DNA of 64,000 bases. It comes from Candidatus Bathyarchaeota archaeon. Its GTDB lineage: Archaea; Thermoproteota; Bathyarchaeia; Bathyarchaeales; Bathycorpusculaceae. Location of the stretch: the NCBI GenBank assembly GCA_963777155.1, contig CAVZPM010000039.1, positions 64,001 to 128,000 on the forward strand, given 5' to 3'. Positions within the stretch are counted from its first letter, which is position 1. Each line of letters begins with the position of its first letter. The notes beneath the pieces were generated by a model that searched no databases, was not told the DNA's origin, and was given only the letters and a program-made list of their open reading frames with translations. A program made the position numbers and the translations under genes. Shown piece by piece: positions 1 to 64,000 of this stretch.

Positions 1-183
1 TTTCAGCGTTTTCAGAAGACATTATTTCACTAACCTTCTGGGCTTGACGTTTCTTTTTGATATAAACATTTAGCGGTCAAGCTATATTTTTTATGATGTT
101 TGCTGTAGCTAAACTAAAAAGTAGAACTGCGTTAAAAAACCTTATAGCTAATTACAAATAGCTTCTCTATTGCATGTGAGACT

Positions 184-882
184 TTGGTAGCTAACAGAAA
201 GGCGGTTTGGGCGGTGATCATCTTGGTGCTGTTTTGTCTCTTGGCAAACCCACAGTTTTGCGCCATTACACAAGCTCAAACCCAAACGGCTTTCACCACC
301 GCAGATGAATTCAGCATTCCCCAATACAACAGTTCCATAAGGTTTGCCCTAAACGGCTCCTATTCAGCAGCGACGCTGGAAAACGGGTTCTGGACTTTTA
401 AGAATTTAACGCTGTTTTCTCAAAATCTTAGTTTCTTGGGACTCAACGCCACGCAGGGTTCGGGAGAGCTAAAAATATCGGCTAAAAACTCTAATGTTAC
501 TGTCTGGACTTACATTTCTGTAAATTACTCTTTTCCAGTTGATTTACTAAGTTACTATGCAGAGGGCACAGGCAATCAGACCGTAAATCTGGGGTTGAAT
601 GCTTCTCGATCTTCAAGTGATGAGTGGAGTGTTATCGTTGCGGACAGCGTTTTTTTGCCTCTTGGTCAAAATTGGCGCCTTTTGCCTGACGACTCAGTAC
701 TTGTGTGGGACAAGACGGGTAACGTGACTGTTGCTCATTTTAGCTTCAATAATGAATACAAAAATTTGTCTTTCTTTCTTCAGCACTACGTTGGCATATT
801 TACTGTATTACTGTTAGCATTCGTTATTCTTGTGGCAGTTGTAATTAGGGTTCGAGCAAAAAAATTAACAAAGAACCGTTAA
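184..882 (+). CDS. Hypothetical secreted protein with C-terminal membrane anchor
   Basis: N-terminal signal-like hydrophobic stretch, many N-x-S/T sequons, C-terminal TM helix followed by basic tail (RVRAKKLTKNR). Confidence 0.7.
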   Translation: MVANRKAVWAVIILVLFCLLANPQFCAITQAQTQTAFTTADEFSIPQYNSSIRFALNGSYSAATLENGFWTFKNLTLFSQNLSFLGLNATQGSGELKISAKNSNVTVWTYISVNYSFPVDLLSYYAEGTGNQTVNLGLNASRSSSDEWSVIVADSVFLPLGQNWRLLPDDSVLVWDKTGNVTVAHFSFNNEYKNLSFFLQHYVGIFTVLLLAFVILVAVVIRVRAKKLTKNR

Positions 883-959
883 CATCTGTTAGAGTCTTAA
901 CCAGTTGACCTATTTCTATTCATGCAAGCGCAAGGATAATATAGAGAATCACTGAAATT

Positions 960-2142
960 GTGTGTGCACTGAAGGTGCGCGTTGCTATTAAAAGCAAAAT
1001 CAGTACAATTGGATATGTTAACAAAATCCAAGAAAACATTATGGCTATCAAAAAAAGAGAACTTGCACCCCTCTATGAGGAGCTGAAGGCGGCGGACTGT
1101 GTTATCTGCGGAGGGTCAGGACGATCTCTCTACTCATTAAATGCTGCTATGAGCCAGATAGCATTAAGCCAAGCAGGTTGGCGAAATAAAGTTGTCTTAA
1201 CACCTGACGATCCTGGGTTTCCAGGTAAAAGTATGTACGACGCCGCAGCCTACTTGGGACGTCGCTACAAAAAAATCCTGCTTCTAATGAACTCAGGCAG
1301 TGGCTACAGCGACGACCCACTTGTCATGGCACAAGACCTAGCCCAATATATCGAAGAGAAGAAATCCACCCATTTCTCCATGGGGCTCTTAACATCTGCG
1401 GTGGACTCTCCTTTAGCGGAAATAACCGCCAAATACGGCCAAGTTGTTCAACTTAAAGGACGCGGCAAATCCAAACCCGGTCAAGAATACGCTGAAACCG
1501 GAATGATGGGCGACATCTTTGAACTTGGTACACTTGAACTTCTCAATAGTATGATCGAAGCTATATTCTGTAACCTTGAAGTCGGCGACGTCTTCCGTCT
1601 CTGTGAAGAAGAATTCGAGAAAGTCGGCGACATGATAGACGCAAACGTCAACTCAGAAACCTACGCTCAACTCGTAGACATCATGGAGAAACGGACTAAC
1701 GTGTTCCTAGGTGGGAAAGGCACAGGAAACGAAATCGCCAAAATGACAGGAGTAAGACTTTTCCACATCAAAAGCTTCCTCGGAGACAACGTATACATCA
1801 CAAGAGGCGTTAACACTCCCCATCCAAGAGCGGGCGACCTCGAGATTTTGCTATCGTTCTCAGGTGAAACCCGTCCAGTCATCATATGGGCGGATGTACT
1901 GAAAAAATTCGGCGGGAACTGTCTTCGCCATAACTGGCAACAAAGACTCCACACTCGCCAAGAAAGCTGACCTCAAAATCATTTTGCCTGAAGAAGTCAA
2001 GCCATCTACGCCAAGACGTTTCTATACTAGAGCCGCATACGTGCTAAGCCCGTTGCCAGTGAAACTTGCGGAAAGGCTAGGCGAACGAGGACTTAATCTG
2101 CCAGAATACATTATCAGCTGGTACCACTCCGTAACCCAATAA
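960..2142 (+). CDS. Tandem SIS-domain sugar-phosphate isomerase-like protein (PHI-like), frameshifted near 1915
   Basis: Two SIS motif sets (CGGSGRS...NSGSG; LGGKGTG...LSFSGET). After ggcgggaact another frame continues GTVFAITGNKDSTLAKKADLKIILP...SVTQ* to TAA at 2140-2142. True start uncertain (ATG 1041 possible). Confidence 0.7.
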
Positions 2143-2161
2143 TCGCTCAAGAAGCCGAAGT

Positions 2162-3595
2162 TTACGAGTTCCTTAGCCAAAAGGGCTTGCCGAACAAGAA
2201 ATCAGTGAGGAACTCTGCAAACTCTCCATTTTTATTATAAACTTCTATCACTTCGTTGTTAATGAGTACTCTGAAATTTTCACTGATTGTTTTTGCAATC
2301 AAATCAGCGATGCCGCTGTTTTTGCCTCCATCCACCAGCTTTTCTCTTAGAAGCGTAGCGGCATCGGTGGTTTTTCGTGGCAACTCAACTATCCAGCGTC
2401 CGTCTTCTATGTAAGGACCAGAAATTACCTGTTTACTTTTTGTATATTTAGTTAGATACTTTTCGCATTCAGCTTCCCGATCCAACGGCGGACCTAAATG
2501 CTTTTTGATGTCAGGCAGCACCTGCGCCTCAAGCTCAAAGACAAAGACGCTGAGGGTTTTCTCGTTGCTCCAGACATCGTCTTTAAGGACATTGTAATCG
2601 TTAAGCTCAAGAAGCGTGCGCAACGAACGCTTTGACCTATAGAGTTGCCCCCACAAAACATCAGGGACAGCCTTTAACTCACCTATGACCAAAAAAATGA
2701 TAGATGAGCTACGGCTGGTCAATTGACTCTTCAATGTCTCAGGTGACAAAACCATTGGGTTGGGCGGGTAGAAGAAGTCTTGGCTTGGTTTTTTCAGAAA
2801 TGCTCTTGATGCGCCGATAAAAGTGTAGAGTTTTTGGGGCTGCACTGCAGATGCCACGTTTCTTCCTTTGTCAACAGGGTCAACGATAACCAGAGGTTCG
2901 GGAAAGAGCAGTGAGAGTTCTTTTATTCTATCTGCATAAAAGCCCCCCAGGTCAATTACGACTCGCCGATTGTAACGGGCGAAGGCACGCACAGTTTCGG
3001 TGAAAGATCCAAACTTCATAATCAGAAGCTCGCAGAGGTAACCGCTAAAACCTCCAACCTTAATCTCTGCGCCATAGACATTTATGCCCTGCATGAACTT
3101 TTTGAGAAGCCTAACCTCGCCCAGCAACTGCTTACCTAAATGGGTTTTGATGTAGTCGGTATGGTAGGGTGTTCGGTCCGTTGCGCTTTGCCACTCTCCT
3201 GGCTTTGCGTCGTAGCAGGGAACAATGTCGACTCGGTGACCCTCTAAGAAGATTTCAAGGTAAGGGTGCTCAGCGAAACGTTCAAGCTGCTCGGCGTCGC
3301 CGGCTGCTTTTTTAGCAATCTTCAGCCCAACATCACCTAAGCTTTTGCGGGGAATAGATTTAGGCAACCGCATGAAAATGTCGATGTCAAGGCTGTCACT
3401 TAACCAAGTGTCCTTTGCAACAGAGCCTTCTACGCGAACGGTGGCTTTTACTCCTTCTTGTTGACAGGCTAAACTGATTTTTTGCTCTAACGCTTTTGTT
3501 AACGCAGTTACTTTGGCGTAGTCGGCTTTTGTAGGAGTTATTTTCTGTAAAACCTGCTTAGTTAGAGATTCTATTTCCTTCTCCATTTGTATCAT
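2162..3595 (-). CDS. cca: Archaeal CCA-adding tRNA nucleotidyltransferase
   Basis: GSVAKDTWL..DIDIF, AEHPY, DIVPCY, ATDRTPYH, GFSGYLCELL motifs of class I CCA enzymes. Confidence 0.96.
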   Translation of the reverse strand: MIQMEKEIESLTKQVLQKITPTKADYAKVTALTKALEQKISLACQQEGVKATVRVEGSVAKDTWLSDSLDIDIFMRLPKSIPRKSLGDVGLKIAKKAAGDAEQLERFAEHPYLEIFLEGHRVDIVPCYDAKPGEWQSATDRTPYHTDYIKTHLGKQLLGEVRLLKKFMQGINVYGAEIKVGGFSGYLCELLIMKFGSFTETVRAFARYNRRVVIDLGGFYADRIKELSLLFPEPLVIVDPVDKGRNVASAVQPQKLYTFIGASRAFLKKPSQDFFYPPNPMVLSPETLKSQLTSRSSSIIFLVIGELKAVPDVLWGQLYRSKRSLRTLLELNDYNVLKDDVWSNEKTLSVFVFELEAQVLPDIKKHLGPPLDREAECEKYLTKYTKSKQVISGPYIEDGRWIVELPRKTTDAATLLREKLVDGGKNSGIADLIAKTISENFRVLINNEVIEVYNKNGEFAEFLTDFLFGKPFWLRNS

Positions 3596-3596
3596 T

Positions 3597-4160
3597 CTAA
3601 GGACAGTATTCTTTGAGTGTTGAGTAAATTGGACCTTTGGGTGAGAGCTGGCTTTTTTTGAGCCGTAGGCAATCTGCTCTTATGATGCCGAAATCATAGT
3701 TCTCTTGTTTCTGAACCAAATCAACCAGCCGTTGTTTGTTGGCGCCTGAGCGGACTCGTGCAATAGTTAGATGCGGCGTAAACCCATTGGGGTCTGGCGC
3801 GAAGCCAAGTTCGTGAATTTGGGGTTCAAGCTGCTCAAAGATGCTTGTCAGCTGTTGTGCGCCGTCTGTTATTCCTGCCCAAACTACCCTTGGATAATTA
3901 AGAGTTGGAAACACACCAAGCCCTGACAGCCTAATGTTGAAAGGGCTAAACTTCACATTCTTCATGACAGCATGGAGTTTCTCTACCATTTCTGGACTGA
4001 TAGCACCAAGAAAACGAAGCGTAATGTGGATGTTAGATGGCTCTACAAGTTTTAGGTCTGCGTTTGTTTGAATCAACAGTTTTTGCGCAGCGGCAAGCCT
4101 GTTTAGTACACTGTCGTTTTTCATATCGAAAGCGATGAAGCTTCTTATTTGCTCAGACAT
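3597..4160 (-). CDS. thpR: RNA 2',3'-cyclic phosphodiesterase (2H phosphoesterase)
   Basis: Two HxT motifs (HITLRFLG, PHLTIAR), RVVWAG; conserved neighbour of cca. Confidence 0.93.
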   Translation of the reverse strand: MSEQIRSFIAFDMKNDSVLNRLAAAQKLLIQTNADLKLVEPSNIHITLRFLGAISPEMVEKLHAVMKNVKFSPFNIRLSGLGVFPTLNYPRVVWAGITDGAQQLTSIFEQLEPQIHELGFAPDPNGFTPHLTIARVRSGANKQRLVDLVQKQENYDFGIIRADCLRLKKSQLSPKGPIYSTLKEYCP

Positions 4161-4252
4161 TAATTGTTCCTTCTAGTATTTTTAACACATAACCCTCATA
4201 AATGCTTTTTAATCAAGGATGCTGCTATACAACCAAAAAAGGGTAAGTTAAC

Positions 4253-4816
4253 GTGGACACTGACAAACTTGTTATTGGTTTAGCGGGGATGCCTGGCTCA
4301 GGTAAATCCATCGTAGTCGATGTGGCACATGAGATGGGTTATGCCATTGTAGTTATGGGTGATGTGATTAGACAAGAGACACTCAAACGTGGCTTGGAGT
4401 TAACACCCCAAAATGTGGGAAGCGTCATGCTTGAACTAAGAAAGGAAAGTGGGAACTATGTTATCGCTCAAAAATGTGTTCCGAAAATTGAAGAACAGCG
4501 CAGTCTAAAAGTTCTTGTTGACGGGTTAAGAAGCCTTTTCGAAGTAGATATCTTCAAGGAGCACTTTGCTAAATTCAGCTTAGTAGCAGTTCATGCATCT
4601 CCCCAAACACGTTTTAGTCGTCTATCCAACCGACGTCGAAGCGACGATCCAGCTGAATGGAAAGTCTTCCAGGAACGAGATATGCGCGAGCTTGGAGTTG
4701 GTTTGGGAAATGTTATAGCAATGGCTGAACACGTGATAGTGAACGATAATAGCTTCGAGCATGTTAAAGCTAAGGTTAAGGAATCTTTGGAAAGGATTGA
4801 GGGGAAATGGAAATAA
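4253..4816 (+). CDS. P-loop nucleotide kinase, UPF0200 / dephospho-CoA-kinase-like
   Basis: Walker A GMPGSGKS, MGDVIR, VDGLRS, R.DD...F.ERD.REL motifs. Confidence 0.85.
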   Translation: MDTDKLVIGLAGMPGSGKSIVVDVAHEMGYAIVVMGDVIRQETLKRGLELTPQNVGSVMLELRKESGNYVIAQKCVPKIEEQRSLKVLVDGLRSLFEVDIFKEHFAKFSLVAVHASPQTRFSRLSNRRRSDDPAEWKVFQERDMRELGVGLGNVIAMAEHVIVNDNSFEHVKAKVKESLERIEGKWK

Positions 4817-5212
4817 CAGTTTTTGCTCAAACCGAAATCTACCCGACAGAAAGCGAAGACAACGTTAAGGTAGCAGTCAATAATGTTTTGGACAATGTAA
4901 CGCATGACCGTCAAACCCTCGGTTAAAGGTAGTTCCTTAATTGCGACTGCAAAAGGTCAAGATTCTCTAATAAAACTTCGTAACATGTTCCATAACGACC
5001 GAATCCGTGATGCAGCAAGAAGACTACTTTTCAAATCAATCAGAGGCAACATGGTGTCTTTCTGTTTAAACAAGCAGGTAGCGTTTGCAGGGCATGTGTC
5101 CTTTTCTGAAGAGACAGCGGAGTCACCTTTGGGACCTATAAAGATAGATATTGAAGCAGAGCATCCCCAGCAACTAGTCGAGTGGCTGGCAGAAAAAACT
5201 AGAGAAGGATAA
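4807..5212 (+). CDS. UPF0201/DUF54 RNA-binding-fold protein, frameshifted near 4900
   Basis: ATG 4807 gives MEITVFAQTEIYPTESEDNVKVAV; C-terminal part in next frame has LNKQVAFAG..SPLGPI motif. Confidence 0.8.
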
Positions 5213-5215
5213 GGT

Positions 5216-6235
5216 TTGGCGGAAAGGGCATTGGTTACTAAGAGTGGCGCTGTTTTGTTAGGTGACAATGTCGCCTGTGATGCACATGACCCTTCAAGAC
5301 CTCTACGGGTTGTGACACATGCACATGCTGATCACCTTAACGGTTTACGAAGCAGTTTGAAGCGTTGTGAGAAGGTTTTGATGACAAAAGCCACCCGTGA
5401 CCTTACAGAAACCCTCAACGGCTCGCTTAAACTCAAAGATACCCCCTCAGTTAAGACCTTAGAATACGGGAAAGTTCTCAAATACGGCGGCGAAAAAATC
5501 AGCCTCCTAAAAGCTGACCACATTTTGGGTGCATGCCAGGTGTTAGTTGAGGATGCTGGTGGAATACGTATTGTTTGGACTGGCGATTTTAGGCTTGAAG
5601 GCACCCCAGTTGTGGACTGCGACGTGTTAGTGGTTGAAGCTACTTATGGAAATCCCTCTTGTCGACGGAACTTTAGAGTTGACGTACGCGAGCTTTTGGT
5701 TTCTATGATTGAGAAGCGCTTGCGCGGCGGCGCCGTCTATGTTTTCGGTTACCATGGTAAACTCCAAGAAATCATGCAGCTTCTCAGAAATGCGGATGTT
5801 GCGGTTCCTTTTGTTATGCCTGAAAGAGTTTATGAGGTTACTAAGGTCTGCGAGAAACATGGGATGAATTTGGGTTGCCTCTCGCTTTCCACCGACAAGG
5901 AGGGGCATGAACTGCTCGACGATAACTTGCCCTGTGTAGCATTCTATCACATGAATCAACGTCAGCACGTGGGATTGCGTAACGCTCGGATTTGTGTGAG
6001 CGGCTGGGAGTTTCATTCGCCCTGCAGGCAAATCGGTGACCGAGAACATTTAGTGGCGCTTAGTGACCACTCAGACTTTGACGGATTAATCGAGTATGTA
6101 AGGCGCTCTGGGGCAAAGCAAGTTATTACTGACAATTACAGGAGCAACGGAGACGCTTTAGCAAAGGAAATCAACAAGCGCTTAGGCGTCTGCGCGGTTG
6201 CCATGCCCAGAACTAACGGTCAAACTACCCTGTAA
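5216..6235 (+). CDS. MBL-fold (beta-CASP-type) nuclease
   Basis: THAHADH, ADHILG, TGDF, EATYG, SDHSDF motifs. Confidence 0.85.
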   Translation: MAERALVTKSGAVLLGDNVACDAHDPSRPLRVVTHAHADHLNGLRSSLKRCEKVLMTKATRDLTETLNGSLKLKDTPSVKTLEYGKVLKYGGEKISLLKADHILGACQVLVEDAGGIRIVWTGDFRLEGTPVVDCDVLVVEATYGNPSCRRNFRVDVRELLVSMIEKRLRGGAVYVFGYHGKLQEIMQLLRNADVAVPFVMPERVYEVTKVCEKHGMNLGCLSLSTDKEGHELLDDNLPCVAFYHMNQRQHVGLRNARICVSGWEFHSPCRQIGDREHLVALSDHSDFDGLIEYVRRSGAKQVITDNYRSNGDALAKEINKRLGVCAVAMPRTNGQTTL

Positions 6236-6312
6236 GCATAATGTTTTGGGGTAAGGGTTGGTTAAAGTTTAAAAGCAGAAAACCAGACACTCACATGCTA
6301 AGTGACAGAAAC

Positions 6313-7584
6313 ATGGCTAAGTCATCAGTAATTTCAGGCTTCTATAAGCTTCCGCCGAAAGAGCGGCTCGCGATCATTAAAGATTTTGCAGGATTAACCG
6401 AGGATGAAGTTCGTTTATTAGAAAATACCGGTTCTTTGCCTATCGATGTGGCTGACCACATGGTTGAAAACGTCATCGGCGTCTTCCCTGAACCAATGGG
6501 GATAGGAGTTAACTTCCAAATCAACGGAAAAGATTACCTCATCCCGATGGCTACCGAAGAGCCAAGTGTAATTGCAGCCGCCAGCTACGCCGCTAAAATG
6601 GTTCGTGACGGTGGAGGATTCCACACAAGTAGCACAGCGCCTGTGATGATTGGGCAAATCCAAGTGGTAAAAATCAAAGATGCTGAAACAGCAAAAAAAC
6701 AGGTCTTAGGTGCCAAAGTTGATATTCTCAAAAAAGCAAACGATCAAGACCCCGTCCTTAACTCGTTTGGTGGCGGAGCTAAAGACCTCGACGCCCGAGT
6801 CATCGAAACTACGATGGGGCAAATGCTAATCGTGCACTTGTTTGTTGACTGCCGAGATGCTATGGGTGCCAACGCTGTTAACACGATGGCTGAAGCGGTG
6901 TCTCCGATGATTGAGCAGCTTACCGGCGGACAAGTTTACCTGCGAATCATATCTAACTTGGCTGTTAAACGTCTTGCCAAAGCATGGTGTACCGTTCCCA
7001 AAGAAGCCGTTGGTGGGGAAACAGTCGTAGATGGAATCGCTTATGCATCTGCTTTCGCAGCAGCTGACCCATACCGAGCGGCTACCCACAACAAGGGAGC
7101 TATGAACGGCATAATCGCCGTTGTCTTAGCTACAGGCAACGATCACCGAGCCATCGAGGCAGGCGGACACGCTTACGCAGCGTTCAACGGACCCTACACC
7201 TCCTTCTCGAAATGGGTAAAGAATAAAAACGGCGACTTAGAAGGCTCAATCGAGTTGCCGATGGCTGTCGGGTTAATCGGAGGAGCAGTTAAAACCCACC
7301 CAATCGCACGCATCGCCATGAAAATTCTAAACGTGAAGTCCGCCAACGAATTCGGTGAAGTCCTCGCTGCTGTGGGTTTAGCCCAGAACTTGGCTGCACT
7401 TCGTGCACTGTCAAGTGAAGGCATTCAACGTGGTCACATGTCCCTCCACGCAAGAAACATCGCGGTAACAGCAGGCGCCAAAGACGCAATGATCGATTTA
7501 GTGGCGGAGCGGATGGTTAAGGAACGCAGAGTCCGCGTGGACCGAGCTAAAGAAATCCTTGATGAACTATGTACAAAACAATAA
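6313..7584 (+). CDS. mvaA: Class II HMG-CoA reductase
   Basis: ENVIG, PMATEEPSVIAA, DAMGAN, RAATHNKG, GIQRGHMSLHA; start set at ATG 6313. Confidence 0.95.
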   Translation: MAKSSVISGFYKLPPKERLAIIKDFAGLTEDEVRLLENTGSLPIDVADHMVENVIGVFPEPMGIGVNFQINGKDYLIPMATEEPSVIAAASYAAKMVRDGGGFHTSSTAPVMIGQIQVVKIKDAETAKKQVLGAKVDILKKANDQDPVLNSFGGGAKDLDARVIETTMGQMLIVHLFVDCRDAMGANAVNTMAEAVSPMIEQLTGGQVYLRIISNLAVKRLAKAWCTVPKEAVGGETVVDGIAYASAFAAADPYRAATHNKGAMNGIIAVVLATGNDHRAIEAGGHAYAAFNGPYTSFSKWVKNKNGDLEGSIELPMAVGLIGGAVKTHPIARIAMKILNVKSANEFGEVLAAVGLAQNLAALRALSSEGIQRGHMSLHARNIAVTAGAKDAMIDLVAERMVKERRVRVDRAKEILDELCTKQ

Positions 7585-7713
7585 TGACTACTCTGCCTTT
7601 AACTATTAGCGCAATTGCAAAAATGTGTGTGCACTAAAAATTAATTAGGAAGCTGATTTTCTTAAAGATGGAATAAACACTAAGAAAGACAGAAAATGAA
7701 GAAAAATGATAAT

Positions 7714-8409
7714 TTATTCTAGTATTATTCGTGCGTCGACTGTTTTTGCGCCTTTAGAGTAAGCCATGATTGGGTTTAGGTCGAGTTCCTTGATTTCGGG
7801 GTAATCCATGATTAGATGTGATGTATTGCATAGTATGGCGACTAGGGCATCGATATCTGCTGGCGGCGTGTTTCTGTATCCATTGAGAAGCGGATAAGCC
7901 TTAAGTTGCATTATCATTTCTTTCGCGTCATCGGCAGTTAGTGGGGCAACGCGGAAGTTCACATCTTTTAAGAGCTCAACAAAAATGCCGCCGAGGCCAA
8001 ACATGACGGTTTGCCCAAACTGCGGATCCTTGACCGCTCCCACGATAACCTCTGTTGACTGAGGCGCCATCTCTGCCACCAAGACGCCTACAATTTTTGC
8101 GTCCGCTTTGTACTTGGCTGCGTTCTCGATGATTTTTTTGTAGCCTGCGGCGACGTCGGCGGCGGTTTTGAGGTTAACGATGACTCCGCCAGCTTCGGTT
8201 TTGTGGATGATGTCTGGGGAAACAATTTTTAAAACGACGGGGTAGCCGATCTGGTCTGCTTGTGCTGCGGCTTCTTTGTCGCTTTTTGCGAGCATAAATT
8301 TGGTGACTGGGATGCCGTATTCGGCGCAGATGGTTTTGGCTTCGGTTTCTAAGAGTGCTTTTCTGCCTTCTTTTTTGGCTTGGTTGATGATTTTTTGGGT
8401 TTGATTCAC
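7714..8409 (-). CDS. acdB: ADP-forming acetate/acyl-CoA synthetase beta subunit (ATP-grasp)
   Basis: GYPVVLKIVSPDIIHKTEAGGV, DPQFG, FGLGGIFVE, ELDLNP. Confidence 0.92.
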   Translation of the reverse strand: MNQTQKIINQAKKEGRKALLETEAKTICAEYGIPVTKFMLAKSDKEAAAQADQIGYPVVLKIVSPDIIHKTEAGGVIVNLKTAADVAAGYKKIIENAAKYKADAKIVGVLVAEMAPQSTEVIVGAVKDPQFGQTVMFGLGGIFVELLKDVNFRVAPLTADDAKEMIMQLKAYPLLNGYRNTPPADIDALVAILCNTSHLIMDYPEIKELDLNPIMAYSKGAKTVDARIILE

Positions 8410-8585
8410 GGGTTATTCTTCCTTTGCCGTATGTATGTGGTGTTTTGGGGGATTAAAAATGGTTTTGTTTGTAGGTTATTTTTGTTTGACTTGTGTATGT
8501 GTCGAACAGATTGACAATACTGTTTAGTGAGACATAATATTTAATAGCGATTGGAAGCCCAAAATACAAGTTAAAGGGCCCAACA

Positions 8586-10379
8586 ATGTCAAAACTCAAC
8601 CTCAAACAATCAATCAAAGAATCAATAGCTAAAACAATTACCAAACTAAAACGATCCAGTAAAGCTGACAAAAGCCCCCAAAAATCAAAAATAAACAAAA
8701 AAAGCTTCCTGGCAAACGCCACAGCACGTATAAAAAACATAAAACTCCCTAAAATAAAACTTAAAATTCCAAAAATAAACCTTAAGATTCCAAAAATAAA
8801 ACTTAAACTCAACCTAAATCTTAAAAAGAAAAAAGCCGAACCAGAACCAATCCCCATAGCCAAAACGCTTCAAAAAGGCATAAAAATCATTGACAAATAC
8901 TCACTTTATGAACCATTCGCCCAGGTAGCAATAGTCCAAGACCCCAAAACGGGCGAACACAAATATATTCTCGATGAGCTCCAGCTTGACCCAATGGAAC
9001 GCGGAATATACAACCGCATCCTAGAAATCTTGCTGGCTGAAATCGAATCCCCAAAAGAGGAAATAGCTGACCCCAGAAAGTTTTTCGCTGAAGAAGCCAA
9101 AAAAATCGTCGATAAATACCGAATCAGCCTCGGTTGGCTTCCTGATGTTTCTTGGTACAAAATTCTCTATCATGCTGAACGCGATTTAGTCGGTTTTGGT
9201 AAAATCGATCCGTTAATGAGGGACCCCAACATTGAAGACATTTCCTGCGACGGAGTAAACAAACCCGTTTACATTTGGCACCGCGTCTTCGAAAGCATAG
9301 AAACTAACCTGCAGTTTGAAAGTGACGAGGACCTAGATAATCTGGTCGTCAAACTGGTTCACATGGCAGGCAAACATGTCAGTAGCGCCTTCCCTATCGT
9401 TGACGCTTCGCTTCCAGGAAAACACCGCTTAGCAGTAGCTTACAGACGGGAAATTACGCCATTTGGCACTGCCTATACCATCCGAAAATTCCGCGAAGAC
9501 CCCTACTCAATAATTGACCTAATCAACATCGGCACCTTCACCGAAGAAATGGCAGCTTACCTTTGGATTTGCCTAGAAAACCGCGCCTCTGTCATGGTTC
9601 TAGGAGGAACCGCAGCGGGCAAAACAACCGCGCTAAACGCTTTGGGCTGCCTGATTAAGCCAGGTAGCAAGATTATGACTATCGAAGAAACCGCTGAACT
9701 TAACTTGTCCCATGAAAACTGGGTCTCACTCATCGCGAGACAAAGTTACGGCTTAGGTGGAAGCAGTGTCGGAGAAGTTGCATTATTTGACTTGGTAAAG
9801 ACATGCATGAGACATCGCCCTGACTTGATGATTGTAGGCGAAGTCCGAGGCCAAGAAGCATACGTCTTATTCCAGGCTCTAGCCACAGGTCACGGTGGCA
9901 TGTGTACAATGCACGCTGAAAACGTTCAGTCAGCAATCAGGCGTCTCACTCAAAAGCCCATGGACATTTCGCCAGCGTATATCCCGTTAATGAACATAGT
10001 CATGTCCGTTCAACGTGTTCACTTAGTAAAGAATGGCGAAAAGAAAGCTTACCGCCGAATACTATCAGTCAACGAAATCATTGATTCCGAAAAATACGTT
10101 AATCCATTCAAGTGGGATCCAATCAAAGACCAGCAGACGGTCGATATAGCTTCCAGCTTCTTGCTCACTAACTATGCAGAGCGCTTAGGAATAACGCGTG
10201 AACAACTTGTTGATGAGTTGAATCGCAGAAGGGATGTGTTGCATTGGATGATAATGAGTAATATACGGAGTTACAAAGAAGTCGCCTCAATCATCGCCGA
10301 ATACTATGCTAGACCAAAAGAGTTCTACCAAAGAACAGTTGAAAGTGAGGAGGCTAAACCAGTTGCCAATGCTAAATAA
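8586..10379 (+). CDS. Type IV pilus/secretion ATPase (FlaI/TadA family) with Lys-rich N-terminal extension
   Basis: DPNIEDISCDG, TIRKF, Walker A GGTAAGKTT, RHRPD..IVGEVRG, TGHGG..TMHAE. Confidence 0.93.
   Translation: MSKLNLKQSIKESIAKTITKLKRSSKADKSPQKSKINKKSFLANATARIKNIKLPKIKLKIPKINLKIPKIKLKLNLNLKKKKAEPEPIPIAKTLQKGIKIIDKYSLYEPFAQVAIVQDPKTGEHKYILDELQLDPMERGIYNRILEILLAEIESPKEEIADPRKFFAEEAKKIVDKYRISLGWLPDVSWYKILYHAERDLVGFGKIDPLMRDPNIEDISCDGVNKPVYIWHRVFESIETNLQFESDEDLDNLVVKLVHMAGKHVSSAFPIVDASLPGKHRLAVAYRREITPFGTAYTIRKFREDPYSIIDLINIGTFTEEMAAYLWICLENRASVMVLGGTAAGKTTALNALGCLIKPGSKIMTIEETAELNLSHENWVSLIARQSYGLGGSSVGEVALFDLVKTCMRHRPDLMIVGEVRGQEAYVLFQALATGHGGMCTMHAENVQSAIRRLTQKPMDISPAYIPLMNIVMSVQRVHLVKNGEKKAYRRILSVNEIIDSEKYVNPFKWDPIKDQQTVDIASSFLLTNYAERLGITREQLVDELNRRRDVLHWMIMSNIRSYKEVASIIAEYYARPKEFYQRTVESEEAKPVANAK
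8748..8810 (+). repeat. 3 x 21-bp imperfect coding tandem repeat (PKIKLKI / PKINLKI / PKIKLKL)
   Basis: cctaaaataaaacttaaaatt, ccaaaaataaaccttaagatt, ccaaaaataaaacttaaactc read directly. Confidence 0.85.
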
Positions 10380-12084
10380 GTTCGAAGCCTGGTCATTTCG
10401 TCTTTTCGGCCGCTTCGCTCCATATTTTCTGAAAAACGTCTTTCCACAAGTCAAAGGTACGCTAGAGAAGGGTCGAGTGAGAATTTACCCTGAAACATAC
10501 ATCTCACTTATGTTCTTCGTTGCATTGTTAACCCTGCCTGTATCGATTTTCGCGGTAGCGGTGGCTTTAACTTTTGGGTTCTTACCCATTCTTGCCCTAG
10601 CTTTCCTGCCTCTCTTTGTTATCGTAGGTTTTCTGATTGTTCCAATGAACAATGCCAGTGATAGATCCTCTGGTCTGGAGCGCGAAATGCCTTTTGCGGC
10701 AGCATACATCAGTGTTATGTCGTCAGGTGGTATAGCACCCTATACTAGCTTCAAACGTTTAACTCAAGTTGACCTTATGCCTACGATGAGTAAGGAAGCA
10801 AGAGACATCATAAAAGATGTGGAAATCTTCGGCGTTGATCCACTTTCAGCCCTTGATATAGCTGCAAAAAAGACTCCGCTTGACATCTTCAAGGATTTTT
10901 TGGGCGGCTACGCCTCCACGGTCATTATAGGCGGCGACATCGGACACTATCTTGAACGCAAAGCAGAAGATATCTTCAAAATACGTGCACTAAGGGTTAA
11001 AGCGGCTGCTGAACGTCTAGGCATGTTGCTGGAAACTTTCATAATCGTTATGGTTATGATGTCATTGTGTTTTTACATTCTGTTTGCTGTAAATGGCATC
11101 CAGAGTGGAGTCAGCTCAACTGCTGATATATCACAGTTCTCAGGTATACTGCTGTACACTTACATTTTCACGCCTATGCTTTCAGTAATGTTCATCTATC
11201 TCGCGCATAGCATGCAGCCGAAAACACCCCTTATGGAAATGCGTCCATACAAAATATTCGGTATATTCAGTGTAGTTGCTGTAATCGTGTTCCTGCTTCT
11301 CACCAACTTCTTGGGCGCAACTCAGCTTCCAATCTTTACTCAGTTGCAAGCGATAGGAGTTGACTTGCCAATAGCCTTAGCTGTGTCATTGTTCATTTCT
11401 GCCGCACCAGCCGCAATGGTACACATTAAATTAGCCAAAGTCAAAAATAGCATGGAACAAGGAGTCACAAACTTCCTACGAGACCTCACCGAAGTGAGAA
11501 AAACTGGGCTCTCACCGGAAAAATGCATCGAAAGCCTCTCTAAACGTGACTATGGCACTTTCACTAAGGAACTTAGAAAAATCAGCACCGAGATTTCCTG
11601 GGGCATCCCCATCAAGAACGTCATGATGAAATTCCTTCACCGGACACAAAGTTGGATGGTGCAAATCGTCATGTTTCTGCTAGTCGAGACCATAGATGTG
11701 GGAGGCGGAACCATCGCTATGATCGAGTCTTTAGCGCGGTTCAACAATCTAACTCAAGAAGTGGAAAAAGAAAAGAAAATGAATGTCCGCCCCTACGTAT
11801 TCATGCCTTACTTAGCCTCGATTCTGCTGGTGGCGACTACCATAATGATGATGGGATTAACCACCGGAATAACTGTGCCTGGGGTGAACTCCGCTCCACA
11901 GGATAACAGTCTGATGCAGGTAGTATTCATCTCATCTGTTATCTTCAACAGCTATCTCATCGGTATTGTTGCAGGAAAAATCAGTGAAGAATCCGTTGGA
12001 GCGGGCTTTAAGCATGCTGCCATACTTGTCCTAATCTCAATAGTAGCTGCCAAGTTGATTCCGCAATTCGTAAAACTAGGATAA
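10369..12084 (+). CDS. Type IV pilus membrane platform protein (FlaJ/TadC, two T2SSF domains)
   Basis: Polytopic membrane protein with two T2SSF-like segments (EREMPFAAAY...; FLRDLTEVRKTGL...YG), overlapping ATPase stop; start ATG 10369. Confidence 0.9.
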   Translation: MLNKFEAWSFRLFGRFAPYFLKNVFPQVKGTLEKGRVRIYPETYISLMFFVALLTLPVSIFAVAVALTFGFLPILALAFLPLFVIVGFLIVPMNNASDRSSGLEREMPFAAAYISVMSSGGIAPYTSFKRLTQVDLMPTMSKEARDIIKDVEIFGVDPLSALDIAAKKTPLDIFKDFLGGYASTVIIGGDIGHYLERKAEDIFKIRALRVKAAAERLGMLLETFIIVMVMMSLCFYILFAVNGIQSGVSSTADISQFSGILLYTYIFTPMLSVMFIYLAHSMQPKTPLMEMRPYKIFGIFSVVAVIVFLLLTNFLGATQLPIFTQLQAIGVDLPIALAVSLFISAAPAAMVHIKLAKVKNSMEQGVTNFLRDLTEVRKTGLSPEKCIESLSKRDYGTFTKELRKISTEISWGIPIKNVMMKFLHRTQSWMVQIVMFLLVETIDVGGGTIAMIESLARFNNLTQEVEKEKKMNVRPYVFMPYLASILLVATTIMMMGLTTGITVPGVNSAPQDNSLMQVVFISSVIFNSYLIGIVAGKISEESVGAGFKHAAILVLISIVAAKLIPQFVKLG

Positions 12085-12090
12085 GGAGCG

Positions 12091-12972
12091 ATGACAATGC
12101 GAAATAGTCAAAGAAGCTTTCGGAAAGATAAGAGGGCAGCTAGCCCAGCTATCTCAACGGTCATAATGATGGCTGCCGGAGTCGCCATGATTCTAGTTGC
12201 AATGACTTACGCAAACAACATGTTAGGAACGAAGATGGCAGAGAACGAATACAACACAAACAAGCAATTCATGCAAACTACGGGACAACAAATTGATGAC
12301 ATCGCTTGGACAGTGGGTCGTACTCAAACAGTCAGTTTTTCAAGCAAGTATGGCAACATGAAGTTCCAAGAAGTTGCGCTTAACTACACTTTTCAAGTTC
12401 AATACAGTTCAGGGGTATGGCAGAATCTAAGTTTGTCCGGCAAGACAGGAATAATCCTGTATAATATGCCTGTGGGCTACTACTCTTTGGGCAACAACTC
12501 GTTCGCACGCGTTCCATTTGCTTCCAATAGCTCATTTCTCCTGTCTGATTCAACAGCGCCGATAAGCCAAGTTATATGTGAACAGAGATTGCCTATGAGT
12601 GACGGTGGCTACGCGCGAATCGTTTTAGTTCCGACAATGAGGGTTCTTACTTCAACTATAACATCAACCACTGGGTCAACGAACTACTTTAAGTTCTATC
12701 TTCCAGACCTTGAAAACGGTACAAACCTCTACAGATCCCAATCCATAACTTTAACAGGTAATGGTATATCGAAAGTAACTCAAGATCACGTTGACCAAGT
12801 AATTATAAGTGTGAGTTTTCCTCAGGGAGCGTCTCTTGGATTTGATTCTTCTTTTTTCAACTTCAAAAGCAATACTATAACACTCAATAATACTTCCACT
12901 CCGAGGCTGCCAGCTGACTCAGTTGTTGAATTTTATGTTGGCAAAGTGGTTGTTACGATAGGGCAGGTATAA
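12091..12972 (+). CDS. Type IV pilin-like protein with class III signal peptide
   Basis: Basic leader RKDKRA followed by ASPAISTVIMMAAGVAMILVA hydrophobic helix. Confidence 0.8.
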   Translation: MTMRNSQRSFRKDKRAASPAISTVIMMAAGVAMILVAMTYANNMLGTKMAENEYNTNKQFMQTTGQQIDDIAWTVGRTQTVSFSSKYGNMKFQEVALNYTFQVQYSSGVWQNLSLSGKTGIILYNMPVGYYSLGNNSFARVPFASNSSFLLSDSTAPISQVICEQRLPMSDGGYARIVLVPTMRVLTSTITSTTGSTNYFKFYLPDLENGTNLYRSQSITLTGNGISKVTQDHVDQVIISVSFPQGASLGFDSSFFNFKSNTITLNNTSTPRLPADSVVEFYVGKVVVTIGQV

Positions 12973-12990
12973 AACTATGGAGGTTGAATC

Positions 12991-13467
12991 GTGCCGTCGA
13001 TAACCATTGAATACATGATAATGATTCCTGTCCTTATTCTACAGATCTTCCTTTTCCCTATAGCCGCCTCAGTAATCATGAACACTTGGGCGGATTCCAG
13101 CATGACACTTCAACTCCAAGAAACGGCAGGGCACATCGGCAGTTCTATCCAGCAGCTATACTACACTATGAATCACGCCTCAATTCCCAACGGTACAATG
13201 TCAATCACCTTAGATACACCACAATTAATAGAAGGACATGTTTACACAACGACCCTAAGTCATGCGAATAACCTTGAAACCTCAATCCAAATAATGAACG
13301 TCACGCTCAAGCTGTTAGGCACCAAAGACCAAACTTCAACATTAGTGACGCTTGGACAAAATGTTGACTGGCAAGAAAACTTGGCCTTCAATAGCACTGC
13401 GCATTCACTTAGCATAGTCGCCCACAAGACGTCTAATTCTATCTTGCTATCCTTCGGAGGAACATAA
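12991..13467 (+). CDS. Minor pilin-like protein
   Basis: N-terminal ITIEYMIMIPVLILQIF hydrophobic helix with Glu; located in pilus operon. Confidence 0.7.
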   Translation: MPSITIEYMIMIPVLILQIFLFPIAASVIMNTWADSSMTLQLQETAGHIGSSIQQLYYTMNHASIPNGTMSITLDTPQLIEGHVYTTTLSHANNLETSIQIMNVTLKLLGTKDQTSTLVTLGQNVDWQENLAFNSTAHSLSIVAHKTSNSILLSFGGT

Positions 13468-13471
13468 CAAT

Positions 13472-14704
13472 ATGGCGAGTGGATCAATCGACCATATGAT
13501 TTCCCTGATAATATTTATTGCAGCTATCACGATATTTATTGGTCTTTTCAGCCAAAGCATGCAGACCGGGATTACCTACGAACGTCACAAGGTGTTGTCT
13601 ACTAAAACCAGTGACCTCTTAGATAACGTACTCTTGAATCCAGGTATACCTAGTACTTGGGGAAAAAGTGACGGTGCAATTATTGGGTTTGGGCTGCAGA
13701 ATCCAGACTACTCACAATACAAATTGAGTTCGTTTTCTCTGATGCGGTTAGTTTCCACTCAATCGCCTGTTTATTATCCCAGAACTGGCACATACTATAG
13801 CAATGATAGCGTTAGATCAGGCAGCTACTTACTTGTGCCTTCCACAGAAAGCGTAAACTACTCTACCGTTTCCAAGATTCTAGGAATAAATGGTACCTAC
13901 GGATTCCAATTATCTCTGTCTCCAACACTAACTTTTGATTTTCAAAAAATATCTGATTATTCGCCACTAACTATGCAGGTTAGCATATACGGCACGGGTT
14001 ATCCACTTGCAAATGCACCAATAATCTATAGCCTTATGGTAGTTAACCCAGGCACAGGTAATTATCCCTCATACACAGTTGTCAACAATGTATCTACCAC
14101 TGATGGAGCGGGATTAGCACAATTGGTATTTCCCCAAATCACTAGCGGAAGCCAATCTTATGCGCTAATAATATATTCAGACCTTAATGGACTCAAAGGA
14201 ACAGGCTACTACGTAAACAATCCACCTAGCTTCTCTAAAACAGTGATTCCTTTAACTGATAGTTTCCAAAACAGAACAATCTTGCTTACCCACAGCGACT
14301 CCATAGGTCAGCCTCCACAGCCTCCAGTTTACTCAAAGTTGGGTTATAACGCATCATTTGTGATTTTGACTGAGGATTACACATTGCGCCAAGTACAATT
14401 AGACCAACAAAGTGCGGTTGGAAATCTATCTTATGCCTCCGGCAGCGAACCAGACCACGTTTCCATAACGGTTCCAGATAATGAAGGAATTTTAATTGTA
14501 ACTTACAAGAGCACTTCAGGGCAGTGTGGGGTTGTTCTAATGCCTTGGGGGTTGGGTTCTCTGGCTTTCCCCCTAAAGTTTGGCGGTAATCCAGCGGGAC
14601 AAGAATGGGTTACAACTGATATTCGGCAAGTTACTGTCGGCGGTATCGCTTATCAGGCTCAACTTAGCCTTTGGAATCTGCAAGGATATTCGGGGACTGG
14701 TTAA
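13472..14704 (+). CDS. Minor pilin-like protein
   Basis: N-terminal SIDHMISLIIFIAAITIF helix, PGIPSTW..FGL motif, S/T/N-rich ectodomain. Confidence 0.7.
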   Translation: MASGSIDHMISLIIFIAAITIFIGLFSQSMQTGITYERHKVLSTKTSDLLDNVLLNPGIPSTWGKSDGAIIGFGLQNPDYSQYKLSSFSLMRLVSTQSPVYYPRTGTYYSNDSVRSGSYLLVPSTESVNYSTVSKILGINGTYGFQLSLSPTLTFDFQKISDYSPLTMQVSIYGTGYPLANAPIIYSLMVVNPGTGNYPSYTVVNNVSTTDGAGLAQLVFPQITSGSQSYALIIYSDLNGLKGTGYYVNNPPSFSKTVIPLTDSFQNRTILLTHSDSIGQPPQPPVYSKLGYNASFVILTEDYTLRQVQLDQQSAVGNLSYASGSEPDHVSITVPDNEGILIVTYKSTSGQCGVVLMPWGLGSLAFPLKFGGNPAGQEWVTTDIRQVTVGGIAYQAQLSLWNLQGYSGTG

Positions 14705-16009
14705 ATGATTCGAACAATCGAAATCCTATTTGTTATAATAATTATCTCTGGCGCAGTGATTGCGACTTCATACTTTACTGTTCTACCATCGCCAAGAGAA
14801 GTCTCGCCAATAAACCTTCGACGCTTATCTTTCACGACCTTGCAGGTGCTTGATTCAGATTATGACTTAAGTCGAGCTGCTTTCCAAACGGATAATGCTA
14901 CAGCTTGGAGCGGGCTGCAAGTTGCGCTTTCAGCTTCCTTACCTTCCAACGTAGTGTACAATCTAACAGTTTATGACGTCAATGATCAAGATGGGCAAGT
15001 CTATAGCTATGTGTCTTCTATCTCAAATGCCGCGAGCCTTTCAACCTCTGATGTTTCGACTTACACTGTGGCCTCTTCGAACGTTACATTTAATTTTACA
15101 CCACAGAAAATCGGTGAAGGCAGCGGTGGAACTCTCTACATATTGAATTGCAGTGACGCAAATGGATGGTGGATTACAGGCTATACAGCGCAGAGCTTAG
15201 CACAAGACCTCTACAACCTGTTATCGCCATATTTTGTTAACACTATAATGGTTCAAAATACGTCCCAGCTTGCCCAGATTTAAGCGGAACATCCATTACA
15301 AGGAGAGTCTCTTCAGAACGCGGTTGTCATCAATACTTATGGAGAAGCGGTACCTATCCCAACGACTTATTGCCAAGCGCCTTATTCCCAGAACGCGTAT
15401 GCGTATTACAGTTACTACTTAGGGCAACGGGTAAACCTTTACAATTGGACCTGGTCCAGCATAGTAGGCTACCCATTCTACTATGTAAGCAACACTGGGG
15501 CGTTTTCAGGTGTACAAAATGGTTGGGGTATTTACGGGATGCAAATGACGGGTCCAGGAGGCTCAAGGGCTTTCCTCGAGGGTATAAATAACCAAACCTA
15601 TGTTTCTAACACTAATGCAGTTACTGATAGTGCTAACAGGCAGGTCACATTTACACAAAACGTCTTAGATAAGAGCAATTATTATGGAATTTATCCTTCG
15701 ACATATCAGACTTCAACCAGAGCCTTATCCAACTCAACCTTGGCAGGTTACAACCTTAGAGTTGGACTCAACATATTCAACCCGGCTGGTGACTATTTTG
15801 CTGGAGCCATTTACAATCACTATGCAACTGGTTCATCAAACATTACTGGTTCACTCTTAGCCTTAGGATTAACTCGAACACCTGACGTTCGAGTCACAGG
15901 CATAGGTCTCCTGTCATATTATCAACCTAGATTATATGCATCAGAATATACAGCACAGGGCACTTCGCGATTGGTAATTTTACAGTTGGGTTTGGTGGGG
16001 AGTGTATAG
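14705..16009 (+). CDS. Minor pilin-like protein interrupted by one in-frame TAA at 15281-15283
   Basis: ORFs 14705..15283 and 15539..16009 share a frame; the intervening frame is open (PLQGESLQNAVVINTYGEAVPIP...WGIYGMQM). Confidence 0.7.
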
Positions 16010-19000
16010 AATGAACAACAAAGGTCAATTTTCAATCATAGCCGCATTGCTTGTTGCAGTGGTCTTAATCGCTTCAGTTATTGGCACTTACTCAGCCATT
16101 CGCTATAGTCCGATCCAAGAACAACCTCAAATCTTGAGTTCTATAGATGAAACCAACCAAGCGCTTAAACAGCTATTAGGTTTTACTGTAGGTTATTATG
16201 GTTCCGTTTTAAAGGTAACAGGAAATGTGACTTATGCTCAGAAGTTAGCCCAAGACTACTTTGATGGCGGCATTGGGAATCTGGGTTCTATTAAGCCTGA
16301 GTGGGGTTTGGCGTTGAATGCCTCTCAAGTGGAGCTTAAAGCGAATTGGTTTACCAACGATAGTTACAGTCAAGGTAGTATGAACGTCACTTATGATTTG
16401 AACGGTTTAGGAATAACGGGAGTAAGCTACTCCGCTTCAAGTCGATTAGAGGTACAAGTATCAAACATTAACTCAACAACGCAGGCACAGTTCAAAATAT
16501 TAACAGACAACAGTGAACCACTAATCAACCTTGGAGCTAATAACCTGAAGTTCTTCCGATATGTGTTTGGAAACTTAACATGGGACTTTTCGGTTCCTAC
16601 CAACGTAATTTCGCATGCAGATGGAACTTACATAGTTGACTTGCCTTCAGGAGTATCAAGCAACGCCTACGTGCTTCAAGTTGAAGATATCCGTGGTCTC
16701 TCAGTTTTAGCCGCATCTTACAGCCAATTCACTTCTTCGATTGCTTGGAATAAAACAGCGTACGGAACTGATTTGGACTATGTAGATAACGCCAACTTAA
16801 ACGTTACCGGTACACATGGTAACTTCACTGCCCAACAATACGGACCCGACAATGTCTACGACACCTTGACAGAAGCAGCTTCAGGAATCACTCAAGTGCC
16901 AAGCTACCCCACAAACTACAACACCTACGGCTCAACCACATTAGCTAGTGGGTCCATAGGTAATTTGCAAGTTAACGATGGCAATTACCTTAGTTTTCAC
17001 TCTTATAGTTCAGCCTATGGTGGCTCAGCTAACTTTGGATACACCTCAGTAGGCGGGACAAGCAGCGATTTAACTTACGTCAGAGGTTCCAGATTTACAT
17101 TAGGTGCATCAAACGGTTTAGCAAATAGTGTAAGTGCATACCTGGGTTTCACAGGTTCTAGTAATACTTTCGGGAACACCAACACCGGTTCCTCGGGTAG
17201 TGCAATCATCGACACGATTAGGGGTCAACGTTTTACTTCTCCTGCCAATCCAGTCGTCGCCCAAAGCATATCCGCTTATATTTACTGCACAACAAGCGCC
17301 AAGAACATGAAAGCAGCCCTCTATGACTCAAGCGGAAACCTAATTGCTACAACCAACCAAAACTCTATACCTGCAAGCGCTTCTGCGGCTTGGCAGACCT
17401 TTATTTTTGCTTCTCCGCCAACCTTAACGGCAAACACCCAATATGTGTTGGTGGTTTGGTCCCAGTTTGGAACAGGAAGTGGCGATCTACGCTATAGCTC
17501 TGCAACTGGTGGTAACGGTCGTTCTCTAAGTCAATCTTACGGAACTTGGCCATCTTCACCGTCTTTTTCAACGGACGCTGTTCAATACTCAATCTACTGT
17601 AACTACCTAACAACATTCAAGGTGCAAGCCGCCATTTATTCTGGCACTGGTGGTGCAATTGTTGGAACAACGGAGGAAAAGACCTTAACGACAACCAACG
17701 GCTGGGTCACCTTCAACTTTATAACCCAACCAACATTAACTGCATCTACAAATTATGTTTTAGCCATTGAGTCTTCTGATACAAGCGCAACCATGTACTA
17801 CAATAGCGGTGCAGAGTATTTCCGTGCTTCTAGGAACTATCCCACCTGGCCAACCACAATTGCTGACCAGGGCAGTCAACGTCGATATAGCATCTACTGT
17901 ACTTATTCACCTGCGAACCAGCACACCGCACAGGTTGAGTTAATAGGCAATTCAACTGCGCCTTTACCGTGGAGTGACCTTACATGGGTTATAGACAGTT
18001 CAACTTCCACGAGTTCAGTTGCTACAACTTTCCAACTCTACAACTGGGGCACAGGACAATACCCCATTAGTGGCGACGGGTATATGACAGCATCACTTTC
18101 AAGTGGCGATACAACAAAGACACAAACGATAGTTGTTAATCCTGCTAACTTCTTGAACAGTAGTGGCTATTGGAAAGTAATGATTACTGCAGTCAAATCG
18201 GTTGCCACAGCCTTTGACCTCAATTTTGACATGGTGCAGTACAGCCCAGACGCTACCAATTACGCACTTAACCTTCAAGAACAATGGACAAATGTTAACG
18301 CGACGAACCTTCGCCAAGATCTTTGCATCAAAACAGGCACCATGGGTACAGAGCCTTTGTTAGTCCAGGTCTTACATAGTGGCGTATGGCAGAATCTGAT
18401 GACGCTATCTCCGAACTATTTCAACAATGTTTCCCTCGCGCCATACATAGACTCTTCAACTCTCACAATTCGTTTCATAGGAACCAACGATGTAACCGAT
18501 CCAACACAGGACAGTTGGAACATCGACTCAGTGTTCCTGCAAGATGAACCCGACATCACCTTCCTGGTCAATCAGCAACAATCTACATTTGCACTTGAGA
18601 TCCTTCAGAACGGTACAATGCGCTGGCTGGGGCAAAATATGCAAATAACTACCCAAACCTTACCCATTCCACCCATTCCAGTGAAAGCAATTCATGTTAA
18701 CCAGACAATAAACGGCATAAACCAGGAAGTTCCTTTCCAAATTGAAGACTGGGCGTCTAACTACCAAATACCCTTGGGATTAACGAGTAACACTACCCTC
18801 TTCGGAAATAGGCAAATGATTGTCTTTCTCTTAAATAGTAAAGTTACCGATTTTACAGTTTGGTGGAATGGAAGCGATATAGCAACCCAAACACCGCTAG
18901 CCTACACCAGTAGATACTTCACTAATGACAATCCAACCTCCTCGATACTTACGAATGGTAACGTTACTCTCCAATTCGGAAGCTTTAATGTTAAGACAAC

Positions 19001-19733
19001 TGTTGCTGGATCGGGCAACTTTAGTACCGCAAATTTCATGCGTATTAACCAGGAAGCAAGCGTGTATGGTGCCGGCGCGGCATTTGTGATTCACCATGGT
19101 ATAGTCAGAGATGTTGTTCAGCAAGAAGCAGAGTGGAACGATGGTGCAGCGGGTTCTCCCAACCTCTATGCAAACATCGTCTTAACACTTCCAGCAAACA
19201 CAACCTACTACACGTACCAACTACGAATAATGTTTATTACTTCAACTCAGGCACGCTCTATCACAGATCTCTGTCCAATACAACTCACAACCTCTCTGTC
19301 CTCAGTGCAGACTCAAACAGAAAATGGCACACTCGCTGGCTTACCTACAATTCAGAATGGCACAGGAACCTTCATTAACTCTACAATCAGCAGTTGGACG
19401 CCGCATCACTTTAGCCAATTCATGTCAAGCGATGGAAAGGGTGCAGGATTAATGTTTTCAGACGTAGCTAACCAGAAGCTTTACGCATTTGATTCCTTCT
19501 CAGCAAGCACCTCTAAGGGTGCCTTAAAAGCTAGCAGTGGATTGCTTGAATTGTTGCCTGTGAGCCAATCGCAAGTTCAGTTTACCTACGCCTATGATAC
19601 TACTTGGGTGGGTGCAGTAGCAACGTTTGATGGAACAACACCTATCGCTAATCTTTATAGAGGAACTACTCCTATGGGTCTTTGGATTTTAGTTGAGTAT
19701 CCACCCACGTTAACCGTTACAGTAAATAGTTAA
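16002..19733 (+). CDS. Giant pilin-like adhesin (1243 aa) with class III signal peptide and nested repeat domains
   Basis: MNNKG/QFSIIAALLVAVVLIA prepilin motif; S/T/N/Y-rich beta domains; internal duplicated DUF4082-like domain. Confidence 0.8.
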   Translation: MYRMNNKGQFSIIAALLVAVVLIASVIGTYSAIRYSPIQEQPQILSSIDETNQALKQLLGFTVGYYGSVLKVTGNVTYAQKLAQDYFDGGIGNLGSIKPEWGLALNASQVELKANWFTNDSYSQGSMNVTYDLNGLGITGVSYSASSRLEVQVSNINSTTQAQFKILTDNSEPLINLGANNLKFFRYVFGNLTWDFSVPTNVISHADGTYIVDLPSGVSSNAYVLQVEDIRGLSVLAASYSQFTSSIAWNKTAYGTDLDYVDNANLNVTGTHGNFTAQQYGPDNVYDTLTEAASGITQVPSYPTNYNTYGSTTLASGSIGNLQVNDGNYLSFHSYSSAYGGSANFGYTSVGGTSSDLTYVRGSRFTLGASNGLANSVSAYLGFTGSSNTFGNTNTGSSGSAIIDTIRGQRFTSPANPVVAQSISAYIYCTTSAKNMKAALYDSSGNLIATTNQNSIPASASAAWQTFIFASPPTLTANTQYVLVVWSQFGTGSGDLRYSSATGGNGRSLSQSYGTWPSSPSFSTDAVQYSIYCNYLTTFKVQAAIYSGTGGAIVGTTEEKTLTTTNGWVTFNFITQPTLTASTNYVLAIESSDTSATMYYNSGAEYFRASRNYPTWPTTIADQGSQRRYSIYCTYSPANQHTAQVELIGNSTAPLPWSDLTWVIDSSTSTSSVATTFQLYNWGTGQYPISGDGYMTASLSSGDTTKTQTIVVNPANFLNSSGYWKVMITAVKSVATAFDLNFDMVQYSPDATNYALNLQEQWTNVNATNLRQDLCIKTGTMGTEPLLVQVLHSGVWQNLMTLSPNYFNNVSLAPYIDSSTLTIRFIGTNDVTDPTQDSWNIDSVFLQDEPDITFLVNQQQSTFALEILQNGTMRWLGQNMQITTQTLPIPPIPVKAIHVNQTINGINQEVPFQIEDWASNYQIPLGLTSNTTLFGNRQMIVFLLNSKVTDFTVWWNGSDIATQTPLAYTSRYFTNDNPTSSILTNGNVTLQFGSFNVKTTVAGSGNFSTANFMRINQEASVYGAGAAFVIHHGIVRDVVQQEAEWNDGAAGSPNLYANIVLTLPANTTYYTYQLRIMFITSTQARSITDLCPIQLTTSLSSVQTQTENGTLAGLPTIQNGTGTFINSTISSWTPHHFSQFMSSDGKGAGLMFSDVANQKLYAFDSFSASTSKGALKASSGLLELLPVSQSQVQFTYAYDTTWVGAVATFDGTTPIANLYRGTTPMGLWILVEYPPTLTVTVNS

Positions 19734-19843
19734 GTCTCCGAAACTGGTCAAGTCCATTGTACGAAGCAGCAATTACCAACAAAATCTTATTAGCCTAACC
19801 ATCAACAAATTGTTGTTATAACAGAAAAGGATGCGACCAGCAA

Positions 19844-20668
19844 ATACAATCATTACAGATCGCTTTAACCGCGGCAAACGTAATTGTCACCTTGGTTTTT
19901 CTGCTTTATGCTTCGTGGCGAGATCACAAAACAAGGGAAGTCAGTAATCGCGTTTGGGTAATTTACGGGCCTATAGCACTAACTCTGTCTCTCTCCGAAT
20001 TACTATTCTTTGAGCCATCTCAATTACCCCTTTATGGTTTAAGTGTTGGTGTAACAGTTGGTTTTGCGCTTCTTTTGTTCTATTCTAGCGGCTTTGGTGG
20101 TGCAGACTCTAAAGCCCTCATGTGTATCGCTCTTGCTTTACCCTTTGCCCCTGTTGCCCTCACTATGCCCTTCTTAGCTGAGGGACTATCGCCCATTGCT
20201 CAGTATATTTATCCCATAACTATTCTAGGTAACTCCGTTTTTTTCGCTGCGGCAACCGCCATATATATGGCTCTGCGAAATGTCGTTTGGCACAAAAAAA
20301 ACGGTGTTCAAATGTTCCAGGGGACACTAGCTTCCGAGTCCCTGGGCAAAAAATTTCTTGCGGCCATAACTGGTTATCCTACACCTGTTGACACACTAAA
20401 GAAAAAGCATATGTTCCCAATGGAAGACCTCGAGGAACAAACGGAAAACTTTGTGAAACGCAAACTTGTGGTGTTTCCACAGGATGAGGAGACACAAGAT
20501 AAAACCCTTGAACGTCTATCTAACGCTGTGCAATCTGGAAAAATCAATAACTATGTTTGGGCAACCCCGGGATTGCCTATGTTGATTTTTGTTACTTTAG
20601 GCTTAATTGTTGCCTTAACCTTTGGCGACATTGTGTGGCTGCTAATCAGACTTATTTTAGGAGCCTAA
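19844..20668 (+). CDS. Prepilin peptidase, family A24 (PibD/FlaK-like)
   Basis: ASWRDHKTREV (first Asp), FGGADSKAL (GxxD), WATPGLPM C-terminal motif. Frame is open upstream of TTG 19892, so the start is uncertain. Confidence 0.88.
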   Translation: MQSLQIALTAANVIVTLVFLLYASWRDHKTREVSNRVWVIYGPIALTLSLSELLFFEPSQLPLYGLSVGVTVGFALLLFYSSGFGGADSKALMCIALALPFAPVALTMPFLAEGLSPIAQYIYPITILGNSVFFAAATAIYMALRNVVWHKKNGVQMFQGTLASESLGKKFLAAITGYPTPVDTLKKKHMFPMEDLEEQTENFVKRKLVVFPQDEETQDKTLERLSNAVQSGKINNYVWATPGLPMLIFVTLGLIVALTFGDIVWLLIRLILGA

Positions 20669-20679
20669 AACTCCAAAAT

Positions 20680-20880
20680 TTACTGTAGAATATTTTTACT
20701 TTTTTTAGAATAAGAAATCGAAGCTGTAACCATAGATACTGAGCCGAAACCCACGAACGCAAGTGCAATTCCTCGGTAGGGATAACTTAAGCTTAGACTT
20801 TGGTAAGAATAAAAGAACATTGATACCGCGAATAAGGCGATGGCAACCAATAGCAAACTAACTTCTGTCTTGAACTCTAT
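20680..20880 (-). CDS. Small two-TM membrane protein not in the ORF track
   Basis: Reverse strand reads IEFKTEVSLLLVAIALFAVSMFFYSYQSLSLSYPYRGIALAFVGFGSVSMVTASISYSKKSKNILQ*; no canonical start codon at its 5' end. Confidence 0.5.
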   Translation of the reverse strand: MEFKTEVSLLLVAIALFAVSMFFYSYQSLSLSYPYRGIALAFVGFGSVSMVTASISYSKKSKNILQ

Positions 20881-20973
20881 ACTCCTCTACTCCCCTTTCA
20901 GTATAACGAATTAGTATTCTAAATCAAAAGGTTATTTTAGCTTTTTGGAAAATACACTACTAGGAGCCTTCAA

Positions 20974-22056
20974 ATGACATCAGCTGGATGTATAAAAGAA
21001 CTGCAAACCTTCCTGCAACAAAAACCAAAAGAATGCAAAACGGTCGTTATGCCTGATTTTTTCCTTGACCGACTAATAAGCTTGGATTGGGACACCGCCG
21101 AGTTTTCGGAGCTAGTTGCTGAGGTTACTAAACGGAAAGGCGGCAGTATCGATGGAATCTCCCAAACTGATCAACGCGGAGGCAACGCGATCAACGTAGC
21201 ATCAGCCTTGGCTCATTTAGATATCGAAGTCACACCCATCATTTGCACAAGCGAATTTGGCATGCAACAAATAAAATACCACTTCCAAAACGCACCTATT
21301 GACCTTTCTCACATAAAGACATCTGGCAAATCCTCAATAACAACCGCTCTTGAGTTCAGAAACAAAGATGGAAAAACAAACATTATGCTTCGCGATTTGG
21401 GGGCACTAGCAAATTTTGGACCTGCAAACATAGATGAATCCGATTACGAGCTTATTGAAAATGCGGATTATGTGTGCCTTTTTAACTGGTCAGGAACCGT
21501 TAGTTTTGGTACAGAATTGGCTCAAGCTGTTTTTGAGGGGGCAAAACGGGGTGGAAGGAGCAAAACCTATTATGACACCGCAGATCCGACTCCAAAAAAC
21601 AAAGAGGTTCCTGCTTTGATGAATAAAGTGCTGAAAACCGACAAAGTGGACATTCTAAGTGTTAACGAGAACGAAGCCATCATTTATGCCAGTATACTTG
21701 ACTTCGATCTGGAAGAGAAGAAAGAACATCTTGGGTTTGCTGAGTTAGCGTTGGAGGCGGCAAGAGTTCTAGCTAATCATTTGTCCGCGAGAATTGACTT
21801 GCATACAACTGCTTTCTCTGCGACCTTGAAAGGTAAAAGGGAGGTAGTGGTTCCTGCGTTTAAGGTTAAGGCTTTGCGTGCAACTGGTGCAGGTGATGCT
21901 TGGTGCGCAGGCAACATACTAGGTGACCATAACGGGCTCTCTGATGAGTGCCGTTTACTGTTAGCAAATGCTGTTTCTGCCTATTACCTCCAAGACGTCG
22001 ACGGTCAACATCCCACTAAAGAAAAACTAGTTGGTTTCCTTGAAACTCAAGCTTAG
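20974..22056 (+). CDS. PfkB/ribokinase-family carbohydrate kinase
   Basis: GGNAINVA, NENEA, ATGAGDAW signature. Confidence 0.88.
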   Translation: MTSAGCIKELQTFLQQKPKECKTVVMPDFFLDRLISLDWDTAEFSELVAEVTKRKGGSIDGISQTDQRGGNAINVASALAHLDIEVTPIICTSEFGMQQIKYHFQNAPIDLSHIKTSGKSSITTALEFRNKDGKTNIMLRDLGALANFGPANIDESDYELIENADYVCLFNWSGTVSFGTELAQAVFEGAKRGGRSKTYYDTADPTPKNKEVPALMNKVLKTDKVDILSVNENEAIIYASILDFDLEEKKEHLGFAELALEAARVLANHLSARIDLHTTAFSATLKGKREVVVPAFKVKALRATGAGDAWCAGNILGDHNGLSDECRLLLANAVSAYYLQDVDGQHPTKEKLVGFLETQA

Positions 22057-22117
22057 GCAGTGACAAATTCTTTTTTAAGGAACCAATACACTACCATGCA
22101 CTGACAGGTGCATATCT

Positions 22118-23482
22118 ATGGCTAAGCTGTTCGGAAGCTCAGGCGTCAGAGGAATAGCAAACATTGATTTGACTCCAATTCTTGCTTGCAAGGTTGCTTC
22201 AGCGGTAGCGACATACGCAAAAGCGAAAAAAGCCATTGTTGCTCGAGACACACGAGTCTCAGGCTGCATGCTTGAAGACGCATTGGTTTCAGGTATAGTT
22301 TCATCTGGTACAGATGTTTTGCTTCTGGGTATGGTGCCGACGCCCGTCTTGGCTTATGTCGCTAAAGCGTTGGGTGCCGACGTTGGTTTTATGCTTACAG
22401 CTTCCCATAACCCCCCTGAGTATAATGGAATCAAAGTCTTCAATGGTAATAGTTTATCTTACACCGATGAGGACCAGGCTGCAGTGGAAAAAATCGTTGC
22501 AGAAAGAACCTTTGCCTTAGCGGATTGGCGCAGACCCGGCAGAGTAACATCCGTAGATGCGGAACAAATTTACATAGATATGGTTGCTAAGTCCGTTTCC
22601 TTGAAAAAACAGTGGAAAGTTGTCGTTGATGCAGGATGCGGTGCCGCGTTTAAGATTGCTCCGCAAATACTAAACTCGTTAGGCTGCAAAGTAACTGCCT
22701 TGAACGCTCAACCCGATGGATATTTTCCAGCCAGAAAATCTGAGCCAACAGCCGAATCGCTCCAAAACCTCGCCAAAACGGTAAAAAGCCTTGGCGCAGA
22801 CATTGGGATTGCTTTTGACGGTGATGCTGACCGCGTTGCATTTGTTGATGAAAAAGGCGTTTTTGTAAGTTTTGATCGGTCCTTAGCAGCTTACGGTGCT
22901 TCCGCTTTGAAACGTAATGGCGGCGGAACTATAGTTACTACGATTGAGGCGTCAATGTGTGTAGAAACTATGGCACAAAAATACGGTGGTAAAGTTGTCC
23001 GCACAAAAGTTGGCGACATTTATGTTTCTGAAGCCCTCAAACGCAACAGAGGTGTGTTTGGGGGTGAGCCATGTGGCGCGTGGGTACATCCTCAAATGCA
23101 TCTGTGCCCTGATGGACCACTTTCGGCTGTGCTTTTCCTTGCAGCACTGGAAGAGGAGGGGAAAAGTGTCTCGGAGTATATTGGTGAAGTGCCAGAGTAC
23201 ATAACCGAGCGTGTAAACATCACCTGCAAGAACGAGCAGAAATACAAGTTGATCGACCTTCTTGGCGGGGTTCTTAAAGTCGAGTTCCCAGCATACACCG
23301 CTTTCTCAGCTCTTGATGGGACTAGGTTGACTTTGAAAAATGGCTGGCTTCTAGTTCGCGCATCAGGCACAGAGCCGCTTATTCGTCTTACTGTTGAAGG
23401 TGAATCCAAGATGGCGGCAAAAGATATAACCGCAAAGGCAACAGCTCTAATACATAAACAAATCGAGGCAAACCAGACATGA
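22118..23482 (+). CDS. glmM: Phosphoglucosamine mutase / phosphohexomutase
   Basis: FGSSGVRG, TASHNPPEYNG, FDGDADR, RASGTEP. Confidence 0.9.
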   Translation: MAKLFGSSGVRGIANIDLTPILACKVASAVATYAKAKKAIVARDTRVSGCMLEDALVSGIVSSGTDVLLLGMVPTPVLAYVAKALGADVGFMLTASHNPPEYNGIKVFNGNSLSYTDEDQAAVEKIVAERTFALADWRRPGRVTSVDAEQIYIDMVAKSVSLKKQWKVVVDAGCGAAFKIAPQILNSLGCKVTALNAQPDGYFPARKSEPTAESLQNLAKTVKSLGADIGIAFDGDADRVAFVDEKGVFVSFDRSLAAYGASALKRNGGGTIVTTIEASMCVETMAQKYGGKVVRTKVGDIYVSEALKRNRGVFGGEPCGAWVHPQMHLCPDGPLSAVLFLAALEEEGKSVSEYIGEVPEYITERVNITCKNEQKYKLIDLLGGVLKVEFPAYTAFSALDGTRLTLKNGWLLVRASGTEPLIRLTVEGESKMAAKDITAKATALIHKQIEANQT

Positions 23483-24759
23483 AGGCTGTCCTCTTAGCAG
23501 CTGGCGCCGGCGAAAGACTCCTGCCCATTACGGCAACACGCCCCAAACACCTTATCAAGGTTACGGGGAAACCAATTCTTCAGTTCTGTCTAGAAGCGGT
23601 CAAAAAAGCTGGGATTGATGAAGCAATAATTGTTACTCACTATATGGGCGAATCCATTCGTAGCTACTTTGGAGACGGCGTAGAACTCGGCTTAAAACTC
23701 AGTTATGTGAAACAGAAAGCGATTCTAGGTACGGGCAATGCTGCAGAAGTTGCTGAACCTTATATTGACGGTGACTTTGTCTTGATTTATGGAGATTTGC
23801 TCTTTGGTCAAGACGCCGTAAAAGACGTTTTAGAGCAGTTTAAGAAAGGAAAAAGTTCCTCAGTTATAGGTGTAGTCCCTGTTGACCGACCAGAAAACTA
23901 TGGCATAATCGAGAAAGACACCGATGGCAAGGTGAAACGTTTAGTTGAGAAACCCGCTACTGGAAAAGCCCCTTCTAATCTGGCAAACGCAGGAATTTAT
24001 GCTTTCTCAAAAGATGTCTTCGATAAAATAAAAAAGACCAGTGCATCGGTCCGTGGTGAATGGGAACTCACAGATGCTATAACCCTGCTTGCCAAGGAAG
24101 GTAAAACCGTTTTGGCAGCCCAGCTTTCCAAAGATGACTGGTTTGACGTAGGCAGACCTTGGGATTTGCTTGATGCAAATATCTGGGCGCTCAAACGCAT
24201 GGAACACAGAGTTCTTGGTAAAGTTGAGCAGGGAGCGCATTTAATCGGGCCTGTCACCGTTGCTGAATCTGCAAGAATTCGATCAGGTGCTTACATCGAA
24301 GGTCCAGTCTTCATCGATGAAGAAGCAGATGTTGGACCCAACTGCTACCTCCGTTCAGGTACTAGTTTGGGCAAGAAAGTCCGCGTTGGAAACGCTTGCG
24401 AAATCAAAAACAGCGTTCTCATGGACGGCACTCATGTAGGGCACTTATCATATGTTGGTGACAGTATCTTGGGTGAGAAATGCAACATTGGTGCTGGCAC
24501 CATATTTGCGAACTACCGTTTTGATTCTGGATCCATCAAAATGATGGTTAAAAACCAAGTTGTCAATACAGGAAGAAGAAAACTTGGTGCAGTCCTTGGC
24601 GACAATGTAAAAACGGGGATTAAATCGCTTTTTATGCCCGGCGTTAAAGTCGGAGCAAATACTTGGGTTGGAGCAAACTTTATGGTTGAACGTGACCTTC
24701 CCTCGGACACAATAGTGGCGCTCAAGCAGAACTGCGAAATAAACGAAAAACACGCTTAG
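23479..24759 (+). CDS. glmU: Bifunctional sugar-1-phosphate nucleotidyltransferase/acetyltransferase (archaeal GlmU-like)
   Basis: LAAGAGERL..PK, RGEWELTD, C-terminal hexapeptide repeats with HLSYVGDS. Confidence 0.88.
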   Translation: MKAVLLAAGAGERLLPITATRPKHLIKVTGKPILQFCLEAVKKAGIDEAIIVTHYMGESIRSYFGDGVELGLKLSYVKQKAILGTGNAAEVAEPYIDGDFVLIYGDLLFGQDAVKDVLEQFKKGKSSSVIGVVPVDRPENYGIIEKDTDGKVKRLVEKPATGKAPSNLANAGIYAFSKDVFDKIKKTSASVRGEWELTDAITLLAKEGKTVLAAQLSKDDWFDVGRPWDLLDANIWALKRMEHRVLGKVEQGAHLIGPVTVAESARIRSGAYIEGPVFIDEEADVGPNCYLRSGTSLGKKVRVGNACEIKNSVLMDGTHVGHLSYVGDSILGEKCNIGAGTIFANYRFDSGSIKMMVKNQVVNTGRRKLGAVLGDNVKTGIKSLFMPGVKVGANTWVGANFMVERDLPSDTIVALKQNCEINEKHA

Positions 24760-24933
24760 TTTCTTTAGGGCTCTACTTCCGAAAGGTTGTGAAATAGAGT
24801 TATTCCGCTTGGTTTGTTCAGTGCTGGCGAGTTCTGGGTTCTATTTGAGTGTCGTTGTGTTGTACTTTTCGCTTCATGTATTTAATCTCAATAAACAATA
24901 AAAGGGGGCTGAATAATATTCAGAGCGATACCC

Positions 24934-26172
24934 TTGAGAACTCATAAAATAACCCTCGTTCTTCTGTCATTATTGCTAACCAGCATATTCTTAACCGTAC
25001 AAGTCAGCTTTCCCAGCAACAAGCTTGCCGCCTCGGGCGACGTGGGAACACAAGTAGGTGGAACAATAACAACCAACACAACTTGGACAGTAGCAAACAG
25101 CCCCTATATCATAACCGAAACGATACAAATCCCAGAAGACGTTACTCTGATAATCGAGCCGGGTGTAACAGTCACTGTTCAGTCATCCGTAAACAAGATG
25201 TTTCTAATCAACGGTTTCATCACAGCCCATGGCGACGTTAACAGCAAAATAATTTTTGATGGCAACGGCAACTCAAACTTTTTTATGACAAATCATACAA
25301 ACGCTCCAGGATTCGCAGATTTGGATTACTGCATTATCAGAAATGGGTTGAGCGCCTTTTGGTTTGACAATACTGGCTCTTTTAATTTAACTAACTCAGA
25401 GTTAAGTAACTTGTCACAAGAATCTTACTTGTGGTACCCTTCGCAAAACGTATTTATTGAATATAATATTTTCACGAATACTTCAGGCATAAAGATAGGA
25501 ACAGATGATTACTATACTTCCAACACCACAGGATTTGTCTCGATAACGTACAACCTGTTCCTTAACAACCAAGGATACATCATTAACAACTTTGCAAGCT
25601 ATGGGTTAAGCAAAACCTATGTTAACAATAATTCTTTCACCAACACATTTGGAGTAATCCTCGAAGTAGAACAAACCTCAACCACTGCAGACATGGATGC
25701 TTCACAAAACTACTGGGGAACAGATAACACAACAATAGTCGATTCCATGATTTACGACATAAACGATGACACTGCATGCTCCAGCTACATAAATTACCTG
25801 CCCTTGCTTGATATTCCAGACCCCGACACTCCCATAGCGCCAACCCCAACACCATCACCAACGCCAACGGAAACACCTTCTCCTTCTCCAACCCCAGACC
25901 CCACAACCTCTCCTATTCCATCACCAACTCCAACAGATACCCAAATACCCACAACCGATGAGAACACCTCTTCTACTACTGAAATAACAACCCCTACATC
26001 TACAGGAACTCCAGATTCATCATCCAACCAAACCAGTAATCAGACCCCAAACACATTGAATGCCCAAACTATCCCAGAGATCTCACCTTTTGTCGCATTA
26101 GTAATTCTAATTGCTGGGGGTCCCATAGGCGCTATAGTGTTGCGAAAAACCAGAAAAACTAAGCATTCCTAA
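24934..26172 (+). CDS. Cell-surface beta-helix protein with P/T-rich linker and PEF-CTERM-like anchor
   Basis: Signal peptide, TTWTVANSPY, NYWG motif, (PT/PS)n linker, IPEISPF-TM-RK tail. Confidence 0.8.
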   Translation: MRTHKITLVLLSLLLTSIFLTVQVSFPSNKLAASGDVGTQVGGTITTNTTWTVANSPYIITETIQIPEDVTLIIEPGVTVTVQSSVNKMFLINGFITAHGDVNSKIIFDGNGNSNFFMTNHTNAPGFADLDYCIIRNGLSAFWFDNTGSFNLTNSELSNLSQESYLWYPSQNVFIEYNIFTNTSGIKIGTDDYYTSNTTGFVSITYNLFLNNQGYIINNFASYGLSKTYVNNNSFTNTFGVILEVEQTSTTADMDASQNYWGTDNTTIVDSMIYDINDDTACSSYINYLPLLDIPDPDTPIAPTPTPSPTPTETPSPSPTPDPTTSPIPSPTPTDTQIPTTDENTSSTTEITTPTSTGTPDSSSNQTSNQTPNTLNAQTIPEISPFVALVILIAGGPIGAIVLRKTRKTKHS

Positions 26173-26285
26173 AATTAATGTAAGAATAATTGCTAAACCA
26201 GTAAATTGTTTAACTTTTTTCTCTTTATATTAAAGATAAATAGTTGAAATGCAATTTCATGTACCAATTGAAGGAGTAATAAAAA

Positions 26286-26711
26286 TTGTCTGTAGCGCAA
26301 AGAAAATACTTTACTGAAGTTGCAGCGTTAGCTGAAAAAAACGTTGCTGTCGTCACTAATAATGGAAAAATGTTTAACGGCACATTGGTCGGCATTAACC
26401 CTGACAGTCTTAGCTTAGCTTTGGCTGAGGTAAAAGATGAGAATGGAAAACTTCTTAACCGTCTTGTAATCAACGGATCAGCCGTGATATCAATATCCAG
26501 CGCTGATAAACCCTTTGATCTTAAATCCCTCGCACACAGACTAGAAAAAGTTTTCCCAACTCTAGTCGAACTTAACGAGCAAGCCGGCTACATCGTAGTT
26601 ATGCGTAAAGTTAAACTCACAGAAAAAGGCATCATGGAAGGCGCAGGTAGCCCAGCGGCTGACCGCGTACAAAAAGTCTACGACACTTTCATGAGCGAAC
26701 CCAAAGCTTAA
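26286..26711 (+). CDS. Sm-like archaeal protein, SmAP3-type (Lsm plus C-terminal domain)
   Basis: Sm1/Sm2-like motifs (GTLVGI..L.L, VINGS.V) with ~65-aa C-terminal extension. Confidence 0.8.
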   Translation: MSVAQRKYFTEVAALAEKNVAVVTNNGKMFNGTLVGINPDSLSLALAEVKDENGKLLNRLVINGSAVISISSADKPFDLKSLAHRLEKVFPTLVELNEQAGYIVVMRKVKLTEKGIMEGAGSPAADRVQKVYDTFMSEPKA

Positions 26712-26713
26712 CT

Positions 26714-27463
26714 TTAGATGAACCAGCGCAGCTGCTGCTCCTCTTTCTTCTTTTCTTCTGTTATACTCCGAATTACTCCGAAGGATTCGAGCATATTTTT
26801 GATTTCGTCACCGCTGGTTTCCAACCCTGACAAATCAACTTCTAGATACAGGTACTTGCCCAATGTGAGCAGTGCATAGCGTGCAGCGTTCACGTCAGGG
26901 TTCATGCCTGGAGTATCCACAAGTAGCGAGAAACCCTTCATGTCCCTGATCTGTGCCAACCCAATTGATAAACCCGCGATGCCAAAAACGTGTCCAACCA
27001 TAACTTTTGTACCTAAATCAAGCGCTTGCTGCATAGTCTCCAAATCCGTAGCAGTGGTGTAGATTCCCGGCACAGGTTGTGCTTCATCCTTCTTGAAGCC
27101 GCCTATTGAAACGACAAAGCGGCAGCCAAACGATTGCGCTATATCCAGCACTTTGCCTACCAACTCATACTGCCCAACTGTGGTTAACGCCTGCGTGTTC
27201 CCGTACCAAATAATGAGGTCGCGTTCGCCATCCCGTTTGGCGTAGTAGAGTTCGTTTATGGGTGTTCTGGCTCCACCGTCGCCAGTTGTTATGGCGAAAT
27301 CCTGAAAGGATGAGGAGAAGATTTGGACAAACCTTGTAGCTTTCAGCTCTTTAATCAGATGCAATGCTGCGATGTTTGCTACAAATCCGATGCCGGGTAA
27401 GCCTTCAATTAGGATTGGGTCGTTGAGGGTTGGTTTCTCGCTTATATCGATTGAGCAGACCAT
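26714..27463 (-). CDS. PAC2-family proteasome assembly chaperone
   Basis: LIEGLPGIGFVANIAA, V.IGG, PD..AA motifs. Confidence 0.88.
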   Translation of the reverse strand: MVCSIDISEKPTLNDPILIEGLPGIGFVANIAALHLIKELKATRFVQIFSSSFQDFAITTGDGGARTPINELYYAKRDGERDLIIWYGNTQALTTVGQYELVGKVLDIAQSFGCRFVVSIGGFKKDEAQPVPGIYTTATDLETMQQALDLGTKVMVGHVFGIAGLSIGLAQIRDMKGFSLLVDTPGMNPDVNAARYALLTLGKYLYLEVDLSGLETSGDEIKNMLESFGVIRSITEEKKKEEQQLRWFI

Positions 27464-27567
27464 GACTGTGCACTTCGTTGGGTATTTAAATAAACAAAGC
27501 GATATAAGGATGACTAAAGGGCTAATGTTTTTTATAATAGAGCAATGTTTCTTGTTTAGGTTTCACT

Positions 27568-29205
27568 TTGAGCTTTGAGATTAAAGAAAAAGATTTGCTT
27601 GGCAGAATCGGCAAACTAAAAACTAAAAGTGGCACAGTGGAGACACCGCTGCTTTTCCCAGTCATCAACCCAAGCATTCAACCTATCCCACCCAAACGGC
27701 TCAAGGAAACCTTCGGATTCCAAGCCATAATCACAAACTCATACATAATAAAAAAACGCTATGAAAACAAACCCATCGAGATGGGCGGCTTGCATAAGTT
27801 TCTCGATTACGACGGCGCAGTTATGACCGATTCGGGTGCCTACCAAATCCTGGTCTATGGGGAAGTTGAAGTCTCTCAAAAAGAAATCGTTGCTTACCAA
27901 GAAAGCATCGGCAGCGACATAGCCACCATTCTGGACATTCCTACAGGCTGGAAAGTCACGAAGGAACAGGCAGAAATTACTGTAGCAGAAACTCTGCGGC
28001 GAGCCAAAGCTTTCTTTAAAGAAAAAACACGCGACGATATATTGTGGGTTGGTCCCGTGCAGGGTGGAAAACATCTTGACTTGGTAGCCAGTTCGGCAGT
28101 TGAAATGGGAAAGTTGCCCTTCCCAATACATGCCTTGGGAAGCCCAACAGAAGTCATGGAGAACTACCGCTATGATGTCCTGGCTGATATGATATTAACC
28201 TGCAAAAAGGGTATCCCCATAGAGCGTCCTCTGCACCTTTTTGGCGCTGGGCACCCGTCTATGTTCGCGTTGGCGGTGTCTTTGGGATGCGATCTCTTCG
28301 ACTCCGCAGCCTACGCCTTGTACGCTCGAGAGAACCGCTACATGACAGAGAATGGTACCTGGCGACTAAACGAACTAGACTATTTCCCATGTAGCTGCCC
28401 CAGATGCAGTACAGAGACGCCTAGAGGACTAGAGCGGAAATTACCTAAAGAACGGGAAGTCTTCCTTGCTGAACATAACCTTCACGTTTGCCTAGCCGAA
28501 TTGCGGCGAATTAAACAAGCTATCCGCGATGGCAGACTATGGGAACATACCGAAATGCGTCTCCACGCCCACCCAGCACTGCTTTCAGCCCTAAAACGGG
28601 TGCGCAACCACGAAGACTTCTTGGAGACGTATAGCCCAACTTCAAAGAGTAGCGGTTTCTTCTACTTCGACTCTGTGGGACTTGTACGACCAGAAATAAC
28701 CCATTACCGCAAACGCCTCAGCGAACGGTACTCACCTCCCCAGGCTGCAAGGGTGCTTCTGCTTGTTCCTCAAACCAGAAACAAACCCTTCCATAAAGCA
28801 CCAGAGTTCAAGAAAATTAGGCAATTGCTCAGAACTTTAGGCAAAGAACTTTCTATGCAGGTGCATGTTTGCGTCTACTCGGCTCCGTTTGGGTTGGTGC
28901 CTTTGGAGCTCGATGAGGTTTATCCGCTTTCCCAACACGAGACTGCCCACCCGTTCGATTGTGAAACGGTCGATTATGTGGCAACTCAAACTGCGGAGTA
29001 CATCAGACGTTCAGCTTACAAAGGAGTTGTTTTGTTAAATGACCCTAAACACTGGAGCGACGCCGTCAAAAAAACCTGCATAAAAGCATGTAAATCTGCA
29101 GGGTTGCCGTTTGACTCTGTAGATGCCAACGTGCAGGGAAGTCGAGAAATTTTTAGCCGCTTAGAGAGTATTCTGAGAAAGCAGCTAACGGAAAATCTGA
29201 AATGA
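27568..29205 (+). CDS. tgtA: Archaeosine tRNA-guanine(15) transglycosylase
   Basis: ETPLLFPV, MTDSGAYQ, HLFGAGHP, FDSAAY, CSCPRC...HNL zinc site. Confidence 0.95.
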   Translation: MSFEIKEKDLLGRIGKLKTKSGTVETPLLFPVINPSIQPIPPKRLKETFGFQAIITNSYIIKKRYENKPIEMGGLHKFLDYDGAVMTDSGAYQILVYGEVEVSQKEIVAYQESIGSDIATILDIPTGWKVTKEQAEITVAETLRRAKAFFKEKTRDDILWVGPVQGGKHLDLVASSAVEMGKLPFPIHALGSPTEVMENYRYDVLADMILTCKKGIPIERPLHLFGAGHPSMFALAVSLGCDLFDSAAYALYARENRYMTENGTWRLNELDYFPCSCPRCSTETPRGLERKLPKEREVFLAEHNLHVCLAELRRIKQAIRDGRLWEHTEMRLHAHPALLSALKRVRNHEDFLETYSPTSKSSGFFYFDSVGLVRPEITHYRKRLSERYSPPQAARVLLLVPQTRNKPFHKAPEFKKIRQLLRTLGKELSMQVHVCVYSAPFGLVPLELDEVYPLSQHETAHPFDCETVDYVATQTAEYIRRSAYKGVVLLNDPKHWSDAVKKTCIKACKSAGLPFDSVDANVQGSREIFSRLESILRKQLTENLK

Positions 29206-29290
29206 AAGGGTCTTGGCAAACTTTTTTTGCCACTAACCGCTGAAAGTATATTTAGTAAATCTTGCCCTTAGTGTTCATGGAGATGTAAAT

Positions 29291-29903
29291 ATAGAACCCC
29301 TATACGCCGACTTCCACATCCACACGATCTATTCTGCGGACTCCGTTATTCAACCTAAAACTCTTGTTGATATGCTTGCGGCACACAGTTTCATTAAGGT
29401 TGCAGCCGTCACTGACCATGACAGCGTACGCGGTTGTAGGGCGACAGTTGAGTTGGCTTCCGCTTACCCTGATATTTTGGTGATTCCGGGTGTTGAAATT
29501 AGCACTGAGCAGGGAGATGTCGTGGTTTTAGGTACTTATGAGTTGCCACCTAAGCCTTGGACGCCCGAGGTTGTTATTGACTTTGCAAAGTCGATTGGTG
29601 GGGTTTCTATTGTGGCGCATCCATTCAGGATGTATGGTATGGGTGAGCGTGCCAGAAACGTACAAGGTTGATGCTATCGAAGTCTTAAATGGTGGCTCCA
29701 GCCAAACTGCAAACGACGAGGCAAAGGAACTCGCTAAGAGTTTAAGTTTGCCTGGAACCGCTGGTAGCGATGCACATCAAGTGTCCGAATTGTTCAGCGT
29801 TTTCAACAAAGTTAGCGCTTCACTTGATGTCGACTCGGTCTTAAAAGCCATAAAACAAGGCTCTGTCTCGGCGCAAGTAAATCGAGGGTCAATACGTTTT
29901 TAA
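29291..29903 (+). CDS. PHP-domain phosphoesterase, frameshifted near 29660
   Basis: DFHIHTIYS.DS, TDHD, GVEIS, AHPF, then IEVLNG, GSDAH in second frame; start codon unclear. Confidence 0.85.
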
Positions 29904-29947
29904 AACAGCTTAGTCCATTTTTAATCGTTAAATGTTAATAGTAAGGA

Positions 29948-31213
29948 TTGGTCTGTTTGCAAGTTGGATTTTTAGGTGGAGCTCGCGAAGTTGGCAGAAT
30001 TGGAATAAGCGTTAAGACTGCGAAGACTCAGGTTGTTTGCGATTACGGTGTTATGCTTGATAATGAACCAGGTTTCCCCATGCATGTTCCACCCAAAGAA
30101 GTCAACGCTGTAATTTTAACTCACAGTCACCTTGACCATTCAGGTGCCGTTCCAATCTTCTACATAAACGATAAGAAACCTCTTTACACAAACAAGCTCA
30201 GCTTAGAATTAACCCAGCTTCTCGTACAAGACTTCATCCACCTATCCAGCTACTACTTACCCTTCGAGTATCTTGAACTAAAAACCATGATGCATAACAA
30301 CAAACACCTAGATTTTGGCGTTGAAGAATCCATCGGAGACATGAATATCAAATTGTTCAACGCAGGCCATACACCTGGAAGCTCACAAGTGCTGATGGAA
30401 GCAGAAGGCAAACGTGTCCTCTACACTGGTGACTTCAACTTGGAAGATAGCAAACTTCTGGCAGGTGCTCCTATGAATTATGGCGATTTAGATGCAGTGG
30501 TCATAGAAAGCACATACGCAGACGCCGACCACACGGAACGCTTGGAGCTTGAGCGGCAGTTCGTTGAAGCCTGCACCATTGTGGTTGAAGCAGGTGGAAC
30601 CGTGCTTGTGCCTGCGTTTGGTGTGGGGCGTTCACAGGAGATAGCATGTGTCTTGGCAGCGCACCATTTTGATTACCCCGTAACCTTAGATGGCATGGCT
30701 CGCGAAGCAAGCCGCGTAATCATGAATTACAAAGAATTCCTCAAAGACCCAAAACTCTTCATGAACGCCATGCACTCAGCAGAGTGGGTAGAAGGCTGGC
30801 GTGACAGAAGAAATGCCCTCAGAACACCCGGAGTCATTATTTCGACTGCAGGCATGCTTAAAGGCGGTCCAGCAGCATTTTACATCTCCAAACTTGGCAA
30901 AAAAGCAAACAACGCGGTCTTCTTAGTTAGCTACCAGATTCCAGGTACACCCGGTAGGGAACTTATGGAAAAGGGCGTCTGTACAATCGATGGCCAAGTC
31001 CGCAAAATAAAGGCGCAATACCGCCACTTCGACTTCTCGTCACACTGCGGCGCAAGCAAACTCAAAGAAGCCCTAATCAAACTGGGCGGCAAACCCAAAG
31101 TCTTTGTGGTCCATGGTGCAGAAGGCAACTGTGAATTGTTTGCTAACTGGGCAAAAACCGAGTTGGGTTTGGATGCGGTTGCGCCACGAACCGGAGAAAC
31201 CTACCAAATCTAG
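29948..31213 (+). CDS. Beta-CASP MBL ribonuclease (aCPSF2-like)
   Basis: GGAREVGR, THSHLDHSG, AGHTPGS, ESTY, FSSH, VVHG. Confidence 0.9.
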   Translation: MVCLQVGFLGGAREVGRIGISVKTAKTQVVCDYGVMLDNEPGFPMHVPPKEVNAVILTHSHLDHSGAVPIFYINDKKPLYTNKLSLELTQLLVQDFIHLSSYYLPFEYLELKTMMHNNKHLDFGVEESIGDMNIKLFNAGHTPGSSQVLMEAEGKRVLYTGDFNLEDSKLLAGAPMNYGDLDAVVIESTYADADHTERLELERQFVEACTIVVEAGGTVLVPAFGVGRSQEIACVLAAHHFDYPVTLDGMAREASRVIMNYKEFLKDPKLFMNAMHSAEWVEGWRDRRNALRTPGVIISTAGMLKGGPAAFYISKLGKKANNAVFLVSYQIPGTPGRELMEKGVCTIDGQVRKIKAQYRHFDFSSHCGASKLKEALIKLGGKPKVFVVHGAEGNCELFANWAKTELGLDAVAPRTGETYQI

Positions 31214-31222
31214 GCTAAGCAT

Positions 31223-31779
31223 ATGAAAGTTGGGATTTTGCAGGTTGGGCAAGTTGCCCCAGAGGTTCTGGCTGCGCTAGCTGAAGGCTTACCGAAAGTT
31301 TTCCCTGATACCACAGCAACTGTAATCACGGATGTCTTGCCTGTTTCCCAGGGCGCGTTTGACAAGAAACGCAGCCAATACAACTCGAGTTTACTTCTCA
31401 ACGAGGTTAGGGTCTACGCGGCTAAAAGACAGCAGGATTTTCACCGTGTCCTGGGGGTTGTGGATGCTGATATGTTTGCTTTCGGGTTAAACTACGTTTT
31501 TGGGGAAGCCTATACTCTGGGTGCGGCGGCGCTTGTTTCGCTTTGGCGGCTAAAGCCCGAATTCTGCAGAGACCAGTCCTAACAAGTCGCTCTATCTGCT
31601 GCGGGCACAAAAAGAAGCAGTCCACGAGCTGGGGCACACGTTGGGTGTGAAACATTGTCCTCGCTCTCTTATGTGTTATGCACTTTTCCAACTCCATCTT
31701 TGATACCGATAAGAAGCAAAACTTGTTATGTGACGATTGTTACATGCAAGCGGCTATAGCGATTAGCAATTTAGGGTAA
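31223..31779 (+). CDS. Archaemetzincin (peptidase M54), two frameshifts
   Basis: R.QY, LNYVFGEA, then EAVHELGHTLGVKHC and CVMHFSNSIFDTD.K...C..C in following frames. Confidence 0.85.
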
Positions 31780-31784
31780 GAGAC

Positions 31785-32664
31785 GTGACTGAACAACAAA
31801 AAACTGAACCACAAAAGCCTGAACAGAAAGAACAGGACAAATTCAAGTTCCAATTCGTCTACCTAGTTCCCATATTGGCAAGCATGCTTTTCGGTTTAGC
31901 CTGTGCATATTTGATTGCGCCTCAACAATCAGAAGCCATTCCCGTCACACCCATTCCTGAAACAACCCCAGGCGCACCATTCGGCAATGCACTGTACTTT
32001 GTCGTTCTAATCGCAATAAGCGCCACCATGTTCTATTTTCTGCTTAAACGGAAAAGCAAAAACATCATCAAAGGCTTAATCGTAGTGGCTTTGACTGCAG
32101 CTTCTTTGTTGCTTGTCGGTGGTTTATCTGTCGGCGATTTTAGCGTTCTTCCCCATCATAGATAACCTTTGGGTCCTGATTGCACTATCCATAGTCGTAG
32201 CGGTGCTCTTTGATCTCTCCATCTTCCGCTTCGGCAGTATAGCACGAAACGTAGCTGTGGTTGCCATAGGTGGCGCATTAGGCATCTTCTTTGGTTTCTC
32301 CATCCCACTCTACAGTGCAGTCATAATACTTGCCTTCCTCGCCGTCTACGATGTTTTCGCTGTCTACAAGGGTCCTATGGGGAAAATTGCGGCTTCGGGA
32401 CTTGATCAACTGCAGGGTTTGAGCTTCTCGTTTAAAGATATCCAGATGGGACTAGGTGATTTGGTGTTCTATTCGATGTTGATGGGTGTTGTGTTCTTCA
32501 ACTTTACCCCCAACCTCCTTCCAACCGTCATGGCGATAGTCGGAATTCTTGCAGGCTCGATCGTCACCTTCTTTGCACTGGAGAAGAAAGGAATTTTTCC
32601 AGGATTGCCTTTTCCTATCCTGCTTGGTCTAGCCTTCGGATTAGCCACAGGCTTCTTTTTGTAA
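31785..32664 (+). CDS. Presenilin-like intramembrane aspartyl protease, frameshifted near 32115
   Basis: YD (AVYDVFAV), GLGD and PGLP motifs; multiple TM helices across two ORFs. Confidence 0.88.
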
Positions 32665-32730
32665 AAAACAAGCACATCGACTCAATGAACATTATAAACT
32701 GACGAATGAGTTATAGTATCAGGGACAAGA

Positions 32731-32919
32731 ATGATTAATGGTATAACCAAGCCTTTTGGCGAAAAAATTAGTACAACCGAACCTATTAGATGCCAAAAAT
32801 GCAGAAACCCCATAGGATACATAACCGTGTTAGCTAAAGGATTAACCTCTTTTCAGCAGCCAATCCAGAACGTCAAGATAGTTGCTATCTGCATGGACTG
32901 CGCTCAGAAGAAAAAATAG
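32731..32919 (+). CDS. Small zinc-ribbon protein
   Basis: CQKC...CMDC pair, own upstream TATA-like element. Confidence 0.6.
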   Translation: MINGITKPFGEKISTTEPIRCQKCRNPIGYITVLAKGLTSFQQPIQNVKIVAICMDCAQKKK

Positions 32920-32983
32920 TCAACAACTGCAACACTAAGATAAACGTTTAAAGGCAGTAAAAATCTCTAGAACAAAAGGTGTC

Positions 32984-33820
32984 TTTACGGAAAAAGCAAC
33001 TGTTGCGATTGTTAAAGGTGAGCGTGGGCTTGACCCTGTTTTTAAAGCGTTAGATTTGATTGATTATGAGTCTGTTTTGGCTGGTTACAAGAAGGTTCTC
33101 ATAAAAGTCAACTTCATCACCACCATGACATGGGATACCGGCGCCACAACTGACCCCATCGTGGTTGAAGCATTAATTCAGCGGTTAAAGAAACTGCCAG
33201 TGGAAATTTATGTTGTGGAATCTGACGCAACCATGACAAACGCAGACAAAGCCTTCGAAGCTACAGGTATGAATGAAATGTGCAAGCAGTACGGCGTGGA
33301 ATGCCTCAATCTGCGACACGTTAAAGACAAAGTCAAAATCCCAATTCCCAAAGGTGAATGCCTAAAAGACATAACCGTGCCCCGCATAGTCACCGAATCC
33401 GCTATAATCAGCGCTGCAAAAATGAAAACCCACATGGCAACCAAGGTTACGTTGGGGATGAAGAACATGTTTGGGATGTTGCCCGATAAATTTAAGGCAA
33501 AGTACCACGCCCGCGGCATAAGTAAAGTCATAGTCGATATCAACACCGTAATCAAACCCAATCTAACAGTGATCGACGGCTTTGTTGCCATGGAAGGCAA
33601 AGGACCAACCGACGGCACCCCAGTAAAAATGGATCTAATCATCGCAGGTAAAGACCCGGTTGCTACCGACGCTACATGCGCACGTATAATGGGTTTAGAC
33701 CCATACGAAATCAGCCATATACGCACTGCTAGTGAGAAAGGCATAGGCGAAATTGATGAAATAAAAGTGGTGGGTTCAAGTATTGAGGATGTAAAACGCC
33801 CCTTCAAGAAGGGTTGGTAG
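32984..33820 (+). CDS. DUF362-domain protein
   Basis: VLIKVN, TTDP, KMKTH, TLGMKNMFG, IDG..AMEG.GP, DPVATD. Frame is open upstream of TTG 33056 (TEKATVAIVKGE), start uncertain. Confidence 0.85.
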   Translation, partial: FTEKATVAIVKGERGLDPVFKALDLIDYESVLAGYKKVLIKVNFITTMTWDTGATTDPIVVEALIQRLKKLPVEIYVVESDATMTNADKAFEATGMNEMCKQYGVECLNLRHVKDKVKIPIPKGECLKDITVPRIVTESAIISAAKMKTHMATKVTLGMKNMFGMLPDKFKAKYHARGISKVIVDINTVIKPNLTVIDGFVAMEGKGPTDGTPVKMDLIIAGKDPVATDATCARIMGLDPYEISHIRTASEKGIGEIDEIKVVGSSIEDVKRPFKKGW

Positions 33821-33979
33821 AGACCATTTTATTATTCGCCTAACCTTTGCCAACCTTAAAAATCTCTTAGAAATCAACTTTTAAGATTGGCTTCAAAAAG
33901 CTTAGGAATCAATAGACATATAGAAAATCATCTCCAATTTGCAGGTGAAAAGTCCTAATAAAGCATAAGAGCTCCGTTT

Positions 33980-34075
33980 CCGCTGGAAAGGTTTATCTCA
34001 TTCAAGGGCACTATGATGTGAAATTGCAGGCGGACAACCGTGTCCGTTGGGATGTGGTCCTTCGGGACTGAACCG
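33980..34075 (+). ncRNA. Putative structured ribosomal-protein (eL15) leader RNA
   Basis: Hairpins CGGACA-accg-TGTCCG (34031-34046) and GTCC-ttcg-GGAC (34057-34068) within GGGATGTGG...CTGAACC, directly 5' of rpl15e. Confidence 0.6.
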
Positions 34076-34107
34076 TAAGCAAACAATACAGATAGGATGA
34101 AAAACAT

Positions 34108-34717
34108 ATGGCATACAAATACATAGCCGAAGAATGGGCTCAGCCCGAAAAAAGCTTCGTTGAAGAACTCATGCGTCAACGCTTAGTGCAGTGGCGCAAA
34201 CAACCAACCGTATTACGCATCGAGCACCCTACAAGACTCGACCGCGCAAGAAAACTAGGCTACAAAGCCAAACAAGGCTTCGTAGTTGCCCGAGCAAAAG
34301 TCCGAAGAGGCAATTTAAGAAAATTGCGTCCCCGGTCAGGACGCACGACCCAAACGTATGGGTGTCGCCAAATTTAAACCAGGAAAAAGCATCCGATTAA
34401 TCGCAGAGGAACGAACCGCCAAAAAATTCCCCAACCTCGAAGTTCTAAACAGCTACTGGGTTGGCGAAGACGGCAAACACAAATGGTTCGAAGTCATCCT
34501 CCTTGACCCTAATGCACCAACCATAAAAACTGACAAAGACGTCAGTTGGATAACAGAACCACAGCACACTAGCAGAGTCTTCCGCAGCATGACCAGTGCA
34601 GGCAAAAACGTCCGAGGTCTCCATCACCGCGGCAGAGGCACAGAAAAACTGCGCCCAAGCCACAAGTTTGGCAATACAGGACGCCACGGCGACAAACAGC
34701 AAAAAGGAGGCAAATAG
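34108..34717 (+). CDS. rpl15e: Ribosomal protein eL15, frameshifted near 34345
   Basis: [17 protein letters not shown]; [33 protein letters not shown] in second frame. Confidence 0.95.
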
Positions 34718-34718
34718 A

Positions 34719-34922
34719 ATGCATCACATTAAAGCAGTCATAACCAAACAAAACGGCAAAAAAGCCACCAGCCAAAAAGGCTTCAGCCCAAACGAACTCA
34801 AAGAAGCAGGGATAAACAAGGAGCAAGCCCAGAAGCTTGGGATAAGAGTCGACGTTAAACGCAAATCGACCCACCAAGCCAACGTGGACTGCATAAAAGC
34901 CCACGCTAAACCAAAAAGCTAA
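34719..34922 (+). CDS. rpl13e: Ribosomal protein eL13 (short archaeal form)
   Basis: KGFSPNELKEAGI...LGIRVD.KRKS.H..NV motif; ATG 34719. Confidence 0.85.
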   Translation: MHHIKAVITKQNGKKATSQKGFSPNELKEAGINKEQAQKLGIRVDVKRKSTHQANVDCIKAHAKPKS

Positions 34923-34954
34923 AAGCAACCACAGCCAACACAAATCGGTGCCTA

Positions 34955-35401
34955 ATGTCAGCTAAACCGCCAATAGCCTACATAGAAATACGAGTCTTCG
35001 CACACGCAACCGAAGACCCAGACAAAGTCCAAACTGCTATCCGCAACCTATTTCCGATGGAGTTGGCGGAAACCCTTGTTTTCGAAAAAGCAAGTTGCAC
35101 AGGGCATCATGGGAACTCAATTATCCTTTTTACTGCCAAACTATGTGACAAAAAGCTGCTCCCAGCAGCCATCGAAAAAATTGGGTCAAGTCTAAGTGCA
35201 ATCGATAAGGAGGAGCTTAGCCGCGAATTCAAACTGCACTTGGAAAAGGGCAACTTGTATTTACGTTTTGATAAGCAATCCGCTTTTTTGGGCTCAACAA
35301 AGTTTACGCAAAATGACCCGATTCACCTAAAAATCCACTTCAAAAATAAAACTTCGCAGGAAATTTTGGATTTTTCAAAGCAAACTGGGTTGCTGATATG
35401 A
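34955..35401 (+). CDS. DUF54 RNA-binding protein of the exosome superoperon
   Basis: HATED..KV, GHHGN, LYLRFDKQ motifs. Confidence 0.85.
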   Translation: MSAKPPIAYIEIRVFAHATEDPDKVQTAIRNLFPMELAETLVFEKASCTGHHGNSIILFTAKLCDKKLLPAAIEKIGSSLSAIDKEELSREFKLHLEKGNLYLRFDKQSAFLGSTKFTQNDPIHLKIHFKNKTSQEILDFSKQTGLLI

Positions 35402-36132
35402 CCCGAACTTTCGCGGATCTGCATTTACGTATAAATCCCAAAGACCAGCAAACCGCTCAACGGTTAATCACCAAGGCGGCAAGGTTTGGCTACCGCTATA
35501 TCAGTATTCCATTCAACTCTTCACCCCAACAAGCTGAAGTTGACGCCCTAAAAGCCATGTGCACAAACGCAGGATTAGATTTTGTTTTACGTGCAGACTT
35601 TAAACCCCAAAGCCAAGAAGACCTAATGCGTTTTCTACGCAAATTCAGAAGACAATTCGAAATAATATGTATCGCATGTGACAGCAAAGAAATCGCTAGG
35701 CAAGCCGCCAAGGACAGACGGGTTGATTTGCTCAGTTTTCCAAGTCTAGATTACCGTAAACGGTTTTTTGACCGCGCTGAAGCCGAACTAGCAAGCTGTA
35801 GTTTGGCAGCTTTGGAAGTTGACATAAAATCTCTACTCGTTATGGAAGGGCCAGCACGGGTTAGGTTGCTTTCAAGTTTGCGCCGCGAGGTTGCGGTTGC
35901 GCTGGAGTTTCATGTACCTGTTGTGGTTTCAAGTGGCGTTGGCGAGGAGTCTTTGTTGCGTATGCCGCGGGATTTGGCAAGTTTGGCTTATCTGTTTGGG
36001 TTAGGTGAGGAGCAGGCTTTGGAAACGGTTTCTTCTAATCCAGTAGGGATTGTTCTGCGCAACCGAGAGAAACTGAGTTCACGTTTTGTTGCTCCTGGCA
36101 TAAGAGTTGTTAAGGAGGGCAAATCCAGTTGA
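35398..36132 (+). CDS. rnp3: RNase P protein Rpp30
   Basis: PHP-like DLH start, RQAAKDRRVDLL, LR.PRDL; superoperon context. Confidence 0.85.
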   Translation: MTRTFADLHLRINPKDQQTAQRLITKAARFGYRYISIPFNSSPQQAEVDALKAMCTNAGLDFVLRADFKPQSQEDLMRFLRKFRRQFEIICIACDSKEIARQAAKDRRVDLLSFPSLDYRKRFFDRAEAELASCSLAALEVDIKSLLVMEGPARVRLLSSLRREVAVALEFHVPVVVSSGVGEESLLRMPRDLASLAYLFGLGEEQALETVSSNPVGIVLRNREKLSSRFVAPGIRVVKEGKSS

Positions 36133-36443
36133 AACGTGTTAAACGCCGTTACCTTGCTCTGCAACTGGAGTGCGAAGTTTTGCCTAGTGAACGGGATTTT
36201 ATGGATGCGGTTTGGTCTGCCGTCACCAAGTTGTATGGTGAGGTTGGGGCAAGTTTGACGGGGATGGCGTTAATTAATTTTGATGGGGAACGAAAAATTT
36301 TTGTGGTTCGTGTATCCCTTGCGTCTTTGCTTATGGTGAGAGCTTCGTTGGCTACTGTAACTAGTGTCGCTGGTAGGTGTGCGTCGGTGCATGTTTTAGC
36401 TGTTTCAGGTACGCTTAAAGCACTGTTCTCCAATATTTGCTAG
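36129..36443 (+). CDS. rnp2: RNase P protein Pop5/Rpp14
   Basis: KRRYL, LYGEVG, VSGTLKA motifs. Confidence 0.88.
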   Translation: MKRVKRRYLALQLECEVLPSERDFMDAVWSAVTKLYGEVGASLTGMALINFDGERKIFVVRVSLASLLMVRASLATVTSVAGRCASVHVLAVSGTLKALFSNIC

Positions 36444-36620
36444 TTAGAATGTAAACTTTTTGTTTATCTAATGACAAGTAATTTTATTTTAAAGTCACGT
36501 ATGCCACTTGACAAATTTACAAAAAGTATGCAGAAACGTTTATCAATTACATTTAAGCGTTAGTTAGCATTACAAAACATACGTCTGAAGAATAAAAAAA
36601 TAGACAGAGTAGAACAATAA

Positions 36621-37850
36621 ATGGACATAAAAGACTTCTATTTCAAATTAAAACCCCTAAAAACGGACCCAATCATAGATGACACTACACTTCGCGACGG
36701 CATCCAAATGCCAGGCTTAGCAATAGGACCAAAAGACTCAGCAAAAATCGCACAGCTATTAGGCGAAATAGGAGCCGAAAGAATAGAATTATTCCATTAT
36801 CAAGAACCTGACAAAAAAGCAGCCAAACTAATCGGCAACTTAAACCTTGATTTGCGAGTTGCAGGCTGGTGCCGCGCTGTAAAAGAAGACATTGACAGCG
36901 CTGTAGCATGTGGACTCAAAGAAGTCGGTATTTCTCATCCTGTATCCGACATACATTTCTTGGCTAAATGGCCAGAAAAAACCCAAGAACAAATCTTGGC
37001 TAACGTCGTTGACGTAACTGAATACGCAGCTAAAACTTGCGGGTTAAGAACCTTTGTTCATGGCGAAGATAGCACACGTGCAGACTGGAACTTCGAGAAA
37101 CGCTTCATCAATGCAGTTGCAGATGCAGGTGCAGAATGTTACCGTATATGCGACACAGTCGGTATTGGGTTGTCGGATCCAGAAGCTCCATTGCCTCATG
37201 GCATTCCAGCCAAAGTGGTTGCGATCAAGAAAGAAACTCGTATAGGCGCTATAGAGATTCATGCGCATGACGATTTTGGTAACGCTGTTGAGAACACGAT
37301 GGCTGCGATTAAAGCTGCTTCAGGGGTTTGGGACAAAGTCTACGCTAGCACAACCTACCTTGGCATTGGGGAACGTGCAGGCAACGCCGAGACAGAAAAA
37401 GTCCTCCTAAACCTCTACCTTCACTATGGAGTGAAGAAGTATGCGGGTAAAACCGAGAAACTCAAGGCAACCGCAGACTACATCGGTAAAGCCACAGGCT
37501 ACATTGTGCCGCCTAACAAGGCAATAGTTGGCGACTACGGGTTCGCACATGAATCAGGCATCCACACCCATGGCGTCCTCAATGATCCATGGACCTATGA
37601 GCCTTATCCACCTGAACTGGTCGGCAACACAAGACGTTTAACCATAGGCAAACAATCAGGCAAAGGCATGATTAAACACAAAATCACTGAGCTATTAGGA
37701 AATGCTCCAGACGACCAAACAGTTGCTGCAGTCGTGGATACAGTCAAAGACATGTACGCCAACGGACGCAGGGCATCGCTTAAAGAGGAAGAATTCAAGA
37801 AAATCCTTCGCGTACTAAGAATCCTGCCAGAAAACAACAACTGCCACTAA
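36621..37850 (+). CDS. DRE-TIM acyl-CoA condensing enzyme (homocitrate / Re-citrate / isopropylmalate synthase family), no regulatory domain
   Basis: DTTLRDG.Q, HAHDDFG, GIGERAGNA, HESGIH, YEPYPPELVG. Confidence 0.85.
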   Translation: MDIKDFYFKLKPLKTDPIIDDTTLRDGIQMPGLAIGPKDSAKIAQLLGEIGAERIELFHYQEPDKKAAKLIGNLNLDLRVAGWCRAVKEDIDSAVACGLKEVGISHPVSDIHFLAKWPEKTQEQILANVVDVTEYAAKTCGLRTFVHGEDSTRADWNFEKRFINAVADAGAECYRICDTVGIGLSDPEAPLPHGIPAKVVAIKKETRIGAIEIHAHDDFGNAVENTMAAIKAASGVWDKVYASTTYLGIGERAGNAETEKVLLNLYLHYGVKKYAGKTEKLKATADYIGKATGYIVPPNKAIVGDYGFAHESGIHTHGVLNDPWTYEPYPPELVGNTRRLTIGKQSGKGMIKHKITELLGNAPDDQTVAAVVDTVKDMYANGRRASLKEEEFKKILRVLRILPENNNCH

Positions 37851-37905
37851 ACAACGAAAGGGAAAATAACCCTTCTCTTATTTTATCCACAGGGAAGAGT
37901 GACTG

Positions 37906-38157
37906 GTGATGGTTGATCTTTCGCTAATTGTCATAGTCAGCAATACTTTGGTTGTTTTTGCCACTTTCGTAGCTACACTTTACCGTATCAAGATTGAGCG
38001 AGACCAAGTACGAACTTTTAAGCAGAATGTTTCGTCCAGTCAATGTTTGGAATCTTTCCGCAAATACGTTAAAGCTGAGCGCGTCGAATTGGCGGATATG
38101 GATAAGGCTGAGCTGGAAAAGTTTCTAGACTACCTTGAGAAGTTAGGCGAAGGATAG
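37906..38157 (+). CDS. Small membrane-anchored hypothetical protein
   Basis: N-terminal TM helix, charged helical C-terminus. Confidence 0.5.
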   Translation: MMVDLSLIVIVSNTLVVFATFVATLYRIKIERDQVRTFKQNVSSSQCLESFRKYVKAERVELADMDKAELEKFLDYLEKLGEG

Positions 38158-38209
38158 TTAAAACTTAAATAATAATTTCTTGTTTTTCAAAAGCAAGAGA
38201 GTGGGAATC

Positions 38210-38941
38210 TTGAGCTTAGCCGTTGAAGCTATATCGTTAACTAAGCAGTTTGGTCAAGTGAAAGCGCTTGATGGTGTAAGTTTTAACATTAAACCTGGCG
38301 AAATCTACGGCTTAATCGGACCAAACGGAGCTGGGAAAACTACTACTCTACGTATTATCTGCACATTAATCAAGCCAACAACAGGCACCATAAACATCTT
38401 TGGTCAGGACGCAACACGTCAGCCTGAGAAGACAAGGCAAATCCTTAGTTACCTGCCCGAGGAATCTGGCGTTTACCCCAACCTTACAGGTTTAGAGTAC
38501 CTTCAGTTTATGGCTAAACTCCAAAGCAAACCTAACACGAATCTGAAAGCCACCGTAGAGGAAGCAGCGGAAATTTGCGGACTCGGCGACCGATTAAAGG
38601 ATAAAGCTAAAACCTACAGCAAAGGTATGAAGCGGCGGCTGCTTGTTGCAAGGGCTTTGATGACTAGACCAAAGTTGGCGGTTCTTGATGAACCTGCAAG
38701 CGGCTTAGACGTTTTGTATGCTTACCATATCCGTGAGATCATTAAACGCTACGTGAAAGAACATGGCGTGACGGTTCTGCTTAGCAGCCACAACATGCTA
38801 GAAGTAGAATATCTCTGCGACCGTGTGGCGCTAGTGCACAAGGGCAAACTGGTTGTTGAGGGCGAACCTAAAGTGCTTAAAGCCACATACAGAAGCGAGA
38901 ACTTGGAAGAGGTTTTTGCGAAGGTGGTTGGCTTTGCTTAA
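38210..38941 (+). CDS. ABC exporter ATP-binding subunit (NatA-like)
   Basis: GPNGAGKTT, YSKGM signature, LDEP, SSH. Confidence 0.92.
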   Translation: MSLAVEAISLTKQFGQVKALDGVSFNIKPGEIYGLIGPNGAGKTTTLRIICTLIKPTTGTINIFGQDATRQPEKTRQILSYLPEESGVYPNLTGLEYLQFMAKLQSKPNTNLKATVEEAAEICGLGDRLKDKAKTYSKGMKRRLLVARALMTRPKLAVLDEPASGLDVLYAYHIREIIKRYVKEHGVTVLLSSHNMLEVEYLCDRVALVHKGKLVVEGEPKVLKATYRSENLEEVFAKVVGFA

Positions 38942-40226
38942 AGGCTTCACAACAATACTTGTCAAAGAGCTAAAAGAGCTCATGCGCGACCCAAAAATCC
39001 TAGTCGGCATGATAGTGTTGCCATTGATTATGTTTCCGGTTCTGGGTTTAGTTATGGGTTTTGCGGTTCAGTCAGCGCAGGAGGAAGCTCAAAGGGCAAC
39101 CTTGCTTGTGGTTAACAATGACAATAACGGGACATGGAGTAATGCGCTTGTAACTTTCTTGAACAGTACTATGAACGTAGAAGTTGTCAGGGATCTTTCG
39201 CCACAGAACATCGTGGACCAGGGATTGCTTGGAAAATATAATAGTACTATGTTTCTGGAGATTCCTTCTGGGTTTAGCACTAACTTAACTATGCATGCCG
39301 ACGGCGCAAGAAATATTACGGGAATGGTTAATGTTTACGGCGTTTTCAACGGCGGAGGAGGAATTTTCAGCGGCATCGGCGGAACAACGGTCACTGCAGT
39401 TGTTGCGGGTTTTAACCGAGCAGTTGCTCCCGATGTAGTTGCGGTTTCCCAATCAAGCATTATTAAGGGTCAAATCGAGCAGGGCGTTGATGCCAGCACG
39501 CTTTCGAGTTTGATGCTGTCGCAGTCGATTGCTTTGCCAATCACAATTATGATTATGTTGACTTATGCGATGCAGATTGCTGCTACCAGCGTTGCGATGG
39601 AGAAAGAAGAGAAAACCTTGGAGACGCTGCTTACTACTCCTGTGGACAGGTTCGCAATTTTGATGGGTAAAGTCTCAAGCACTATAATTGTTGCTGGGGC
39701 TGCTTCGATAGCGGTTTTGGTTGGCTACAACTACATGATTGGCTCTATATCAAATGGTATTGCTGGAAATGTAGGTGGCAGTGTTGATTTGGTTGCTCTT
39801 GGTTTAGTACCTTCCTTTGGCGGATACGTCTTGTTGGGTATAAGCCTGTTTTTCACATTACTGTCGGCTTTAGCGTTAGCCGTCATTATGTCTGCGTTTA
39901 GCGAAAATGTCCGAGGTGCACAAGCGTTAGTCGGTTACATTTACCCGTTGATTTTCATACCTTCCTTAGCTCTGGTCTACTTAGATATGAATTCGCTGCC
40001 CCTTGCAATAAAAGCAATCTTCTATGCAATTCCATACAGCCACCCAATTATCGCTTCAAAAGCCGTAGTCACAGGCGATTATGGAACAGTTGTGTTTGGG
40101 ATTGTTTACGTTGCAATCTTCACAGTCGTAATAATGTACATTGCATCAAGGTTGTTTGCAACGGAGAAAATCTTGACGGCAAAGCTCAGGTTTGGCAGGG
40201 GCAAAACAAAGCAACATAGCGAATAG
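38934..40226 (+). CDS. ABC-2 exporter permease (NatB-like)
   Basis: KELKELMRD, EKEEKTLETLLTTPV.R..I.MGK, 6 TM helices. Confidence 0.88.
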   Translation: MLKGFTTILVKELKELMRDPKILVGMIVLPLIMFPVLGLVMGFAVQSAQEEAQRATLLVVNNDNNGTWSNALVTFLNSTMNVEVVRDLSPQNIVDQGLLGKYNSTMFLEIPSGFSTNLTMHADGARNITGMVNVYGVFNGGGGIFSGIGGTTVTAVVAGFNRAVAPDVVAVSQSSIIKGQIEQGVDASTLSSLMLSQSIALPITIMIMLTYAMQIAATSVAMEKEEKTLETLLTTPVDRFAILMGKVSSTIIVAGAASIAVLVGYNYMIGSISNGIAGNVGGSVDLVALGLVPSFGGYVLLGISLFFTLLSALALAVIMSAFSENVRGAQALVGYIYPLIFIPSLALVYLDMNSLPLAIKAIFYAIPYSHPIIASKAVVTGDYGTVVFGIVYVAIFTVVIMYIASRLFATEKILTAKLRFGRGKTKQHSE

Positions 40227-40370
40227 ACATCTCCTTTTTTTCCTTCGCACCTTTGAGAAATAATAGTTTGTTTGATAAAACAACAACACCTTTTTTTCCA
40301 GAATCCACGTGTTTTTGTTCTTCCAGTAATCGGATTTTAGAAGGAATGTCGAATGCAGGTTTTTCTTCTA

Positions 40371-40595
40371 CTATTCCTCACGGAGCTTATCAATTTCTTT
40401 TTTCAGTTCCGCCACATCTGCATGCCCAGCAAAAATACCTGCGTAATCTTCTAATCTAGGAATGGGCTTAAAGATAACCTGTTGATCCCTTGTCTCGACG
40501 GCTAATTTATCGCCCTCTTTAATGCCGAGTTGTTTTCGGATTTGGACGGGGATGGTTGTTTGCCCTTTTCTCGTAACTTTAACTATTTTTTGCAA
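40371..40595 (-). CDS. AbrB/MazE/SpoVT-family DNA-binding protein
   Basis: VKVTRKGQTTIPVQIRKQLGIKEGD motif; start TTG 40595. Confidence 0.85.
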   Translation of the reverse strand: MQKIVKVTRKGQTTIPVQIRKQLGIKEGDKLAVETRDQQVIFKPIPRLEDYAGIFAGHADVAELKKEIDKLREE

Positions 40596-40925
40596 TAATA
40601 TCCCCCTTCTATAATGGTAATGAATATACCTGCTCTTTAAAATAAATCCTAATTGACGAATATGTACTACTTCATTTTTTGTAGTGCTGAATAAAAGGGA
40701 GAAGACCACATTCATGATATTTCTTATTCTGCTGGCGTTCTATTGGTTACTCTAGCGAGAACTTGATTGAAAGAAGAAGAAGGTTGCTGCACGGACGCTT
40801 CTTCTTCTACCCGTCAACTGATGTGTCTTCTCGTTAATCAGGTATCGTTTTGGTAAGAGGTCTTAGCTTTTCTGTGTCTGTATTCTTCTTTCGCCTCTCG
40901 GAACCAGATGGGTTCGTAGAGTGGA

Positions 40926-42531
40926 TTACCCTATGAAGGTAAGTATCAGGATTCTTCGGGGGTTTGCGCCGAATGTGGCTTCTTGAGTTATTTGGCTAAA
41001 GTTGCCTGAGGCATAGAGTTGTTCGTAAATCTGCTGCAGGTTGAGCGTCGTATTGTAGTAGGGCACTGTGCCGCCTTCTTCGTAGGTAAAGAGGAATTTT
41101 ACATTGTACTGTTTGCATTGGCTGATTAATTCAGTGATATTAAATGTGGGTGTGTATGTGTCGACTGGTAGGGTGGGGTATTGGTAGGTTTGGATTTGGT
41201 TGTTTCCGTTTTTCCAAAGATAAAATTTCACCATGTCTTGGCTGAAAAAATTGAAGGGAGCCAGAACCATTATTGTTTGATTGTTCTGCATGCGGTCCAT
41301 CGCGTAAGTGGTGGCTGGTTCCAGCTCTATTTTAATGTTGAAAAAAGCGGTTATTGAGTAAGCGTCGTATACACTGTAAGCCATTGCTCCAGCGGCTAAC
41401 GCGATTAATACACCAGCGGCAATCTTTGCATTCCGCTTCTTGCTTGCGGTCACTTGCCTCTTCCAAACCCCATCAACCTTGCCGTAAAGGAACAGAATTA
41501 GGACAGCAAAGGCGATGGCTAAGGCAGGAAACAGCGGCAGCACATACCGCCACTCCTTGTTATCGATGAAAGAGAAAAACACAAAGACGCTGACAAACCA
41601 GATGAAGCACAAACTGATCACTTTTACTGTGTCTCCACAAAAGAAAACCTAACCCTGCGAGAGCCAAGACGTAGATGAAGATGGAGATAGGGTGGAAGTT
41701 GCTGTAAGGCCAAACGACCTCTATCAGGTAAAATATGGGTGAGGGGTAACGGTCGCTGTAGACAGATTTTTCTGGGTTGCCTACTTGGAGAGCGTAGAGC
41801 CATTGGCTCAGGGTTTTTGATGCGTAAACTTGGTAGGCGATGATTATCCAGGGAACAGCCACCATCACGGCGGTGACGATTAGAAGCGTGAACCTTGAAA
41901 ACGTCCTCTTAAGTTGCCCCCTTGCCAAAAACAGAATGCTCAGAAGCATGATTACGCCTGCTACAATCGCTTGGTATTTGGTGAGGAATCCTAAACCCAC
42001 CGCTAAGCCACCTAAAACCAGATACTTGTCCTGCCTGTTTTGTTGCCACCGGAAGAAGCAAAAAAGCGCTGCCAAAACAAAGAACAAGAGCATAGTTTCC
42101 AGTAGTGCCAAGCGTGAGAGCCAAAAATAACCTGGCATAATTCCCAGCAAAATAGCCGAGAGTAATGCAGTTTTTCCGTCGTACAAGGTGTAGGCTAGCT
42201 CGAAGGCTGCCCAAAGCGAAAGAACCGAGAACATTGCCGAGACCAACCTAGCGGAAAACAAGCTTGTTCCGAGGGTTTGGAATGAGATGGCGGTTATTGT
42301 GTCGTATAGGGGTGGGTAGAAGGAGTTGGATATGAATTTGCTGTAGAGGCCGCTGTTCAGGTATAGGGCACCGTTTAGATGAGTTATTTCATCCCATTGC
42401 ATGGGCATGTTAGTCAAATTCAACAGCAGAATAACGGCGTATGCGAGGGCAAAAATCAAGAAAGCTACTCGCCACTTGTTTAAGGCTGCCCCCAATTTCC
42501 ATCGCGGTTGTGAACTTGACGGGTCAATCAT
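40926..42531 (-). CDS. ArnT/PMT-like (GT-C, GT39/83) membrane glycosyltransferase, frameshifted near 41620
   Basis: WDE..H, YPPL, ARL, LTKY, K..RY.LP motifs across two ORFs. Confidence 0.85.
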
Positions 42532-42657
42532 GTTCTCAACGATTTAAAACCAGCTCTTTCTATTGTGAGTTAGGGATATAAAATCTTGCAACCTCCCACC
42601 AACCACCTGCGCGGTTCTTAGAAATACTAAAATGCCAAAGCACCATTCTTGTTTTAT

Positions 42658-43699
42658 ATGCCTTATAATGAACTTAGAAAAGATTACTTACTTGATCGAT
42701 GGGTTGTAATCGCTACTGAACGGAGTCGTCGACCTACCGACCTCGCCAAACCAAAGCTTGAGGCCGCCAAAACCGCGATCTGTCCAATGTGCGTGGGCAA
42801 CGAAAACATGACACCGCCCGCAGTAATGCTCTATCAGAAAGAGAACGGCGAAATAAAGAAAAGCGTAGACCCTTTGACTGGAGAGCGAGCGAGAAACTGG
42901 CTTGTCCGCGTAATCCCAAACCTCTACCCTGCTTTCAGCACACCCAAACAACCTGAAGACGAAAAACAAATTCATTAGGGGTGAGTATTTGTGGAATGCA
43001 ATCGGGCACCATGAAGTTATAGTTGAATCGCCAAACCATGATGAGGGTCCAGCTGAGGCAGAGTTGCCACAGCTTGAACTGGTGATAAGAGCTTATGTTG
43101 ATAGGTTCAACGAGTTAAGCTTAAAGTCTTATGTCAAGTACGTTTCGATTTTTCGCAATCACGGCTTGGAGGCTGGAGCGTCACTTTCTCATGCACACAG
43201 TCAGGTAATCGCAGCCCCCATGGTTCCCTCGACCATTCAGGCAGAGCAAAAAGCCGGCAAAGCCTTCTACGAAGAACATGGCAAATGCATATTCTGTGAC
43301 ATTATTGAGGGAGAAACCAAAGGTCCTAGATTAATCTCTGAAAACGGTGATTTCGCGGTTTTTGCTCCGTATGCTAGCATTAACCCGATGGAGTTCTGGA
43401 TACTGCCCAAACGGCACGCCTCTAATATTCTAAACCTAACTGCAGGTGAGATTAGTTCTTTCGCAAGAACCCTCAAAGCAAGTCTCAAAGCCCTAAAAGA
43501 CATAGTTAACGACCCACCCTACAACTTCGGCATACATCAAGCCATAAACCCTGAAGCGCAAGACAGCTACCACTGGCACCTGGAAGTTTACCCAAAACTG
43601 GCAACTTGGGCTGGCTTTGAAAAAAGCACAGGCTGTTTCATCAACACTGTGACTCCTGAAACAGCGGCTGAGAGCTTTAGAAAAGCAATTAAATTCTAA
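42658..43699 (+). CDS. galT: Galactose-1-phosphate uridylyltransferase family (HIT), frameshifted near 42975
   Basis: ELRKD..L.RWV.IA.ER..RP, CPMC.GNE, PNLYPA, HEVIVE, GASLSHAHSQ, HWHLE. Confidence 0.88.
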
Positions 43700-45772
43700 A
43701 TTCCCAAAATTTCTTTTGCGTATTTTGGTTTAACCCGTAGAATGTCTTCCACGTAAGCGCGTAATGGTTCGGCGATGCTCCATGCTTGTGAGATGCAGCC
43801 GCGGGGTTCGTTTGGTGGGTCACAGTCGTAGATCTCGTTTATCGTTCCTAAGCCGCCCTGATGAATGCCGATGGCGAACAGGGGCAAGACAAGGTTTTCC
43901 ATTACCTGCTGTCGTGCTTCTACGTTGTAATCGTTTACTTTTAGGTACGCCGATACGTAGGGACCCAGAAGCCAAGGCCAAATTGTACCGTTATGGTAAG
44001 CAGCATCTCTGCTTCTTACGTCTCCATAGCATTTGCCCACGAACTTTGGGTCATTTATCGATAAGGTTCGTAAGCCATATGGCGTTGCAAGTTCCTGGCT
44101 GACTATGTCTACGACTTTTTGGCTTTTGTCTTTTTCTAGCATAGAAAAGTCTAGTGAAACAGCGAAAATTTGGTTGGGACGAAGCGAAGCATCAGAGTCT
44201 TTTGTATCCACGGCGTCGAAGAGGCAGTTTTTCTGGGTGTTCCAGAACTTTTTGTTAAAGCTTAGGCTGGCTTGGTTTGCCATTGAAGCATAAGTTGCGG
44301 CTAAATCTTTTTGTTCAAACTTGCTGGCTAGTGTCTCCATGGTCTTCAAAGCATTGTACCATAACGCTTGGATTTCCACTGCTTTGCCGCTTCGGGGCGT
44401 GATTTCCTGTGCCCCAACCTTTGCGTCCATCCAAGTGAGCCCCGCACCATGCATCAATAAGACCGTCGTCGTCTACATGTATGCCAAACATAGTGCCCCT
44501 CTTGTGGTACTCAATTATCGCCTGAAGGCTCTCCCACAGCTCATCCTTGACAAATCCGAAGTCGCCGGTATATTTGAGGTACTGAAGCACCGCGTTAATG
44601 TACCAGAGGGTTCCGTCAACTGTGTTGTAGAGTGGAACACCTGTTCTGTCGCCAACCAAATTCGGAATCAAACCTGCTTGACAGTACTGGATAAAGTTTT
44701 GAAGAATATCTTTAGCTTCTCTGAACCTTCCAGTTACCAGAAAGAGCCCCGGCATCGAAATGAAGGTGTCCCTGCCCCAGGATTCAAACCAGTGGTACCC
44801 TGCGATCACAGCTTTCCTTTCAGCGGTGGTTTTTACGACAAAGGAGTCGGCTGCGAGCAGAATCCAGTTTAGCCAATCTGTCATGGGCACATTGGGGCGG
44901 TCATGGTAAAAGCTTGCAAGCAAATTGCTTCGCAAACTAAGCTCTTGATTGAGCGCATCCCTCACGGCGGTGGTTGTGTTTCCAAGTGAATCTAAAACTT
45001 CCTGCGCATTTTGGCTTTCATGGCTCACAGCGCATGCGACTGCGAATTCTTTCTCCGTATTAGCAGGAACCTGCACTTCAAAATATCCCGGTTGGAAACA
45101 GTCGTCAACATCTGCTTCTCCCCGCTGAAGCTCGTCGCGGTAGTGAATGTGGGTTACCCAATTTAATTTTTGTTTGAATTCGCCGTCAGTTGCGTGGCAA
45201 ACAATTGTGGCTTGGGGTCCCTGAAAAATTGCTTGGAATTGTGTAGCGGTGCTTTTTAGGTTGAAATTCAGCGGGATTTTCGCTTGGTAAACCACGGTGT
45301 GGTAGTATCTGCATGTTAAAAGCGGATAAAGCCGAATTTTAACGTCTGAATCGTTATTATTTATGATTCTATAGGTTACTGCGACGGCGTTCTTGTTTTT
45401 TGGCATAAAAACCGATTTGTTAACATGGACACTGCTCACGTTATAGCTGTAAGTGGGAAAGGGAGCTAGCGAAAACTGGCTAATCAAATTGTAGCCTTTA
45501 GGATAAATAGTGTCATGGAACTCGTTTGCACCCAACCTGTAAACATCGTTGCCTACGATTATGTCTTCATCAAGTTTTGACACGCAGACAGTGCGGTTTC
45601 CAGGAGGATTCAATGCAGCCACGAGCAAACCATGATATTTGCGAGTGTTTATTCCCAGAACCGTTGAGGAACCGTAGCTGCCTAAGCCATTGGTTATCAG
45701 CCATTCCTTCTCGATTAAGTCGCCAAAATGCGAAAGAGCATCTTTTGGAAAAGTTAAAGCGGGCAAATTCAT
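43696..45772 (-). CDS. Glycogen debranching enzyme (amylo-alpha-1,6-glucosidase), frameshifted near 44457
   Basis: EWLITNGLGSY, AGYHWF..WGRDTFIS, LTWMDA, RPNQ, YHNG..WPWL, QAWS. Confidence 0.9.
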
Positions 45773-45773
45773 T

Positions 45774-46655
45774 TTACGGCATCAACTTGGCTATGTTCTT
45801 ATCGCGTGGAACACAGAAATAGTTTGCGACAGGCACACATTTGGTGCGGAACATCAGCAAGTGAGGCTTGGTCAACTTGTACTCAGTAAGCGTTTCAGCG
45901 TACCCCATGCCCTTAGCAAAAACCAGTTCCGCAGCTTCGTACACTTTAAGGAACTCCGGGGAAGCTTCTTTTTTCTGTAAGCCAACTGCATCGCAGCCTG
46001 TTGTTATGACTTCATCGGCGAGTTTGTCGATATTAGAAATCTCCACGTCTTCCATCGTGGCATCATTGATTACAGGTGCGCCTTTCACAACATAGGTGAC
46101 CTTTAAGCCCATGTTCTTAAGCTGCTCAACCAATAGCGCGTCGAAAACAATTTCGCCCGCGTTATCAGCCAGAAACAGAACGCTCTGAGCTTTCTTAGCC
46201 AACTCGTAAGCCTTGTCTATATCGTCAATAACAAGGTCTTTGGAGGCTTCGCGAAGAACACCTGCTAGGCTCTTCAGGGTGAACTTGTGTCCTGGAATAT
46301 CAAACTCCATGATGTTGCCAACAATCGCGCAAAGACAGGCTTTTTTGAACCGTTCCTGCTGATTATAGCCTGATTCAACATATTTCTTTGCGTGGGGACG
46401 CATCTTCAGGGCTTTTTCGTTTGCGGCTTTTTTGTTGTACTTGTACGGGTCATTGTTGCTTGTTAGTTGCCTGATTATGCGGTCTCTCTTGGTGCCGATG
46501 TCTGCCGCTACTGAGGTTGGTTTGAACTCGCGATTTAGCAGCTTCACGATTTCAGCAAGGCACCTGAATCGCAATGCAGGGTTAGTGGTGGCTTGATAAG
46601 TTTGGGTTTGTGCTCTAGAAAGCAGGCAGGATTCGCATTCAGGTTCAACCTTCAA
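45774..46655 (-). CDS. DUF89/ARMT1-like damage-control phosphatase
   Basis: ECESC, DPY..K, GN, DNAGE..FD, NDAT, KGMGYAE. Confidence 0.9.
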   Translation of the reverse strand: MKVEPECESCLLSRAQTQTYQATTNPALRFRCLAEIVKLLNREFKPTSVAADIGTKRDRIIRQLTSNNDPYKYNKKAANEKALKMRPHAKKYVESGYNQQERFKKACLCAIVGNIMEFDIPGHKFTLKSLAGVLREASKDLVIDDIDKAYELAKKAQSVLFLADNAGEIVFDALLVEQLKNMGLKVTYVVKGAPVINDATMEDVEISNIDKLADEVITTGCDAVGLQKKEASPEFLKVYEAAELVFAKGMGYAETLTEYKLTKPHLLMFRTKCVPVANYFCVPRDKNIAKLMP

Positions 46656-46671
46656 GGAGCTTCACACGCAT

Positions 46672-47427
<756 letters not shown>

Positions 47428-47442
47428 TTAGGGGTAGGCAGT

Positions 47443-49125
47443 CTATGGAATTGAAGTTTTAACCTTCAATGTCTTTTTGGTTGTCTCTTCAGTTAGCATG
47501 CCAATTAATTGCCCGTTTTTAACCATGGCTGCGCGTTTGTAGCCTTTTTCACTCATAGTTTTCATGGCGGTAATCATTGATTGGTCGCCTTCTAGGATGA
47601 TGAGGGGTGTATAATTGATGTCTTTTGCAAGCGTCTTAATCGGGTCTTTTTGTGCGTTAACGATTTCTCTTAGCAGTTCCCGGTCGTTTATAACTCCAAT
47701 GGGTTTATGTTCCTCAGTGATCAAGACTGAAGTGACGTTGTTCTGAAGCATTTTAGCAACGGTTTTAGCCACGGTTTCCATAGGCGAAATTTCAACGGTT
47801 GGAAGCTTGGTTCCTGCTTGGCTGCTGATTTCTGTTATGTCTATGCCGCGTTTCCAGATGTCGTCTAGCATTTCGCTTACACGTTCAATTTGGCTGGGGT
47901 CGCTGGAGTAGAAGGTGTCAGGTAAATAGAAAGCTGATTCTGCGCCTAAATCGGCTAGTGGTGGCGTTTTGAACATGAACAGGTGCTTGCCGTCTACAAC
48001 CATCATAGTTAGGTAGCTTATGGGGACGTGTTTTATTTCGTAGTTTTTTGCGAGTTTCTGGGCTGGTTCCAAGTTATCTAAGTCGATGGATGCCATTATG
48101 CGGGTTTTGATGCCTTTTTTGAAGTATTTGACGATTGGGTCGTCTTCGGCAAGTCTGTTGATGCTCTGTGAGGAAGTGATTACTACGATGTCTTTTTTGG
48201 CTGACTCAAGAATCTTGGTTACTTTGCTCCATGCTTCTTCGCCGCCTTTGATGACGAGGGTTTCTCCGATGGGTATGCCGCTTTTTAGCTCATCTATGCG
48301 TCTTGAAGCATCGACGCCGCTCTGCCACATTTGCACAAAAAATGCTTTCAAGACAGAGATGAACATTTTATCGTTAATCCATAAGCCTTCATCTTCAAGG
48401 TTAAGCACAGATGCTTCGTTGCCGAAGGGTGCATATAGGATCGCTTCTTCTTCGTCTTTAATTAGGAAGCGTGGGAAAAACTTTGAGCTCATGTTGACAT
48501 GGCGAAGTTTTATGTTGAGTTTATCTTCTGCGATATTGCGGTCTATTCTTTCGACGGCTTTTAGGTTTTCTGGGGCAATTTCAGTGATTATCTGAGTTTG
48601 AACTTTGCTTTCTTTAGGTGGTGCGAGAACTGCATCGTAGATTCCTGCGATGTCTTCCTGAATAATTCCTAAGGCAGTTGTTAGAACAGTTACTTCGGAT
48701 TTTGCTTCCTCAATCATGTTGATCATTTTTGAATGAATCTTTTTCTTGCCTGTGATGATTGAGAATTTTGCAACTGGATATTGTGATTCGGGTGCGCTTA
48801 TCGATTGCCAAGCGGTTAGTAGATTTTGCTTTTGGTCGTTAAGGTTGACGACCTCGACCTTTTTTGCATTAATAAAATTATCAACTAAGGCTTCAAAAGG
48901 AACAATCGTAAACCTGGTTGGCCGTTCCAATGTGGCTTCTATGAAACCTTTTTCTTGGAGTTTCTTGAAGGTGCGGTATGCTTGGACACGTTCCATTTTG
49001 AGCCGTTTAGCAACGAAGCTGGTTGATTGGACACCGCTTTTGGCCAGGAACATGTAGACTTGGATTTCTCTTTTTGATAGACATAGGTTCTGTAAAAATT
49101 TAGTTACGTCTTTTTCGCTCATCAA
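47443..49125 (-). CDS. TrmB-family regulator: wHTH + two PLD-fold-like effector domains + CBS pair
   Basis: LS.RE..VY..L...YR..KKL.EKGFIE..ERP TrmB HTH; two similar effector segments; C-terminal CBS motifs (PIGVI.DRE, LIGMLT). Confidence 0.8.
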   Translation of the reverse strand: MMSEKDVTKFLQNLCLSKREIQVYMFLAKSGVQSTSFVAKRLKMERVQAYRTFKKLQEKGFIEATLERPTRFTIVPFEALVDNFINAKKVEVVNLNDQKQNLLTAWQSISAPESQYPVAKFSIITGKKKIHSKMINMIEEAKSEVTVLTTALGIIQEDIAGIYDAVLAPPKESKVQTQIITEIAPENLKAVERIDRNIAEDKLNIKLRHVNMSSKFFPRFLIKDEEEAILYAPFGNEASVLNLEDEGLWINDKMFISVLKAFFVQMWQSGVDASRRIDELKSGIPIGETLVIKGGEEAWSKVTKILESAKKDIVVITSSQSINRLAEDDPIVKYFKKGIKTRIMASIDLDNLEPAQKLAKNYEIKHVPISYLTMMVVDGKHLFMFKTPPLADLGAESAFYLPDTFYSSDPSQIERVSEMLDDIWKRGIDITEISSQAGTKLPTVEISPMETVAKTVAKMLQNNVTSVLITEEHKPIGVINDRELLREIVNAQKDPIKTLAKDINYTPLIILEGDQSMITAMKTMSEKGYKRAAMVKNGQLIGMLTEETTKKTLKVKTSIP

Positions 49126-49224
49126 GTTACCGCCATATAAAACCCGATTGTTAATAATTACGTATGTTTGTTGGTGTTTATAAATTGTATCTTATTAGAC
49201 GCAACAAAACACAATAACTCAAAG

Positions 49225-49887
49225 TTAAATTAGTGTCTTCTGCGTGGTTCCCAGTTCGCTTTTGGCTTTTTGGGCAGGCTTCCAAGACTTCCTAATGCAA
49301 CTTGGGAAGTCACCATCCCTCTCAAGCAGCCGCTTCAAGAAAACCATGGTTTTATCGTCAGTTAAGTATCCAGTGCCGAAGTCGCCGTATTTTACCTTCA
49401 GCTTCGCAATCTCCCCATCCCGCTCCACCTTAGCTATTATAGAGGCTGCGGAGACAACGGGGTAAGTTCGGTCGGCTTTGTGCTCCGACACAATCTTCGT
49501 CTTGAACCTGAGGCACTCGCTGATATGGCTGCCGAACCGCCGCTCAAGCACGTCCGCGGCGTCAACGTAAGCTTCGTCGGGTTTTAAGGCATCAATTATC
49601 TTGGCCATGGTTTGGGCTTCGAGGCGGTTGAGTTTGTGGAGTACTCTGCTGCTTCGAACGACTTTGTCAATTTGGGCAGGTGGAACCTTTATGATATGGT
49701 GGTTTTGGGTTAATTTTATGATTTCAGGATACAAAGCTTCGCGTTTCTTGGCTGTTAAAAGTTTGGAGTCTTTCACACCTAACTCTGCTAGCAACTGCAA
49801 GTTCTCAGTTTGTACAGCTACGCCAGCAACCACTAATGGACCGATAACGCATCCACGCCCAGCTTCGTCAACACCAGCAATCAACAT
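49225..49887 (-). CDS. rnhB: Ribonuclease HII
   Basis: GVDEAGRG, DSK.L, KAD, SAASIIAK. Confidence 0.96.
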   Translation of the reverse strand: MLIAGVDEAGRGCVIGPLVVAGVAVQTENLQLLAELGVKDSKLLTAKKREALYPEIIKLTQNHHIIKVPPAQIDKVVRSSRVLHKLNRLEAQTMAKIIDALKPDEAYVDAADVLERRFGSHISECLRFKTKIVSEHKADRTYPVVSAASIIAKVERDGEIAKLKVKYGDFGTGYLTDDKTMVFLKRLLERDGDFPSCIRKSWKPAQKAKSELGTTQKTLI

Positions 49888-50000
49888 GTCTGCTCTTCTT
49901 CCTAAACAGTGAAGGCTTTAGTTTTCTAAGCTATAATGCTTTTCTAAAACAACAATCAACACAAAGAAAATGAGGCAAAGCAGAAAAAATAGGTATACAG

Positions 50001-50348
50001 TGGTTTGGAAAATCAAGTTTAGTATTGCGATTTCCAAGAACTATATGTTATTTAATTGATGACTTCTTGATTGAAAGACGCCAGAAACTCAGAAAGAAAG
50101 ACTTTGTGCTTGTAACCGATTTCATGATGCACCTCAAGATGGGAAAGAAAATTCACTTGAAAGAGTATGAGACTGACAGTTTAGCTGAGGCTTTGAACGC
50201 ATTGTTTGACCGAATGGTTAAAGTTAACCGAATTAAAGTTGGCAAAAGACAAACTATTGACACGTTGATTAGCGAAGAGGCTCTTTTGTTTGCTAAATAT
50301 CTGAAAAATGAAAAGAAAGAATGGGTTCCAAGAATAGCTAATTTGTAG
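50001..50348 (+). pseudogene. cas1: 3' remnant of a stand-alone Cas1-family (casposase-like) gene
   Basis: Correcting one inserted base (50025) and one deleted base (~50047) gives FGKSSLVCDFQELYxYLIDDF, matching the Cas1 SL..D..E..R metal-binding segment. The N-terminal part of the gene is absent. Confidence 0.65.
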
Positions 50349-50412
50349 GTTTGCTCAAGTTAGTGGTTTTTCGATGCCTAACAATGACAGCAACTTAAGA
50401 GGTTCTTTGCCT

Positions 50413-50808
50413 TCAGGTTGGGGGATTTGGATACTGAAAGTCTTCAGTTATTTCTTTTTGTCCAGCCGCTGCATTAACAGTAAAGGTTGTAATGAACTCT
50501 TTTTCTACTTCACCTTGAGGGTTCATGACTGAGAAGCTTATGTAAACGTTGTAGGTATGTCCATTCTTTAAAGTAACTGAATAGTTTCCAAAATTAACAG
50601 CACCTTGCGGAGCAGAAGCAAAGTGGAAAGTAATCATGGCGCCTGTTTGTGTGTCTTGAAATTCTATTGTTTTAATAAATGGCGCAAGAAAAGCAGCACC
50701 ACTAACTCCTGCGCTCCCTGATACCGTCACATTATCATATGTAAAGAGATAAAATAGTGCTCCAAACGATGAAACTACAAGCACCGCTACAATTATTGTG
50801 GCTTTCAT
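50413..50808 (-). CDS. Hypothetical membrane-anchored protein
   Basis: ATG 50808, N-terminal TM followed by small beta-sandwich-like domain (NYSVTLKNGHTYNV). Confidence 0.6.
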   Translation of the reverse strand: MKATIIVAVLVVSSFGALFYLFTYDNVTVSGSAGVSGAAFLAPFIKTIEFQDTQTGAMITFHFASAPQGAVNFGNYSVTLKNGHTYNVYISFSVMNPQGEVEKEFITTFTVNAAAGQKEITEDFQYPNPPT

Positions 50809-50842
50809 GATGTTTCTGCGTTTGGTTGAAGTTTGAGCCGTG

Positions 50843-52141
50843 TTAATCAACCTGATGCCTCTTTTTGTTGTTGAAGCGGTATCTAACTGCAACTACACCA
50901 ACTATTGTAAAAACAAACAGTGGCAAAATCACCAACCAAGAAAACTCTGGAACAGTAGGAGTTGGCGTTAGGGCGGTTGTTGATAAAACAGCATATTTAA
51001 GGTCGTGGCTCTGGGGGTCTATGTAGCTTACATGCGGTCGATCGTTTTTATCTAACGCTAAAGAGAAATCGCCGAAACCAGAATCAATTGCCGTTGTTTT
51101 CCAAACGGTTCCTGAAAGCCAAGCGTACTTGAGCATGCCACGTGAAGTGTCGTATTTGATACCATTCCCTGCATCATAGGTACTATTTGTAATGTCACAG
51201 TATACTATGTGAGGTTGGTCATTACTGTCAAGAGCCAGAGACGAGAATGTACCAACAAGGGTTGTTGGGTCGATCTTTGTAATTCTCCATAGACCCTCTT
51301 CCAAAATAGCATACTTTAGACTATAAGGTGCATACTTGTTGCTGTAGCTTATATGCGGTTGATTAGAGTGGTCAAGCACTAAATTCATGTCCAAACCATC
51401 CACTTCATTATCAACCGTGGTTGTTTGCCATTCTGTCCCTGAAAACCAAGAATACTTGAGAGAGCCATCAGTGAAGTTCTCGGTATTCTTATATTCAAAG
51501 TAGCATATGTGGGGTTGATCGTTAGTGTCCAGAGCTAAAGATAAGTATTGACCAACATGATCTTTTGTAACTGAAGTCTCATTGATCCAAGAGTTGCCGT
51601 TCCAAAAAATATACCAAAGAGAATCACCAGTGCTATAGCCTATATGCGGTTGATTATTGCTGTCCAGCTTCATAACCGACGAAACAGCATTACCAACCGT
51701 TGTTATCGTCCATGAATTGCCTTCTAGAACTGCAATTTTGACATAATCTGTTTCCATATTGAAATGGGTGGAATCAAAACCATGTATCCAACGAACACCA
51801 TAGCTTATGAGTGGTTGATTGTTGCCGTCAAGCTTTAGGGATGGGTTATAACCAGCATAGTAAGTTGAATCAACCGTTGTGGTTACCCAAGAGTTGCCAT
51901 CCCAAAAAGCATAATTAAGATCAAAATTCTCGGAACCAAGATCTTGGTAGCTTACGTAGGGTTGTCCATTGCTATCCAACGCCAAAGAGGGATCATAACT
52001 GCGGGAATCCACAGTCGATACGATCCATGTTGATGAAGTCACCGTTGACCAAGTTGAGGCGTTCAGGGGCAAAGCAAAACCTGCTATAAACAAGAAGAAC
52101 AACGTAAGCAGTAAAGCAGAGCTCTTTCTTTTATTGCCCAT
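50843..52141 (-). CDS. Secreted beta-propeller repeat protein with PEF-CTERM anchor
   Basis: About 7 repeats of SLALD.N.QPHISY...LKYA...W.TT.VD; PTPTVPEF-TM-basic tail. Confidence 0.85.
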   Translation of the reverse strand: MGNKRKSSALLLTLFFLFIAGFALPLNASTWSTVTSSTWIVSTVDSRSYDPSLALDSNGQPYVSYQDLGSENFDLNYAFWDGNSWVTTTVDSTYYAGYNPSLKLDGNNQPLISYGVRWIHGFDSTHFNMETDYVKIAVLEGNSWTITTVGNAVSSVMKLDSNNQPHIGYSTGDSLWYIFWNGNSWINETSVTKDHVGQYLSLALDTNDQPHICYFEYKNTENFTDGSLKYSWFSGTEWQTTTVDNEVDGLDMNLVLDHSNQPHISYSNKYAPYSLKYAILEEGLWRITKIDPTTLVGTFSSLALDSNDQPHIVYCDITNSTYDAGNGIKYDTSRGMLKYAWLSGTVWKTTAIDSGFGDFSLALDKNDRPHVSYIDPQSHDLKYAVLSTTALTPTPTVPEFSWLVILPLFVFTIVGVVAVRYRFNNKKRHQVD

Positions 52142-52231
52142 AGTCAGTATAGGAGTATGTTTTTGTTAAAAGGTTATTCGTAAAGCTTCCTTAACTAAGC
52201 TAAGTCAACGTTTCTTGACCTACTTATTTCT

Positions 52232-52298
52232 TGTCTGTCTGTGTCTGTTTGTCTTTGGTTGTTTGTTTGTCTGTGTGTGATATCTGTCTCTGTGTGTT
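52232..52298 (+). repeat. Low-complexity T/G-rich microsatellite-like tract
   Basis: tgtctgtctgtgtctgtttgtctttggttgtttgtttgtctgtgtgtgatatctgtctctgtgtgtt. Confidence 0.6.
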
Positions 52299-52493
52299 AC
52301 GACTAAAATGTTTTTTTTATAAGAGAGAATATAGGAAAGGGAAAAGGTATACGTAATCGTAAGCAGTCGTATATGCGTAGATTTGAAAAAACGAAGAGAG
52401 AGAAAATTAAATTTTAATCCACCATTTAGTCATTGGTGGCGTCCTAACAGTAAATTCAGAGAAGAGGGCTCATCAACTATTTACTATGATTAG

Positions 52494-52643
52494 TTAGTTT
52501 TTGGGTTTCTCTTCATTTGAAATGGGTAAAAATGTCTCGATTCTTTTGTTGGTGTTTTGATTTTTCTTTTGGACCTCTTTGAGTCTATATTTGAAGTCTG
52601 TTTTGTGTGTTAAGTCATATGTTTTGGATTTTTTCGTTGTCAT
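52494..52643 (-). CDS. Possible 49-aa basic protein
   Basis: ATG..TAA ORF MTTKKSKTYDLTHKTDFKYRLKEVQKKNQNTNKRIETFLPISNEEKPKN; downstream hairpin and T-rich tract. Confidence 0.35.
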   Translation of the reverse strand: MTTKKSKTYDLTHKTDFKYRLKEVQKKNQNTNKRIETFLPISNEEKPKN

Positions 52644-52821
52644 TTCTTTTCTGCCTCTAAAAACTTTTAATTCGAAGAATTTGATTTCTCATCGGGCATG
52701 GAAACATTGTTTCCATTTATCACTCATATGAGGTGGTAGTGTATAAGCAGGTTTCGGTTTCGTATATTTCGCAGTGAAGAGGAAGATGGAGGATTAATTT
52801 TTTAATTCACAGATCGTTGAC

Positions 52822-53277
52822 CTAAGTTACGCTTTCATTTTCACTCTCTTCAGTTAAGCTATGGTTCAATTCCTTGTTCCTTAACTCAGCGAATAATAAA
52901 GCTGTCACAGCAGGAAGAAAAAACTCGGAAATACTATAAGGTAGAGCATTCAAGAGAAAAGCCTAGGATAATCCAAAGGGTGCCGTTCCCCATGTGAGAA
53001 AAACATAAACCATGGAACCCAATAAAACCCCAAAAAATAGGGCTAAAGTTGTCGATTTCCCGGCTGTAATTTTGCTTGTATTTGCTAAAAGATAGAATGC
53101 TGCAAAGAATAATCCAATTTCTACTAAGCTAAGAGCAAAGTTTGAAAAGGCAGAATATGAGAAGCTGGCTGGGATTGCTAAAGAGAGAAACGAAAATCCC
53201 ACTGTTAATCCAAAAGCAATTAGAAAGGATATCAAAGGTTTTTTCAAATTTATTCGCCCTTTAGCCGTGTTAGCCAT
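52822..53277 (-). CDS. Hypothetical polytopic membrane protein, interrupted near 52965/52920
   Basis: TM helices in 52963..53277; a further TM plus charged tail (FFLPAVTALLFAELRNKE...) continues to TAG at 52822. Confidence 0.55.
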
Positions 53278-53364
53278 TGGATTATTAACGGATAAAAGGT
53301 TTTCTTGACTTCTCCCTAACAGGCATAGTAATATTTAATTTCAGGTTTTAAATACCCTAATTCC

Positions 53365-54114
53365 GTGCGAGGAATCCCACTTCTTATTCTAATATCTTCT
53401 GTTTTTTTCTTATTCATAAGTTACTTGCTTATAGCTCCCAGTTCTGAACAAATGATGATGAGTCCCACCCCTACCCCCACTTCCACGGTAAATAACTCGG
53501 GAGTCTCCTTTGTCTTAATTGGGATAACAATAGTTGTTTCCATTGCAATTGTTGCCCTTTACTTTTTCTATTCAAAAAATAAAACCAAAAAAAGAGAAGT
53601 ATCTCCTGAATCAAAACCTGCAACAATCGCAGGAAGACAACCAGTCGGTTATTCAAGAATAGATGCCAGCGACAAAGTCTTAAGACCTTTCGATGTCTTC
53701 TTGTGCTATAAAAAGAGTTCAGGAAAAGACTACGCTGACCATCTAAAAACAGGCTTAGAAGAGCTTGGTTTACACACGTTCGAGGACTGCAAAGACATCC
53801 CTCAGACCGTCGACACTGAAGAAGGCTGGGCATGTTCTCGCGATAAAGCGTTGGAGGAAAGCAAGTATTTTGTCCTCATTATGACTCCTGGCTTTGATTT
53901 ATCACGTGAGGTGACTAACGAAATTGGAATGGCTAGAAAGCAAACCAATAAAACATTTATTTATTTTAGACATCGGAGCATGGGAAGAAACATAGTAGTT
54001 AATTTGGAAAATGATTCTTTAGACATTGGAAAACTCGAACAAGTATCTTTTGAAACAAAAGAGGAGCTACTACGGCTTGCACATAACATCCTTTTGAAAG
54101 CCAAGACTCCTTAG
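53365..54114 (+). CDS. Membrane-anchored TIR-domain protein
   Basis: Two TM segments, then FDVFLCYK...A..L...L...GLHTF.D..DI, ALEESKYFVLIMTP, S.EV.NEI TIR motifs. Confidence 0.8.
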   Translation: MRGIPLLILISSVFFLFISYLLIAPSSEQMMMSPTPTPTSTVNNSGVSFVLIGITIVVSIAIVALYFFYSKNKTKKREVSPESKPATIAGRQPVGYSRIDASDKVLRPFDVFLCYKKSSGKDYADHLKTGLEELGLHTFEDCKDIPQTVDTEEGWACSRDKALEESKYFVLIMTPGFDLSREVTNEIGMARKQTNKTFIYFRHRSMGRNIVVNLENDSLDIGKLEQVSFETKEELLRLAHNILLKAKTP

Positions 54115-54123
54115 TTCCAGCTT

Positions 54124-54762
54124 CTATTCTGAGCTTCTAACCCAATCGGAAACAATTATTTCGTTAGTATTCCCAAATTCCTTAACAGTGACGATGCCGC
54201 GTTGGGCAAAACGAGCTACGATTCGATGTGTCTTGAGCCTGCTAAGCCCGGCTTCTTTTCCAACATACTTTTGAAGGTACTTTCCTTGATGCGTAACCAA
54301 AACATTCAGAACTTTCTGTTCTTCAGGCGTCATAGTCCTTAACAACACACCACAGGTATTAGATGCAATTTCTGAATTAGCGACAGGTCCCGAATCACTT
54401 TTGTTAGTTTCCATAGAAACGTTGTTTGTATTTGGCATTTCACAGGTTCTTTTAACGTATCTAAGTTGAGGATATGCTAAGTAAAAAGCAACTCCAATTA
54501 CCGATACTGCGACTATGGCAATTAATGCTGTTGGGATTAGCCACAGATAAGAAGTTGATGTTCCATTGCCGTCGCCCATCATTCCGCCCATTCCTCCATA
54601 GTTTCCATTAGTACCCAAATGGGAACCCCACATTTGGCTCATCCAACTTGACCCGTAATAAGACGGGGAAGTAGCAGCTAAATACCAACCCACCAAGGCA
54701 AGAGACAGAAAAACGCTGAGTGTAATTATGAAAATAGTGAGAAAGATGTACAATTTTCGCAT
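54124..54762 (-). CDS. Membrane-anchored winged-helix transcriptional regulator
   Basis: Two TM helices flanking a Met/Gly-rich loop; C-terminal LTPEEQKVL-like...Q......GLSRLKTHRIV.RF..RGIV...GNTN wHTH. Confidence 0.8.
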   Translation of the reverse strand: MRKLYIFLTIFIITLSVFLSLALVGWYLAATSPSYYGSSWMSQMWGSHLGTNGNYGGMGGMMGDGNGTSTSYLWLIPTALIAIVAVSVIGVAFYLAYPQLRYVKRTCEMPNTNNVSMETNKSDSGPVANSEIASNTCGVLLRTMTPEEQKVLNVLVTHQGKYLQKYVGKEAGLSRLKTHRIVARFAQRGIVTVKEFGNTNEIIVSDWVRSSE

Positions 54763-54839
54763 AATAAAGAAGACTTCATGGCTGAACATTAAGTTTTACC
54801 CAATAAACCATTCATCCACTATATTTCTCCATCTTGGAC

Positions 54840-54868
54840 TGTTTCAGAACTGTTTCATGTTTGTTTCA
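54840..54868 (+). promoter_or_regulatory. Three TGTTTCA direct repeats with 11-bp period (putative operator)
   Basis: TGTTTCA at 54840, 54851 and 54862, between divergent genes. Confidence 0.6.
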
Positions 54869-54919
54869 GCCAACTGCCATAAGCCTCTATTCACATATTG
54901 TAATATGGTGATAAATCAA

Positions 54920-55213
54920 ATGCAAAAAACAAAAGTAATAATTGCCTTGGTCGCCGTTGCAGTATTAACGTTGACCATAGTGGGATTAGCCACAGCCCAA
55001 ATAACCGCCAATCAACCCTACACTGCCACAGGCTCCAACAATGGTTTCTGGGGATGGATGGGAAGATGCTTTGGATTCACAACCAACCAACCTTACAACA
55101 ATCCATATGTCGCTCCACCAACCGCAAACAGTCCAATTCCCACCCCAAGTCAAGGCAACGGCAACTACTATGGATTTGGACCGTGCTGGGCACGACTTAA
55201 TCCAATACCATAA
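54920..55213 (+). CDS. Small secreted G/W/C-rich protein
   Basis: Signal peptide MQKTKVIIALVAVAVLTLTIVGLATA; GFWGWMGRCFGF and YYGFGPCW motifs. Confidence 0.7.
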   Translation: MQKTKVIIALVAVAVLTLTIVGLATAQITANQPYTATGSNNGFWGWMGRCFGFTTNQPYNNPYVAPPTANSPIPTPSQGNGNYYGFGPCWARLNPIP

Positions 55214-55349
55214 TTTTTTTGTGCACAAGAATCTAATCTTTCTCTCTCTGATTCTTCAACAACTGCGAGTTCTTCTTATTCTTCTATCTTCTCACTTACA
55301 GCACTTACTCTACTCACTCACTCGCATCTAAGGACTGTGTTTTTGCAGC

Positions 55350-56264
55350 CTATTTTACCACAGCATGTTTCTGTGATTTCCTCAAAAAGAGTACAGCTAC
55401 CACTACAATGACAAGAACTAACACTATTGCTACAACATAGATAAAGTATGGAAAGCTGTCTGGTTGAACAGGCACAACGGTCTCTTCTGGAGTTCCTAAC
55501 ACATAAACTACTTCGGGATTAATTAGCTGCCCATCGGCTGTCCAAAGGCTATTATCGTAACCTTCAGCTGTCACGTCATATCTGTAAATCTCTTCCAATC
55601 TGCCTCCTTCATTAAACCCGTTTAAAGAAACGGAAAAAGGACCAGTTTCATTAGGTGCTAAGCCTCTGCCTCCTTCCGCTGAGACAGCCAATACATCTCC
55701 ATTCTCTTTGTAATAGGTTACATAGACGCTAAGGCTGTCCATATTTGTTGAGCCCGTGTTTTCTACGTTACCTTCTACATATAATGTGCTGTCAGCTTCA
55801 TGGGAACTGTTTGATGCAATCACAAGGCTAGGGTAATACGTGTCAGCTGGCGAAACTGTCAATACCAAATCGTAGTGGTCAGCTACTCTGAAGTTGCCTT
55901 GGTCATCAAACCTAGAAAACCACATCAGAAAAGGGGATTTTTGACTTGAAAGCAAGGCATGAAGGTAACAAGCGGGAGCATCAGGTAAAGAATCAGACAG
56001 ATATGAGGCGCCAAGAATAGTTCCTGATGCATCGTAGAAGGTAGCGGTCAGATTGAATTTTTGTGCTTCTGACCCAAGATTCTCAACTTCACCAGCGACC
56101 AGGTAGTCGCCTTTGCTAACGGAAAAAGGTGCAGAACCATATGTTTGATAAATTGTTGAAGACAAAACTCTAACATTTTCTTCCCCACTTACTTCGCTAG
56201 AAAAACCGACATATAATAATGATGTTGCTATCAACCCCAACAAGATTAAAGCTCTAATTCTCAT
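55350..56264 (-). CDS. Surface protein with two FxLYD-like domains and C-terminal TM
   Basis: GEVENLG...ATFYDASG and GNVENTG...VTYYKENG repeats; TM plus RK tail. Confidence 0.8.
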   Translation of the reverse strand: MRIRALILLGLIATSLLYVGFSSEVSGEENVRVLSSTIYQTYGSAPFSVSKGDYLVAGEVENLGSEAQKFNLTATFYDASGTILGASYLSDSLPDAPACYLHALLSSQKSPFLMWFSRFDDQGNFRVADHYDLVLTVSPADTYYPSLVIASNSSHEADSTLYVEGNVENTGSTNMDSLSVYVTYYKENGDVLAVSAEGGRGLAPNETGPFSVSLNGFNEGGRLEEIYRYDVTAEGYDNSLWTADGQLINPEVVYVLGTPEETVVPVQPDSFPYFIYVVAIVLVLVIVVVAVLFLRKSQKHAVVK

Positions 56265-56504
56265 TTTGGCACCGCTGCTTAATTTGGAGTTAATTCAGCA
56301 TATAACAATTTCGAGATACAATAGACTCTGTATTTACAAATTGCAGCTGTTAAATACAAAGAAAAGTGTTCATCGCTACCAGTTCCTTCTTACTTCGGGA
56401 ATTACCCCACCGCCTCTAAAGGATAATTGTAGTATATTTCACATCTTTTACCTCTAAATTCCCATTTCTCTATCTTAGAGAACACATGGGTTGATACCTC
56501 AATC

Positions 56505-56984
56505 TTAGGCATGATTAGCTCTTACCCCAACTACCACTCCAGCAACATCGGAATGTCCATAGGTTGCATAGATACCGAAACGGAACCCGCCGTAACGGGC
56601 GAAATCGTCTGTTTGCACGAGGAGAGATAATGGGTGACTACCTTTCAAAACAAAAACAATCTTCTCTAGATCTCCTTTTCCTTTTTTTAGGATAGCTGGT
56701 CCTGCGATTTTTGTAAGTTTTCCCTTCTCATTGAATGAGTAAAATCCTGACAATTCAGAACCTTTTTCTTCCAGATATAGCCATCTGCCTTTCAACCGCT
56801 CCTTTAATTCTGGGTTCTGGTCTATCTTTGTAAGTGCCTCTTGATAGGTTAGTGCTCTAAAACCGTTCTGTTTTAGTAGGTTCATCGAGTTTTCCTGATT
56901 GACTTGTGTGTAAGCCAGAAATACTCCAGTAGTGCCAACCTCTCTAAACTCTACTTGTATTGTTTCTTTTGTCATTAGAACCAC
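56505..56984 (-). CDS. Hypothetical protein
   Basis: 159-aa ORF, no recognised motif. Confidence 0.55.
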   Translation of the reverse strand: MVLMTKETIQVEFREVGTTGVFLAYTQVNQENSMNLLKQNGFRALTYQEALTKIDQNPELKERLKGRWLYLEEKGSELSGFYSFNEKGKLTKIAGPAILKKGKGDLEKIVFVLKGSHPLSLLVQTDDFARYGGFRFGIYATYGHSDVAGVVVGVRANHA

Positions 56985-57162
56985 AGAATAATTGTGAGCT
57001 TGCTTCCTATTTAGTTTGTTTCTGGGATTATTGGTGGTCTTTTTGCTGCATTTAGGATTTAGATAAGGCTTATAACTAGAAATATGCTTTCAATTTAGTC
57101 CCAGAAAATTACTTTGCCCTAAGGCTGAGACAGCGATATAATTCTCTTCCTGGCATCAAAAC

Positions 57163-57861
57163 TTAGAGGTGTTGTGCTACTATCATGGCGTGTGCTTTGT
57201 CGTAGGGTTCCAAATCGACGATTTCTTTAACGTCGAAACCCCTGTTTCTTAGGATGTTGGCTTCTTGGCGATAGACTGCGTTGGGGTCCATGGTTACGTC
57301 GATGCTTTGGGATTTGCAGGCTAGCATTACCCAGCCTTGGGATTTGAGGAAGACATCAGCGTTGTCCGCCAGCAATTTGGCCTGTTCAGGTTGTGCTACG
57401 TCGCAGTAGATTGTGTCTACTTTTCCTGAGATGAACATGGCATAGCGTTCGGGCATCCGCGCATCTTCCAACATTGGAGAGATGTTGGTTCGGTAAGCAG
57501 CAACGTTATTGACAAGGTCCCGAAGTGAGCGCTGCGCGAATTCAATGCAGTAAACATGTCCGCTGTCGCCTACGATGTCTGAGACGTGGCTGGGAGTGGT
57601 TCCCGAAGCAGCACCCAAATACAACACCTTAAAACCAGGCTCAATAGGAACGTTTTGCACGCCTTTAATGATGCCTCCAGCAAGTTTGCTACGGAAAGCG
57701 TCCCAAACACGGTATTCAACGTATTTGAATTTGAAAAGCCGTTCACCATAAACCCTTAAACCAGGGGTTAAGTTTTTTGTAGCGAGACGTTGTGCGCCGT
57801 CTTCAAGCATTACTTGGTAGATCTCTTTGAATTTTGGGTGCGGTTTAACTTTGAGGTGCAC
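57163..57861 (-). CDS. flpA: Fibrillarin-like rRNA/tRNA 2'-O-methyltransferase
   Basis: VYGER, RSKL, VLYLGAASGTT.SH, DVAQP.Q, LEPYDKAH; start set at GTG 57861. Confidence 0.95.
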   Translation of the reverse strand: MHLKVKPHPKFKEIYQVMLEDGAQRLATKNLTPGLRVYGERLFKFKYVEYRVWDAFRSKLAGGIIKGVQNVPIEPGFKVLYLGAASGTTPSHVSDIVGDSGHVYCIEFAQRSLRDLVNNVAAYRTNISPMLEDARMPERYAMFISGKVDTIYCDVAQPEQAKLLADNADVFLKSQGWVMLACKSQSIDVTMDPNAVYRQEANILRNRGFDVKEIVDLEPYDKAHAMIVAQHL

Positions 57862-59269
57862 GCCTGTCTGGTCCCCGGTTTTGACCGCCACCGCTACTGC
57901 CCCCGCGTCGCTCGCCTCTATCTCGCCCGCCGCCGTAACCAAAATTGCGGCCTCCACCTCCGCCGCCACCGTTTCGTGGTGGTCTTGGACCTCGATCCCC
58001 GCCGCCAAAGTTTTTACCGCCACCTCTGAATCCTCCTCGATCGTCTCTCCGTGGAGGTCGTTGTTCTCGGCGTTCAAATGACCCTTCAGGTCTCGGTTTA
58101 GCTTCTTTTGGTGCTGGCGGTTCCTTGTATTTTTCATGGATTTCTTCTATGCGTTTGTTAATGTCCGCTTTTAATTTGTCTCCGATGTAGTGTCCTCCTC
58201 CGAAGGCGTCTGCTCTGGCTGCGATGGCTAGTTTGCCTGCGATGACTCTAGCGATTTTTCCTCGTTGCCACCTTTTCGCGTCATGGAGCAGGGTGTGCTG
58301 GAAGATTAAGCCGTGTTTTGGTGGTCGGGCTCCTGTTTTTAGGCTACGGAAGAGAGCTTTTTCTGCGCCTATGACTTGGATGGTGCTTGCTGGTCTCATA
58401 GCCAGATTCTGTAAGCTTCCAGCCATAGCGATTAAACGTGCACCCAGAAGGGCACCTGCAACTGAGCGGACGTTAGGTGCCAGTTCCTCCATGGTGTGGT
58501 CAACGTAGTCTTCCATGTTCTTGCGTAACAAATAGAAATCAAGTACGTCCTTAGCTAAGGCTTGTATCATCTCAAGGTCGGCTTCTGCAATGTCTGCGCC
58601 CATGGATGATTCAGCTGCTTTGGCAACAAGTTCGCTTCGTTCTTTCGGAATATTCTCTTTTTCCAGATTGTCAACGGTAAAGTCTTCCCTATCACCCAAG
58701 TTCAAAACAAGCCGTGAATAAGTTTCATGTTTCTCAACTAAGCGGTCAAGTTCAGGGAAGTACACGCCATACCATTCACGGAGTCTACCCATGAATAGGT
58801 TAACGGTTTGGTCTAAACTATCGAGCGTTTGAATGCCTTGAGCAACAATTAGATCGCGCTTTCCAGAGGCACCTTTAATCCTTAGCTTAGCAAGTTCCAA
58901 GCTGACATTGCGATTCCACGTGTTTAGTTCTTGTTCGTCTTGGGCAAAACCTGTTTCGATTGCAACCTCTCCCATACGGGAATGCAACACTGCGGTTTCT
59001 GCTGGCTTGGCAACTTCGACTGCGATTTTCAGCTTCTTTTGAGCTTCCTCTGCCAATTTGGCGGATTCAAAAGCAAACGTGTCATAACCAACGCTTGCTA
59101 AAAGTGTGATTAGTGAAGAGACTTGGTCGGATATTTTTCCCGATTCGGTTCTAAGCAGGCTCTTTGCTGCCGCCTGCGCCTTTTTTGGAAACAATGCTTT
59201 TTCTACTAAGCCGTTATTTTCGTCAAAGGCTGCTACGCCGAAGGGAAATTGAACTATGAATAGTTTCAT
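57845..59269 (-). CDS. nop5: C/D box RNP protein Nop5 (Nop56/58) with RGG-rich C-terminal tail
   Basis: RLREWYG.YFPEL, PASTIQVIGAEKALFR, PPKHGLIFQH, RGKIAR..A.KLAIAAR.D. Confidence 0.95.
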   Translation of the reverse strand: MKLFIVQFPFGVAAFDENNGLVEKALFPKKAQAAAKSLLRTESGKISDQVSSLITLLASVGYDTFAFESAKLAEEAQKKLKIAVEVAKPAETAVLHSRMGEVAIETGFAQDEQELNTWNRNVSLELAKLRIKGASGKRDLIVAQGIQTLDSLDQTVNLFMGRLREWYGVYFPELDRLVEKHETYSRLVLNLGDREDFTVDNLEKENIPKERSELVAKAAESSMGADIAEADLEMIQALAKDVLDFYLLRKNMEDYVDHTMEELAPNVRSVAGALLGARLIAMAGSLQNLAMRPASTIQVIGAEKALFRSLKTGARPPKHGLIFQHTLLHDAKRWQRGKIARVIAGKLAIAARADAFGGGHYIGDKLKADINKRIEEIHEKYKEPPAPKEAKPRPEGSFERREQRPPRRDDRGGFRGGGKNFGGGDRGPRPPRNGGGGGGGRNFGYGGGRDRGERRGGSSGGGQNRGPDRRAPQS

Positions 59270-59563
59270 TTTCTTGGCCCCGATAAACTATGTATTGTCA
59301 CTGCATTGTCTTAATAAATAGTTTCGCTACCCTAAACTTAAAAGAACCGTTTTCTCCATGTTAGGGCTCACGGCAGTTCAGGGAAACTCGCCCATTATTT
59401 AAGGACAAAAACACGATCGAGATTTACCCTTTTCTTTAGCGGCCATTTGAATCGCCATAACAGTTGAAAAATAAAAAAATTGGCAGCCACAGTTTTCGGG
59501 GTCTTAATGTTTTTTATCCTCAAAAAATTTAATAGAACAGCTATAAATTAAGTTCCAACAAGG

Positions 59564-60493
59564 ATGGGCAAACACATACCCGCTCAGAAAACAAAACAAA
59601 AAGCAGCTGAAGCCAAAAATAAAACAGTTACAATTGGGCTTATCCAAACCGTCGTTTCAGAAAACATAGCGGAAAACATGAAAAAAACTGCTGAAAAAAT
59701 TGAACAAGCCGCTAAATTGGGTGCCCAAATCGTGTGCCTCCAAGAACTCTACCGCACAACGTACTTTCCACAGCTGGAAAATCAGGATACAAAGGGCTTA
59801 GCTGAAACCATTCCCGGCAAATCTACAGAGATATTTTCTGGGTTAGCGAAAAAGCATGGAATAGTTATCGTTGCGCCCTTGTTTGAGAAAAGCAGAGAAG
59901 GAAAATTTTACAACACGGCAGTGGTGATTAACTGCGACGGCGAAATAATGGGCACCTACCGGAAAGCCCACATACCTTACGACCCCTACTTCTATGAGAA
60001 AAACTACTTTGAAGCAGGCGACACAGACTATCAGGTTTTTGATACAAGTTATGCTCGAATTGGGGTGCTCATCTGTTATGACCAATGGTTCCCCGAAGCA
60101 GCCCGCATCAATGCTTTGCGAGGTGCAGAAATCATCTTTTATCCAACCGCAATCGGTTACGTTAAAGGCTACACCTCCGCAGATGGAGACTGGCATGACG
60201 CCTGGAAAACCGTGCAGCGTGCCCACGCCATAGCAAACGGAATCCATGTCGCCTCAGTCAACCGAGTAGGCGAGGAGGGCGAGTTGGAGTTTTGGGGTGG
60301 CTCTTTTATCTGCGATAGTTTCGGCAAAGTTGTTGCTGAAGCCAGTACTTCAAAAGAAGAAGTGTTGATTGCAACGTTGGATTTGGGTAAGAACAAGAAA
60401 ATCCAAGAAGGCTGGGGGTTTCTGCGTAATCGACGCCCCGATACATACAAGCAGCTAACCATGGGCGGCAGGAAGGGTGCAGAAGATGAGTAA
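59564..60493 (+). CDS. aguB: N-carbamoylputrescine amidohydrolase (nitrilase fold)
   Basis: CLQEL, YRKAHIP..P.FYEKNYF, LICYDQWFPEAAR, YPTAIG; paired with agmatine deiminase. Confidence 0.88.
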   Translation: MGKHIPAQKTKQKAAEAKNKTVTIGLIQTVVSENIAENMKKTAEKIEQAAKLGAQIVCLQELYRTTYFPQLENQDTKGLAETIPGKSTEIFSGLAKKHGIVIVAPLFEKSREGKFYNTAVVINCDGEIMGTYRKAHIPYDPYFYEKNYFEAGDTDYQVFDTSYARIGVLICYDQWFPEAARINALRGAEIIFYPTAIGYVKGYTSADGDWHDAWKTVQRAHAIANGIHVASVNRVGEEGELEFWGGSFICDSFGKVVAEASTSKEEVLIATLDLGKNKKIQEGWGFLRNRRPDTYKQLTMGGRKGAEDE

Positions 60494-61535
60494 CTCCGAA
60501 AAAAGCTGCCGTGAACAGGGCTTTTGTATGCCTGCAGAATGGGAAAAACACGACGCTATCTGGCTCGCGTGGCCGTATGACCCGACAACTTTTCCGGACC
60601 GGGTGCATCGCGTTGAAGCCGTTTACGTCCAAATAATCAAAGAGATCCATGAGGGTGAACAAGTAAACCTCTTTGTCATCGATCAGCCTACTAAACAGAA
60701 AGCAACAAAGTTGTTTAAAGAAGCGAACATCGACCTAAACAAAATCCATTTCTACGTTTCCGATTATGCTGACGTCTGGTTTAGGGATTATGGCCCCATA
60801 TTTGTTAGAAACCAGAACCACGAGCTTGCAATGGTTCACTGGGATTTTAATTCTTGGGGAGAAAAATACGAAACGCTCTTAAAAGACAAGCAAATCCCTG
60901 CCGTTATAAACCAAAAAATGTCCATTAAATGCTTTAAACCTGGCATCGTTCTGGAAGGTGGCTCAATAGATGTCAACGGCAAAGGAAGCTTGCTGACCAC
61001 AGAGCAATGCCTGCTTAATAAGAATCGTAACCCGCATCTTGGCAAAAAAGACATTGAAAAATTCCTATCCGAATACTTGGGAGTAACCAATTTTATTTGG
61101 CTCAAGAACGGCATTTTGGGCGATGACACCGATGGCCACATCGACGACCTAGCCCGATTCGTCGACCCAGCTACAATCGTTTGCGCTTATCAAGACAACG
61201 AAAACGACGTAGACTACGATGCTCTAAAAGAAAACTATGACATCCTGTGCCAATCGCACGATCAAGACGGCAAAAAATTCCGTATTATCAAGTTACCCAT
61301 GCCCAAAGTCGTCAGCGACGAAGATGAACGACTGCCTGCAAGCTACACAAACTTCTACATCGGCAACCAAAAAGTTCTGGTTCCAGTTTTCGATCACAAA
61401 AACGACTCAAAAGCTCTCTCGATTTTGCAAAAGCTGTTCCCAGCCCGTAAGGTGGTCGGCATCCGATGCGTTGACTTGGTTTACGGCTTTGGCACAATCC
61501 ACTGCATTAGTCAACAACAGCCCTGCGGTGTTTAA
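60486..61535 (+). CDS. aguA: Agmatine deiminase
   Basis: MPAEW, WFRDYGP, LEGGSI, DDTDGHID, ASY.NF, G.IHC.SQQ. Confidence 0.93.
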   Translation: MSNSEKSCREQGFCMPAEWEKHDAIWLAWPYDPTTFPDRVHRVEAVYVQIIKEIHEGEQVNLFVIDQPTKQKATKLFKEANIDLNKIHFYVSDYADVWFRDYGPIFVRNQNHELAMVHWDFNSWGEKYETLLKDKQIPAVINQKMSIKCFKPGIVLEGGSIDVNGKGSLLTTEQCLLNKNRNPHLGKKDIEKFLSEYLGVTNFIWLKNGILGDDTDGHIDDLARFVDPATIVCAYQDNENDVDYDALKENYDILCQSHDQDGKKFRIIKLPMPKVVSDEDERLPASYTNFYIGNQKVLVPVFDHKNDSKALSILQKLFPARKVVGIRCVDLVYGFGTIHCISQQQPCGV

Positions 61536-61568
61536 GAGTCAAACATAACATGGCAAAGTCCATTTTTA

Positions 61569-61588
61569 GTTAAGTTTAAACCCTTAAC
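61569..61588 (+). promoter_or_regulatory. Inverted repeat GTTAAG-N8-CTTAAC overlapping a TATA-like TTTAAA
   Basis: Read directly, about 50-70 bp upstream of ATG 61640. Confidence 0.4.
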
Positions 61589-61639
61589 CTCCATAATAGG
61601 TAAACCCCACAGTTTGAGGAGTTCTGGAGAGAATAGGGC

Positions 61640-63856
61640 ATGGTAAATCAACCACCGATTCGTGCACGCGGCGTCAAAGTGCTAAAAGCCGTTTCGTCAC
61701 CGCTTAGGCTGCAAATTCTCAATTTACTCTTCGACAAAAGCGCCCTTAGCTATACCGAACTTATGAACCAACTCAAAATGAACCCCAGCCGAGACGCAGG
61801 CAGATTCGCCTACCACCTAAAATTCATGCTTAAAGCTGACTTGGTTGAGGCAGATGTGGAAGCAAAAAAATATTACCTCACTGACCTCGGCAAGATGGTT
61901 TTGGATGTGGCTGACCGCGTGGAGAAAAAAGCAGTCAAGCCACGTGGCATGTTGGTTCGTACGTCACATTTGACGATGGAAGAGTTTGATGTTAATAAAA
62001 TCGCAAATTCACTAATCAAAGAGGCGAAGGTTCCAGCGGAGTTGGCTCAGAAAGCCGCTAAAGAAGCCGAGAAACGCCTTATCAAATCCAAAACAAAGTA
62101 CCTGACGGCAGCCTTGATCCGGGAAGTCGTGAACGGCATTTTGGTGGAGAAGGGCTATGAGGATTACCGTCATAAGCTTACCCGAGTCGGGATGCCAATC
62201 CACGAAGTAACTTCTCTAATCGAAACTAAAGAGGGCATGCAGGACTGTCAAGCTACAATTAGCAAAGCAGGACAAGCAGTCTTAGGTGAATACACACTCC
62301 TGAATATTTTTCCAAGAGACATCGCTGACGCCCACCTGTCAGGCGCTATCCACGTCGACAACTTAGGCACCTGGGTCCTAAAACCCAACGAAGTAATCCA
62401 TGACATACGATACTTCTTTCAACACGGTGTCAAACTTGACAACCTACTTCAAGTTGCAATGGAACCGCCAACTGACCTAAAATCCGCTCTATCTATCGCC
62501 TTTAACGTGCTTTTGCACGCCAGCAAAGAAACCAATCGGACTCAAAACTTCAACTACTTCAATGTATTCCTCGCGCCTTATATCAGAGGCAACGAAGTGG
62601 CAAAAATTAAGGAAAACCTGCGGTTATTCATACAGAGCCTTAACCAGCACGTAGATGCAACATTAGGTCTTGAGATTGCAGTTCCCACGTTGTTGTCGGA
62701 AAAAGAAGCTGTGGGGTCGGGAGGCAAACTAAACGGTAAGTACAGCGATTTCTCCCAAGAAAGCCAACTTGTAGCCTCACTTGTCATCGATGTCTTCACA
62801 GAAGAGAGTTCAGTTAAACCTCTTCTAAGCCCCAAACTAATAATAAAAATTAACAGTTTAGCTTTGGTTGATGAAAACGCCAAAGCGATTCTGCTTAAAG
62901 CTCACCAATTAGCTGTGAAAAGCGGTGTTCTATACTTTGCCAACATGACCAAAAAAGAAACCGAAAACATAGCATTTTCATCCTCAGGGGTCAAGCTAGC
63001 TGCGGATTTGATAGGCGACTGGGAAACGGATACATTGCGAACCGGTTGTTTGGGCTGTGTAACCATAAACATGCCTAGAATTACTCAGGAATGTGAGAAA
63101 GACAAGAACAAGTTCTTCGATTTGATGCGTGAACGCTTCGAACTCGCCGCTCGTGCGCTGGGCATAAAGAACAATGCACTCAAGCAATTCGGGAAGAACT
63201 CGCTTCCATTTCTGTTGCAGAAATCAGACCGCGACACTTATTTCCGTCTTGAAAACTGTAGCCGAATCGTAAACTTGGTCGGGTTCCGAGAAGCCATCGA
63301 AGCCTTCACAGAGAAAACTGTCAACTCAGAGGAGAGCCGTAAATTCACAGAAGAAATCATAAGCAACCTGATGGCTTTTAGGCAGAAAATCGGCAGAAAA
63401 TACGGGAAACGACTTTACCCCGTTATCCTCGGCAGTCCTGAAGCCTCTGAGCGGTTGGCACAACTGGACATTGAACGGTACGGTGTTGCTAAAGTGAAGT
63501 TTTCAGGAACAAGAGACAAACCCTACTATTCAACGGTCAAACGGTTCCAGCTGAAACCCTCTGATTTTCTAGCTTTGCAGACGGATGCATTGGAGACAGC
63601 GAAGAGACTTAAGGGATTAAGCGCAGGGGGAAACCTGAGCATCATTGAACTTGAAAACGTCGAGTACAAGCCGGAGGCGCTCATGGATCTGACGGTGCGT
63701 TTGATGGAGAACTACGCACTGGAGTTCTTTACGTACAACCGCCAAATCAGTGTCTGCGATAACTGCAAGAAGAATTGGTTTGGAACATTGCATAAGTGTC
63801 CTTCGTGCGGCTCTATGAGCAACCTGACAACGTTCGACCGGTTTACTTCGATTTGA
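61640..63856 (+). CDS. ArsR-like wHTH + ATP-cone + catalytically degenerate class III RNR (NrdD-like) fusion
   Basis: wHTH aa ~10-95; ATP-cone VRTS...FD..KI..SL; NrdD motifs ADAH..G.IH, DTLRTG, T.NMPR, CDNC/CPSCG; ends RFTSI instead of R..GY. Confidence 0.85.
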   Translation: MVNQPPIRARGVKVLKAVSSPLRLQILNLLFDKSALSYTELMNQLKMNPSRDAGRFAYHLKFMLKADLVEADVEAKKYYLTDLGKMVLDVADRVEKKAVKPRGMLVRTSHLTMEEFDVNKIANSLIKEAKVPAELAQKAAKEAEKRLIKSKTKYLTAALIREVVNGILVEKGYEDYRHKLTRVGMPIHEVTSLIETKEGMQDCQATISKAGQAVLGEYTLLNIFPRDIADAHLSGAIHVDNLGTWVLKPNEVIHDIRYFFQHGVKLDNLLQVAMEPPTDLKSALSIAFNVLLHASKETNRTQNFNYFNVFLAPYIRGNEVAKIKENLRLFIQSLNQHVDATLGLEIAVPTLLSEKEAVGSGGKLNGKYSDFSQESQLVASLVIDVFTEESSVKPLLSPKLIIKINSLALVDENAKAILLKAHQLAVKSGVLYFANMTKKETENIAFSSSGVKLAADLIGDWETDTLRTGCLGCVTINMPRITQECEKDKNKFFDLMRERFELAARALGIKNNALKQFGKNSLPFLLQKSDRDTYFRLENCSRIVNLVGFREAIEAFTEKTVNSEESRKFTEEIISNLMAFRQKIGRKYGKRLYPVILGSPEASERLAQLDIERYGVAKVKFSGTRDKPYYSTVKRFQLKPSDFLALQTDALETAKRLKGLSAGGNLSIIELENVEYKPEALMDLTVRLMENYALEFFTYNRQISVCDNCKKNWFGTLHKCPSCGSMSNLTTFDRFTSI

Positions 63857-64000
<144 letters not shown>

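What the first reader, a model, noticed from the sequence alone, without database searches (positions are those of the whole stretch)
61640..63856. Ribonucleotide-reductase pseudoenzyme fused to a DNA-binding domain: candidate archaeal nucleotide-sensing transcription factor
Seen: an N-terminal ArsR-like wHTH, an ATP-cone, then a full-length class III RNR (NrdD)-like body with the C-terminal Zn site (CDNC/CPSCG). The radical machinery appears to be missing. The glycyl-radical loop R-x-x-G-Y reads RFTSI (aa 734-738) and ends at a stop abutting the pyrB stop, so a frameshift cannot be hiding it. The thiyl finger loop (normally MGCR) reads FSSSGVK (aa ~446-452). The first active-site Cys position reads KPNE (aa ~251). 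No NrdG activase is adjacent. Known: NrdD needs the Gly radical and the finger-loop Cys; ATP-cones and RNR specificity sites bind (d)NTPs; bacteria use the ATP-cone repressor NrdR. Inference: a dead RNR retained as an allosteric (d)NTP sensor that drives a wHTH, i.e. a functional analogue of NrdR built from the enzyme itself, located next to pyrimidine biosynthesis (pyrB). Automated pipelines would probably mislabel it nrdD.
Basis: partly seen in the sequence, partly recalled or inferred. Interest (0 to 1): 0.88.

Follow-up and report, generated by a model that had tools for sequence, protein, structure and literature searches.

The report
Dead anaerobic reductase fused to DNA-binding domain
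This archaeal gene encodes a full-length copy of the anaerobic ribonucleotide reductase that has lost its catalytic residues, kept a highly conserved ATP-sensing domain and gained a DNA-binding domain, so it is most likely an undescribed nucleotide-sensing gene regulator that databases label as an enzyme.

Summary
The ORF at 61640..63856 (+), 738 aa, has an ArsR-like wHTH, an ATP-cone and an NrdD body. The beta-A Cys reads E251, the finger loop reads SSGVK with no Cys, the HxHD triphosphate motif reads HVDN, and the protein ends RFTSI* against the pyrB stop.

It is not a decayed allele. It belongs to one large clade (Bathyarchaeia, Jordarchaeia, Nitrososphaerales, Caldarchaeales by source names). 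All 65 divergent members scanned carry DUF7347 and NRDD; 64 carry the ATP-cone. No member combines a radical Gly with both Cys.

In this genus dN/dS is about 0.07. The ATP-cone and its linker are the most conserved part of the protein.

In 8 of 16 sister-family genomes the gene lies directly upstream of a working nrdD.

A new point for this window: 23 of 24 same-genus genomes also hold a classical nrdR-nrdD-nrdG operon with NrdR-box-like palindromes. In this genus the dead paralog has no nrd gene beside it. It is therefore not simply an NrdR substitute here, and its targets are unknown.

DNA binding and nucleotide binding are untested. Eight earlier notes of this scan describe the same family on other DNA. 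Seven literature searches found no description.

The parts
61640..63856 (+). Whole gene, 738 aa: wHTH + ATP-cone + catalytically dead NrdD body (called PAR in this report)
61562..61606 (+). Upstream block conserved across the genus: GTTAAGTTTAAAC (61569-61581, TATA-like) and ATAATAGGTA (61593-61602). Probable promoter, possibly with an operator.
   Evidence: the block is conserved in the 22 upstream regions printed, with variants in the more distant members (16 of 22 matched my anchor pattern), while the flanks differ; the exact 13-mer occurs once in the 2.29-Mb assembly. Function is inferred.
61679..61906 (+). Winged helix-turn-helix, aa 14-89 (DUF7347 / ArsR-like). The FAYHL recognition-helix motif is at aa 56-60.
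   Evidence: H59, Y78 and G84 are invariant, and R23, L30, G54, F56, Y58, L60 and T81 are at least 90% conserved in 75 sequences. DUF7347 matches 65 of 65 divergent members.
61952..62170 (+). ATP-cone, aa 105-177, a 'VRTS' variant of the usual VxKRDG hairpin. The conserved linker runs on to about aa 190.
   Evidence: 28.8 bits vs 25.8. 27 of the 52 columns that are at least 90% conserved lie in aa 106-186. dN/dS 0.046. The model shows a beta-hairpin followed by helices.
62249..63841 (+). NrdD-like ten-stranded barrel body, aa 204-734
   Evidence: NRDD 223 bits. TIGR02487 scores 248.8, under its cut-off of 326.35. Foldseek best hits are NrdD of S. thermophilus, P. copri, T. maritima and T4, E 1e-18 to 2e-26.
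62351..62362 (+). HVDN (aa 238-241) in place of the substrate-triphosphate motif HxHD
   Evidence: HxHD in 0 of 77 family rows and 9 of 10 genuine NrdDs. The role of the motif is taken from passages of PMC11226230.
62390..62392 (+). E251 codon, at the position of the conserved beta-A active-site Cys (T4 Cys79)
62975..62995 (+). Finger-loop remnant FSSSGVK (aa 446-452). By motif, V451 (or by MAFFT, S448/S449) stands where the thiyl-radical Cys of MGCR/MCCR should be.
   Evidence: In 83 close homologues of 738 aa the residue is V 62, I 18, A 2, F 1.
63755..63808 (+). Retained Zn-ribbon cysteines: C706, C709, C720, C723
   Evidence: Each is at least 90% conserved in 75 sequences.
63833..63856 (+). 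Truncated C-terminal tail FDRFTSI plus stop. S737 aligns with the radical Gly of RVxG[FWY].
   Evidence: The tail is FDRFxS[T/I]-like in the close clade, with Ser in 106 of the 111 tails that fit the pattern, out of 120.
63857..64000 (-). 3' end of pyrB (aspartate carbamoyltransferase), tail-to-tail with no spacer
   Evidence: TIGR00670 395.5 vs cut-off 236.95.

Best explanation
PAR is a pseudoenzyme transcription regulator. It is an NrdD paralog that can no longer make or use a radical. It keeps the NrdD fold as a scaffold (inferred to be dimeric, as in NrdD). It reads adenine nucleotides (ATP/dATP or energy charge) through its strongly conserved ATP-cone. It passes that signal to an N-terminal ArsR-like winged helix that binds promoter DNA.

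Ancestrally it sat at the head of an nrdH-nrdD cluster and probably controlled it. In this genus that cluster has been replaced by an nrdR-nrdD-nrdG operon elsewhere in the genome. PAR is nevertheless kept under strong purifying selection. It therefore probably regulates itself and other, still unidentified genes; pyrimidine or dNTP-supply genes are the obvious candidates.

Shown here: the domain architecture, the loss of catalytic residues, family-wide conservation, purifying selection and the gene neighbourhoods. Inferred: nucleotide binding, DNA binding, dimerisation, the direction of regulation and the targets.
For: Architecture and fold: (pLDDT 89.6, pTM 0.81).

Catalytic loss:
- E251 at the Cys column, which is Cys in 10 of 10 genuine NrdDs.
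- No Cys in the finger loop.
- HxHD in 0 of 77 family rows against 9 of 10 genuine rows.
- The tail stops at RFTSI.

Not a one-off:
- More than 120 clusters at 75% identity or above share the four Pfam domains.
- 90 of the 150 listed 50%-identity representatives carry the wHTH. None of the 90 has the strict Gly motif and 1 of 90 has a finger-like xCR motif.
- Pfam on 65 divergent members: NRDD 65, DUF7347 65, ATP-cone 64.
- On a tree of the core region alone, the family is one clade of 78 rows (77 with the wHTH), SH-like support 99.

Selection: in 21 genus orthologues dN/dS is 0.067 overall, 0.037 for the wHTH, 0.046 for the cone and 0.080 for the core.

Sensor: 27 of the 52 columns at least 90% conserved lie in aa 106-186. 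These include R107, E114, F116, R161, Y176, R177 and R182.

Context:
- In 8 of 16 genomes of other families of the order, PAR lies directly upstream of, and co-directional with, a genuine nrdD, sometimes with a glutaredoxin-like ORF between.
- A shared promoter signature, TACAnnATTTTtATAc-N6-8-TCTAAAAAATT, stands before nrd genes there.
- A 45-nt block upstream of PAR is conserved across the genus.
Against: No experiment or computation here shows that the cone binds a nucleotide or that the wHTH binds DNA.

- The cone is divergent. It is barely over Pfam's cut-off, has VRTS instead of VxKRDG, and alone finds no solved ATP-cone by sequence.
- In this genus a true NrdR with NrdR-box-like palindromes sits in front of nrdD. 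PAR is therefore not needed to explain nrd control here, and no nrd gene is next to it.
- I found no dyad operator shared between the PAR and nrd promoters. The palindrome GTTAAG-N8-CTTAAC in this window is not conserved in congeners.
- The nrd promoter signature was derived from the same loci in which most of its hits lie, and it may be only a strong promoter.
- pyrB is convergent, not co-transcribed.
- dS is near saturation: only 42 of 210 pairs were usable for the whole gene.
Confidence: 0.6

Rival explanations
1. PAR is a non-DNA-binding pseudoenzyme. It would bind or heterodimerise with the working NrdD, or another protein, and tune its activity. The N-terminal winged helix would serve protein contacts.
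For: The NrdD fold, with its dimer-forming body, is retained. PAR is adjacent to nrdD in 8 of 16 sister-family genomes. The core is under purifying selection, dN/dS 0.080.
Against: The wHTH keeps the ArsR-type recognition-helix pattern (FAYHL, with H59 invariant) and the wing residues Y78, T81 and G84. In this genus PAR persists although the NrdD type it used to accompany is gone; the resident NrdD belongs to a distant branch. Heterodimerisation could not be tested because the chains are too long for the complex tool.
Confidence: 0.15
2. PAR is a DNA-binding regulator, but its signal or regulon has nothing to do with dNTP supply. For example it could be a general energy-charge sensor, or in this genus a regulator of unrelated genes.
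For: In the 23 of 24 genus loci with readable flanks the neighbours are polyamine genes, Nop5 or other genes upstream and pyrB downstream. No nrd gene is adjacent. NrdR is present for nrd control. The PAR promoter 13-mer is unique in the genome.
Against: The descent from NrdD, the ATP-cone and the ancestral position in front of nrdH-nrdD all point to nucleotide metabolism. pyrB adjacency is kept in 23 of 24 genus loci and in 8 of 16 other loci within 240 nt.
Confidence: 0.17
3. PAR is still a radical enzyme of an unconventional kind. It would be a seryl-radical relative of the aminoacyl radical enzymes, with S737 as the radical site.
For: Homologues of glycyl radical enzymes with Ala, Ser or Thr at the Gly site form stable radicals (PMC11528403, abstract and passages). 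S737 aligns with the Gly. Ser stands there in 106 of 111 close homologues. The four Zn-ribbon Cys are kept.
Against: There is no Cys in the finger loop or on beta-A, so no thiyl radical relay. HxHD is lost. The chain ends one residue after the Ser, with no aromatic residue and no following helix. Across the family the position varies: A, S, T, N, G, P. No activase is adjacent, and none scores over the cut-off in this assembly. The aminoacyl radical enzymes described keep both the Cys and a partner activase.
Confidence: 0.03
4. PAR is a decaying pseudogene or an annotation artefact.
For: One congener holds a second, stop-ridden copy (G004) and another holds a fragmented copy (G023).
Against: The frame is intact at 737-740 aa from the shared start (a few mechanical ORF calls run from an earlier start codon) in 20 of 24 congeners, and two more copies are cut only by contig ends. 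dN/dS is 0.067. The family is conserved at 25-45% identity across several archaeal classes.
Confidence: 0.02

Closest known systems
NrdR (TIGR00244), the RNR-specific repressor of bacteria and some archaea
   Same: A DNA-binding domain joined to an ATP-cone, and a genomic link to RNR genes. NrdR reads ATP against dATP through the cone and changes its oligomeric state to bind promoter boxes (PMC9110341, abstract and passages).
   Different: NrdR is about 150 aa with a Zn-ribbon DNA binder and no enzyme body. PAR is 738 aa with a wHTH and a whole dead NrdD. PAR does not match TIGR00244. Congeners carry a true NrdR as well, so the two are not interchangeable here.
ATP-cone-bearing class III RNR NrdD (Prevotella copri 8p2s/8p23; Streptococcus thermophilus 9d3x/9dca)
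   Same: The same fold (Foldseek E about 1e-25, TM normalised to the target 0.60-0.74), the same order ATP-cone then barrel then Zn ribbon, and the retained NxPR and GG motifs.
   Different: PAR lacks the beta-A Cys, the finger-loop Cys, HxHD, the Gly motif and the C-terminal helix. It scores under the NrdD equivalog cut-off. It has an extra N-terminal wHTH.
wHTH regulators with an enzyme-derived effector domain (MocR/GabR/PdxR type, ROK repressors). Recalled from memory, not tested here.
   Same: The same design principle: a DNA-binding domain fused to a catalytically altered enzyme fold that serves as the ligand sensor or dimerisation module.
   Different: The enzyme folds are unrelated. None is derived from a ribonucleotide reductase or a glycyl radical enzyme.
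Aminoacyl radical enzymes (Ala, Ser or Thr at the radical site; PMC11528403)
   Same: Homologues of glycyl radical enzymes with Ser in place of the radical Gly.
   Different: Those enzymes keep the catalytic Cys, the aromatic residue after the radical site and a partner activase. PAR has none of these.

Membership tests
Active class III RNR catalytic subunit (NrdD) | NrdD fold and Pfam NRDD domain | tested here: met
   PF13597 223.2 bits. Foldseek best hits are NrdD structures.
Active class III RNR catalytic subunit (NrdD) | Score over the curated equivalog cut-off (TIGR02487) | tested here: not met
   248.8 against a cut-off of 326.35. All other NrdD equivalogs score far below theirs.
Active class III RNR catalytic subunit (NrdD) | C-terminal glycyl-radical motif RVxG[FWY] | tested here: not met
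   The protein ends RFTSI followed by a stop. Genuine neighbours read SRITGY or SRVVGY.
Active class III RNR catalytic subunit (NrdD) | Thiyl-radical Cys on the finger loop (MGCR/MCCR; PMC preprint 10.1101/2022.04.23.489257, passages) | tested here: not met
   SSGVK. There is no Cys between residues 204 and 469.
Active class III RNR catalytic subunit (NrdD) | Conserved beta-A Cys | tested here: not met
   E251. The column is Cys in 10 of 10 genuine NrdDs.
Active class III RNR catalytic subunit (NrdD) | HxHD substrate-triphosphate motif | tested here: not met
   HVDN. 0 of 77 family rows have HxHD.
Active class III RNR catalytic subunit (NrdD) | Partner activase NrdG | tested here: not met
   None is adjacent. 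No TIGR02495 match over the cut-off in the assembly, which is 90.6% complete.
Active class III RNR catalytic subunit (NrdD) | Four-Cys Zn ribbon | tested here: met
   C706, C709, C720, C723.
NrdR | N-terminal Zn-ribbon DNA-binding domain and a TIGR00244 match | tested here: not met
   No TIGR00244 hit for the protein. The N-terminus is a wHTH.
NrdR | ATP-cone | tested here: met
   PF03477 28.8 bits against 25.8. 64 of 65 family members match.
NrdR | ATP/dATP-dependent binding to boxes at RNR promoters | not testable with these tools
   The box-like palindromes seen upstream of nrdR in congeners belong with NrdR itself.
ArsR/SmtB-type wHTH regulators | HTH_5 domain over the Pfam cut-off | tested here: met
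   27.2 bits against 22. 30 of 65 family members match HTH_5 and 49 of 65 match HTH_20.
ArsR/SmtB-type wHTH regulators | Metalloregulator subfamily score (NF033788) | tested here: not met
   31.5 against a cut-off of 55.
ArsR/SmtB-type wHTH regulators | Sequence-specific DNA binding as a dimer | not testable with these tools
   No tool here measures DNA binding or the oligomeric state. The single self-association prediction that was run is recorded under Tried and rejected.
Aminoacyl radical enzymes | RVx[A/S/T][FWY] motif, catalytic Cys and an adjacent activase | tested here: not met
   Ser stands at the site, but it is followed by I and the stop. There is no Cys and no activase.

The most novel reading that the evidence does not exclude
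PAR is the long-missing archaeal regulator of DNA-precursor supply. It would be ancestral to the TACK and Asgard lineages. A dead NrdD dimer would read the ATP/dATP balance through its cone and switch a pair of winged helices on promoter DNA. In this genus a classical nrdR-nrdDG cassette replaced the original nrdH-nrdD, and PAR was kept because it governs further genes such as pyrimidine synthesis. The conserved small residue (Ser here) at the old radical site and the retained Zn ribbon could mean that the buried C-terminal loop still acts as a conformational latch.
Probability: 0.3. Interest if true: 0.85.

Novelty: new variant of a known kind. Interest (0 to 1): 0.72.

Why it matters
How most archaea control ribonucleotide reductase genes is unknown. 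NrdR is described as present in most bacteria and only some archaea (PMC9110341, abstract). A large family built from the reductase itself, with its most conserved part an ATP-cone, gives a concrete and testable candidate for that role.

It would also be a rare case of a radical enzyme turned into a transcription factor.

There is a practical consequence. Source labels call most members 'anaerobic ribonucleoside-triphosphate reductase'. Metabolic reconstructions of Bathyarchaeia, Nitrososphaerales and Asgard genomes can therefore count a class III RNR that is not there. In this very assembly PAR is the only NRDD hit.

The coexistence with NrdR in this genus offers a natural experiment on what PAR does once it is uncoupled from nrd genes.

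Tried and rejected
1. Self-association of the N-terminal wHTH plus cone (aa 1-200, two copies, alignment A1) with complex prediction gave 'no support' (score 0.08, mark 0.42). This is neither for nor against binding. The full-length or core dimer and a PAR-NrdD heterodimer exceed the 1000-residue limit and were not run.

2. Operator hunt.
- The palindrome GTTAAG-N8-CTTAAC in this window's promoter is not conserved in congeners.
- Genome scans with the promoter 13-mer (up to 2 mismatches), the second block and a combined pattern gave no regulon. The combined pattern was badly specified and missed even its own site.
- The nrd promoter signature has no hit in the own genome. I saw none by eye in the regions printed upstream of the longest ORF of six loci holding class II RNR genes, two of which start inside the gene.

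3. The ATP-cone segment alone against PDB sequences gave only chance-level hits to prolidases. I therefore could not map nucleotide-contact residues residue by residue.

4. A split-off glycyl-radical domain elsewhere in the genome: PF01228 gives 0 hits.

5. Expression. One wetland RNA-library run (X23, Logan contigs) covers parts of the gene at 90-100% likeness. Contigs of an RNA library may contain DNA and show no transcript ends, so this is not counted as evidence of transcription.

6. The first MAFFT run timed out and was repeated with faster settings. The Pfam scan of A1 exceeded the size limit and was repeated on the smaller A2.

7. My column-based test for 'wHTH present' mislabelled genuine NrdDs that have long N-termini. 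I replaced it with an HMM of the wHTH.
Full report
THE OBSERVATION

The ORF at 61640..63856 (+) is real: 738 aa with an ATG start. Four Pfam domains pass their gathering scores:
- DUF7347, aa 14-89
- HTH_5 (ArsR), aa 20-70
- ATP-cone, aa 105-177
- NRDD, aa 204-734

NCBIfam's NrdD equivalog TIGR02487 scores 248.8, under its cut-off of 326.35. No NrdR model matches.

The protein has nine Cys: 203, 470, 473, 485, 540, 706, 709, 720 and 723. None lies in either radical loop.

Alignment to T4 NrdD (1h78) and to 9d3x puts the query's N250-E251-V252 under T4's N78-C79-C80. It puts Ala and no Cys under the Cys of PMGCRSF.

I aligned the query with 96 representatives and five genuine NrdDs translated from relatives' loci. 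E251 falls in the column that is Cys in 10 of 10 genuine NrdDs. The finger loop SQCCR, SMCCR or MGCR corresponds to SSGVK.

It recognises the substrate triphosphate in NrdD (PMC11226230, passages). It reads HVDN here. It is absent from 77 of 77 family rows and present in 9 of 10 genuine rows.

The chain ends RFTSI, then TGA. The next base begins the stop of a minus-strand aspartate carbamoyltransferase (TIGR00670, 395.5 bits). A frameshift therefore cannot hide a Gly motif.

An AlphaFold2 model built on a 75-sequence alignment is confident: mean pLDDT 89.6, pTM 0.81. Only the linker at aa 99-102 and the first four residues fall below 50. Its best PDB matches are the NrdDs of S. thermophilus, P. 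copri, T. maritima and T4 (E 2e-26 to 3e-18).

NOT A ONE-OFF

The word-indexed search lists more than 120 clusters at 75% identity or above. Nearly all have the same length (most are 738 aa), and all but two of those listed carry the same four Pfam domains on record. Nearly every source name among them is an (anaerobic) ribonucleoside-triphosphate reductase. One says 'ArsR family transcriptional regulator'.

The exhaustive search of 50%-identity representatives finds 1722 proteins at E <= 0.001 and lists the best 150. I built an HMM of the N-terminal domain. It finds that domain in 90 of the 150.
- None of the 90 has the strict motif R[IVLMA][STVCA]G[YFW] in its last 90 residues.
- One of the 90 (P0134) has a finger-like [MSQAT][GC]CR.
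- The 21 full-length proteins that have the Gly motif all lack the wHTH.

With looser patterns on the 70 longest family members, 2 keep R..G[YFW] (P0145, P0163) and 14 keep [RKH]..G.[YFLM]. The members that keep the strict motif have no Cys in the finger loop. A few others have a stray Cys at an odd position there (P0156) or the xCR motif with a truncated tail (P0134), but none combines a Gly motif with both catalytic Cys. 'Gly lost' is therefore not universal. The loss of both Cys and of HxHD is the firmer argument for inactivity.

Tails differ in length, measured from the last CxxC:
- 34 of 70 keep a vestigial tail of 35 residues or more.
- 29 are cut short, as here.
- 7 have no CxxC in the last 120 residues.

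Pfam on 65 divergent members (24-45% identical to the query) gives NRDD 65, DUF7347 65 and ATP-cone 64.

A FastTree of the core region alone, with the wHTH and cone columns left out, places 77 wHTH rows in one clade of 78 with SH-like support 99. The one extra row is probably a truncated gene call. The clade stands apart from the genuine NrdDs. This is a quick tree with many open forks, and I rooted it on the NrdR-linked NrdD type by my own choice.

Source names place members in Bathyarchaeia, Jordarchaeia/Freyarchaeota, Nitrososphaerales and Ca. Terraquivivens.

SELECTION AND WHAT IS CONSERVED

I compared 21 intact genus orthologues (this window plus 20). Nei-Gojobori dN/dS values are:
- whole gene 0.067
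- wHTH 0.037
- cone 0.046
- core 0.080
- finger region 0.117
- C-terminus 0.074

dS is about 1.5 and many pairs were saturated. Only 42 of 210 pairs were usable for the whole gene.

Across 75 family sequences, 14 columns are invariant and 38 more are at least 90% conserved. Twenty-seven of these 52 lie in aa 106-186, the cone and its linker: V106, R107, S109, E114, F116, I121, L125, E128, R161, N165, Y176, R177, R182, G184, P186 and others.

Ten lie in the wHTH. They include the ArsR-like FAYHL helix with invariant H59 and the wing residues Y78, T81 and G84.

Fifteen lie in the 535-residue body: D230, H232, G235, N477-x-P479-R480, G548, R605, D610, Y630, G664 and the four Zn Cys.

The nucleotide-binding module and the DNA-binding module are thus the constrained parts. 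The old active site is not.

The cone is a variant, VRTS instead of VxKRDG. Genuine archaeal NrdDs next to PAR share this variant (VRTSK...).

NEIGHBOURHOODS

PAR is the only NRDD match in the window's own assembly (2.29 Mb, 39 contigs, 90.6% complete). The assembly has:
- no class I/II large subunit (PF02867)
- no NrdG over the cut-off
- no NrdR
- no Gly_radical domain

Since an RNR is needed for DNA synthesis, I read this as an assembly gap. It is not evidence that PAR is the enzyme.

In 23 of 24 same-genus genomes there is, elsewhere in the genome, a full NrdD. It scores about 650 bits where whole; it is split or cut in G007, G009, G015 and G016 and lies in four pieces in G011. G021, which is 65% complete, has neither gene.

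That NrdD is preceded by a gene that passes the NrdR equivalog cut-off in the same 23 genomes. In the three loci I read through (G003, G014, G019) it is followed by a 225-aa radical-SAM ORF, confirmed as NrdG in G014. The G014 scores are NrdR 156.4, NrdD NF006126 1071.8 and NrdG TIGR02495 180.9, all over their cut-offs.

Upstream of nrdR lie paired GTAGTGT...ACACTAC elements that resemble NrdR boxes. The resemblance to the box consensus is recalled, not computed.

PAR itself is found in 23 of the 24 congeners: 20 intact, 2 cut by contig ends and 1 fragmented. G004 has an extra degraded copy.

In 23 of 24 genus loci, counting the window, pyrB follows tail-to-tail. The gap is 0-7 nt in 18 of them. 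In the last locus the contig ends inside PAR.

The 16 genomes of other families of the order show an older-looking order. In 8 of them (G025, G026, G029, G030, G031, G037, G039, G040) PAR lies directly upstream of a genuine, VRTS-cone NrdD on the same strand. In G026, G030 and G040 a glutaredoxin-like ORF lies between them (one was confirmed by Pfam), and the G037 intergenic stretch holds a similar short reading frame. In six of the eight a convergent pyrB follows within about 240 nt, and in G025, G026, G030 and G039 a pyrI follows that.

The genus arrangement therefore looks like that order with nrdH-nrdD removed. I read the pyrB adjacency here mainly as inherited synteny.

CANDIDATE CIS ELEMENTS (INFERENCE)

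Upstream of PAR the genus shares a block of about 45 nt, window 61562-61606. It contains GTTAAGTTTAAAC and (A/T)ATAGGTA, set between unconserved flanks. The 13-mer occurs once in the assembly.

In the sister families the spacer between PAR and nrdH/nrdD carries TACAnnATTTTtATAc-N6-8-TCTAAAAAATT. I wrote this pattern from those loci. It hits 7 distinct sites in 0.60 Mb of fetched loci. All 7 lie before an nrd gene or just after PAR. Two of them were not used to write the pattern: the second NrdD of G039, and the contig end after PAR in G032. It has no hit in the own genome.

These may be operators or simply promoters. I found no dyad shared by both.

HOW IT PROBABLY WORKS

The evidence fits a regulator in which the ATP-cone senses adenine nucleotides. 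The dead NrdD body provides a rigid scaffold, probably dimeric. The tethered wHTH binds promoter DNA.

This follows the logic of NrdR (PMC9110341) and of cone-driven rearrangements in NrdD enzymes (PMC11226230; PMC12662201, listing only). I put this at 0.6.

It is not a member of the NrdR family. It fails six of the eight defining features of an active NrdD that I tested.

Because congeners also have NrdR, PAR in this genus probably controls its own gene and targets other than, or in addition to, nrdDG.

An unconventional seryl-radical enzyme is a rival worth naming. Ser, Ala and Thr radicals exist in homologues of glycyl radical enzymes (PMC11528403). Ser stands at the aligned site in 106 of 111 close homologues. 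But the missing Cys residues, the missing HxHD, the missing aromatic residue and helix, and the missing activase make it unlikely (0.03).

NOVELTY

Seven full-text searches found no paper describing the family. One of them was aimed at the NrdD structure papers rather than at the family. 'DUF7347' occurs in no paper held. The large RNR phylogeny preprint (10.1101/2022.04.23.489257, searched by terms) has no occurrence of 'DNA-binding', 'non-catalytic' or 'inactive'. Subscription journals and supplementary files were not searchable.

Eight earlier AI notes of this scan describe the same family on other DNA. I tested their common claims here and agree. I add the coexistence with NrdR, the HxHD loss, the retained Gly in some members, and the dominance of the cone in the conservation profile.

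Noticed in passing
L018 (G014) 698-3962; also L005-L007, L009, L011-L019 and L021-L026, and L085-L088: Same-genus archaeal genomes carry a classical nrdR-nrdD-nrdG operon. All three genes score over NCBIfam cut-offs in G014. Paired GTAGTGT...ACACTAC palindromes that resemble NrdR boxes overlap a TATA-like element upstream of nrdR. NrdR was found in 23 of 24 congeners but in only 2 of 16 genomes of other families over the cut-off.
   Followed up: partly
whole assembly G000: The window's own assembly (90.6% complete) has no detectable working RNR of any class and no NrdR or NrdG. The nrdR-nrdD-nrdG locus seen in congeners is probably in the unassembled part.
   Followed up: partly
proteins P0198, P0200, P0247, P0263 and P0223, P0244, P0246, P0252, P0253, P0267: Two further clades have an ATP-cone plus an NrdD-like body with no wHTH, no Gly motif and mostly no Zn ribbon. 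They nest among genuine NrdDs. They may be independent dead-NrdD lineages.
   Followed up: no
proteins P0173, P0178, P0194, P0195, P0201, P0205, P0210, P0211, P0213, P0218, P0220, P0230, P0239, P0269: These genuine NrdD relatives are 1100-1700 aa long and match the query in 2-4 separate stretches. They keep SRITGY tails where these were printed. They look intein-bearing; this was not checked.
   Followed up: no
L070 3069-3236 and L080 (G029, G039), spacer after PAR: The spacer after the shortened PAR genes holds GTGTGTCAATTTT. This resembles the coding sequence for the last residues (..YVLIS) of longer PAR tails in G030 and G032. It suggests a recent truncation by a premature stop.
   Followed up: no
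window 57845..59269 (-): The Nop5/Nop56-like protein ends in a long Gly/Arg-rich tail (RGG/GGG repeats, about 90 aa). The longest ORF call of the fibrillarin gene next to it (57163..58137) overlaps it by about 290 nt, so its true start is probably further in.
   Followed up: no
window 59564..61535 (+): N-carbamoylputrescine amidase-like (CN hydrolase) and agmatine deiminase-like genes overlap by 17 nt directly upstream of PAR. This pair is present in 12 of 24 genus loci. The agmatine deiminase name is my reading of the sequence; only the CN hydrolase was scanned, in a congener.
   Followed up: partly
L049 (G004) 1097-3097 and L084 (G023) 4191-6532: G004 has a second PAR copy broken by stops beside the intact one. 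In G023 the only copy is in three or more frames. This could be decay or assembly error.
   Followed up: no
window 61563-61640 (records 9 and 10): Two contigs of an RNA-library run match the window only from 61563/61564 onward and differ upstream. That point is exactly where the genus-conserved promoter block begins.
   Followed up: no
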